Part shown: positions 1 through 34,212 of the stretch, one piece after another
Numbering within the stretch: the first letter of the stretch is position 1
Layout: the number at the start of each line of letters is the position of its first letter
IMG/VR virus record: IMGVR_UViG_3300032295_000959
Location: 1 to 34,212 of that record
DNA: 34,212 nucleotides
Origin: a virus
Taxonomy: Duplodnaviria; Caudoviricetes
Direction: 5' to 3' (one strand)
The notes under the pieces: generated by a model
Told to the model about the DNA's origin: nothing
The model's input: the letters and a program-made list of their open reading frames with translations, nothing else
The model's database searches: none
Translations under genes and position numbers: made by a program

Positions 1-141
1 ATCTAGGAAATCTCTAGCCTGTTTAACCTTTATCGTTACGTCGTTTGAATGTAGATACTTCTCTACATCTATCGAGTCAGACTTGATTATCCTCAGTCTC
101 CTCGCCTCGTCTAACTCCGCTGCTCTCTGCTCCAGACTCAT
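1..141 (-). CDS. 5' part of a probable replicative (DnaB/RecA-fold) helicase, truncated by the window edge
   Basis: Hand-translated MSLEQRAAELDEARRLRIIKSDSIDVEKYLHSNDVTIKVKQARDFLD, open to position 1, RBS GGGAG. Function inferred only from position after initiator and primase Zn finger; no Walker motifs in view. Confidence 0.5.
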   Translation of the reverse strand, partial: MSLEQRAAELDEARRLRIIKSDSIDVEKYLHSNDVTIKVKQARDFLD

Positions 142-250
142 CTTCTTGTCTCCCTAGTTGGTACAGCCTGTTAATTGAAAAAACACTACCTAGCCAAAAT
201 CCCGGTGTTACTTCAGAGAATCCTAATTCAATTAGCTTGCTTTCGTTCAT
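77..250 (-). CDS. Small hypothetical protein (57 aa), not in ORF track
   Basis: ATG overlaps the upstream stop (ATGA); MNESKLIELGFSEVTPGFWLGSVFSINRLYQLGRQ...; 3' end overlaps the next gene by 65 nt. Confidence 0.45.
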   Translation of the reverse strand: MNESKLIELGFSEVTPGFWLGSVFSINRLYQLGRQEDESGAESSGVRRGEETEDNQV

Positions 251-663
251 AAATATCCTATTGCTTCGTTAATTCGCGTAAAAGCCGTTTTAAGCCGTTT
301 TTTATCCTCGGTTGATACCTGCCTACCCTCAGCCATATCAAAAGCCGCTATGGACGTAATAAGTGCCTCAAAATGGATTATTTTGAGCAGGTCTGTGGCA
401 TAGAACGGTCGCTTGACTGGTTTATTGGTTTCGCTAGGCATAAAAGATTGATCTTTAGGAAACAGATCAGTCAAGTCCATGCCTACGGCTGAAACCACTT
501 CGTAAGCGCTACAACCAGCAAAGCACTTCAGCAAAATGCGTCCGTCATCAGTCTCGGTAATCGCTAGGCTAGGACGTTTGTCCTGATGCGCTGGACAACA
601 GGCTACCCAATGTCCTCGCTTGCCTTGCACCTTCTCTAGCCGGTTTAGGAAATCGCCAATCAT
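247..663 (-). CDS. Stand-alone DNA primase zinc-binding (CHC2-like) domain protein
   Basis: WVACCPAHQDKRPSL...ILLKCFAGC motif; ATGA-coupled to the initiator gene. Confidence 0.8.
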   Translation of the reverse strand: MIGDFLNRLEKVQGKRGHWVACCPAHQDKRPSLAITETDDGRILLKCFAGCSAYEVVSAVGMDLTDLFPKDQSFMPSETNKPVKRPFYATDLLKIIHFEALITSIAAFDMAEGRQVSTEDKKRLKTAFTRINEAIGYL

Positions 664-1292
664 AGGATTCTCCTTCCGAAAGGGAAGCTCGTCGTACTGG
701 CAACCTTGATTTCATCCTCCCAACGTTGAGCATTGAGCCATGACGCAGGATGCGGAATAAACTGCTGTTCCCTAGACGCAAGATTCTGGTTAGAAATTGC
801 TGAGATGATTGTTTTCGTTAAAGCATCATCAGGCTTAAGTTTTAACCAAGCCTTAAGTGCATTAGGTTTTGCTACCTTACGAGGATAGTGTTTCCAGAAA
901 GTATCGAATCGATCAATATATTCTTTATTATTGGTTATTGGTTTATTGGTTGCGATCTGATCTGGTTCTGAAACGGTATCCATTTTGGATTGCCAACGTA
1001 TCTGATTCGCAGTCTTAGCACGATCTGATTTCAGACGAAATTTTGCTATTTCAGCATCACATCTTCTCTGATTCCAGACACCATTCTCTAACGTAAAAAA
1101 GCCTTTGAGGATTTGCTTAACGTCCTCAATAGACGCGCCAATCTTAAAAGCTAGGTATTCAGGATCGTCAGGTAGTGGAGCCTCTGTGTCGTAATACATC
1201 CACAGAAGTTTCAAATATGAAAAGGCATTTGCCTGAGATAGTGACGATGTGTCACGCAGGAAATCACCTATATGGTGTTGGTAGTAGTGCAT
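660..1292 (-). CDS. Phage replication initiator, DUF1376/YdaU family
   Basis: N-term MHYYQHHIGDF...YLKLLWMYYDTEAPLPDD; C-term FDTFWKHYPRKVAK...FIPHPASWLNAQRWEDE. Confidence 0.85.
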   Translation of the reverse strand: MHYYQHHIGDFLRDTSSLSQANAFSYLKLLWMYYDTEAPLPDDPEYLAFKIGASIEDVKQILKGFFTLENGVWNQRRCDAEIAKFRLKSDRAKTANQIRWQSKMDTVSEPDQIATNKPITNNKEYIDRFDTFWKHYPRKVAKPNALKAWLKLKPDDALTKTIISAISNQNLASREQQFIPHPASWLNAQRWEDEIKVASTTSFPFGRRIL

Positions 1293-1299
1293 ATCTTTG

Positions 1300-1398
1300 C
1301 CTTTCTCGTGTGGTAATCAACCACGGCAATCTCACAAATTAGGTGGGTCAGGCAGGACGGTGAGAAATCGTCTTTTCGAGAGCTACTCTAGCCATTCC
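1300..1398 (-). ncRNA. Candidate structured 5' leader (multi-stem with pseudoknot) of the replication initiator mRNA
   Basis: GGC(U)AG/CUGCC closing helix, GAG-UAG-CUC hairpin, CGAAAA linker, GACG-AUUUCUCAC-CGUC hairpin whose loop is complementary to two downstream sites. Confidence 0.6.
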
Positions 1399-1404
1399 CT
1401 ATGA

Positions 1405-1433
1405 ACTATACCTTTACGTTTCTTAACTGGCAA
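1405..1433 (-). promoter_or_regulatory. Sigma70-type promoter for the replication operon
   Basis: TTGCCA-17 bp-TATAGT on the minus strand; predicted start ~1398, just before the structured leader. Confidence 0.7.
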
Positions 1434-1579
1434 ATCTTACATAGCGGACTATCTACGAACTGAGCTAGTGATCTAGTGCGTTTGCAAGCCGGACACAGCT
1501 TAGTGCCAAAGTTATAAGTCGTTTCCGTTCCACGTGAATCGGACTTTCGACGCAAGGGTTTTGAAGGGTCTATTTCCAA
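1406..1579 (-). CDS. Small zinc-ribbon protein (57 aa, TTG start), not in ORF track
   Basis: GAGGT RBS 7 nt before TTG; MEIDPSKPLRRKSDSRGTETTYNFGTKLCPACKRTRSLAQFVDSPLCKICQLRNVKV with two CxxC pairs. Confidence 0.55.
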   Translation of the reverse strand: MEIDPSKPLRRKSDSRGTETTYNFGTKLCPACKRTRSLAQFVDSPLCKICQLRNVKV

Positions 1580-1694
1580 TGGGTTGACCTCTAGGGCTAG
1601 TTTTAGGCAAAAATCTTTGTACTTCTTGTTTGGGTTGTTCTTTTGGTAAGTCTTTTTTCTTAACCATAATTGTGCCAGAGTTAGGGTGTTTCAT
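1512..1694 (-). CDS. Hypothetical basic protein (doubtful)
   Basis: ORF track; no recognisable motif or good RBS; overlaps the Zn-ribbon ORF. Confidence 0.3.
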   Translation of the reverse strand: MKHPNSGTIMVKKKDLPKEQPKQEVQRFLPKTSPRGQPIGNRPFKTLASKVRFTWNGNDL

Positions 1695-1791
1695 AATAGA
1701 ATGTTTCTATTGGGATATGGATTCCTATTAGAAATGTTTTTACACACAAATCTTGAATCGGTTTAGTATTTCGGAACTGCAACTAGGAGAT
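1695..1791 (+). promoter_or_regulatory. Divergent control region with operator-like palindrome and phage-specific promoter motif
   Basis: AATAGAA-tgt-TTCTATT (1695-1711); TAGAAATGTTT, TCTTGAATCGGTTTAG and AACTAGGAGAT blocks shared with 33897-33971; AGGAG RBS. Confidence 0.6.
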
Positions 1792-1797
1792 TAAATT

Positions 1798-2130
1798 ATG
1801 GATAAGCAGGGTTACGAGCAGTTCTTAATCGGTACGCTACAAGACGGGTTTCCCGGCGAGTTGACTGCCTGTTTCAAAGATACATTAAAACAGTCACGCG
1901 AGGAACGGTTAGAGGAAGAACTTTGCATCCTCCTTGAGACTTGCGCTGTGTTCCAGTCCGATCCACTAAAGTTGCAAGCAGCTATCCGTCGCAACATGGT
2001 CGGTATCGTTAATCGACTGGTCAAAGAATCTACACTTCCAGATTACGTTGAAACTAAAGCGGATTTAGAACGTGATCGAGGAGACTGGCTCTATCAGGAA
2101 ATGAAAGACAGAGAAGCGGAGGGAAGATGA
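1798..2130 (+). CDS. Hypothetical early protein
   Basis: Strong AGGAG RBS; first gene of the rightward operon. Confidence 0.85.
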   Translation: MDKQGYEQFLIGTLQDGFPGELTACFKDTLKQSREERLEEELCILLETCAVFQSDPLKLQAAIRRNMVGIVNRLVKESTLPDYVETKADLERDRGDWLYQEMKDREAEGR

Positions 2131-2327
2131 ACCCTAGCCGTACAGAAATCGATAACTGGCAACTCGCTGAAATTGTCTATGCTTTGCGTCTATTGATTGA
2201 TAGAGTAGAACGCAGAACAGCATCGGATGAAGATAAACAAATTGTCTACATGGCTTATCGTGCGTTAGAGAATACTCCACACGTTATTAAGCAGATCGTA
2301 GACGAACTAGAGAGAGGCAACCAATGA
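2127..2327 (+). CDS. Hypothetical protein
   Basis: ATGA overlap; GGAGGG RBS. Confidence 0.8.
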   Translation: MNPSRTEIDNWQLAEIVYALRLLIDRVERRTASDEDKQIVYMAYRALENTPHVIKQIVDELERGNQ

Positions 2328-2437
2328 AAAAGCTATTTAATCCAGACGATAAACTAGCAGACTTTATCGACCGTCATGCTGGTGCTGTGTTAGCGTGTAT
2401 GCTGTTACTAGCGTTACTAATGGACAGCTTTGCATGA
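2324..2437 (+). CDS. Small membrane protein (37 aa), not in ORF track
   Basis: MKKLFNPDDKLADFIDRHAGAVLACMLLLALLMDSFA; GAGG RBS; ATGA overlaps at both ends. Confidence 0.7.
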   Translation: MKKLFNPDDKLADFIDRHAGAVLACMLLLALLMDSFA

Positions 2438-2616
2438 AGAAAACATTCCCTTGTATCTTAGACAAAGATTTTAAATATGTTCCGTCAGGCAAAACGAACA
2501 TTCGCAAGACTTTCGACCGTATTCGCAAAGAGCAAAAGGAGGCTGCAACGATACAAACTACTACGCAAACACAATCTCACAATATCATTTTCAATAAGAA
2601 ATTCGCTAAGGGATAA
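2434..2616 (+). CDS. Hypothetical phage protein (start revised to MKKTFPCILD)
   Basis: ATGA coupling at 2434; FKYVPSGKTNIRKTFDRIRKE. Confidence 0.7.
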   Translation: MKKTFPCILDKDFKYVPSGKTNIRKTFDRIRKEQKEAATIQTTTQTQSHNIIFNKKFAKG

Positions 2617-2620
2617 ATAA

Positions 2621-3286
2621 ATGGATAACCAACTAGATAACAGACAGCAGGAACAAGACGAACATCAGCAATGGATCGTTTACCAGAAGCTACAGACAGC
2701 TAGGGTCAAGCTACAGAATGTAGAACTCAAGAAGTCTGGACATAACAAGTTTGCTGGCTATAAGTATTTCGAGCTATCAGACTTCCTGCCTACCGTTAAT
2801 AGCATTTTCTTTGAGCTAGGCTTGGCACATACGCTAGAGTTCTCTGACACTATGGCTACTATGTACGTCATTGATACAGAGAACGGTGGTCATGCAAAGT
2901 TCACTTGCCCTATGGCTAATGCTGAACTTAAAGGCTGTCATCCAGTCCAGAATCTAGGTGCATCAATCACCTATATCACTCGTTACCTGCTGGTTATGGC
3001 TCTAGCTATCTGTGAACACGATGCCCTAGACGCTACGACTGGTGCTGATGAGCCTCGTTCTGCAAAGCCGATCACTAAGTCGGTATTCGATACGCTAGAC
3101 GAACAATCTCAGAACGAGATTAAGAGCTATGCAGCCGACATCATCATGATGATTCATAAGGATAAGGTCGGAGAAGCAGTCGAGTACATCAATAGTCTGG
3201 AGCTAGATGCTGACTGGAAAACAGCACTCTGGAGCCAGTTAGATAGTAAACAGCGTAGTGCAATCAAGAAATTTGCTCAAGGATGA
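2621..3286 (+). CDS. erf: ERF-family single-strand annealing recombinase
   Basis: KSGHNKFAGYKYFELSDFLP and QNLGASITYITRYLL...I..HD motifs. Confidence 0.9.
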   Translation: MDNQLDNRQQEQDEHQQWIVYQKLQTARVKLQNVELKKSGHNKFAGYKYFELSDFLPTVNSIFFELGLAHTLEFSDTMATMYVIDTENGGHAKFTCPMANAELKGCHPVQNLGASITYITRYLLVMALAICEHDALDATTGADEPRSAKPITKSVFDTLDEQSQNEIKSYAADIIMMIHKDKVGEAVEYINSLELDADWKTALWSQLDSKQRSAIKKFAQG

Positions 3287-3540
3287 TTATGGAATACGAC
3301 AATACAAACAAAGGTACTTTAGGCAAGAACCATAACAAGAAGTCAGATACGCATCCTGACTACTCAGGTCAGATCAACATCGATGGTACTGATTACTGGC
3401 TATCAGGCTGGCTTAAAGAGTCTAAGAAAGACGGTAGCAAGTTCTTCTCTCTAGCGGTTAAGGCTAAAGATTCAAAGCCTAGTAAGGCTAAACAAAAGTC
3501 TGATTTCCAAGAAGATGATCTTGGGTCAGTACCTTTCTAA
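3283..3540 (+). CDS. Phage single-stranded DNA-binding protein (DUF736-like)
   Basis: HPDYSGQINIDG..YWLSGW..FFSL; acidic EDDLGSVPF tail; follows erf. Confidence 0.75.
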   Translation: MIMEYDNTNKGTLGKNHNKKSDTHPDYSGQINIDGTDYWLSGWLKESKKDGSKFFSLAVKAKDSKPSKAKQKSDFQEDDLGSVPF

Positions 3541-3550
3541 AGGAGGAACT

Positions 3551-3697
3551 ATGAAATACCTATTTGCCCTGTGGTTAGTAGTTACAGCACCTCTTGTTTA
3601 CGCTTCATGCACCTACCATACCTATTGTGATGGTGGTCGTTGTGTCACGTGTACAACGTGCTGTTACGGAGCCTCATGCAATACGAACTGCTATTGA
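3551..3697 (+). CDS. Secreted cysteine-rich mini-protein (48 aa)
   Basis: AGGAGG RBS before ATG 3551; signal peptide ending VYA; 30-aa mature part with 8 Cys. Confidence 0.8.
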   Translation: MKYLFALWLVVTAPLVYASCTYHTYCDGGRCVTCTTCCYGASCNTNCY

Positions 3698-3702
3698 TCT
3701 AC

Positions 3703-3887
3703 GGGGAAAAGCAGATGCCAGCTTTTCGATTGTAAGATCGTCAAGGATAGAACTGGTGTAGCGAGTACCCCACCTTTTCCCGCCTAGCTGTGAGTGGCGG
3801 CAATAACTCCAGCAGCATACGCAATGACTCCTTTACGTGTTTGCTCCCTCGTTGTGAGTATGCCGATTAACCGCCGTAAGCGGTCAA
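3703..3887 (+). ncRNA. Cluster of candidate structured RNAs (loop-E-like hairpin, H-type pseudoknot, anti-SD-loop hairpin, terminal hairpin)
   Basis: 200-nt gene-free interval almost fully covered by hand-identified helices. Confidence 0.6.
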
Positions 3888-3902
3888 CTAACCGAGGAAA
3901 CC

Positions 3903-4094
3903 ATGAAACTACTAGACTTTTTAAAGAAGCAATTTGACATTAAGAATGACCGACAACTGGCCCTGACTATGGGTGTTCGTGCGCCAGCAATCAGCAAGAT
4001 TCGTAACGGACACACTACGATTACCGCTGATTTCATTCTTAAAGTGCATGAGACTTTCGATATTCCTATCAAAGAGATTAAGGCAATGATATGA
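3903..4094 (+). CDS. XRE/Cro-like helix-turn-helix regulator
   Basis: NDRQLALTMGVRAPAISKIRNG HTH; GAGG RBS. Confidence 0.85.
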   Translation: MKLLDFLKKQFDIKNDRQLALTMGVRAPAISKIRNGHTTITADFILKVHETFDIPIKEIKAMI

Positions 4095-4396
4095 GTTACG
4101 AACAGACTGAACTACTGGTAGTCCGTTGGGGGGAAGCCAGAGGCATTATCCAGAACTCAGATAGCAAGACGCAGTTACTCAAGGCTTTTAGCGAAATGGG
4201 GGAACTAGCTGATGCAATTACCAAACGAGACCGTGACGCAATTATTGACGGACTTGGCGATGTTCTTGTGTGTCTTACTATGGTCGCTGCTATTGAAGAT
4301 GTCGATCTGAAACAATGTTTTGCAGCGGCTTATGAAGAAATCAAAGACAGAAAAGGATTTTTGAATCGTGAAGGAGTTTTCGTCAAAGATGCCTGA
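4091..4396 (+). CDS. MazG-like NTP pyrophosphohydrolase
   Basis: QLLKAFSEMGELADAI...IIDGLGDVLVCL...AYEEIKDRKG. Confidence 0.88.
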   Translation: MSYEQTELLVVRWGEARGIIQNSDSKTQLLKAFSEMGELADAITKRDRDAIIDGLGDVLVCLTMVAAIEDVDLKQCFAAAYEEIKDRKGFLNREGVFVKDA

Positions 4397-4583
4397 AGAA
4401 CTCAAGAAGGTCTTAGAGATGATTAATAGCTGGTGGGCTAGGTCTATGGTTGCCATCATCCTATGTGTCATAGGGTACAACGTAGGAGCCATTCAGACTG
4501 AGATACGGATAGCGTCAGATTGTAAGTTTGCTAACGCTTTTAGAGTAGATATTCAGGCATTTAGTTGCCAGAGGAAACTATGA
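4389..4583 (+). CDS. Hypothetical membrane-anchored protein
   Basis: One hydrophobic segment (SMVAIILCVIGYNVG) plus a Cys pair; AAGGAG upstream. Confidence 0.7.
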   Translation: MPEELKKVLEMINSWWARSMVAIILCVIGYNVGAIQTEIRIASDCKFANAFRVDIQAFSCQRKL

Positions 4584-4774
4584 ACAGAGATGACATTTTC
4601 CGCATGGCTGAGGAATCAACACCAGACCAGATGATAGGTGGCTTTGAATTTGATTATGAGCAATTATTACACTTTGCCGCCCTAATCGCTGCTGCCGAGC
4701 GCGAGGCGTGTGCTGATGAAGCACAAGGGTATGACAGCATGATCGCGGGGCTAATCCGCGCAAGGGGGCAATAA
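4580..4774 (+). CDS. Hypothetical phage protein (AEREACA...IRARG type)
   Basis: GAGG RBS; ATGA overlap; FAALIAAAEREACA motif common in proteobacterial phages. Confidence 0.8.
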   Translation: MNRDDIFRMAEESTPDQMIGGFEFDYEQLLHFAALIAAAEREACADEAQGYDSMIAGLIRARGQ

Positions 4775-4968
4775 TGGGCAGACCTAGAAAGAACCCGAAT
4801 GATCCTAAGTGGCAGGAACCTAAGCCAACTGCCAAAGATTACGACTGGCAATTATTCTTTGCAGCGGCTCTAGGAGGATTAATCGCTAAGGGTGGTCTAT
4901 CCTATGACCAACTCATAAAAACAGCCTCACAGATCGCTACAGAGGCTCAGGACTCACTTTCTGAGTGA
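4774..4968 (+). CDS. Hypothetical protein
   Basis: TAATG coupling; MGRPRK N-terminus; last gene of the rightward operon. Confidence 0.75.
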   Translation: MGRPRKNPNDPKWQEPKPTAKDYDWQLFFAAALGGLIAKGGLSYDQLIKTASQIATEAQDSLSE

Positions 4969-5415
4969 ATCGTATTGTGCATAACATTGGGCTAAAGCTA
5001 CCCTAAGATTATCAGCCTCTAGTGCTACTTTGACAAAATCTTCTGCACTTTCTCGATAAAGCTGTCTTGGGGTACATCCACTTTGTCCAGCACCGGAGGA
5101 ACCGGACACGGCACTTGCTTGGGTGGAGATGGACGGACGCTGCTGCAAGCTGTTAGTGAGAGCAGTAGCCCTAGCGTTAAGATTCTTAATTTCAACATCC
5201 TTCTCTCTCCTTAGCTGGTCTGCGTTTGCCTGTAGCTCCTGCTCCTTCTTCCTAGCCGCTTCCTGACCCTTGGCATACTCCGCATATTGAGCTGCTTTTT
5301 CCTTATCCCATGCCTGTTGCACCTGCGCCTTACCATGCTCTGAACCCTGAAAATATCCTCCTGCTGCTGCGAGGATAATGGCAATAAGGGAACCGGAAAT
5401 AAACCAAGGATTCAT
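4954..5415 (-). CDS. Rz: Rz-like inner-membrane spanin
   Basis: N-terminal TM, coiled coil, C-terminal Cys; hosts an embedded lipoprotein gene. Confidence 0.88.
   Translation of the reverse strand: MNPWFISGSLIAIILAAAGGYFQGSEHGKAQVQQAWDKEKAAQYAEYAKGQEAARKKEQELQANADQLRREKDVEIKNLNARATALTNSLQQRPSISTQASAVSGSSGAGQSGCTPRQLYRESAEDFVKVALEADNLRVALAQCYAQYDSLRK
5025..5198 (-). CDS. Rz1: Rz1-like outer-membrane spanin lipoprotein embedded in Rz (+1 frame), not in ORF track
   Basis: MLKLRILTLGLLLSLTAC lipobox followed by Pro-rich SSVRPSPPKQVPCPVPPVLD; purine-rich RBS. Confidence 0.88.
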   Translation of the reverse strand: MLKLRILTLGLLLSLTACSSVRPSPPKQVPCPVPPVLDKVDVPQDSFIEKVQKILSK

Positions 5416-5597
5416 TTAGGAGGCACTTTAGTCGCGTCTAGCTTCTTATGAACTTTGACCTCACGACAGACCTGAACCTCTTTACCTTTACGATCCTTCT
5501 CAGCGTGACAAACCTTCTTAGTTTCTGCTGCATGAATCTGGAACACTAAGACAGAACTTAGCAAAACAGTAGCAGCCATGCGTAGGTAGATAATCAT
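5412..5597 (-). CDS. Small secreted basic protein
   Basis: Signal peptide ending IHA; KKVC...QVCREVKVHKKL. Confidence 0.75.
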   Translation of the reverse strand: MIIYLRMAATVLLSSVLVFQIHAAETKKVCHAEKDRKGKEVQVCREVKVHKKLDATKVPPK

Positions 5598-6049
5598 GAA
5601 ATCTCCGGGTGTGGTGGTTGTTCAGGAGCAGCTTTGCCGTTATACCCTGCTAGTTGTGACGAAATAGGCTGTATCGTCGGTTCCATGCGGACAGGTGCAT
5701 GAGTCGGTGCTTTAGGTGGTGGTGGTTGAGGCGTATCTGAACGCTCCTCTTTAGTCGATAGTCCGGGTGGAGTGAACTGAGGCAGAGCATCCTTACCCTT
5801 GACAGCAAGGAGGGTTGCCAATGAGCCGAGGATGTACTTCGACATATCGCTCAAGATGAGAAAAAATTGCTTATCAGCAGGAGCCATGCCAGTCATCGGT
5901 TGGGTTGTCCAGACCAATGAATACAAACTAATACCCACCATCATAACGACGGTGAAGCAAAACGTAACCGCGATACAGAACTTAATTACTGCATCGTGCT
6001 GTTCTTGCTTTAGATCAAGGAACTGGCTGACTAATTTTAGGGGATTCAT
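5594..6049 (-). CDS. Two-TM membrane protein with Pro-rich tail (holin-like, unproven)
   Basis: Two hydrophobic helices; lies inside the lysis cassette. Confidence 0.7.
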   Translation of the reverse strand: MNPLKLVSQFLDLKQEQHDAVIKFCIAVTFCFTVVMMVGISLYSLVWTTQPMTGMAPADKQFFLILSDMSKYILGSLATLLAVKGKDALPQFTPPGLSTKEERSDTPQPPPPKAPTHAPVRMEPTIQPISSQLAGYNGKAAPEQPPHPEIS

Positions 6050-6215
6050 CCTTAACTTCCTCTGGTTTCATTAGCTGGTCTGGACAAGTTCCGGTAACAG
6101 CGCAATAGGGTCTTTTGCATTGCTTAGTTTCCCAATTATCAGGGTCTTGGCAAGGATAACGGAACCTATCGCATCCAAACAGACTAAGCACCAAGCAAAC
6201 GTAAAGCGCGCGCAT
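6015..6215 (-). CDS. Cys-rich lipoprotein (start revised to MRALYV)
   Basis: Lipobox LFGC; DRFRYPCQDPDNW..QCKRPYCAVTGTCP. Confidence 0.78.
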   Translation of the reverse strand: MRALYVCLVLSLFGCDRFRYPCQDPDNWETKQCKRPYCAVTGTCPDQLMKPEEVKDESPKISQPVP

Positions 6216-6822
6216 ACTGAGCCTCTCTATCTTCCATTCCCTTGTAACCACCGTTAATCACCCTAGTCATGCCTCTCAAGTCACTAGTATCAGCGAATCG
6301 ATTGAGCTTATTAGTTTCCCAAAACCAGCAAGCAGACTGACCAGCACCTTCGAACGTCTGTGTATATTCTGAGGCTTGCTCAGGAGTCATCTCTAAGGAA
6401 GCAGCAAACCAAAAATAGTTATCCTTGCCTGTTAGCTGGATCAATCCTCGGCCCTTATACCTAGCACCATCTCCAGAGGCTTCATCACCGTTACCCATAC
6501 GATTCGCATAGACGTAGTTAGCTATCTTGTCCGGCTGTTTAGCGTAGGACTTAGCCTGTGAGTCTGTAGAAAAATACTTAGGAAAGACTTTAAGAAGTCC
6601 TGAAGCACTATAGTTCAGGTTTTCCGTTAGCCAGACAAATCCACCTGATTCATGGTGGCATTGGGCTAGGAAAGCAGCTATTCGTTGTAGAGTCGTAATC
6701 TCGTATTCTTCTAAGAGTGACTTACCACCTAACTCTGTCTGTGAACTAAACAGAGCTTCATACCAATGGTCTGAATACTTAGAGTGAGGAATAAACGCTC
6801 TGAAGGCTTTTCTATCGACCAT
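6184..6822 (-). CDS. Endolysin, glycoside hydrolase family 19
   Basis: AAFLAQCHHESGGF..ENLNYS, YKGRGLIQLTGKDNY, SACWFW, TRVINGG..G..DR. Confidence 0.95.
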   Translation of the reverse strand: MVDRKAFRAFIPHSKYSDHWYEALFSSQTELGGKSLLEEYEITTLQRIAAFLAQCHHESGGFVWLTENLNYSASGLLKVFPKYFSTDSQAKSYAKQPDKIANYVYANRMGNGDEASGDGARYKGRGLIQLTGKDNYFWFAASLEMTPEQASEYTQTFEGAGQSACWFWETNKLNRFADTSDLRGMTRVINGGYKGMEDREAQYARALRLLGA

Positions 6823-7117
6823 ACATCCGTTCCTCTAGGATTTCTCGTCTTAACTCTTTCATCTTCTTGACTTCAGTAACCGCAGCCTGTGTCGCAAAGT
6901 ACATATCGTAGTACATAAACGCTAGGACAGGCATGATGATGAAGAACATTAACAAGACTGCCATCACCACCGTTATCAAAGACCAAGGTACATCCTCTGA
7001 CTCACGCTTTTCGTTACTAGCCACATTATTCCCACCGCCCAAGCTACTACGAAAATTACTGCCGAAACCCATGCTATTTTTGACTTGGCTTCCGCTATCC
7101 TTTTTCTTCGTTGCCAT
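6812..7117 (-). CDS. Single-TM membrane protein (start uncertain)
   Basis: Long hydrophobic segment followed by a short coiled coil; directly upstream of endolysin. Confidence 0.65.
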   Translation of the reverse strand: MATKKKDSGSQVKNSMGFGSNFRSSLGGGNNVASNEKRESEDVPWSLITVVMAVLLMFFIIMPVLAFMYYDMYFATQAAVTEVKKMKELRREILEERMYGR

Positions 7118-7668
7118 GATGCAATCTGCGCTATCCTAAGTTCCTCGGCATGAGCTTCCTCTTGCTCTGCGACAATCCTCTGCCACATTTCTTCGAACTT
7201 GCTCCACAAAGCACCTAGTTCTGGTGGCGCACGATACGTCATGGTTTCACGTATCTCTACTAGCATTGCATCGAGTCTCGACGTAATCAGTATTCTCTTT
7301 AATGCTCTCCTACCTATTGATTCCTCGCCCTTGTAAACCTGTTTAGCGTCTAGTTGTTCTTTTAGGAATAGTTTACTGATTGCATCGTAGGAATCCATCA
7401 AAGCACCTAGCTGATTCCCAATGTCTGTGAAAACATCATTAGGATCAGACTTAGCAACTTCTTGAACTCGTTGAACCTCTTGGTAGTACTGTTGCTTTTG
7501 TGCAGGAGTCGGATTACCACCTGTTGCTTTCTCGTACTGCGACTTCAGATCGTCTAGTACTTCCTTAACATCCCCTGCTGCACCTTTAATCTGCTTATAA
7601 AGCTCACAACCCTTCTTAACCGCAGCAACAGCAGCATTAGCAGCAGCAAGAATCGTTATAGGGTCAAT
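6976..7668 (-). CDS. Helical protein with C-terminal TM (230 aa), apparent ATT start
   Basis: Frame is open 267 nt upstream of the track start: IDPITILAAANAAVAAVKKGCELYKQIK...; no ATG/GTG/TTG in this extension. Confidence 0.7.
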   Translation of the reverse strand: MDPITILAAANAAVAAVKKGCELYKQIKGAAGDVKEVLDDLKSQYEKATGGNPTPAQKQQYYQEVQRVQEVAKSDPNDVFTDIGNQLGALMDSYDAISKLFLKEQLDAKQVYKGEESIGRRALKRILITSRLDAMLVEIRETMTYRAPPELGALWSKFEEMWQRIVAEQEEAHAEELRIAQIASWQRRKRIAEAKSKIAWVSAVIFVVAWAVGIMWLVTKSVSQRMYLGL

Positions 7669-7671
7669 TTC

Positions 7672-7878
7672 TTACAACCCAAATACCTTAGTCGCAAAGA
7701 TAGTAAATGCAGAGCCTACCAATCCAGAGGCAGACATCAGCATATACATAGCACCTTTGCTTTTGTTGATAACGGCATTAACCTGCGACATTTCTTGACG
7801 TAGCAGGTGGATTTCATTAATTAAGGTACGAACATCAGCTTGTAATGCACCAAATTCTTTAGGATCAATTTCAGACAT
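7672..7878 (-). CDS. Small coiled-coil plus C-terminal TM protein (XhlA/holin-like)
   Basis: IDPKEFGALQADV heptads then a hydrophobic helix; first gene of the lysis region. Confidence 0.7.
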   Translation of the reverse strand: MSEIDPKEFGALQADVRTLINEIHLLRQEMSQVNAVINKSKGAMYMLMSASGLVGSAFTIFATKVFGL

Positions 7879-8418
7879 TTAAGCACCCAATAATCCAGCT
7901 AATCCTTCGCGTTCTAGGAAGCTACGGACTGCGGTTTGATAATCTTGATTTCTTGACAACATTGATTGTTGTTGATTATATCTTGCTATCTGCGAACCTC
8001 TCAACTTTGCAGGATCAGCAAATACCTTTGCCCCCGGAGGCAAGAATTGAGACTGGATTCCAGACAAATCCGTATAGAAACCTGAACGCAAACTCACATT
8101 CTCTGGAGCATTAAACTGAAATGCTGCTGGCAAAGCATTCATTCCGGTTCTATTTTTAATATTTTCATTAAATACAGCAGAACCACCGATAAATGGGTTA
8201 GGTTTTGGAGGCTCTACTACAGGAGCAGGAGCATTTTCAACGTATCCCGGAGACTGTGGTTGGCTTGGCTGTGGTGTCGTAGTTGTAGCAGTCTGACCCG
8301 GAACATAACCCGGAGTTTGAGCTTGAGACATAGCACCAAAGCTACTCGTAGCAGACCGCTGAAATGGGTTAAAGGGCTGGTAAGACTGATTTGCCCTCAT
8401 TTGCTCTTGACCACTCAT
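7879..8418 (-). CDS. Hypothetical low-complexity (Q/P/T-rich) protein, possibly internal virion protein
   Basis: Disordered N-terminal half; ends GLAGLLGA. Confidence 0.75.
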   Translation of the reverse strand: MSGQEQMRANQSYQPFNPFQRSATSSFGAMSQAQTPGYVPGQTATTTTPQPSQPQSPGYVENAPAPVVEPPKPNPFIGGSAVFNENIKNRTGMNALPAAFQFNAPENVSLRSGFYTDLSGIQSQFLPPGAKVFADPAKLRGSQIARYNQQQSMLSRNQDYQTAVRSFLEREGLAGLLGA

Positions 8419-8428
8419 TTCTTACCCC

Positions 8429-10042
8429 TTAATTGATAGCTAATGGTACTACTGCTCTCTTAGTAGAATCCATCAAAAACAACTTTTTGCCTGTAGAGTC
8501 AAAGAATAAACCAGTTGGAGCAATCCAGAAATATTCACCACCGTCAAAATTTCTCGTAAATGAGAGAGTTGAAATATCCCATGTTGATGACATTGAATAC
8601 TGGAATATCTGCTGACTTCCGACTACATACATAAAGTTGCCAGTAGGACTAAAGAATAACCCTCTTGGGTTTACTGTCTTAGCACCAACAGAAAAGCTAA
8701 CCCCACCATAGGTAGCAGTAGATATATCCCAAGGGGTACTAAGAATAAACTGAAGAACAGCAGACGTAGAATCTGCATCTTCTAAAACATACATCCTAGT
8801 TCCATCCGGCCTAAAGAATAAAGCCTGTGGGAACGTAGCAACAGAAGAAACACTCCTGTTCCTTGTAAAAGTAGCTGTAGTTACATCCCAAGCAGTAGAT
8901 AATGTGTACTCAACAACCCTATCATTAGCAGAGCCAATGATAAACATGGATAGACCATCATATTTAAAGTACAGATCGTTTACTACTGTGTCTTGACCAG
9001 ATACGGAAAATTCACCATAGAAAACAGCAGTAGACAAATCCCATTTTGTACTTAAATCATACTGATATACCTTATCTCCAGTTGAACCAGAGAAATACAT
9101 TTTCATACCATCCGGCTTAAAGAATACGCCAGTTGGAGTCAAATCTTTATCAGCAACTCTAAACGATCCAAATGTAAACTTGCTTATCTCTGTAGTTCCT
9201 AATGGCCCATTCTCATTTGAATAAAATAAGTAATTTCCAGTATCTGAAATAAAAATTGAGTTTATATCGTTACCCGGAGAAGCAACGGCAAGCTCTCTAT
9301 CTTTGGTAAAAGATGCTGTAGAAATATCCCAAGGTGTGCTTAATGTGTACTGGTTGACATAATATTGACCACCAACATACATTGTTGTTCCGTTATTCCT
9401 AAAGAACAATGCACTAGGCGTAGTTGTCTGTGATGAAACAGAAAAACTCCTAGTAAATGTCGCTGTGCTTACATCCCATGCTGTAGACAATGTATATTGG
9501 TGAACAGAATCAGATGAATTACCAACTATGTACATCTCTGTGCCATTAGTCTTAAAGAAAACAGACTTAATATCTGTTTCTTTAGCAGAAACTAATACGC
9601 TTTTGCTATCGTAGGTGGCAGTAGACAAATCGTAACTTGACGATAATGAATACTGATAAACACGATCATTAGTGTTACTAGTTACATACAACTTTGTGCC
9701 ATCTGGCTTAAAGAATATGCCTCTAGGATTAGAGCCTGTTTGAGAGCTTATAGACAGACTAGCCGTTACACTCCTACCAGATTCAATAACCCATTCTTTA
9801 GCTAACGAAATCTCATAGATTTTTGTATCAGAAACATTGCAAATAAATAACTTATCGCCAATGTCAGAAAATGCAATGTATGAAATTCCTGAGTATGAAG
9901 TAAAGTCCTGACTTCCATTTTCAGTAGTCGTACCAATATCCCACAATGAATTAGCAGGTGGGTTGTACTCTACGTTTGACACATTGCCATCGAACGCAAA
10001 TGCGCCAGCAGCAGCAGCCATAATGAAGTCATGAATAGCCAT
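8429..10042 (-). CDS. Beta-propeller repeat receptor-binding/adhesin protein
   Basis: About 10 repeats of ~47 aa (G.FF..DG..MY...V.QY.LST.WD.STA); follows the tail fibre. Confidence 0.8.
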   Translation of the reverse strand: MAIHDFIMAAAAGAFAFDGNVSNVEYNPPANSLWDIGTTTENGSQDFTSYSGISYIAFSDIGDKLFICNVSDTKIYEISLAKEWVIESGRSVTASLSISSQTGSNPRGIFFKPDGTKLYVTSNTNDRVYQYSLSSSYDLSTATYDSKSVLVSAKETDIKSVFFKTNGTEMYIVGNSSDSVHQYTLSTAWDVSTATFTRSFSVSSQTTTPSALFFRNNGTTMYVGGQYYVNQYTLSTPWDISTASFTKDRELAVASPGNDINSIFISDTGNYLFYSNENGPLGTTEISKFTFGSFRVADKDLTPTGVFFKPDGMKMYFSGSTGDKVYQYDLSTKWDLSTAVFYGEFSVSGQDTVVNDLYFKYDGLSMFIIGSANDRVVEYTLSTAWDVTTATFTRNRSVSSVATFPQALFFRPDGTRMYVLEDADSTSAVLQFILSTPWDISTATYGGVSFSVGAKTVNPRGLFFSPTGNFMYVVGSQQIFQYSMSSTWDISTLSFTRNFDGGEYFWIAPTGLFFDSTGKKLFLMDSTKRAVVPLAIN

Positions 10043-10947
10043 TACTTAATATCCAGTCCGATAGCAAAGCCGTTCCAAGTAGTACCACCATCGTAAGTAA
10101 AGAACGCCAATGTATCTCTACCAGCAGCAGTAAATGATGGCTGGACACCACTAGGCCATTTAATCGTTGCCCACCATGTAATAGTAGCTGAACCGCCATT
10201 AGTCAAATCTAAGATAAAACTAGCCACGTTTCCGCTAACTGGAACATTAGTAATTGTGAACGTCGTAGCACCACTAATAGTCTTGGAAAAGAAATTACCC
10301 TTAGATAAGTCAATTTCAGATGCTGAAATATCTGCTTTCTTCTCGATAATCGCGCCACTATTCATGACCATGTTGCCCTTAGAATCAACAGTAACTCTAA
10401 GAGTAGGAGTCGTAGCAGCCGATCCAGTAGTATAGATTTCAACACGCCCCGGCATTGCAACAGTACTAGGCGTACCATCTACTTTAGTGGCAACTTTTGC
10501 AGCTTCATTAAATACGTTTCCGTCAGCACCAGCAAATCTTAGTTGGCCTAAAACATCACCAGATTGAACAATCGTATTTGTGCCGATAGAAGCCCCTCTG
10601 GATTTCATCATGCGAATATCAGCACCGTTTGCACTAGCTTCCCATACGATTTCAGTAGCACTAGCACCTGCAACATTTGCAGACTGAAGAATCACATTAG
10701 TAGTGCTATCGCCATTTAGCGCATAGGCAGTCGTTGCACCTAGATAAATCTTGCTAGGAAAGAATGTTCCTGTAAGAGTAAAACTATCCCCTGACGAACC
10801 ATCCTGAAGATTCTTCAACTGCGCCATCAAGGTACGAATAGCATCATTAATCCCACTAGGCGCACAGCCTTCATCAATGTTAATGCTATTGATGTCTGTG
10901 TTTAGTGCTTGATTCGAGTTGTATTCGCTAATCTTTGTCTTTGGCAT
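10042..10947 (-). CDS. Tail fibre protein
   Basis: N-term NTDINSINIDEGCAPSGINDAIR anchor; C-term NFFSKTISG...IKWPSG..P..T..GRD...DGGTTW adaptor domain. Confidence 0.82.
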   Translation of the reverse strand: MPKTKISEYNSNQALNTDINSINIDEGCAPSGINDAIRTLMAQLKNLQDGSSGDSFTLTGTFFPSKIYLGATTAYALNGDSTTNVILQSANVAGASATEIVWEASANGADIRMMKSRGASIGTNTIVQSGDVLGQLRFAGADGNVFNEAAKVATKVDGTPSTVAMPGRVEIYTTGSAATTPTLRVTVDSKGNMVMNSGAIIEKKADISASEIDLSKGNFFSKTISGATTFTITNVPVSGNVASFILDLTNGGSATITWWATIKWPSGVQPSFTAAGRDTLAFFTYDGGTTWNGFAIGLDIK

Positions 10948-10956
10948 GATTCACCT

Positions 10957-12807
10957 TTATAGCAGTCCTGTTAATGTTCCAATAGCAGCAGCACCGGGAA
11001 CAGCACCAACAGGACGCTTCTGAGTCCTAAGACGGAGTTCCTGCAAAATTGCTCGTTGTTCAATAGGGTCAGATGCAAATAAGCGTTTCTGGAGTTCAGC
11101 AGAAGTCTCTCCGCTAATACCCTTAGTTCTAGCTGCACCCTGACGCAATAGCTCCATTGCAGTACCAGCCAAACCACCTGTAGCGTAACTCTGAGCCAAT
11201 CCAGCAGCCTTACCAGTACCCTCGCTAGTAGCCAAACGCTCACCAGTCTGAGAACCGCCGATAATGCCCTTAGAAGTCTTAGATTGACGCTCTAAGGCAT
11301 CTACATATTGAACGAACTGGTTATATTGATCTTTGTCAGTAAAGGCATAACGCATCAAGGATTTCTGCTTGTCACTCTTGAAGATTTGGCGAGTAAAGTC
11401 ACCGCCTTTGAAGTTCTCCAAACGGCTATTTACGTCAGCCATCATGCCAAGCCGGAAAGCCTCTTTTTCAGCGTCATTCATGCCTTTTAGCTTGTCTAAC
11501 GCCTCTTTGTAATCAAGTTTCTGGTAATCCTGACCAGTTTCAAATGATTTTCTAAGTTTTTCGTTATCAGCAAATTCCTTGTTTGCTTTGGCATAAATAG
11601 GATTTTTAGCCTCTAGCAAATCATTAAACTGCTTTCTTACGATAATGACATCACGACCAAAACCAGTCACTTTATTCGTAAGCGTATCTGTTTCTCTTTC
11701 TACAATACGGTCAAGACCAATCTTGATTTTATGCATTACATCAGTAGGTACTTTTCTATCGCTCAGGAAAATATCTAGGCTAGGCAAATCCTCACCATAA
11801 ACTGCTGCTCGTTTTTGAGCTTCACGATATGCCTCATTAAATATCGGACGATCCATAAACTGTCTGAAATCTTTGGCATAGACGTTTTTGCTATAAGCGT
11901 CTGGATATTTGGCATTAGCAGCAGCTTTCTGGTTTTGCGCCAGAAAATCAAGATACTCGTAACCATTGACGTTCTTACCCAATCCAGCGCGAGTTACCAA
12001 ACCCTTAACAATATCGTTCGGCTGGTCAATCATTCTAGATTCTAGGAAACGTAAAGTCGCATCCTTACGGCTAGAAGGCACAACATAAGCCGAGTATGCT
12101 AAGTCTTGTAAGCTCTTGCTAACATCAGCCAATACAGGACGAGGAACATTCAGACGTTCTAGCTCTGATAGAACATTCTGAGCCTCATCAATGGTTAGAT
12201 TGTCTTTCTTTAGGGCATCAGCAATGAGTTTCGAGGCTGCTGTAGGCTGATCTCCTATCCCTGATGCAACTAGGACATTCTTAATCATGCTGCCAGCACC
12301 ACGCAATGCCAGAGGAACTGAAGCTCCTAAAGTACCGCCAATAGCACCAGAAGTCGTAGCACCACCAGTAACGTCAGTTTCAGCAGTACCAGCACCAGTT
12401 AACGCACCTGTAGCCAGTCCAGTAGCACCACCTCGAACTACTTGCTGTGGCAATGTCGTACCAGTAATAGCCTCCTGAACCGCTGGAGCAGCTTTACCTA
12501 GAAACTTAAACGCAGCAAAAGGAGCAGCTAAAGCACCAGTAACCTCAGCACCACCACCTAGAATCGGGTAATCCTGACGGAATTGAGTCTGCTGCTGACG
12601 TAACCTGTCACGCAATGCTTGGTATTGCTCACCGCTAATCTGACCAGTTCTAAGAGCAGCCTCTAGCTCGTCAGCAAAGCCAAACGTAGCACCCTGAGCA
12701 ACCGACCTAACAGCTTCAGCAGAGCCGGTATAAGGAGTTTTCGGCATCATTACTGAAGGCTGTGTAGGAAGCTCTGCTATAGCATCCTTTTCCCATTCAT
12801 TAGCCAT
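10957..12807 (-). CDS. Large internal virion/DNA ejection protein
   Basis: QGATFGFADEL motif, Gly/Ala-rich membrane-like segments, helical; podovirus ejection gene position. Confidence 0.75.
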   Translation of the reverse strand: MANEWEKDAIAELPTQPSVMMPKTPYTGSAEAVRSVAQGATFGFADELEAALRTGQISGEQYQALRDRLRQQQTQFRQDYPILGGGAEVTGALAAPFAAFKFLGKAAPAVQEAITGTTLPQQVVRGGATGLATGALTGAGTAETDVTGGATTSGAIGGTLGASVPLALRGAGSMIKNVLVASGIGDQPTAASKLIADALKKDNLTIDEAQNVLSELERLNVPRPVLADVSKSLQDLAYSAYVVPSSRKDATLRFLESRMIDQPNDIVKGLVTRAGLGKNVNGYEYLDFLAQNQKAAANAKYPDAYSKNVYAKDFRQFMDRPIFNEAYREAQKRAAVYGEDLPSLDIFLSDRKVPTDVMHKIKIGLDRIVERETDTLTNKVTGFGRDVIIVRKQFNDLLEAKNPIYAKANKEFADNEKLRKSFETGQDYQKLDYKEALDKLKGMNDAEKEAFRLGMMADVNSRLENFKGGDFTRQIFKSDKQKSLMRYAFTDKDQYNQFVQYVDALERQSKTSKGIIGGSQTGERLATSEGTGKAAGLAQSYATGGLAGTAMELLRQGAARTKGISGETSAELQKRLFASDPIEQRAILQELRLRTQKRPVGAVPGAAAIGTLTGLL

Positions 12808-14237
12808 TACCGTTTTCCTTTTACTCGACGAGTGCCATTGGAATCGATGTAAGTTGCGCCATCAGGAACCGCCCTATAGTCAGCGTCAGTAAATACATAA
12901 GGCTCAAACTTAGGAATCTCTAACTTAACTTCAGCCTCACCAACTTTAGCATTAGTTCTGCGTCTATTGATGGCATTTTGATAATCATTTGCTCGTCTTG
13001 CATTGATGTCGCGCAAACGGATAATTGCTCTGGCTGCATCTTCCTTAGATTCTGCACTCTGCAACTCTTTAGCGGCTCGAACTGCATCACCTTCTGTCTG
13101 AGTACCCTTATTTTGACGCAAAGACTCGTTAACGTATTCAGTTTTCCAACGCTCAAAGTCATTACGAGCAACAACATCAGGCGCAGTAGAGCCAACCACA
13201 TTAGCAGCGGCAATTCTTACCTTTTCCTTAACTCCAAACGGAATTGTTCCACTAACGATGCTTGTTACATAACGGTTTGCATCTTTGGAAAGGTTAACTG
13301 CTGACTGACCTAAGTCGAAATCTTCTTCTTCAGCTTTTTGTAGTTGAGGAGGAAGCGGCTTAACGTCAACTTTAGGCGCAAAATCACCAATAGGCTTACC
13401 AGTTTGAGCATCAACTACAGGCAATCCTGGACGAGTAGGCAAGAACACTAACCGACCTTGAGCATCTACAGTCGGCTTGTTCTCATACATCGTCTTGCCT
13501 TCACCTGCTGGCTTACGAGCAAGAATTTTCCAAGACTGTGTATTCGGGTCATATTGACGAGTAGTGCCATCAGCAAACTCTTTAATATCTGGAGCTTTTT
13601 GCTCTTTTGGAGCAGCAAATACAACATTGCCAGTCGTAGGATCAACAAGATTACCGCCAACGACTACGGGCTTGGGTGGTTCTGCTTGACCAGTATAGAT
13701 AGGCTGACCAGTTTCAAGATCAACAAGAACATTACCAACAACAGCAGTATTTTTCTTTTTAGAACCGGGAGCAGAGAATAAAACCTGACCGCTAGGACTA
13801 ATAACACTTTGACCTTCACTAACGGTAATAGGCTTAACTTTAGCCTGTTCACGCTCTGCAACGATACGAAAAGCACCAGCAGGATTAGTATCAAACTCGT
13901 CAGCCAGATCAGGATATTTTTGCTTCATAGCCTGAACACCAGCCATTTGACGCTGCATTAACGCCATTTGCTGCTGTTGCGATATGTTCTGTATGTTTTG
14001 CTGGAATGTCTGGTTTGCACCGCCATAACCAGAAACAAGTGCATTAGCAATGTTTTGGAAAGCCGAACGCCGAGAACCACCAGCACCCATGCCCTGAGCC
14101 AATGCAGCGCCAAAGCCTAGCAATCCAGCTAGGTTAGACCGTTTCTGAAGTGCCGCAGATTGTTCCGGCCCTAATAAACCTTCGTAGCCTGTAGTGCTAG
14201 GTGCAAAGATATTAGGAATGTAATCTTCTATTGCCAT
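12807..14237 (-). CDS. Internal virion/DNA ejection protein
   Basis: Gly/Ala/Gln-rich N-terminus; repeated VVG..LVD..TG..I/V beta-hairpins. Confidence 0.72.
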   Translation of the reverse strand: MAIEDYIPNIFAPSTTGYEGLLGPEQSAALQKRSNLAGLLGFGAALAQGMGAGGSRRSAFQNIANALVSGYGGANQTFQQNIQNISQQQQMALMQRQMAGVQAMKQKYPDLADEFDTNPAGAFRIVAEREQAKVKPITVSEGQSVISPSGQVLFSAPGSKKKNTAVVGNVLVDLETGQPIYTGQAEPPKPVVVGGNLVDPTTGNVVFAAPKEQKAPDIKEFADGTTRQYDPNTQSWKILARKPAGEGKTMYENKPTVDAQGRLVFLPTRPGLPVVDAQTGKPIGDFAPKVDVKPLPPQLQKAEEEDFDLGQSAVNLSKDANRYVTSIVSGTIPFGVKEKVRIAAANVVGSTAPDVVARNDFERWKTEYVNESLRQNKGTQTEGDAVRAAKELQSAESKEDAARAIIRLRDINARRANDYQNAINRRRTNAKVGEAEVKLEIPKFEPYVFTDADYRAVPDGATYIDSNGTRRVKGKR

Positions 14238-14245
14238 AATTCCAC

Positions 14246-14695
14246 CTAAATAAGGCTAATCTGCGGTACAGCAAAATTTGATCTTCTCTGCTGCTCCATA
14301 GGAATCTGCTTACCTCTCATCAAGCCCATACCCTCAATAGGCTGACGATTCATCTCTTGTTGAGCCAAATTAGAACCAACGTTCATCGTAAATGGGTTTT
14401 CTTTAGCAAAAGTATTTAACGCTGAAGGCACTTCTTTCAAAGTTGCTAATAGACCCGGATTCGCCATCGCAGAACCCGCAGCCGTATTCATAGCACCCAT
14501 CGATAGCGCAGGATTAGCCGCTATACCAGCAGTCTGAGCAGCACCAGCAGCAGAACCAGCAGCACCACTAGCCGCACCAAATACACCGCCACCAATACCA
14601 CCTAGCAACGCACCTTTAAGTGGATTCCCGCCTCTAGCAGCAGATACACCGCCACCTAACATTGCTCCGATCAGCATAGGTTCCATACCACTCAT
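14246..14695 (-). CDS. Small ejection/pilot protein
   Basis: Gly-zipper N-terminus IGAMLGGGVSAARGGNPLKGALLGGIGGG. Confidence 0.7.
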   Translation of the reverse strand: MSGMEPMLIGAMLGGGVSAARGGNPLKGALLGGIGGGVFGAASGAAGSAAGAAQTAGIAANPALSMGAMNTAAGSAMANPGLLATLKEVPSALNTFAKENPFTMNVGSNLAQQEMNRQPIEGMGLMRGKQIPMEQQRRSNFAVPQISLI

Positions 14696-15789
14696 TATTT
14701 ACCCCCGCCAGATTGAGTAGTCGTTTCCAGAGGTGCGCCGTAAAAGATATTTGCAGCACGTTGTAGACGATCAAGCGGCAAATCTTGTGCAGCTAAACGA
14801 CCCTGAATAGCTTGTAGATCGTAAGCCTCACGACCTTGACCAACCTGTAACAATCGCTGAATATCAGCGTAGTCCTGAGCAGCCAACTGTGGAGCATATT
14901 GAGCAGCAGCCATTTGATTCGTTATGTCTGCTTGTCTAATGCCCTCAGCTAGTTTCAATCCAGCCATTTGAGTAGAAATATCCTCGCCACGAATACCCTG
15001 AGCAGCCTGAAGCGCCGCCATTCTGTTAGCAAAACCCTGCTGTCCAGATTGAGTTAGCTGCTGTGCGCCAGCCATACGATTCATGATGTCCTGCTGAGAT
15101 AGGCCACCTAGTCGAGCGATAGCTTGTTCTTGCAAGCCACGTTCGGTCATGTAGTTCTGGAGATAGGCTTGCTGATTAGCTTCTTGGATAGCCCTAGCAG
15201 CAGCATCAGTAGCCTTACCAACAGCTTGAGACTCAGCACCAGACCCATAACGACCAGCAGCAGCAGCTTGGCTCTGAATCCCTCTCAAGCCCTCTTGTAA
15301 CGCCTCAGTTGAAAGACGATTAGCCTGAGATAAAGCACCTTCAATGTACGGATTAGCGCCTAGATAAGCACCGCTTGCGGTTCCTCTAACGCCACCTAAC
15401 GCCTCATTCTGGAACTGACCACCACGCAAAGCAGCATAAAATGGAGAAGATGGGTCGGTATAAGCCTGTTGAGCCATTGAAGCAACCTGTGCCTCATACG
15501 GACTTTCTGCGCCGATATATCGAGCAGCCATTGACTGATATGGGCTTGATGATCCCATAATGTTCCCAATAACAGACTGGGCTTGCCTTGTCAGCGGAGA
15601 GCCAGTTAAAGCTCTTTGTTCCGCTAAAGCCATTGCTCTCTGAGTAGCAGAAGATGGCCCGACCGCTAAAGTATCAGGAGCCTCTGGCATACCCTGATAG
15701 CGTTTCTTGGCTTCCTCTAGGGCAAAAGTAATAAAGGGCTTAAATTCCTCGCCTATCTTTGTTTCGCTTGATTGTCCACCGCCACCCAT
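14695..15789 (-). CDS. Virion structural/ejection protein (Ala/Gln-rich helical)
   Basis: MGGGG start, NPY motif, AGRYGSG, GGGK end. Confidence 0.7.
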   Translation of the reverse strand: MGGGGQSSETKIGEEFKPFITFALEEAKKRYQGMPEAPDTLAVGPSSATQRAMALAEQRALTGSPLTRQAQSVIGNIMGSSSPYQSMAARYIGAESPYEAQVASMAQQAYTDPSSPFYAALRGGQFQNEALGGVRGTASGAYLGANPYIEGALSQANRLSTEALQEGLRGIQSQAAAAGRYGSGAESQAVGKATDAAARAIQEANQQAYLQNYMTERGLQEQAIARLGGLSQQDIMNRMAGAQQLTQSGQQGFANRMAALQAAQGIRGEDISTQMAGLKLAEGIRQADITNQMAAAQYAPQLAAQDYADIQRLLQVGQGREAYDLQAIQGRLAAQDLPLDRLQRAANIFYGAPLETTTQSGGGK

Positions 15790-15790
15790 A

Positions 15791-16192
15791 TCACACCTCG
15801 CAAATCCATTTTCTAGGACGGAATCCGTAATGACTCGCCCTACGTTGCCAACCCTGACGATGACTGGAAAAGGTTAAGTATTTGACATCAGAATTCTGTG
15901 CCATATTCTTAATGAATTGTAAACCTTTTTCAACCCTTTGATAATCGTTTTCTAATGCCCACGCAGCCCAAATATGCAATTCATGGCCTAGTGGCTGTAA
16001 TACAAAAAAACCTACAAAATGCTTATTTTCTAACGCTACCCATAACATCGATTTCTGATTAAACAGATCAACGTACACATCCTCAACTATCCAAGGCTCA
16101 GGACTTTTTGCCTTAATTTCTTCTAACCCCGGTTTGATCGTAGGCCACCAATTTCTAAGCTCCTGTTGCGGTATAAAGTTGAATTCAGTCAT
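15791..16192 (-). CDS. Tail/head assembly protein, GNAT-like fold
   Basis: LWV...GFFVL...LHIWAAW...LTFSSHRQGWQR; position equivalent to the acyltransferase-fold gene in podovirus tail operons. Confidence 0.6.
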   Translation of the reverse strand: MTEFNFIPQQELRNWWPTIKPGLEEIKAKSPEPWIVEDVYVDLFNQKSMLWVALENKHFVGFFVLQPLGHELHIWAAWALENDYQRVEKGLQFIKNMAQNSDVKYLTFSSHRQGWQRRASHYGFRPRKWICEV

Positions 16193-16971
16193 CCGACTAT
16201 GATGTATCCGTAAGTTTTGTCTGCTGTGTTATTTGCCCAATGGTTCACAGTAGCCGAACCTTGTTGCCTATTTGACACATACAAGTTAGTTGTTGCAGAT
16301 GTAGAAACATAGTTCATTGTTGTTATAAGTGATGCTGTACTCGGTCTAGTCGGGCTAGTCTGCGTTGGGTAAAACTCCAAACTGATAGCCGCATTAGTAG
16401 CAGACCAATAAAGCTCAATATAATCATCTTTTTGCAACTCTAGGAAATAGTTCCAGCCGACAATAGCATGACCGTTAACACCGCCATGACTATTAGGCAC
16501 AGAAATAAACCCTGTCGATCCAGTAACGTCAGAACCGTTTTTCCTTATCCAAACGCTAACATCGTGCAATTGACTATCTGTATTCTGGAATTGACCAGAC
16601 CATTGCAGATTATAAACACCATAGTTCCTGACGTTAATCCTTGAATTGTTGCTAATGTAAACGCCATTAGAATAATCCGTCGTATCTAACGTCATCGCTG
16701 TGGCTGTGTTAGCCGTAATAGCTTGGTCTGCAAGGCTCTGAAACGCTCCATAAGGCATTGAATCAGATTCAGCATTATCAGACATAGGCGTAAAGAAAAT
16801 AAGGCTGTCATAGCCTATACGCTCGTCGTAAAGGGTCGTTGTGGTGGCATTACCAGTCGCTAGGGTAAGAGTTCCAGTATTGTTCGTTTTCCCATCCATA
16901 ACACCACGAACAACTTCAGCAACGGCTCTCTGATCCCCTCCAAATGGCGGCAAAGTACGAAACTGAGTCAT
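16189..16971 (-). CDS. Virion protein with C1q/TNF-like central domain
   Basis: PYGAF...GVYNLQWSGQF...VWIRKNG...WNYFLEL..DDYIELYW. Confidence 0.65.
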   Translation of the reverse strand: MTQFRTLPPFGGDQRAVAEVVRGVMDGKTNNTGTLTLATGNATTTTLYDERIGYDSLIFFTPMSDNAESDSMPYGAFQSLADQAITANTATAMTLDTTDYSNGVYISNNSRINVRNYGVYNLQWSGQFQNTDSQLHDVSVWIRKNGSDVTGSTGFISVPNSHGGVNGHAIVGWNYFLELQKDDYIELYWSATNAAISLEFYPTQTSPTRPSTASLITTMNYVSTSATTNLYVSNRQQGSATVNHWANNTADKTYGYIIVG

Positions 16972-18386
16972 CGTTTACCCTGACCAATAACGTCAACATC
17001 AACGCCTAAAGCAGTTTTCCAATTACCAGATGGTATTGTTTCTAATCTGATATACCTTCCTGCATATCTAACAGAACATCTACCTTCTGAATCAGCCGAT
17101 ACAGGATCAGAAAACGTAATATCGTCACTTAGCAAGTTTCTAACAGCAACAGATACGGAGCCGCTACCAACATCAACTACTGGCCTAGCCAATCTCAAAA
17201 CAGCCCTGCCAACGTCAATATCGCCAGTTACTAATGAGCAAGTTTTCCTAGAGCCGTTAAAAGTGACAATATCCGAGCCGGAAATACCTGAAAAGATCGA
17301 GTTTCCTCCAGCCCATTGACGATCATCAAGAGAAACACCAAGCGCATCAATGCTTATGCTGTAATTATCAAGCGATTCAAGCGTTACAGACGGTGTAATC
17401 GTTACAGATATAGTTGTAGCCGTAGTAATCGCATAAGACCACCTATTCAAGTCAATGCTGTAGACCAATAAGATGTTTTCACCAGACTGAGCAACAAAGC
17501 ACCACAAAATTAACCGACGGATTGGATCAACAGTTGATGACATTTTGTCAATTCTGTTGACGTTCATGTTTTCAAATAGCCATTTATCAATTTTCTGGCT
17601 ACTAATCGGCCTAATTTCCTGACCATTACAGGCATAAAAGCCATCACTTGCAAGGAAATAGGTAACATTTTGGTATTGCGCTACGCTACCAGCAGCAAAA
17701 CACCCAAGCGACCTAGAAATAGCATCAAATTGGAAAAATAACGGACTTCCTATGTAACTCATGCGATAAATCGCATTGTCCATAAGCACTAAACCAAACT
17801 CACCACCAGTCAAACCGACAATATTGCCGCCATCGGGCAAAACTTGAGTATCAGACTGAGATGCAGCCCCCGGAACCCAATCAGTCTCGTCATTGATGTC
17901 AGACCAATACAGCTTGTTTTCATAGCTCGCAGCATTGCCAGCGACAACAAAATCCCTGACAACCGTTACATACTTTGCTATAGGCGCATTAGCCGATAAT
18001 TCAGCAAATGAACTACTGACATTTAGCGTATAAGACAGCAACTTTTCCTTACCATTAGCTAAAATTAGCTTATTGCCAAACTGAGTAACATCCCACGATT
18101 CAGTAGACGTTAATCCTGTGGTATTAATCGCATCAAGATTTAGCGTAGTACCGTTATATTTAAATATTTTCGAATTGCTAACAGCAAATAGCGTAGATGC
18201 TCCAGCAAATTTGCCGGAAAACGTATTCAATAGATTCTCAGAAGCCCCATTCCCAAATACAACTTCTGAAAGAACAGGCTCATAGCCATTCTGAGCAGGT
18301 ATGCAATTCTCAGCCTGTAACAAATTACCAGTTACCCCCGGCTGATCTGGCAACCATTCCGAAAACTTTATCCTTGACGTAGCCAT
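16968..18386 (-). CDS. Tail nozzle / DNA stabilisation protein (P22 gp10-like)
   Basis: FSEWLPDQP start; WSDIND..W; beta-propeller-like FLASDGFY; size and position. Confidence 0.8.
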   Translation of the reverse strand: MATSRIKFSEWLPDQPGVTGNLLQAENCIPAQNGYEPVLSEVVFGNGASENLLNTFSGKFAGASTLFAVSNSKIFKYNGTTLNLDAINTTGLTSTESWDVTQFGNKLILANGKEKLLSYTLNVSSSFAELSANAPIAKYVTVVRDFVVAGNAASYENKLYWSDINDETDWVPGAASQSDTQVLPDGGNIVGLTGGEFGLVLMDNAIYRMSYIGSPLFFQFDAISRSLGCFAAGSVAQYQNVTYFLASDGFYACNGQEIRPISSQKIDKWLFENMNVNRIDKMSSTVDPIRRLILWCFVAQSGENILLVYSIDLNRWSYAITTATTISVTITPSVTLESLDNYSISIDALGVSLDDRQWAGGNSIFSGISGSDIVTFNGSRKTCSLVTGDIDVGRAVLRLARPVVDVGSGSVSVAVRNLLSDDITFSDPVSADSEGRCSVRYAGRYIRLETIPSGNWKTALGVDVDVIGQGKR

Positions 18387-19141
18387 ACAGTACCTTCTGT
18401 GACGCTTTCATTCCATTGACTTGTAGAAGCAGATGAATCGCTCCAGCTTGCTTGATCTGCAACAACAACACTCCAACTATTACTGTTTGCACTAACATTA
18501 GACCAGTTATTTACTTCTCCGCTAACAGCAGACCATTCCTCACCAATGATATAGCCAGAAACAGCAAGAAGGCTATTTGCAAAAACACTAGCTCTAGCAT
18601 TAGCCGTAATGTTTCCAACAACATATAAACTTGTTTCAGTTACAACACTAGCAGAAGCATTGTATTGGAATGAGGCATTGCAACTAACAGATGCCTCACA
18701 GGAAACACTAGCTACAGCACTTCTAATGAAGTTAGCAGATGCCGTTACAGATGCAGAGGCAGATACACTAGCTACGCCTTCAATCAGCAACGAGCCAATA
18801 GCAGTTAAATTTGCTGATCCTGTAATTGATCCTGAACCACCTCGATAAACAGTCTGAGATGACTGAACAGACGCATCACAAGTTATTGAACAAGCAGCCC
18901 CTAGCGTTACAAAGGCTTGTCCTGTTACCGTTGCCTGTGCGGATATTGATGCAATACCACTAGCCGTTAGACTAGCGGCAGCTGATACAGAAGCAGATGC
19001 GGATATGCTTGCTGCGTTACTTGAAATTAAGCCAGCAGCGCAACTAGCAGAAGCAGAAGCGGTTACAGACGCACTTGCATAGACAGAATTCCCGCGCTGT
19101 TCAGATATTGCAGCGCTAGCAAGTGGCTGATAACCAAACAT
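18368..19141 (-). CDS. Ala/Ser-rich repetitive virion fibre protein
   Basis: MFGYQPLASAAIS start, ASVSASASV repeats, W-spaced C-terminal repeats. Confidence 0.7.
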   Translation of the reverse strand: MFGYQPLASAAISEQRGNSVYASASVTASASASCAAGLISSNAASISASASVSAAASLTASGIASISAQATVTGQAFVTLGAACSITCDASVQSSQTVYRGGSGSITGSANLTAIGSLLIEGVASVSASASVTASANFIRSAVASVSCEASVSCNASFQYNASASVVTETSLYVVGNITANARASVFANSLLAVSGYIIGEEWSAVSGEVNNWSNVSANSNSWSVVVADQASWSDSSASTSQWNESVTEGTVWLRQG

Positions 19142-19390
19142 TTATATTTGTTCCGTATAAGAATCGAAAATCTGTTGCGCTTTTGCAATCAAAGAATCAA
19201 GAGTGCCATCATCCTTGAGAGATACAAAGAACTGATCTAAGCTCATGGTAAACGTATCATCTAGCTGAACCAGAGATGCGAAGCTATTACCCTCGATAGC
19301 TGAGTTGTAAATATTGATCTGGATAACGCTATTTTTAGGACGCTGATCTATTAAGCGTATGCTGTACCCATTATGCTCATCAAAATACAT
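19142..19390 (-). CDS. Hypothetical protein (possible fibre chaperone)
   Basis: AGGTGG RBS; acidic 82 aa directly after a fibre gene. Confidence 0.7.
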   Translation of the reverse strand: MYFDEHNGYSIRLIDQRPKNSVIQINIYNSAIEGNSFASLVQLDDTFTMSLDQFFVSLKDDGTLDSLIAKAQQIFDSYTEQI

Positions 19391-19398
19391 AGGCCACC

Positions 19399-20448
19399 TT
19401 AGTTCGGCAATACTTCCACTACATAAGTGTAGTAAGTTGTTGAGCCAGCAGCAGGAGTAGTTCGATTCTGCAACCGCAAAACAACTGTCGTAGCACTAAC
19501 TACCGTCAGAACCTTACTCGCATTAACAGCACCAGCAGGGAAATTAGTCGCGTCAGAGTTGTATACCGTTCCAATTAGGTTAGCACCAGCAATTACAAAT
19601 GCTGTACCGCTATAGTTAATATTCTGTTGCCAATACTTAAACAGTCTGGCATAGGTTCCTGAGCCATTGTCATAAAGACCATTGGCCTCAACTCTCATGT
19701 AATAGTTGTAGTTTTGAGCAGCGGTAAATCTTGCCGTTAAATCAACATCTGTCTGCGTATCAGCATTAGTCATTACTACTGTGCCGTAATCAATAGTCTT
19801 ATTATTAATCCCGGTGGTAGTTGTGAGAATCGTAGTAGAAAGCCCTGTATTGGTAACGCTAGCAGCATTTACCAACGTAGTAGAAGCAGCAGCAGTCGCA
19901 TACATTCTTAGTGCTGTACCACCAGTAGCGCCAGTAGCAATAGCAGCTATCTTTGCTCTTACACCATTTGCATTTGTTGATGCGTCATTGCTGAAAAACT
20001 CAATATTCCCTAGAGAATCATTGAGTACAACTGTCGTATCAGTATTTTCAAATCTTAATGTTGTTCCGTTAGCATCTACCGACGAAATATGCAGTTCTTT
20101 AGCTGGTACTATAGTTCCAATGCCAACAAATCCACTATTGTCTGCGTACAAGCCCTTAGACGCTGGGGAAGTTACAAAGACATCTTTTGTTCCAGCAGGG
20201 AAATTAACGGCTGATCCAGAATTGCTAGATGAAAGAATCGTTGTTCTGGAAAGAGTTGTTCCACTTGCCGTATAAGTACCAATACCAACTTCCCAATTAG
20301 TTCCGTCAGTAATGGTGTAGTAAGTGACATTGTTATTGCCTATGACAGAAAAAGATTGAAAACCAGTAACAGCACCAGCAAGCGTAACTGTGCCAGTACC
20401 AGTAGTGGTAGTTGTCTCTTTAACCCTATCAGCAAGTACGAACGGCAT
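19399..20448 (-). CDS. Thr-rich fibre/spike protein
   Basis: LADRVKETTTTTGTGTVTL N-terminal module, WEVGIGTY, VGIGT fibre motif. Confidence 0.78.
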   Translation of the reverse strand: MPFVLADRVKETTTTTGTGTVTLAGAVTGFQSFSVIGNNNVTYYTITDGTNWEVGIGTYTASGTTLSRTTILSSSNSGSAVNFPAGTKDVFVTSPASKGLYADNSGFVGIGTIVPAKELHISSVDANGTTLRFENTDTTVVLNDSLGNIEFFSNDASTNANGVRAKIAAIATGATGGTALRMYATAAASTTLVNAASVTNTGLSTTILTTTTGINNKTIDYGTVVMTNADTQTDVDLTARFTAAQNYNYYMRVEANGLYDNGSGTYARLFKYWQQNINYSGTAFVIAGANLIGTVYNSDATNFPAGAVNASKVLTVVSATTVVLRLQNRTTPAAGSTTYYTYVVEVLPN

Positions 20449-20451
20449 AAT

Positions 20452-20838
20452 TTAGGCCAATGTAACGCTAAGATTTCCAGTACCAATAGTGAAAATATCA
20501 CCACTAGCAACTGCTTTAGAAGCATCTAACGCTGTGTGATACAGCAGATTGCCGGTAGTTAAAGCATCCATCAACCCAATATGCGTAATAGTTCCCCATG
20601 AACCTGTAGCTGTAGGGAATGTAACCGCACCACTATTCGTCGTTACGCCATTGCTAGGCGCACCAAATGACACCGAAACACGCGCATAAGAACCACCAGA
20701 AACCTCTGTGCCAGTACCAGCATCAGTAGGATCAGTAGTAAACAAAGCCACATAAACCGTCGTAGGGCTTGTATAAGACGTATTTCGTAGAGTAGCGTTA
20801 ATTAGCGCATCCTCCAGATAATTAGACATTTCTGCCAT
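20452..20838 (-). CDS. Conserved virion structural protein (fibre base/head decoration)
   Basis: MSNYLE...VYVALFTTDP.DAGTGTEVSGGSYAR motif. Confidence 0.75.
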   Translation of the reverse strand: MAEMSNYLEDALINATLRNTSYTSPTTVYVALFTTDPTDAGTGTEVSGGSYARVSVSFGAPSNGVTTNSGAVTFPTATGSWGTITHIGLMDALTTGNLLYHTALDASKAVASGDIFTIGTGNLSVTLA

Positions 20839-20841
20839 GAT

Positions 20842-21462
20842 TTACCTCACGTTGTAAGACATTGACATCGGCTGACCAGAATACTCGCTTGCCTGATCTG
20901 CAACAGAAATGGAATTTACTGCTCGATCATACATAGAACCCCAAATCTGCAACCTTTCATCGTTCATTAAGTATGGCTCTGCCTCAGCCAAAGCACCATA
21001 AAGTAGTGCATCGGGGCAATTAGCCAAAAAGACATTACTGGAATTATTGTCACTTAATAACGTAGGCTTTGAGTAATACAGCATCTGAACTGTATAAGCC
21101 GTATCTGGAGTAGGAGCTAGTTGGATTTCAGAACTTAAGATTGTGTAATCTACTGGCTTACCAGAGTCCGTAACCCTTGCTGTTTCGTAAAAGGAATTAG
21201 GAGCCTTGTATCTGAGCGTTGAGATAGGCGTAGTATTCAAGTGAATATCTCGCATCTCAAGAAAGCTCGATGGAAGCCCAACCTTAGAATCGCCTCCTGT
21301 TGTTGTTGTAGTTGCAACAATCAACATTTGCCGGATTCTTAGCTCTCTTGAAAGACGTTCCTCAGCAAGACGAATAAAATCTGGAATCACAGAATCCAGA
21401 TCGCTACGAGCTAGATAGCCAGCAATCGTAGTTTTTAGGTCGCTATAGCTCGTAAATGCCAT
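20842..21462 (-). CDS. Head-tail adaptor / tail tubular protein A-like
   Basis: YSDLKTTIA.YLARSDL...IPDFIRLAE; PDALLYGALAEAEPYLMNDER. Confidence 0.82.
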   Translation of the reverse strand: MAFTSYSDLKTTIAGYLARSDLDSVIPDFIRLAEERLSRELRIRQMLIVATTTTTGGDSKVGLPSSFLEMRDIHLNTTPISTLRYKAPNSFYETARVTDSGKPVDYTILSSEIQLAPTPDTAYTVQMLYYSKPTLLSDNNSSNVFLANCPDALLYGALAEAEPYLMNDERLQIWGSMYDRAVNSISVADQASEYSGQPMSMSYNVR

Positions 21463-21463
21463 T

Positions 21464-22117
21464 TTATTCCTCTAGCTGCTCAAAATCTTTCCAGCCATAT
21501 TCGTATGTGCCTATGTGTCTTATGTGCATCGACAAATCATGGTCAACATACGTTTCAAAACCTGCATCACCAGCTTTTATGCAGAAATAAACATCTTCCC
21601 CACATACACCATTTGGCCCCCATCCAGCATCAAACCAAGGCCGCTTTATTCCTTCAAATACTTCTTTCCGGATAAGAACCGCACCAAAACCTACAGCCGC
21701 AACCTGTTCTATCCCTTGCTTTCCTCTTGAGTCTATATTCCCCCACTTATGCGTAATCACATCACCATCACGCAAAATCTCAAGAGTCTTTGCAGTAGGA
21801 GTTACCGGTTTACGTCTAGTCGTTGCATTAACTCCAACTATCGGCACTTCTCTACTTAGCAAAATAGTAATCAAATCGTGAGGGAACCGCATATCGCTGT
21901 CAATAAACAACACAGCGTCGCAACCCTCTTTTAACGCCACCTCTGCCAACTTCTCACGCTGGTCAAATATCAGCGTTCCCGGCATCGTATATAGGCTTAA
22001 CCCATTTTTGCTATTTTTACACCGGACTGACGCATCATGAGCAGCCATCCGAGCAAAATCAAAAGCAAAACCTGTGTGAACCTCATCCCTACATGGTACG
22101 CAAACACCAACTCTCAT
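21464..22117 (-). CDS. GT-A fold glycosyltransferase (GT2-like)
   Basis: VCVP, LFIDSDM (DxD), VGFGAVLIRKEVF, GED.YFC, HIG. Confidence 0.85.
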   Translation of the reverse strand: MRVGVCVPCRDEVHTGFAFDFARMAAHDASVRCKNSKNGLSLYTMPGTLIFDQREKLAEVALKEGCDAVLFIDSDMRFPHDLITILLSREVPIVGVNATTRRKPVTPTAKTLEILRDGDVITHKWGNIDSRGKQGIEQVAAVGFGAVLIRKEVFEGIKRPWFDAGWGPNGVCGEDVYFCIKAGDAGFETYVDHDLSMHIRHIGTYEYGWKDFEQLEE

Positions 22118-22416
22118 ATGGTTCCTCGATACGTTTTCCAGACAGCATTATCAGGGTCATTGAGCCACTTAGCAAACCCAACGTCATCCACCACGTTAAA
22201 GCCCTTCATAATCCCCATCTGGTTCAGTACATCTATAACCGTAAAAGGAATTCTGGCTACATGGTGCAGATCGTTAAGATGCCCTTTTCGCTCTTTATCG
22301 AAATCTAACTGAGCCTTGTTAGCCTCAATGATCTCGGTAACGTCCTGTTTAGTCTCGATGACGATACCACCGTCACCATCCTCGTATGCTGTTTGAGTCC
22401 GTATCGGAGTACTCAT
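22114..22416 (-). CDS. Conserved hypothetical protein downstream of capsid
   Basis: QDVTEIIEANK...VARIP...KWLNDPDN. Confidence 0.8.
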   Translation of the reverse strand: MSTPIRTQTAYEDGDGGIVIETKQDVTEIIEANKAQLDFDKERKGHLNDLHHVARIPFTVIDVLNQMGIMKGFNVVDDVGFAKWLNDPDNAVWKTYRGTI

Positions 22417-22431
22417 AAATCCTTTCGTAGT

Positions 22432-22457
22432 TCCCCCTAGCCCGTAGGCTAGGAGGA
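22432..22457 (-). terminator. Strong hairpin after the capsid gene (UACG tetraloop, no U-tract)
   Basis: UCCUCCUAGCC-UACG-GGCUAGGGGGA. Confidence 0.55.
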
Positions 22458-22468
22458 TTTGCTACTAA

Positions 22469-23413
22469 TTACAGGCTCATATCGAGATCGGCAATGATCC
22501 CATGAGCAGCTTCGTTCTTAACTTCCAGAGTGACTTCAGCCAGCAACTGAGTATTCTCAGAGTCACCAGTCTTAGCCAGATCGTTAGTCTGGAACGGACG
22601 CAGATACGCTAGTGCTGCGTATTCTGGATCGAGTACCAGAGCATCACGGGTACGCATGAAGCGGTTAGGAACAACCGACATCGTGCCAAAGTCAGACATA
22701 TAAACGTCAGCAGCACCGATAATGGTGGTCGGAGTGTTACCCGGAGCCATGTAACGCTGTGCAGCGATACCAGCAAACGAGCTAACCTTCTGCTTACCAG
22801 CAGCACCAACCATCAGAATCTTAGGTGAGCCACCAGATACGAACACCTCAGACACCACAGTTTTCAGCAGAGTCTCGGTGAAAGTACGCTGTGTTCCATC
22901 AGTACGAGTCGATACACCGATAGTTGCAGGATCAGCACCACCCGAACCTACGTCCGAGTTAGTCTTGATCCACGACAAGATTGAACCGAGCTTACGAGCA
23001 ATCGTCGATGTACCAGCCGAACGACCTTGGTTAGCGCACAGGATAGTTTCCAGATCGCGCTTCAGTTCAGCTGATGCTTTAGCCAACTGATAAGCCTTTT
23101 CCGACTTACGACCTGCCTTGTTAACTGTGTCCAGAGTACCCGAAACCTGAACGGTCTTTTGGATAATCTGAGTGTAGTTACCAAGACGAACGGTAGGAGA
23201 CAGAGTAGCCGAAGTAGCGTCTGCACCTTCAATCGCTGCGTTAGCAGTCGTAGCAGCAGCTAGGCTGTCAGTCTGCCACTCATGATAAACGGCTGTAGCT
23301 TTGGTCTTGCCAATCGAACTCATGAAAGGAGTCTCAGTAGGCGAGATGTCATAGATGATGTCGGTCAAATCTTCGCGCTGACCAATCGCGCTGTGTGCTG
23401 TAAATGTAGGCAT
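22469..23413 (-). CDS. Major capsid protein (DUF5309/SU10-like)
   Basis: REDLTDIIYDISPTETPF, HEWQTDSL, NYTQI, Y.SDFG...VPNRF, LAKTGD. Confidence 0.93.
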   Translation of the reverse strand: MPTFTAHSAIGQREDLTDIIYDISPTETPFMSSIGKTKATAVYHEWQTDSLAAATTANAAIEGADATSATLSPTVRLGNYTQIIQKTVQVSGTLDTVNKAGRKSEKAYQLAKASAELKRDLETILCANQGRSAGTSTIARKLGSILSWIKTNSDVGSGGADPATIGVSTRTDGTQRTFTETLLKTVVSEVFVSGGSPKILMVGAAGKQKVSSFAGIAAQRYMAPGNTPTTIIGAADVYMSDFGTMSVVPNRFMRTRDALVLDPEYAALAYLRPFQTNDLAKTGDSENTQLLAEVTLEVKNEAAHGIIADLDMSL

Positions 23414-23422
23414 GATAATTTC

Positions 23423-24385
23423 CTATAAGAATCGTTCAAATGCTTTTGCGGCATCAGCAACCCTTCCGGTCTGCTTTGCTCGCGCTTTTGCTTTCCTCAG
23501 TTCATCGCTACCCTCGCGAGGCTGAGAAACTCCAGACTTAACAACCTTTGGAGCCTCGTTTACCCGCTTGGTAATCCCCGGTTTAGACGATTGCAACTTG
23601 TCGTATTGCATCGCCTTCCATAGCGTTAGAACCTGCCGAGAGTCATAAACTCCCGATAACTCTTGTTCTGAAAACCCTAACCTTAGACCAAACTCCCTCA
23701 GTTCTCGCCGAGCTACATCACCCTTTTGCGGATCAGCATATTCAGGTATTGCCTCTGCCAGCTTACGAGCTTCAGCCTGTATTACATGACCAAGATGCTC
23801 TTGCTGCTCCTGTTGTTGCTGCTGTGCAATTCGCTGTCGTTCCATTTGAACTTGAGCTAACTGCTTTTCCCGCTGTGACATCTCAGCGACCTTAACGGCA
23901 TAACCGATTGGGTCGTTTTCCTTTAGGTAATCCAGATTCTCAGTTTCCGGCTGCTGGTTAAGCATTTGCTCAATGATCTGCAACCGTTCTGCGTATTGGT
24001 CACGCATATACCTAGCTTCCTCGACACGCTGCCTCTCTGCTTCTACGGCTTTGCGTTCTTCTGCTACGGCTTGCGATTTCTTTGTATAGTCTGTGCCAAG
24101 TTGATAAGACTTGATAAGCTCATCAAGGGTTACCTCACGTTCTTCACCGGCTGCTTTCACCCGGAACGTCTGAGGCTCCTCTTGCTCGTCCTGCTCATCT
24201 TCTTGTTCTACCTCCGAGTACTCCTCGGATTCGGCTTCGCTATCATTGGCTTCGGCTTGGAGTTCAGGTTGTTCCTGTTCGGAGCCTTCTTGTCCACCCA
24301 TAAGACCCATAATAGCGTCGGCTGCACTACCTACAGTTAACTCTGGACTACCGGAATCCGGTGTCGTTCCTTGAGTATCGCTCAT
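23423..24385 (-). CDS. Capsid scaffolding protein
   Basis: Acidic N-terminus, VTLDEL...DYTKKSQ, coiled coil; directly upstream of capsid. Confidence 0.88.
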   Translation of the reverse strand: MSDTQGTTPDSGSPELTVGSAADAIMGLMGGQEGSEQEQPELQAEANDSEAESEEYSEVEQEDEQDEQEEPQTFRVKAAGEEREVTLDELIKSYQLGTDYTKKSQAVAEERKAVEAERQRVEEARYMRDQYAERLQIIEQMLNQQPETENLDYLKENDPIGYAVKVAEMSQREKQLAQVQMERQRIAQQQQQEQQEHLGHVIQAEARKLAEAIPEYADPQKGDVARRELREFGLRLGFSEQELSGVYDSRQVLTLWKAMQYDKLQSSKPGITKRVNEAPKVVKSGVSQPREGSDELRKAKARAKQTGRVADAAKAFERFL

Positions 24386-24426
24386 TTTTTCTTTCCTAAA
24401 TTATATCGGGAACCGCCCGAAACGGG

Positions 24427-24657
24427 TTACAAAATCTTTAATCTTTTCTCCTCGATGAGCCTGTTTGCTGAAAGCCCTTCCAAGTAAGTTTCAACTAATT
24501 CTAATGTCCTTAACCGCATATAAGCAGTCTCTCTGGACTGAAGATCAGAGTAATCGCTAGTTGCGAACTTATTAAGTTCAGCAGTCCTTAGCTCATTCAT
24601 CATTTCCTGAAAGAATTCATCCTTCAGTAGATTCTCAGCCCAGATAACTTTGCTCAT
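24427..24657 (-). CDS. Conserved small protein between portal and scaffold
   Basis: AENLLKDEFF...RE.AY helical motif. Confidence 0.8.
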   Translation of the reverse strand: MSKVIWAENLLKDEFFQEMMNELRTAELNKFATSDYSDLQSRETAYMRLRTLELVETYLEGLSANRLIEEKRLKIL

Positions 24658-25013
24658 CTGCTCTCCAATAATCCCACAGGCATCCGTAGTTCAGTCGATG
24701 ACGCAAATGGACTCTGACCGCTTGCTTGCCTAGACCGAGCAAACATCTCTGCCTTATCGTAAATCTCGTTAGTAGGCTGACCACCTTGTAGCAGAAGATT
24801 AACTTCCTGCTGCGTTAGTGTCGGAACCAGCAACGGATAACTCAAACCTTGATCGTTAGTAGCAGATATTTCAGTCGAGAACCCTTCAGAGCTAGGCAAC
24901 AGACCAAAATAGCCTTTACCCTTCATAGACAATGGCTCAGACGGACTTTCAGCATATCTAGCCCCATACGAGGCTATACCTTGCTGAATGATGTCGTTAA
25001 GCAATCCGTTCAT
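24654..25013 (-). CDS. Hypothetical protein
   Basis: ATGA-coupled at both ends; KGKGYFG...TEIS...PLLVPTLT. Confidence 0.78.
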   Translation of the reverse strand: MNGLLNDIIQQGIASYGARYAESPSEPLSMKGKGYFGLLPSSEGFSTEISATNDQGLSYPLLVPTLTQQEVNLLLQGGQPTNEIYDKAEMFARSRQASGQSPFASSTELRMPVGLLESR

Positions 25014-27109
25014 GCGGTCAGATTTCCTAGCTCTTTGATTGCCTTCAGGACAATATCAGCCTGTTTCTGCCGAGTACTCTCATCAGCCAAGTCCATCGCT
25101 AGGATGGCTTGCAATTGCTTAACCGCTAACTCAGCCTCTTTAATCTTCATATCGGCTTCTTGCTGGCGTGTTTTCATCGCCATCTCAAGACCCTTGCGAG
25201 TGTACTCAGCCTCTAACGACTGACGCTCTAGCTGCAACTTAGCAGCCTCAATCTCGCTCTTAGCTTGGGTCTTTTCTCGCTCTACCTCAGCAAATATCTT
25301 AGTAGCCTCTGCTTGCTGATCTGGTGCTGGAGGCTGTGGCTGAGATAACTGAGCATTTAACTCAGGAGGAATCTCATTAACGAAAGCGTTAGCATCCTTG
25401 AAACCTGCCGATTCAATCAGTCGTGCCAACGTATCTCGATACTGAGCCACAGATACCAGAGGATTTGATGGGCCAAACTGAGTCAGAATCTGCTCTTGCT
25501 TGGCTAGAATCATCTGCAACATGGCTAGCTTCTGCTCACGATCACCTGAACCCAAACCCACGTTAATCGCTACGTCGTACTGGTTAGTCCATGTTCTCGG
25601 ATCAAACGTTACGAACTTGCCACGCATACGGACAATCTTTGCCGTATCCTGATACTTGCCTAGCAAGTGCAGAATCCCCCTAAATAGCGACTTAACGCCT
25701 GTCTCAGCAAAGATTCGCGCAATCAACTCCAACTTGCCAGAGTTCGACTTCATCATTGCGGCAATAGCAGTAGCCGAAACATTATTCAGCACATCAGGGT
25801 CAAGACCTTGTTGCTGGTCGCTAACGCCTGTACGTTTAGCCTGTACGCTATCCATGTACTCAAGCATCGGGAAAGCCTGAGCCGTTACAGAAGGAACCTC
25901 AATCGGCATAATGGCGTTAGGAGCCTTCATGCGGACAACACCACCCGGAGTAGCGTTTAGAACATCATCCAAGTTCACCTGACCATCAACCACGCCAATA
26001 CGAGCATTGTTCGTCAGATACAGGTTATCCAGCATTTGACGAGTCACGGTGGACTTGATTAGCTGGATGTCCATTGTCCGGTCTGCCAACGACTGACCAA
26101 AGAACTTATGCGGAATTGGTATAGGACAGAGACTGTGGAACGGAACTAAGTCACATTCCTCGTCATCTAGGATTTCGTTGCCAGAATAGGTAATCTTCCG
26201 CAGTTCAGCGATTCCGTCACCGTTAACGTCAATGCGGATATAGCACTCGTATACCTCGACCACCTGCATCGTGTAATCAAGGCTAATGTTCTCATCAGGC
26301 TGCTCACCCTGACTGAATCGGGCAATACGCTCTGTCGTGTACTGGAGATCATCGTAAGACGGCAAGCCATCGATAATGTCCTTGTCAAAGCCCATAGCCG
26401 CTAGTTCGCTACGAGTCATCAGCTTACGATGCGCTACGAACGGGCTATCTTCAATCGTTCTAGCAGACTTGCTAATCAGGAATTCTTCAGGTGGTACGTT
26501 CTCAATCTTGACGCAGCCGTATTTCTTGACCTTCTTGACCTTGACCGAATACAAAGGAATCTGAATCGGCATCCCCATAGGATCAATGCCACCATCGATC
26601 AACTCGACGTTCTGGCTAGTCACCTCAATGGCAGGATCAGATAGCAGCATGGCTAACTCATCCTCGGTCAGATTCTTATAGCTTTCCTTGTTGACATCTT
26701 CTTTAGCATCCCAATAGGCTTTGACTACGCCAACCTTTGCCATCAGCGCATCTTTGAACCAGTTATGCAGGATGATTAGCCCATCGTTTTCACGATAAAA
26801 GACCCAATTGCAGTAGTCTGTGGCTTGTTTAGCTGACTGCTCGTCATCAGGAGTCTGAGGCTCGAAACTGACAATATCCTCGGTGGTGGTGAATACCCGA
26901 ATAAGTTGAGGCAAAGCACCATCAATAGCCTCTGCTACCTCGCCAGTTACGATCTGGCTTCTGCCTTCTACCTCGTTGCCATACGGATAACGAAGATAGT
27001 ATTCAAGAGCCTTAGCCCTCTGGTCGGTCGTTTCGGTGTCGATGTATCCAATCGAGTTATCAATCTCGTTATCTAGGATACTTTTGATTTCACCTTGATC
27101 CATCTTCAT
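25010..27109 (-). CDS. Portal protein (P22/SU10-like)
   Basis: R.KALEYY...E.EGRSQIV, WFKDAL..KVGVVK, IENVPPEEFL, long C-terminal helical barrel. Confidence 0.93.
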   Translation of the reverse strand: MKMDQGEIKSILDNEIDNSIGYIDTETTDQRAKALEYYLRYPYGNEVEGRSQIVTGEVAEAIDGALPQLIRVFTTTEDIVSFEPQTPDDEQSAKQATDYCNWVFYRENDGLIILHNWFKDALMAKVGVVKAYWDAKEDVNKESYKNLTEDELAMLLSDPAIEVTSQNVELIDGGIDPMGMPIQIPLYSVKVKKVKKYGCVKIENVPPEEFLISKSARTIEDSPFVAHRKLMTRSELAAMGFDKDIIDGLPSYDDLQYTTERIARFSQGEQPDENISLDYTMQVVEVYECYIRIDVNGDGIAELRKITYSGNEILDDEECDLVPFHSLCPIPIPHKFFGQSLADRTMDIQLIKSTVTRQMLDNLYLTNNARIGVVDGQVNLDDVLNATPGGVVRMKAPNAIMPIEVPSVTAQAFPMLEYMDSVQAKRTGVSDQQQGLDPDVLNNVSATAIAAMMKSNSGKLELIARIFAETGVKSLFRGILHLLGKYQDTAKIVRMRGKFVTFDPRTWTNQYDVAINVGLGSGDREQKLAMLQMILAKQEQILTQFGPSNPLVSVAQYRDTLARLIESAGFKDANAFVNEIPPELNAQLSQPQPPAPDQQAEATKIFAEVEREKTQAKSEIEAAKLQLERQSLEAEYTRKGLEMAMKTRQQEADMKIKEAELAVKQLQAILAMDLADESTRQKQADIVLKAIKELGNLTA

Positions 27110-27133
27110 AGCAAACCCCTAAGATTTTGCTAA

Positions 27134-28390
27134 TTATACAATCCATTTCGTCGAAATTGGCAATGCTGACTGCCATGAGGAATCAGTCTCGTCAAGACCT
27201 ATCGCTAGGTAACGGAAAGCATCCGAGTAGTGGCTAGACCAGTCATGCAAAGGCTTCTCATAGAATATCTGCCTACGCTCGTCATGCTCTCGACGATAGT
27301 TCCGTAGCGCATCTAGTCCGTTCTTGACCTTTGGGTTGAACCAGCATCTCGGCAACATACGTCGCACAGCCTGAATCCCGTCGGCAACGCTAAGTCTCGG
27401 AGCAACCCTGATGTTAAGTCCAGCTTCCTCCAGCACTTCCTTACGACTCTTGCCTGTTCCGAGTTCTCTAACCTGTACGTCATGGGGCAGGATTTGCTCA
27501 TATTTCTCATAGCCGTTATCCCTCAGCCAGCCCACATACCAGTCCAGACCTACGCCATGATTCTCGATGCAGTCAATAAGTCGGACTTCTTTCCCTGCCA
27601 GTTGAGCAACCCATATCGCAGTCGAATCACCCATACCCAAATCCCAAGCAGCGTAGCTACGGCACAGACTATCGTTAGGAAAGTCGCTAATACGACCATT
27701 GCTCTCAAGATCGTTAATGAGCTTGCCATAGTAAGACCCCTCAACCGCTGCGTTAAAGGAACACTCGAACTCTTGGTTATATCTGTCCTCACCCATCTCT
27801 CGATAGGCAGCTTTGAGTTCTGAGTCGGGTAGAACTCCTGTCTGACTAGCCTTGAACTCTAGATATTTCCATCCCGGCTCAGCCTTGGCTCTGTCGGCTA
27901 AAGTGGCGAAATGGTTAGCACCGCGAGGAGTGCCAATGAAGCAAGCCCACCCAAGACGGTCGGCAAGAGCAGGTCGGACAATTTCGTTCCAAACACGTGG
28001 ATTCTGATCGCCAACCTCGTCGATAACCACGCCGTCATAGTACTGACCACGAAGGCTATCAGGATTGTCAGACCCGTAAAGACTAATCCTACGCCCATAA
28101 AAATCAGCCCGTAGCTCAGATACATTGTAGGTAGCTCCCAACGGTCTAGTGTATTTTTGTAAATAATCCCACGCCACCCTCTTAGCCTGTCCATACGTCG
28201 GACAGAGGTACGCGAACCTTGGGTCTGGCTTGTCGCACTCGATAGCGGCTTTGATGAGATGGTTAATCGCTGAGACTGTTTTACCAAGTCTCCTATGCGC
28301 TACCACCACAGTAAAACGATGCTGCTCAATGGCATCATGTATCTCTAGCTGCTGCGCTCTAGGCTCGTAGTCAATGACGATCTCAGCCAC
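27134..28390 (-). CDS. terL: Terminase large subunit
   Basis: AHRRLGKT Walker A, VVIDE Walker B, GTP coupling motif, WDLG and SDAFRY nuclease motifs. Confidence 0.96.
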   Translation of the reverse strand: MAEIVIDYEPRAQQLEIHDAIEQHRFTVVVAHRRLGKTVSAINHLIKAAIECDKPDPRFAYLCPTYGQAKRVAWDYLQKYTRPLGATYNVSELRADFYGRRISLYGSDNPDSLRGQYYDGVVIDEVGDQNPRVWNEIVRPALADRLGWACFIGTPRGANHFATLADRAKAEPGWKYLEFKASQTGVLPDSELKAAYREMGEDRYNQEFECSFNAAVEGSYYGKLINDLESNGRISDFPNDSLCRSYAAWDLGMGDSTAIWVAQLAGKEVRLIDCIENHGVGLDWYVGWLRDNGYEKYEQILPHDVQVRELGTGKSRKEVLEEAGLNIRVAPRLSVADGIQAVRRMLPRCWFNPKVKNGLDALRNYRREHDERRQIFYEKPLHDWSSHYSDAFRYLAIGLDETDSSWQSALPISTKWIV

Positions 28391-28466
28391 GATACCCGCA
28401 GTTCAGACACTTGCTATTGACCAGAAATGCGCTGCACATAGGACAGTTAGTCGGCTTGTAACTCAT
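28383..28466 (-). CDS. 27-aa zinc-ribbon mini-protein, not in ORF track
   Basis: MSYKPTNCPMCSAFLVNSKCLNCGYRG; overlaps the terS stop (ATGA) and the terL start. Confidence 0.65.
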   Translation of the reverse strand: MSYKPTNCPMCSAFLVNSKCLNCGYRG

Positions 28467-28804
28467 TTCTTTCCACCCCACTTGATAACCATCTCTTGAG
28501 CTTCCCCATCCTTACCCGTTACTTCTGTCCTAGCTAGCTTAGGTATATGGTACTCAGACAGCTTGTTCATTAGGTCTAGTGCCTTGTACGGGTCTTCTGC
28601 TGCGACCTCGTTTAGCCACTTGTCCATGTTAGGCGCATTACGCTCTAGTAGATTAGCAATAGCCTCTCTAACAATCGCTGTGGACTTATTAGGCACTCCT
28701 TTAGGTCTGCCCTTGCCCATGTTCGTTAGGTTTGCTACTCGTGCATCTTCCTCTACTTTACTGGTGTAATCTGTTTCCACTTTGGCATTACCTTTCGGTG
28801 TCAT
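28463..28804 (-). CDS. terS: Terminase small subunit
   Basis: GRPKGVPNK, EYHIPKLARTEVTGKDG; upstream of terL; true start may be the internal GTG. Confidence 0.78.
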   Translation of the reverse strand: MTPKGNAKVETDYTSKVEEDARVANLTNMGKGRPKGVPNKSTAIVREAIANLLERNAPNMDKWLNEVAAEDPYKALDLMNKLSEYHIPKLARTEVTGKDGEAQEMVIKWGGKK

Positions 28805-29511
28805 GCACCATAGATTTGTTGATACATATCCGGTCTGTGAGCCTTAATCCACTCTCTCGGTTCCTCATGGCATTTCTGGTAGTCCATCCCTACTGTCTGG
28901 CTTCCTGCATGATGAACATACGCCCTACTTACAAAATGCCTAAATCCCGCTTTTTGCAGGTCATGGCAAATTATATTATCTGAATACCAATTAGTGCTAG
29001 GAAACTTTGCCGTATCCCAAGCCTCTCTCGTTATCGTGGCAAATATTGGTGCTATTACCTGAGTTTCCTTAATCTTTGCCTCACTAGCCCAGTAAACACC
29101 TTCCTGCCTATCATCATGCACAGGGAATCTAATGTTCTGGTCTGGCAACACATAGTCGCTTCTTGCACCTAAGAAACCTATCTTCTGCCCGTTTTCCTCA
29201 AGAATCTGCTTATCCTCACCCAATAACTCAATAGTTTGCGGATTCAGAACAACATCATCGTTAGCCACGATCAATGAATCGACTGCGATCCTTCCAAAAA
29301 CGTCGCTGATGGCCTCATTATATGAGTCTCCAAAATTTCTACCAGTATTGGGTCTGACGATAACATTGGGAAGGATTCGTTTGAATCTCTCTCCTCTGGC
29401 AACGTCAACACTATAAATGTAAACCGGGATGGTAGGTGCATATACCTTGATGCTCTCCAGCAATACCGAGATACCCGGATTGCTTACGTGACAAATGACT
29501 ATGGCTTGCAT
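28801..29511 (-). CDS. GT-A fold glycosyltransferase
   Basis: NFGDSYN, VANDDVVL, WYSD..C, AYVHHAGSQT. Confidence 0.8.
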   Translation of the reverse strand: MQAIVICHVSNPGISVLLESIKVYAPTIPVYIYSVDVARGERFKRILPNVIVRPNTGRNFGDSYNEAISDVFGRIAVDSLIVANDDVVLNPQTIELLGEDKQILEENGQKIGFLGARSDYVLPDQNIRFPVHDDRQEGVYWASEAKIKETQVIAPIFATITREAWDTAKFPSTNWYSDNIICHDLQKAGFRHFVSRAYVHHAGSQTVGMDYQKCHEEPREWIKAHRPDMYQQIYGA

Positions 29512-30026
29512 AAAACGACTCTCATGCTATCTACAGCCCTCGGAGTCCTAATTACTTCATCGTCTGGTTGCCTAGTTATTAACTTCTGACCTAGTTCTGA
29601 CAGGTCAAACGCCAATTCCTTGAGCTTAAATCCTTTTTCCCAACCTAGATACCAAGCCCAATCTGTGTAGTACAACCAGCTATTCTCGTTAAACGCTCGT
29701 ACATGAGTCGGGTCTTGCCATGCCCCTAAACTCAGGTCATAAGGTACGCTAATATGAAACTCACCACCAGACTTCAGTAAGTCATAGCAGTTTTTCATCG
29801 CAGAAACTAAGTCAGGGATATGCTCTAAAACATCGTTGGCTATGATCTTCTCGAACATCTCAGGCTGTATCGTCATCGATCCCCATCGGGTATCAATCGT
29901 AGCTCCGAAATGCACCTTAGAAATATCTCCCCACCAATCCGGGTTAGTCCTCTGCTGAATATCGGCATTGACGCAATCCTCTCGCCAATCCTTACCAGAG
30001 CCTAAATTAAGCGTTACAGGCTGCAA
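29499..30026 (-). CDS. Class I SAM-dependent methyltransferase
   Basis: LNLGSG motif I, DVLEHI, LKSGG.F.ISVP, DPTH. Confidence 0.88.
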   Translation of the reverse strand: MQPVTLNLGSGKDWREDCVNADIQQRTNPDWWGDISKVHFGATIDTRWGSMTIQPEMFEKIIANDVLEHIPDLVSAMKNCYDLLKSGGEFHISVPYDLSLGAWQDPTHVRAFNENSWLYYTDWAWYLGWEKGFKLKELAFDLSELGQKLITRQPDDEVIRTPRAVDSMRVVLCKP

Positions 30027-30516
30027 TTAGCTCCTCCACCTTGTCTGAACACAGTAACGGAATTAAATCGCGTATACGCTCGTCTGCTAGCTCCCACCAA
30101 GGTTTCTTACGGAGCCTTTCTATCTGGCTCAACGTAAACCGGAGCTTGATAACCTTAGCCGGATTACCACCGACTATTGCATAGGGAGGAACGTCTTTCG
30201 TTACGACGGATTTCGCAGCAACAACAGCACCATCGCCTATCGTTACCCCTGACATAATCGTGCAGCCCGATCCTAGCCAAACATCATTCCCAATAACAAC
30301 ATCGCCTTTAGTAGCTGGATGCCCTTCCCCATGATGCGGGAATTCTTCTTCATGGATATGCCCGAAAGGGTAAGTCGTTATCCAGTCTACCCTGTGGTTT
30401 CCACCGATAAATATCTCGACGTTATCGCCAATCGAGCAAAATGACCCGATTAAAACGTCTGCACCCTCTCCCCAATCTCGGACTCGGATGTTCTCCAGAC
30501 CATAGGTGTACCGCAT
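30007..30516 (-). CDS. Hexapeptide-repeat O-acetyltransferase (CatB/Vat-like fold)
   Basis: IGSFCSIG, ITTYPF, IGNDVWLG, IGDGAVVAAKSVVTKDVPPY.IVGGNPAK, WW. Confidence 0.92.
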   Translation of the reverse strand: MRYTYGLENIRVRDWGEGADVLIGSFCSIGDNVEIFIGGNHRVDWITTYPFGHIHEEEFPHHGEGHPATKGDVVIGNDVWLGSGCTIMSGVTIGDGAVVAAKSVVTKDVPPYAIVGGNPAKVIKLRFTLSQIERLRKKPWWELADERIRDLIPLLCSDKVEELIAACNA

Positions 30517-30818
30517 TACTTATTCTTGTTTCTCGCGGATATTGCTTTAGCCTTTGCCTTAGCATCAGCCTTAGAACTGGCTCCCCATGCCTTTAGGCTC
30601 AGGAGTAACCGAGTAGGCTCACCGTTTTTATATTCTGCTCCCGGCATATTGCCCATACGGGCTAGGAAACTGGCTCGACGAGGATTATCACCCGACTTCA
30701 CAGGAGCCTTTAGGTCAGAACCGGGATTAGCAGCTTCGTAAGACTTGCGACCTTTTTCATTAAGACCGCCCTTCTTGTTCTTACCCTCAGAACGCTGCCA
30801 AGCCTCAGTCTTTGCCAT
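30516..30818 (-). CDS. Basic phage protein, DUF6321-like (start revised to MAKTEAWQ)
   Basis: WQRSEGKNKKGGLNEKGR..PGSDLKAPV..RRASFLARM. Confidence 0.75.
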   Translation of the reverse strand: MAKTEAWQRSEGKNKKGGLNEKGRKSYEAANPGSDLKAPVKSGDNPRRASFLARMGNMPGAEYKNGEPTRLLLSLKAWGASSKADAKAKAKAISARNKNK

Positions 30819-30954
30819 TTTTACCCTTCTTTTTGCCCATAGGGATTTTGATTTCAATCTCTATCTCATTAACACCGTTCTTTTTCTTTTCTTTTTCTTC
30901 GTCTAGGTATTCTTTTAGCAACTCTTTGTCAGATTTCTTTCCGTTCTTCATCAT
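30805..30954 (-). CDS. Small Lys/Glu-rich protein (49 aa), not in ORF track
   Basis: MMKNGKKSDKELLKEYLDEEKEKKKNGVNEIEIEIKIPMGKKKGKNGKD; ATGA overlap. Confidence 0.7.
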   Translation of the reverse strand: MMKNGKKSDKELLKEYLDEEKEKKKNGVNEIEIEIKIPMGKKKGKNGKD

Positions 30955-31103
30955 TTTTTCTTCCCCTTCGCAGTCTTAGCAGCCTCTTTGAAAGCCTTAG
31001 CAGTCGGCGCACCTTCTGATCCCGGCTTACGCATCTTTTCCTTGCTGCCAGCTTCTATACGCTTACGCTTGGCATGAATGTTGGCATAGAGTCCGGGCTT
31101 CAT
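30951..31103 (-). CDS. Small basic protein (50 aa), not in ORF track
   Basis: MKPGLYANIHAKRKRIEAGSKEKMRKPGSEGAPTAKAFKEAAKTAKGKKK; ATGA overlaps. Confidence 0.85.
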   Translation of the reverse strand: MKPGLYANIHAKRKRIEAGSKEKMRKPGSEGAPTAKAFKEAAKTAKGKKK

Positions 31104-31264
31104 TTCTTTTTAGCCTTCTTAGCCATACCCGCCTCACTTAACATAATTGCAACGGCTTGTTTCTTGTTAGTAACTACCTTACCGCCTTTGCCGCTATGTA
31201 ATGTGCCTTCTTTAAACTCGTTATAGACCTTGCTCATCTTCTTTTCAGCTTTAGTCTTTTTCAT
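31100..31264 (-). CDS. Small basic protein, DUF6496-like (54 aa), not in ORF track
   Basis: KVYNEFKEGTLHSGKGGKVVTNKKQAVAIMLSEAG. Confidence 0.85.
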   Translation of the reverse strand: MKKTKAEKKMSKVYNEFKEGTLHSGKGGKVVTNKKQAVAIMLSEAGMAKKAKKK

Positions 31265-31541
31265 TTAGCAACCCCATCAGTTCATCCTGAAGCTCTGCCT
31301 CAGTCACACCATATCGACGTTCAAAAGCCTTACGACCTAACCCATGATAGCCAGTATTTCCTCGATGATGCTCAGGACATAAAGGCAAAACATTGTCGTG
31401 AGAGTTCCGAACTCCCATTCCTAGCCCCATACCTCGTACATGGTGAATCTCTGCTGGAGTGCCGGAATAACCATTTTTATAACAGATTATGCACCCAAAG
31501 TCAGCCACTTTAGCTAGGTATTTTCTGTCGCTTTTTCTCAT
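31251..31541 (-). CDS. Ref-family (RecA-dependent HNH-like) nuclease; start revised to MRKSDRK
   Basis: GCIIC...AEIHH.R...LPLCPEHHRG..GYH.LG.KAFE. Confidence 0.82.
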   Translation of the reverse strand: MRKSDRKYLAKVADFGCIICYKNGYSGTPAEIHHVRGMGLGMGVRNSHDNVLPLCPEHHRGNTGYHGLGRKAFERRYGVTEAELQDELMGLLNEKD

Positions 31542-31719
31542 CGATTCGCTTGGCTCTCTCAGGATCGTAGTCAGCCATATTATCCACCTCATCGCAGCTA
31601 GGGCAGTAATACATACTCTCGCCACTTACCGCACAATGACCGCCGGGAATCTCTACCCAATCATCAACGTAGCCACAAGCACAGCATTGCGCCAAATCTG
31701 AATCATCTATCTCGTTCAT
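31510..31719 (-). CDS. Acidic zinc-ribbon protein
   Basis: CCACG...CPSC; GGAG RBS before ATG 31719. Confidence 0.72.
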   Translation of the reverse strand: MNEIDDSDLAQCCACGYVDDWVEIPGGHCAVSGESMYYCPSCDEVDNMADYDPERAKRIDEKKRQKIPS

Positions 31720-31720
31720 A

Positions 31721-32536
31721 TCAATCTCCACAAAAACAATCAATTGAGTCATCTAGCATATCGATTTGTTGTCCTACATATTTGTGCATCTCGGAATAAC
31801 TAGGACGATCTTTCCGAAATCTAGCTCCTGATCCAAATGTTTTATCGCTAGTCTGAACTAAAGTTTCCATCCTAGCCCACCAGATAGCCCTCTCTGGCTT
31901 TTCTTGGATTAGGCTTAACGTCTGCTGATAGCCCTTCAAAAAGCATAAATCGCAATTGCCATGCATCGTCTTACCATTGTTATTTGGCAACATTAGGTCA
32001 AATGGTTGCCAAGCCCAAAACTCACCTACATCTTTCGCTGTGATTCCAGCAGCTACTAACGGAGTACGCTCCCTAGCAATCTTTGCAGCCCTTCTAGGCT
32101 CGTCTGCTCGAATCCCAACCCAATCCATGTTTTCGTTATGCTTCCAACCCTTAGCCTTCAGAAACTTATGAATTGACCTGATTTTTAGCTCAATGGTGCA
32201 AAACCGAGTTACAGGATTAGGTAGATATTTCTTCTTAACAATCAACTGCTCAAAAGGCTCACCGTTTCTGCTGGCTGTCTCAAACGTCACCTCAGCAAAC
32301 TTAGGATCGTCAGCCCGATATTCCACCCAATGAATCGGCACATTCCAATTTACTGAGCAGTCTCTAACAAATTCTAAGGTAGCTTCTTCCTCTTTTCCGG
32401 TATTAGCGAAGCAGACAATAGCCTCATCAGGTAGCCCATTGTTAGCCTGTAGAACCCGCCAGAGCAGGTAAGCACTTGTCCTGCCACCAGAGAAACTGAT
32501 AACTGTAGGCTCATCTATTAGAAATGGGTTTCTCAT
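31721..32536 (-). CDS. PAPS-reductase-like (PP-loop) protein
   Basis: ISFSGGRTS PP-loop, FANTGKE, RFCT.ELK, GIRADE, NCDLCFLK, C-terminal CFC. Confidence 0.88.
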   Translation of the reverse strand: MRNPFLIDEPTVISFSGGRTSAYLLWRVLQANNGLPDEAIVCFANTGKEEEATLEFVRDCSVNWNVPIHWVEYRADDPKFAEVTFETASRNGEPFEQLIVKKKYLPNPVTRFCTIELKIRSIHKFLKAKGWKHNENMDWVGIRADEPRRAAKIARERTPLVAAGITAKDVGEFWAWQPFDLMLPNNNGKTMHGNCDLCFLKGYQQTLSLIQEKPERAIWWARMETLVQTSDKTFGSGARFRKDRPSYSEMHKYVGQQIDMLDDSIDCFCGD

Positions 32537-32862
32537 TGAGTATTCCGGTCTAAACCACGATTAGAAGCCTCCTGCGACCGCCAGACATCTATGCGAGCCT
32601 GTGCTGCTACCAGCATCCATCTCAGCCTCTCAGCCTCCTCTACAGCCGCTTTAAGACCTTCTAATACCGCTAAGTAGTCTGGATGGCTATAAGCCTGATT
32701 CTCCCGATCCGCTACGGTATTGCCGATAGCAGAACTGAATAACATAGCTTTCTTGCTTTTACGAAACTCCTCCAGATAAGTCACCTCAGCCTTAGCTTGA
32801 GCATAGGCTTTGGCGTTCTTAATCATGTAGTTGATTGCTTCGTGAGGATCGATTGAGTTCAT
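32533..32862 (-). CDS. Helical hypothetical protein (UvsY-like pattern)
   Basis: AKAEVTYLEEFRKSKKA...RENQAY.HPDY...WRSQEASNR. Confidence 0.7.
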   Translation of the reverse strand: MNSIDPHEAINYMIKNAKAYAQAKAEVTYLEEFRKSKKAMLFSSAIGNTVADRENQAYSHPDYLAVLEGLKAAVEEAERLRWMLVAAQARIDVWRSQEASNRGLDRNTQ

Positions 32863-32864
32863 AT

Positions 32865-33332
32865 TTATCTCTTATCAAATTTTCTTAGCTTGTTTTGTTG
32901 GATTCCATATCCAACGCCATACCCTAAATCTATTCTGTTTTTGTCATCGAATAGGCTTTCTCCATATTCCCATCCAACAACATCAGCCCCTCCATCATCA
33001 ACAATAGCCAATATGTACACATCACAAGGACTATCTTTTTTCTTTAACGTCGCAAGCAATCTGCCGTTTTTATGCCTTGTTGACTTTACATCTATCGTGT
33101 TCCCTTTAGAAACCAAATCATGACCGCCGTTTCTTGGGCTAACTGACAAATCAACGCAAACATTTAGCATTTTCGCTACACAGTATTCAGCAACTACACC
33201 ATCAATATCTATTGACCAAACGCAATCATTTCCTACTTGCTGGTCTTTTACATTCTTCATCGCTACAGAACGCCTCATAACGCCTAACGTCCTGCAAATA
33301 AATAGTTCCTCATCCGTAAGATTAACTCTCAT
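32865..33332 (-). CDS. Putative PD-(D/E)xK endonuclease-fold protein
   Basis: GVVAEYCV...GHDL....TIDVKST spacing of catalytic-type residues. Confidence 0.6.
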   Translation of the reverse strand: MRVNLTDEELFICRTLGVMRRSVAMKNVKDQQVGNDCVWSIDIDGVVAEYCVAKMLNVCVDLSVSPRNGGHDLVSKGNTIDVKSTRHKNGRLLATLKKKDSPCDVYILAIVDDGGADVVGWEYGESLFDDKNRIDLGYGVGYGIQQNKLRKFDKR

Positions 33333-33338
33333 ATTAAG

Positions 33339-33597
33339 TTTTATTTAGGCAATAGTCAGGCCAAGAAGGTGATATTCACATTCTCCAGCCATCCTAGTTA
33401 GGACTGCTGCTCCCATAAGGGCTACATTCGATTTCCAGAGCGACCGTATCGTGGCCTAACCGATCATCACCTATTTGCCCTGTTCCTGAGATACCTGTAG
33501 CAAGTTCTCGCGCTGGCCTGAAAGCGCATCCGGTTTTCTTGATAGCAACCCCGAACATGGGTTCATTACTAACGCGATCAGTACGACCTAAATAAAA
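33339..33597 (-). ncRNA. Candidate large structured RNA (~260 nt)
   Basis: 11-bp perfect terminal inverted repeat enclosing several hairpins and long-range pairings. Confidence 0.62.
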
Positions 33598-33700
33598 AAG
33601 CCCTCTAGGTTTGGCTCTCCGTGTGCGGTCACGTTCCCCATTAAAGAGGTGAGAACCAAAGCTAAAGGGCTTTGATATTTGTCTATGACCGCACATAGAT
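33594..33700 (-). promoter_or_regulatory. Attenuator-like leader: small hairpin plus long terminator hairpin with 10-nt loop complementarity
   Basis: ~23-bp imperfect stem (33597-33619/33651-33673) ending in U6; UGUGCGGUCA/UGACCGCACA; TATACT -10 at ~33708-33713. Confidence 0.68.
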
Positions 33701-33743
33701 GTCCAAAGTATAGCGTAAATTTACAGGTATGTACTTTGCCTTC

Positions 33744-33893
33744 TTAAATTCTAAATTCATTTGCTTTTAGGAAAGCTATATCTTCAGGTAATGCCATGCA
33801 AACTGCCATCATGTGCTTATCAAGGTATTTCTGAAGTTTGTCGCGGTTGGCTGGTGTAGGCACTTTGCGGTACGTATCAAGTAGCTTTTTCAT
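33744..33893 (-). CDS. Small hypothetical protein (49 aa) with its own promoter, not in ORF track
   Basis: AGGAG RBS; MKKLLDTYRKVPTPANRDKLQKYLDKHMMAVCMALPEDIAFLKANEFRI. Confidence 0.8.
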   Translation of the reverse strand: MKKLLDTYRKVPTPANRDKLQKYLDKHMMAVCMALPEDIAFLKANEFRI

Positions 33894-33928
33894 CTCATCT
33901 CCTAGTTAATCAATGCTGCTGTGAAGTA

Positions 33929-33971
33929 ACTATAGCTAAACTGATTCCAGACTGCAACATAAATATTTCTA
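33929..33971 (-). promoter_or_regulatory. Sigma70-type promoter with AT-rich upstream element
   Basis: TTGCAG-17 bp-TATAGT; upstream TAGAAATATTT. Confidence 0.72.
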
Positions 33972-33978
33972 TCAAGAA

Positions 33979-34212
33979 TCATTCATCAATAGTTTCCGAA
34001 CAAGCAACCCTTACAGCCTTAACCGCAGCCTGTGGATTCGACACTACCGCTACCTGACCTCGCCAAGTTTGATGCCAAATAACCTGATCCGGTGTCAGTT
34101 TGGCTTTATCGTCTTTCTTTATTTCTAACAAAATGTTCTTGCCCCTGTAGCCCACCAGAATATCCGGACACCCTTGACCTACCCCATGCAGGTGCTGGAC
34201 ATCCATGCCTAC
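33979..34212 (-). CDS. VRR-NUC family nuclease (Holliday junction resolvase-like), 5' end outside the window
   Basis: GCPDILVGY...LLEIK....KLTPDQ..W...WRG; frame open to 34212. Confidence 0.85.
   Translation of the reverse strand, partial: VGMDVQHLHGVGQGCPDILVGYRGKNILLEIKKDDKAKLTPDQVIWHQTWRGQVAVVSNPQAAVKAVRVACSETIDE

What the first reader, a model, noticed from the sequence alone, without database searches (positions are those of the whole stretch)
33339..33597. ~260-nt multi-pseudoknot RNA candidate closed by an 11-bp terminal helix
Seen (minus strand): UUUUAUUUAGG/CCUAAAUAAAA encloses hairpins UAGUAAU..CCC/GGG..GUUGCUA, GCGCU/AGCGC, a nested GCUACA/UGUAGC + CAGGGC/GCUCUG + GAUCG/CGGUC arm, and CAGC..GUCCU/AGGAU..GCUG, plus an unpaired AAGAAAA. 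The 3' segment carries long-range complements: AUCACCU to AGGUGAU, UGGCCUGA to UCAGGCCA (and UUAGGCCA), and CUAUUGCC to GGCAA(A)UAG. This density of pairing in a gene-free stretch of a compact genome suggests a functional RNA or ssDNA structure. Inference: a ribozyme-like RNA, or a replication-primer-type RNA as in RNA-controlled plasmid replicons. This is the best candidate for an undescribed system here.
Basis: partly seen in the sequence, partly recalled or inferred. Interest (0 to 1): 0.8.

Follow-up and report, generated by a model that had tools for sequence, protein, structure and literature searches.

The report
Knotted phage RNA, likely replication primer
This stretch belongs to a conserved, uncatalogued family of roughly 250-base phage sequences predicted to fold as RNAs with four pseudoknots; related phages lacking a complete replication-starting protein carried such an RNA in every case examined, so it likely starts DNA copying, probably as an optional second starter in this phage, which has its own replication proteins.

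Summary
The feature is real. The window is a ~34-kb tailed phage. Minus-strand 33590-33346 belongs to a family (36 distinct homologues aligned, 246-284 nt, no Rfam match) whose helices covary: 33 of 60 pairs change on both sides, and four pseudoknots hold. The 11-bp terminal helix and three other claimed pairings are not conserved. The unit extends upstream: a -10 box (36 of 37 loci) and a terminator-like leader whose two loops carry a hypervariable 10-nt complement.

Context points to replication. In phages with only the C-terminal piece of the initiator and no DnaB-like helicase, a large structured RNA sits upstream of that gene in 66 of 66 loci. Its family swaps 13 times on the gene tree and the slot is never empty. 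In the window's clade, which has initiator, primase and helicase, the cassette is optional (13 of 59 loci) but its pairing is still conserved.

Best reading (0.5): a ColE1-like RNA primer module, here a second origin. No transcript, R-loop or replicon evidence exists. Earlier, unreviewed notes of this scan reached the same idea on other genomes.

The parts
33707..33712 (-). Predicted sigma70-type -10 box (TATACT); predicted +1 at about 33700
   Evidence: TAnnnT lies 6 nt before the leader in 36 of 37 type-A loci, background 6%; not picked up by the generic scan; start site inferred
33682..33699 (-). Leader 5' hairpin; segment 33695-33686 is complementary to the loop of the long hairpin
   Evidence: Fold; in 93 distinct leaders own complement averages 9.8 nt vs 4.8 across leaders, about 29 sequence variants
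33594..33673 (-). Long leader hairpin with U-tract (terminator-like); loop segment 33631-33622 is the kissing partner
   Evidence: the hairpin pattern found 115 viral loci; termination is inferred
33346..33590 (-). Large structured RNA body (type A), about 245 nt, four pseudoknots
   Evidence: Alignment A1, covariation, model R1; no Rfam match
33529..33586 (-). 5' module shared by many body types: P2 33580-33577/33543-33540, P3 33566-33560/33550-33544, PK1 33555-33551/33533-33529, A-rich linker
33510..33527 (-). P4 hairpin; its loop (33521-33514) pairs with the 3' end 33363-33356 (PK2)
   Evidence: PK2 100% paired, 7 of 8 pairs with two-sided change
33488..33509 (-). P5 hairpin; its loop (33501-33496) pairs with 33426-33421 (PK3)
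   Evidence: P5 3 of 5 and PK3 6 of 6 pairs with two-sided change
33436..33482 (-). P6 (33482-33477/33441-33436) enclosing PK4 strand 33472-33466 (partner 33373-33367) and P7 (33456-33453/33445-33442)
33386..33421 (-). Variable hairpins P8 and P10
   Evidence: Length-variable in A1; UUCG or GNRA loop in 28 of 36
33335..33954 (-). Whole insert relative to empty-site relatives: 49-aa ORF (33744-33893) plus promoter-leader-RNA cassette (about 33721-33335)
   Evidence: L001, L002, L004, L016-L019 run from the upstream gene straight into the downstream ATG; L003 and L030 have the 49-aa ORF without the cassette, L011 the cassette without it
660..1292 (-). The phage's own full-length replication initiator (DUF1376 N-terminus, C-terminal initiator domain, three iteron-like repeats and an AT-rich run)
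7..663 (-). Primase zinc-finger gene (247-663) and start of the DnaB-like helicase (141-7, cut by the contig end)
   Evidence: 71% identity over 45 aa to a relative's helicase

Best explanation
The stretch is the structured part of a self-contained promoter-leader-RNA cassette that likely acts as a protein-free replication starter: the folded transcript is predicted to stay hybridised to its own template at the 3' end and prime DNA synthesis by host enzymes, as ColE1 RNA II does, and in this phage it would be an optional second origin beside a lambda-like protein origin. SHOWN: conserved four-pseudoknot pairing, conserved -10 box, leader with a hypervariable internal 10-nt complement and U-tract, mobility of the cassette as a unit, and the presence of some large RNA in every examined locus of phages with a truncated initiator. 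INFERRED: transcription from about 33700; most transcripts stop at the U-tract; loop-loop pairing (in cis, or in trans from terminated leaders, as P4 CI RNA does) sets read-through and gives replicon-specific control; read-through yields the folded RNA, whose last strands (PK4', PK2') lock the fold just as polymerase reaches the 3' end; R-loop, RNase H cut, Pol I extension and host helicase loading follow; the stand-alone C-terminal initiator domain of the RNA-dependent phages helps load the helicase.
For: Slot: 15 of 15 close Cro homologues are followed by a family RNA, where lambdoid phages keep the initiator and origin; 0 of 3 distant ones are. Gene content: 10 RNA-bearing records have only a 120-147-aa C-terminal initiator frame and 9 of them no DnaB-like primase/helicase match, the tenth a weak zinc-finger one; Pfam on 135 representative proteins of 100 aa or more from 7 such genomes found no initiator, helicase, primase, polymerase or integrase; 0 of 10 further records have the helicase. 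Obligate filling: 66 of 66 loci with at least 1.7 kb upstream of the truncated initiator carry a large RNA (58 by motif, 1 by model, 7 by eye; 54 distinct gene sequences), and the RNA family changes 13 times on the gene tree, minimum 3, including Rfam Betaproteobacteria-1. Dispensable where proteins exist: 13 of 59 window-clade loci have an RNA; 18 of 18 empty-slot records have the helicase; 0 of 20 such records match R1 or RF02932 (positive control 4 of 5). Leader variability resembles incompatibility determinants (PMC3035462 passages). Rep-less RNA replicons and the ARRPOF motif (255 nt, four pseudoknots) are precedents.
Against: This phage encodes initiator, iteron-like repeats, primase domain and helicase, and the RNA lies kilobases from them, yet pairing in this slot is fully kept (793 of 797 cells; 22 of 38 pairs change on both sides within the group): a function unrelated to replication explains that as well. 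A 61-kb phage with type-B RNA has its own SF2 helicase and primase. G017-G019 carry an RNA but no match to the C-terminal domain. Type A lacks the 3' G-run seen in types B and C. No conserved antisense (RNA I-like) promoter was seen by eye. R1 does not match ColE1 and no plasmid or cultured phage matches the window. The leader also precedes an HNH gene with no RNA, so it is not RNA-specific. A Betaproteobacteria-1-like hit in a Burkholderia megaplasmid has no evident replication context. The loci come from few clades, absence of genes rests on profile searches, and no transcript ends, R-loop or replicon test exist.
Confidence: 0.5

Rival explanations
1. A free, trans-acting phage RNA (GOLLD/ROOL-like; host takeover or anti-defence decoy) cut out of an early non-coding transcript.
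For: It sits in a moron-like cargo slot in the window's clade and stays conserved there; tRNA-like inserts lie before or inside family RNAs (L125, L126, L197, L219, L331), as tRNAs do around and inside GOLLD (PMC12990946 passages); own promoter.
Against: Does not explain why the slot is never empty in truncated-initiator phages yet empty in 46 of 59 loci of the helicase-bearing clade, nor why unrelated folds are interchangeable; no 3' terminator or conserved closing helix.
Confidence: 0.25
2. A cis-acting antitermination or processing element (HK022 put-like, recalled) that carries RNA polymerase through the downstream operon.
For: It lies directly behind a promoter and a terminator-like leader at the head of a long same-strand operon ending in head, tail and lysis genes; no antiterminator gene was recognised among the proteins scanned.
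Against: Close relatives run the same operon with no cassette; in several truncated-initiator phages a separate promoter-like sequence follows the RNA (by eye); it does not predict the link with missing replication genes.
Confidence: 0.1
3. A ribozyme or selfish mobile RNA element that inserts behind the leader.
For: Compact multi-pseudoknot fold with invariant unpaired residues; alternates with a NUMOD4-HNH gene at the same place; patchy presence.
Against: No Rfam ribozyme or intron match; it does not interrupt a gene; one copy per genome searched; empty sites lack promoter and leader too; never lost in truncated-initiator phages.
Confidence: 0.08
4. The structure works as single-stranded DNA (a primosome- or primase-loading signal) rather than as RNA.
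For: Same replication-slot evidence as the best reading; the 224-motif survey notes that such plasmid motifs may act as ssDNA (PMC5737381 passages).
Against: Fixed-distance promoter, UUCG/GNRA loops in 28 of 36 and G-U pairs in 9 columns on the transcribed strand.
Confidence: 0.07

Closest known systems
Betaproteobacteria-1 RNA (Rfam RF02932; typed Gene; sRNA)
   Same: Fills the same slot, behind the same leader or directly behind the promoter, in related phages; swaps with the window's family on the initiator-fragment tree.
   Different: The window does not match RF02932 and R1 does not match RF02932 loci; different sequence and helix order.
ColE1 RNA II / RNA I (PMC5043065, passages read; record NC_001371)
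   Same: Proposed logic: host polymerase transcript, folded RNA, priming without an initiator, control by small complementary RNA. The ColE1 record has G-run, CCTATG, A-run just upstream of rop (that this is the primer end is recalled); many type-B and some type-A RNAs end similarly, an untested short resemblance.
   Different: About 250 vs 550 nt; no model match; the complementary loops are on the same strand; phage, not plasmid; type A has no G-run.
MRB plasmids of Vibrionaceae and the PAGEV, ARRPOF, GEBRO motifs (PMC3035462, PMC5737381, PMC12990946; passages read)
   Same: Rep-independent replication region with structured RNA; a terminator-like inverted repeat; specificity from variable kissing loops; ARRPOF is 255 nt with four pseudoknots.
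   Different: No Rfam match to any of them; those are plasmid elements; MRB RNA I is antisense from its own promoter.
Phage P4 CI RNA / seqA attenuation (passage in PMC4825925)
   Same: For the leader only: untranslated leader ahead of a replication function, with a segment complementary to an upstream part of the same transcript.
   Different: No Rfam match; no covarying downstream target (seqC equivalent) seen in the RNA body; what follows is an RNA, not replication genes.
GOLLD and ROOL large phage RNAs (PMC5737381, PMC12990946; passages read)
   Same: Ornate, multi-pseudoknot, phage-borne, tRNA-like neighbours in some relatives.
   Different: Less than half their length; no Rfam match; link with missing replication genes.

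Membership tests
Betaproteobacteria-1 (RF02932) | Score above the family's gathering threshold | tested here: not met
   No hit in the window; slot-mates L145, L201, L546, L566, L571 score 85-103 bits
PAGEV / ARRPOF / GEBRO / GOLLD / ROOL | Match to the Rfam covariance model | tested here: not met
   cmscan of all 4227 families at gathering and at E up to 10; 40 related loci scanned gave only RF02932 above threshold
Known ribozymes and group I/II introns | Match to an Rfam model; interruption of a gene or RNA | tested here: not met
   intergenic, empty sites lack the whole cassette
Known ribozymes and group I/II introns | Catalysis in vitro | not testable with these tools
   Needs transcription and cleavage assays
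ColE1-type RNA-primed replicon | Sequence or structure homology to RNA II | tested here: not met
   R1 has no hit in NC_001371 at E up to 10; no plasmid match
ColE1-type RNA-primed replicon | Replication region without a complete initiator protein | tested here: inconclusive
   Met in relatives; not met in the window, which has a full initiator
ColE1-type RNA-primed replicon | Promoter upstream of a long structured non-coding transcript | tested here: met
   Predicted only: -10 box in 36 of 37 loci, covariation; transcription itself not shown
ColE1-type RNA-primed replicon | Antisense RNA I from the opposite strand | tested here: inconclusive
   No promoter in the generic scan at that place and none conserved by eye in A1; same-strand loop complement instead
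ColE1-type RNA-primed replicon | Persistent R-loop, RNase H cut, Pol I dependence | not testable with these tools
   Needs R-loop mapping and replicon assays
P4 CI-type attenuator (leader) | Small RNA complementary to both an upstream and a downstream site | tested here: inconclusive
   Upstream complement met; downstream site looked for by eye only, none seen
Protein-coding gene (ORF 33394-33696) | Conserved open frame or homologues | tested here: not met

The most novel reading that the evidence does not exclude
Small aquatic tailed phages have replaced the origin-binding half of the lambda-type initiator with interchangeable, ornately folded primer RNAs from several unrelated families, each under a kissing-loop leader whose variable code acts as a replicon-exclusion switch; the cassette also invades phages that already have a protein origin, as here, as a mobile second origin that competes with a homing endonuclease for the same slot.
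Probability: 0.35. Interest if true: 0.9.

Novelty: new variant of a known kind. Interest (0 to 1): 0.7.

Why it matters
RNA-only initiation is described for ColE1 and MRB plasmids (PMC3035462 says only these two, as of 2010). A family of phage RNAs doing it would widen that greatly, and would give a testable function to Betaproteobacteria-1 and, by analogy, to ARRPOF, PAGEV and GEBRO, whose roles are open. The window adds the natural control: near-identical phages with and without the cassette on a background that has protein initiation. Even if the primer idea fails, this is an uncatalogued, compact four-pseudoknot RNA superfamily with a shared 5' module, well suited to structure work.

Tried and rejected
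Rfam: nothing at gathering or credible at E up to 10. tRNA/tmRNA: none. Annotated phages and plasmids: no match for the window or for type B and C in phages; one partial type-D hit in a Burkholderia megaplasmid. The one scan of bacterial genomes used a loose pattern, covered 18 of 64 parts and returned scattered matches that looked like chance and were not screened further, so the host is unknown. Expression: contigs of 4 RNA libraries from 4 studies cover part of the leader and 5' half at depth 2-4, but the runs were chosen by this stretch, may hold DNA, and contigs give no ends or strand; two further 'RNA' runs were probably DNA, one is unlabelled, and a same-sample RNA run had nothing. Not used as evidence. 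Folding energy is weak across homologues. A shared topology of types A and B: PK3 and PK4 equivalents seen in 22 rows (some duplicated), PK2 not shown (3.8 vs 4.0). Fold of the stand-alone initiator fragment: no PDB sequence or Foldseek match; residues 79-121 resemble SAP/Rho-N-like helix pairs at Z about 5, a common arrangement; language-model neighbours are Phg_2220_C clusters at 0.90, a lead only. A suspected likeness to RNase P (recalled) got no model support. GC skew cannot separate origin from transcription direction here. Literature: searches found no paper on this family. The viral candidate-RNA survey PMC10690425 (part 1 of 5 read) lists RNAs of 29-151 nt; its alignment files could not be searched and the tables searched had no hits, and the supplement of PMC5737381 was unreadable, so fragments may be catalogued there.

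Full report
Setting. The window is a linear 34,212-base virus record, about 94% complete, with terminase, P22-like portal, head, tail and lysis genes. On the minus strand the order is initiator (660-1292, DUF1376), primase zinc finger (247-663), the start of a DnaB-like helicase cut by the contig end, then, at the other end, a VRR-Nuc/resolvase-like gene, a 49-aa ORF, the feature, and a long operon to the lysis genes. Rfam gives nothing at gathering scores or credible at E up to 10; no tRNA; no match among annotated phages or plasmids.

The structure is real. Homologues came from a neighbour-gene search and DNA patterns in IMG/VR. Of 43 members of the window's cluster, 7 were dropped (3 truncated, 4 with divergent 3' ends) and 36 distinct sequences of 246-284 nt aligned (mean identity 70%, effective number about 15). 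An unbiased scan of all column pairs put 12 fully canonical pairs at the top, 7 of them with an expected null count of 0.03 or less in my tree-based null of 30 replicates. On the named structure 94.7% of cells pair and 33 of 60 pairs change on both sides, against 82.9% and 21.9 in shuffles (0 of 500) and 33-42% for slid partners; the tool warns that related sequences can beat the shuffles. Four pseudoknots hold in register-free tests, own vs cross-sequence: 4.0 vs 2.8, 8.7 vs 4.0, 5.8 vs 3.6, 7.1 vs 4.9 Watson-Crick pairs. Folding energy alone is weak. G-U appears in 94 helix cells and A-C in none; UUCG or GNRA loops cap the variable hairpin in 28 of 36; the overlapping 100-aa frame is not conserved. 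These favour an RNA of this strand.

The unit is larger. A -10 box lies exactly 6 nt before the leader in 36 of 37 loci (background 6%). The leader folds as a short hairpin and a long hairpin with a U-tract. A 10-nt stretch of the first is complementary to a loop of the second in nearly all of 93 distinct leaders (mean 9.8 vs 4.8 across leaders), in about 29 variants. Variable but always self-matched loops are what incompatibility determinants look like (PMC3035462, passages); a same-strand version is known from phage P4 (passage in PMC4825925). Behind this leader, other phages carry other large non-coding bodies, most beginning with the same 5' module (types B, C and others; R1 hits, on loci pre-selected by that module), Rfam's Betaproteobacteria-1, tRNA-like inserts, or a NUMOD4-HNH gene.

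Two slots. Slot 1, the window's, lies behind the resolvase-like gene. All 11 slot-1 records and 2 HNH-slot records tested have the DnaB-like helicase and an initiator of 207 aa or more. Here the cassette is optional: of 59 of 80 loci with enough upstream DNA, 12 have type A, 1 another RNA, 5 the leader without an RNA motif (an HNH frame read in 4), 41 neither. The closest relatives are empty sites and delimit the insert at 33954-33335. Eighteen empty-slot records all have the helicase, and these plus the two HNH records match neither R1 nor RF02932 anywhere (0 of 20, 7 near complete; control 4 of 5). Slot 2 lies directly behind Cro (Pfam P22_Cro). All 15 close Cro homologues are followed by a family RNA; 3 distant ones are not, and the one whose record was searched has a helicase. 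Slot-2 phages have only the C-terminal 120-147 aa of the initiator, no DnaB-like helicase, and no recognisable replication protein or integrase among 135 cluster representatives of 100 aa or more from 7 genomes, five with terminal repeats. Upstream of the truncated initiator a large RNA is present in 66 of 66 loci with at least 1.7 kb of flank (of 80 fetched): 44 Betaproteobacteria-1-like, 19 of the window's superfamily (7 type A), 3 of another kind; 7 of the 66 were called by eye and 1 by the model. On the tree of that gene the RNA family changes 13 times, minimum 3. Unrelated folds are interchangeable, the slot is never empty, and the protein does not track the RNA type.

Reading. An element that is obligatory where origin-binding domain and helicase are missing, sits where the lambdoid origin sits, has its own promoter and a specificity-coded leader, and is dispensable where the proteins exist, most simply is the origin. 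The model is ColE1 (PMC5043065, passages): transcript, persistent hybrid, RNase H, Pol I, helicase loading. ARRPOF, 255 nt with four pseudoknots and needed for rep-less plasmid replication, is a close analogue in size and role. All mechanistic steps are inferred.

Against. The window has a full protein module with three iteron-like repeats, and slot-1 copies keep their pairing (793 of 797 cells, 22 of 38 pairs with two-sided change; slots assigned by flanking gene where seen, by similarity for about five rows). So the RNA does something useful, or selfish, beside a protein origin. Slot-1 and slot-2 type-A RNAs form separate clades, so their roles could differ. A 61-kb carrier has its own helicase and primase; three carriers lack the initiator fragment; type A has no 3' G-run; R1 does not match ColE1; sequencing runs give no usable expression evidence; the host is unknown. 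The gene-content link rests on few clades. Hence 0.5 for the primer, 0.25 for a free trans-acting RNA, less for antitermination, ribozyme or ssDNA signal.

Novelty. Eight literature searches found no description of this family; unreadable supplements of PMC5737381 and PMC10690425 may list fragments. After I had reached the replication-slot idea (note), a word search showed three unreviewed notes of this scan on other genomes: two propose the same role for a ~270-nt four-pseudoknot RNA and for Betaproteobacteria-1; one, on a T4-like phage, found no tie to replication. They are not independent support; one gave me the ColE1 review. Sequence look-ups did not link them to this window. What this window adds is the cassette's optional, mobile state in a protein-initiated phage and the coded leader. 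Verdict: real, uncatalogued RNA family; likely a new variant of RNA-primed replication; interest 0.7.

Noticed in passing
L125, L126, L197, L219 (between leader and RNA); L331 (inside a type-C RNA): tRNA-like hairpin elements of variable length inserted before or within the large RNA; L125 and L126 gave no Rfam hit for them.
   Followed up: no
L033:2680-2900, L224, L134, L162, L208, L148, L590-L592, L236, L259, L262, L272, L295: Further distinct large non-coding bodies occupy the same slot; those scanned have no Rfam match.
   Followed up: partly
L068:2474-3001 and L066, L067, L079, L120, L129, L146, L186, L193: A NUMOD4-HNH endonuclease gene replaces the RNA directly behind the leader U-tract in helicase-bearing phages.
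   Followed up: partly
L107:1860-2222: Stand-alone C-terminal initiator domain carries an extra ~43-residue helix-extended-helix tail absent from the window's full initiator; SAP/Rho-N-like at Z about 5 only.
   Followed up: partly
window 1293-1420 (-): The window's own initiator gene is preceded by a -10-like box and an untranslated hairpin leader, parallel in layout to the RNA cassette.
   Followed up: partly
window 33335-33954: Moron-like cargo slot: relatives carry different inserts that all end at the next gene's start codon.
   Followed up: partly
L611:1261-1559 (-): A family RNA in a non-phage-looking metagenome contig, without the leader, next to an IS3-like transposase and unassigned ORFs.
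   Followed up: partly
L610:3900-4200: Betaproteobacteria-1-like stretch in a Burkholderia megaplasmid (NZ_AP022319), intergenic, no evident phage or replication neighbours.
   Followed up: partly
L128, L189, L253, L255, L614 3' ends: Type-C RNAs end in long G-runs, a candidate R-loop or G-quadruplex anchor.
   Followed up: no
window 28801-32536 (-): PAPS-reductase-like, hexapeptide acetyltransferase and methyltransferase genes lie between the RNA and the terminase.
   Followed up: no
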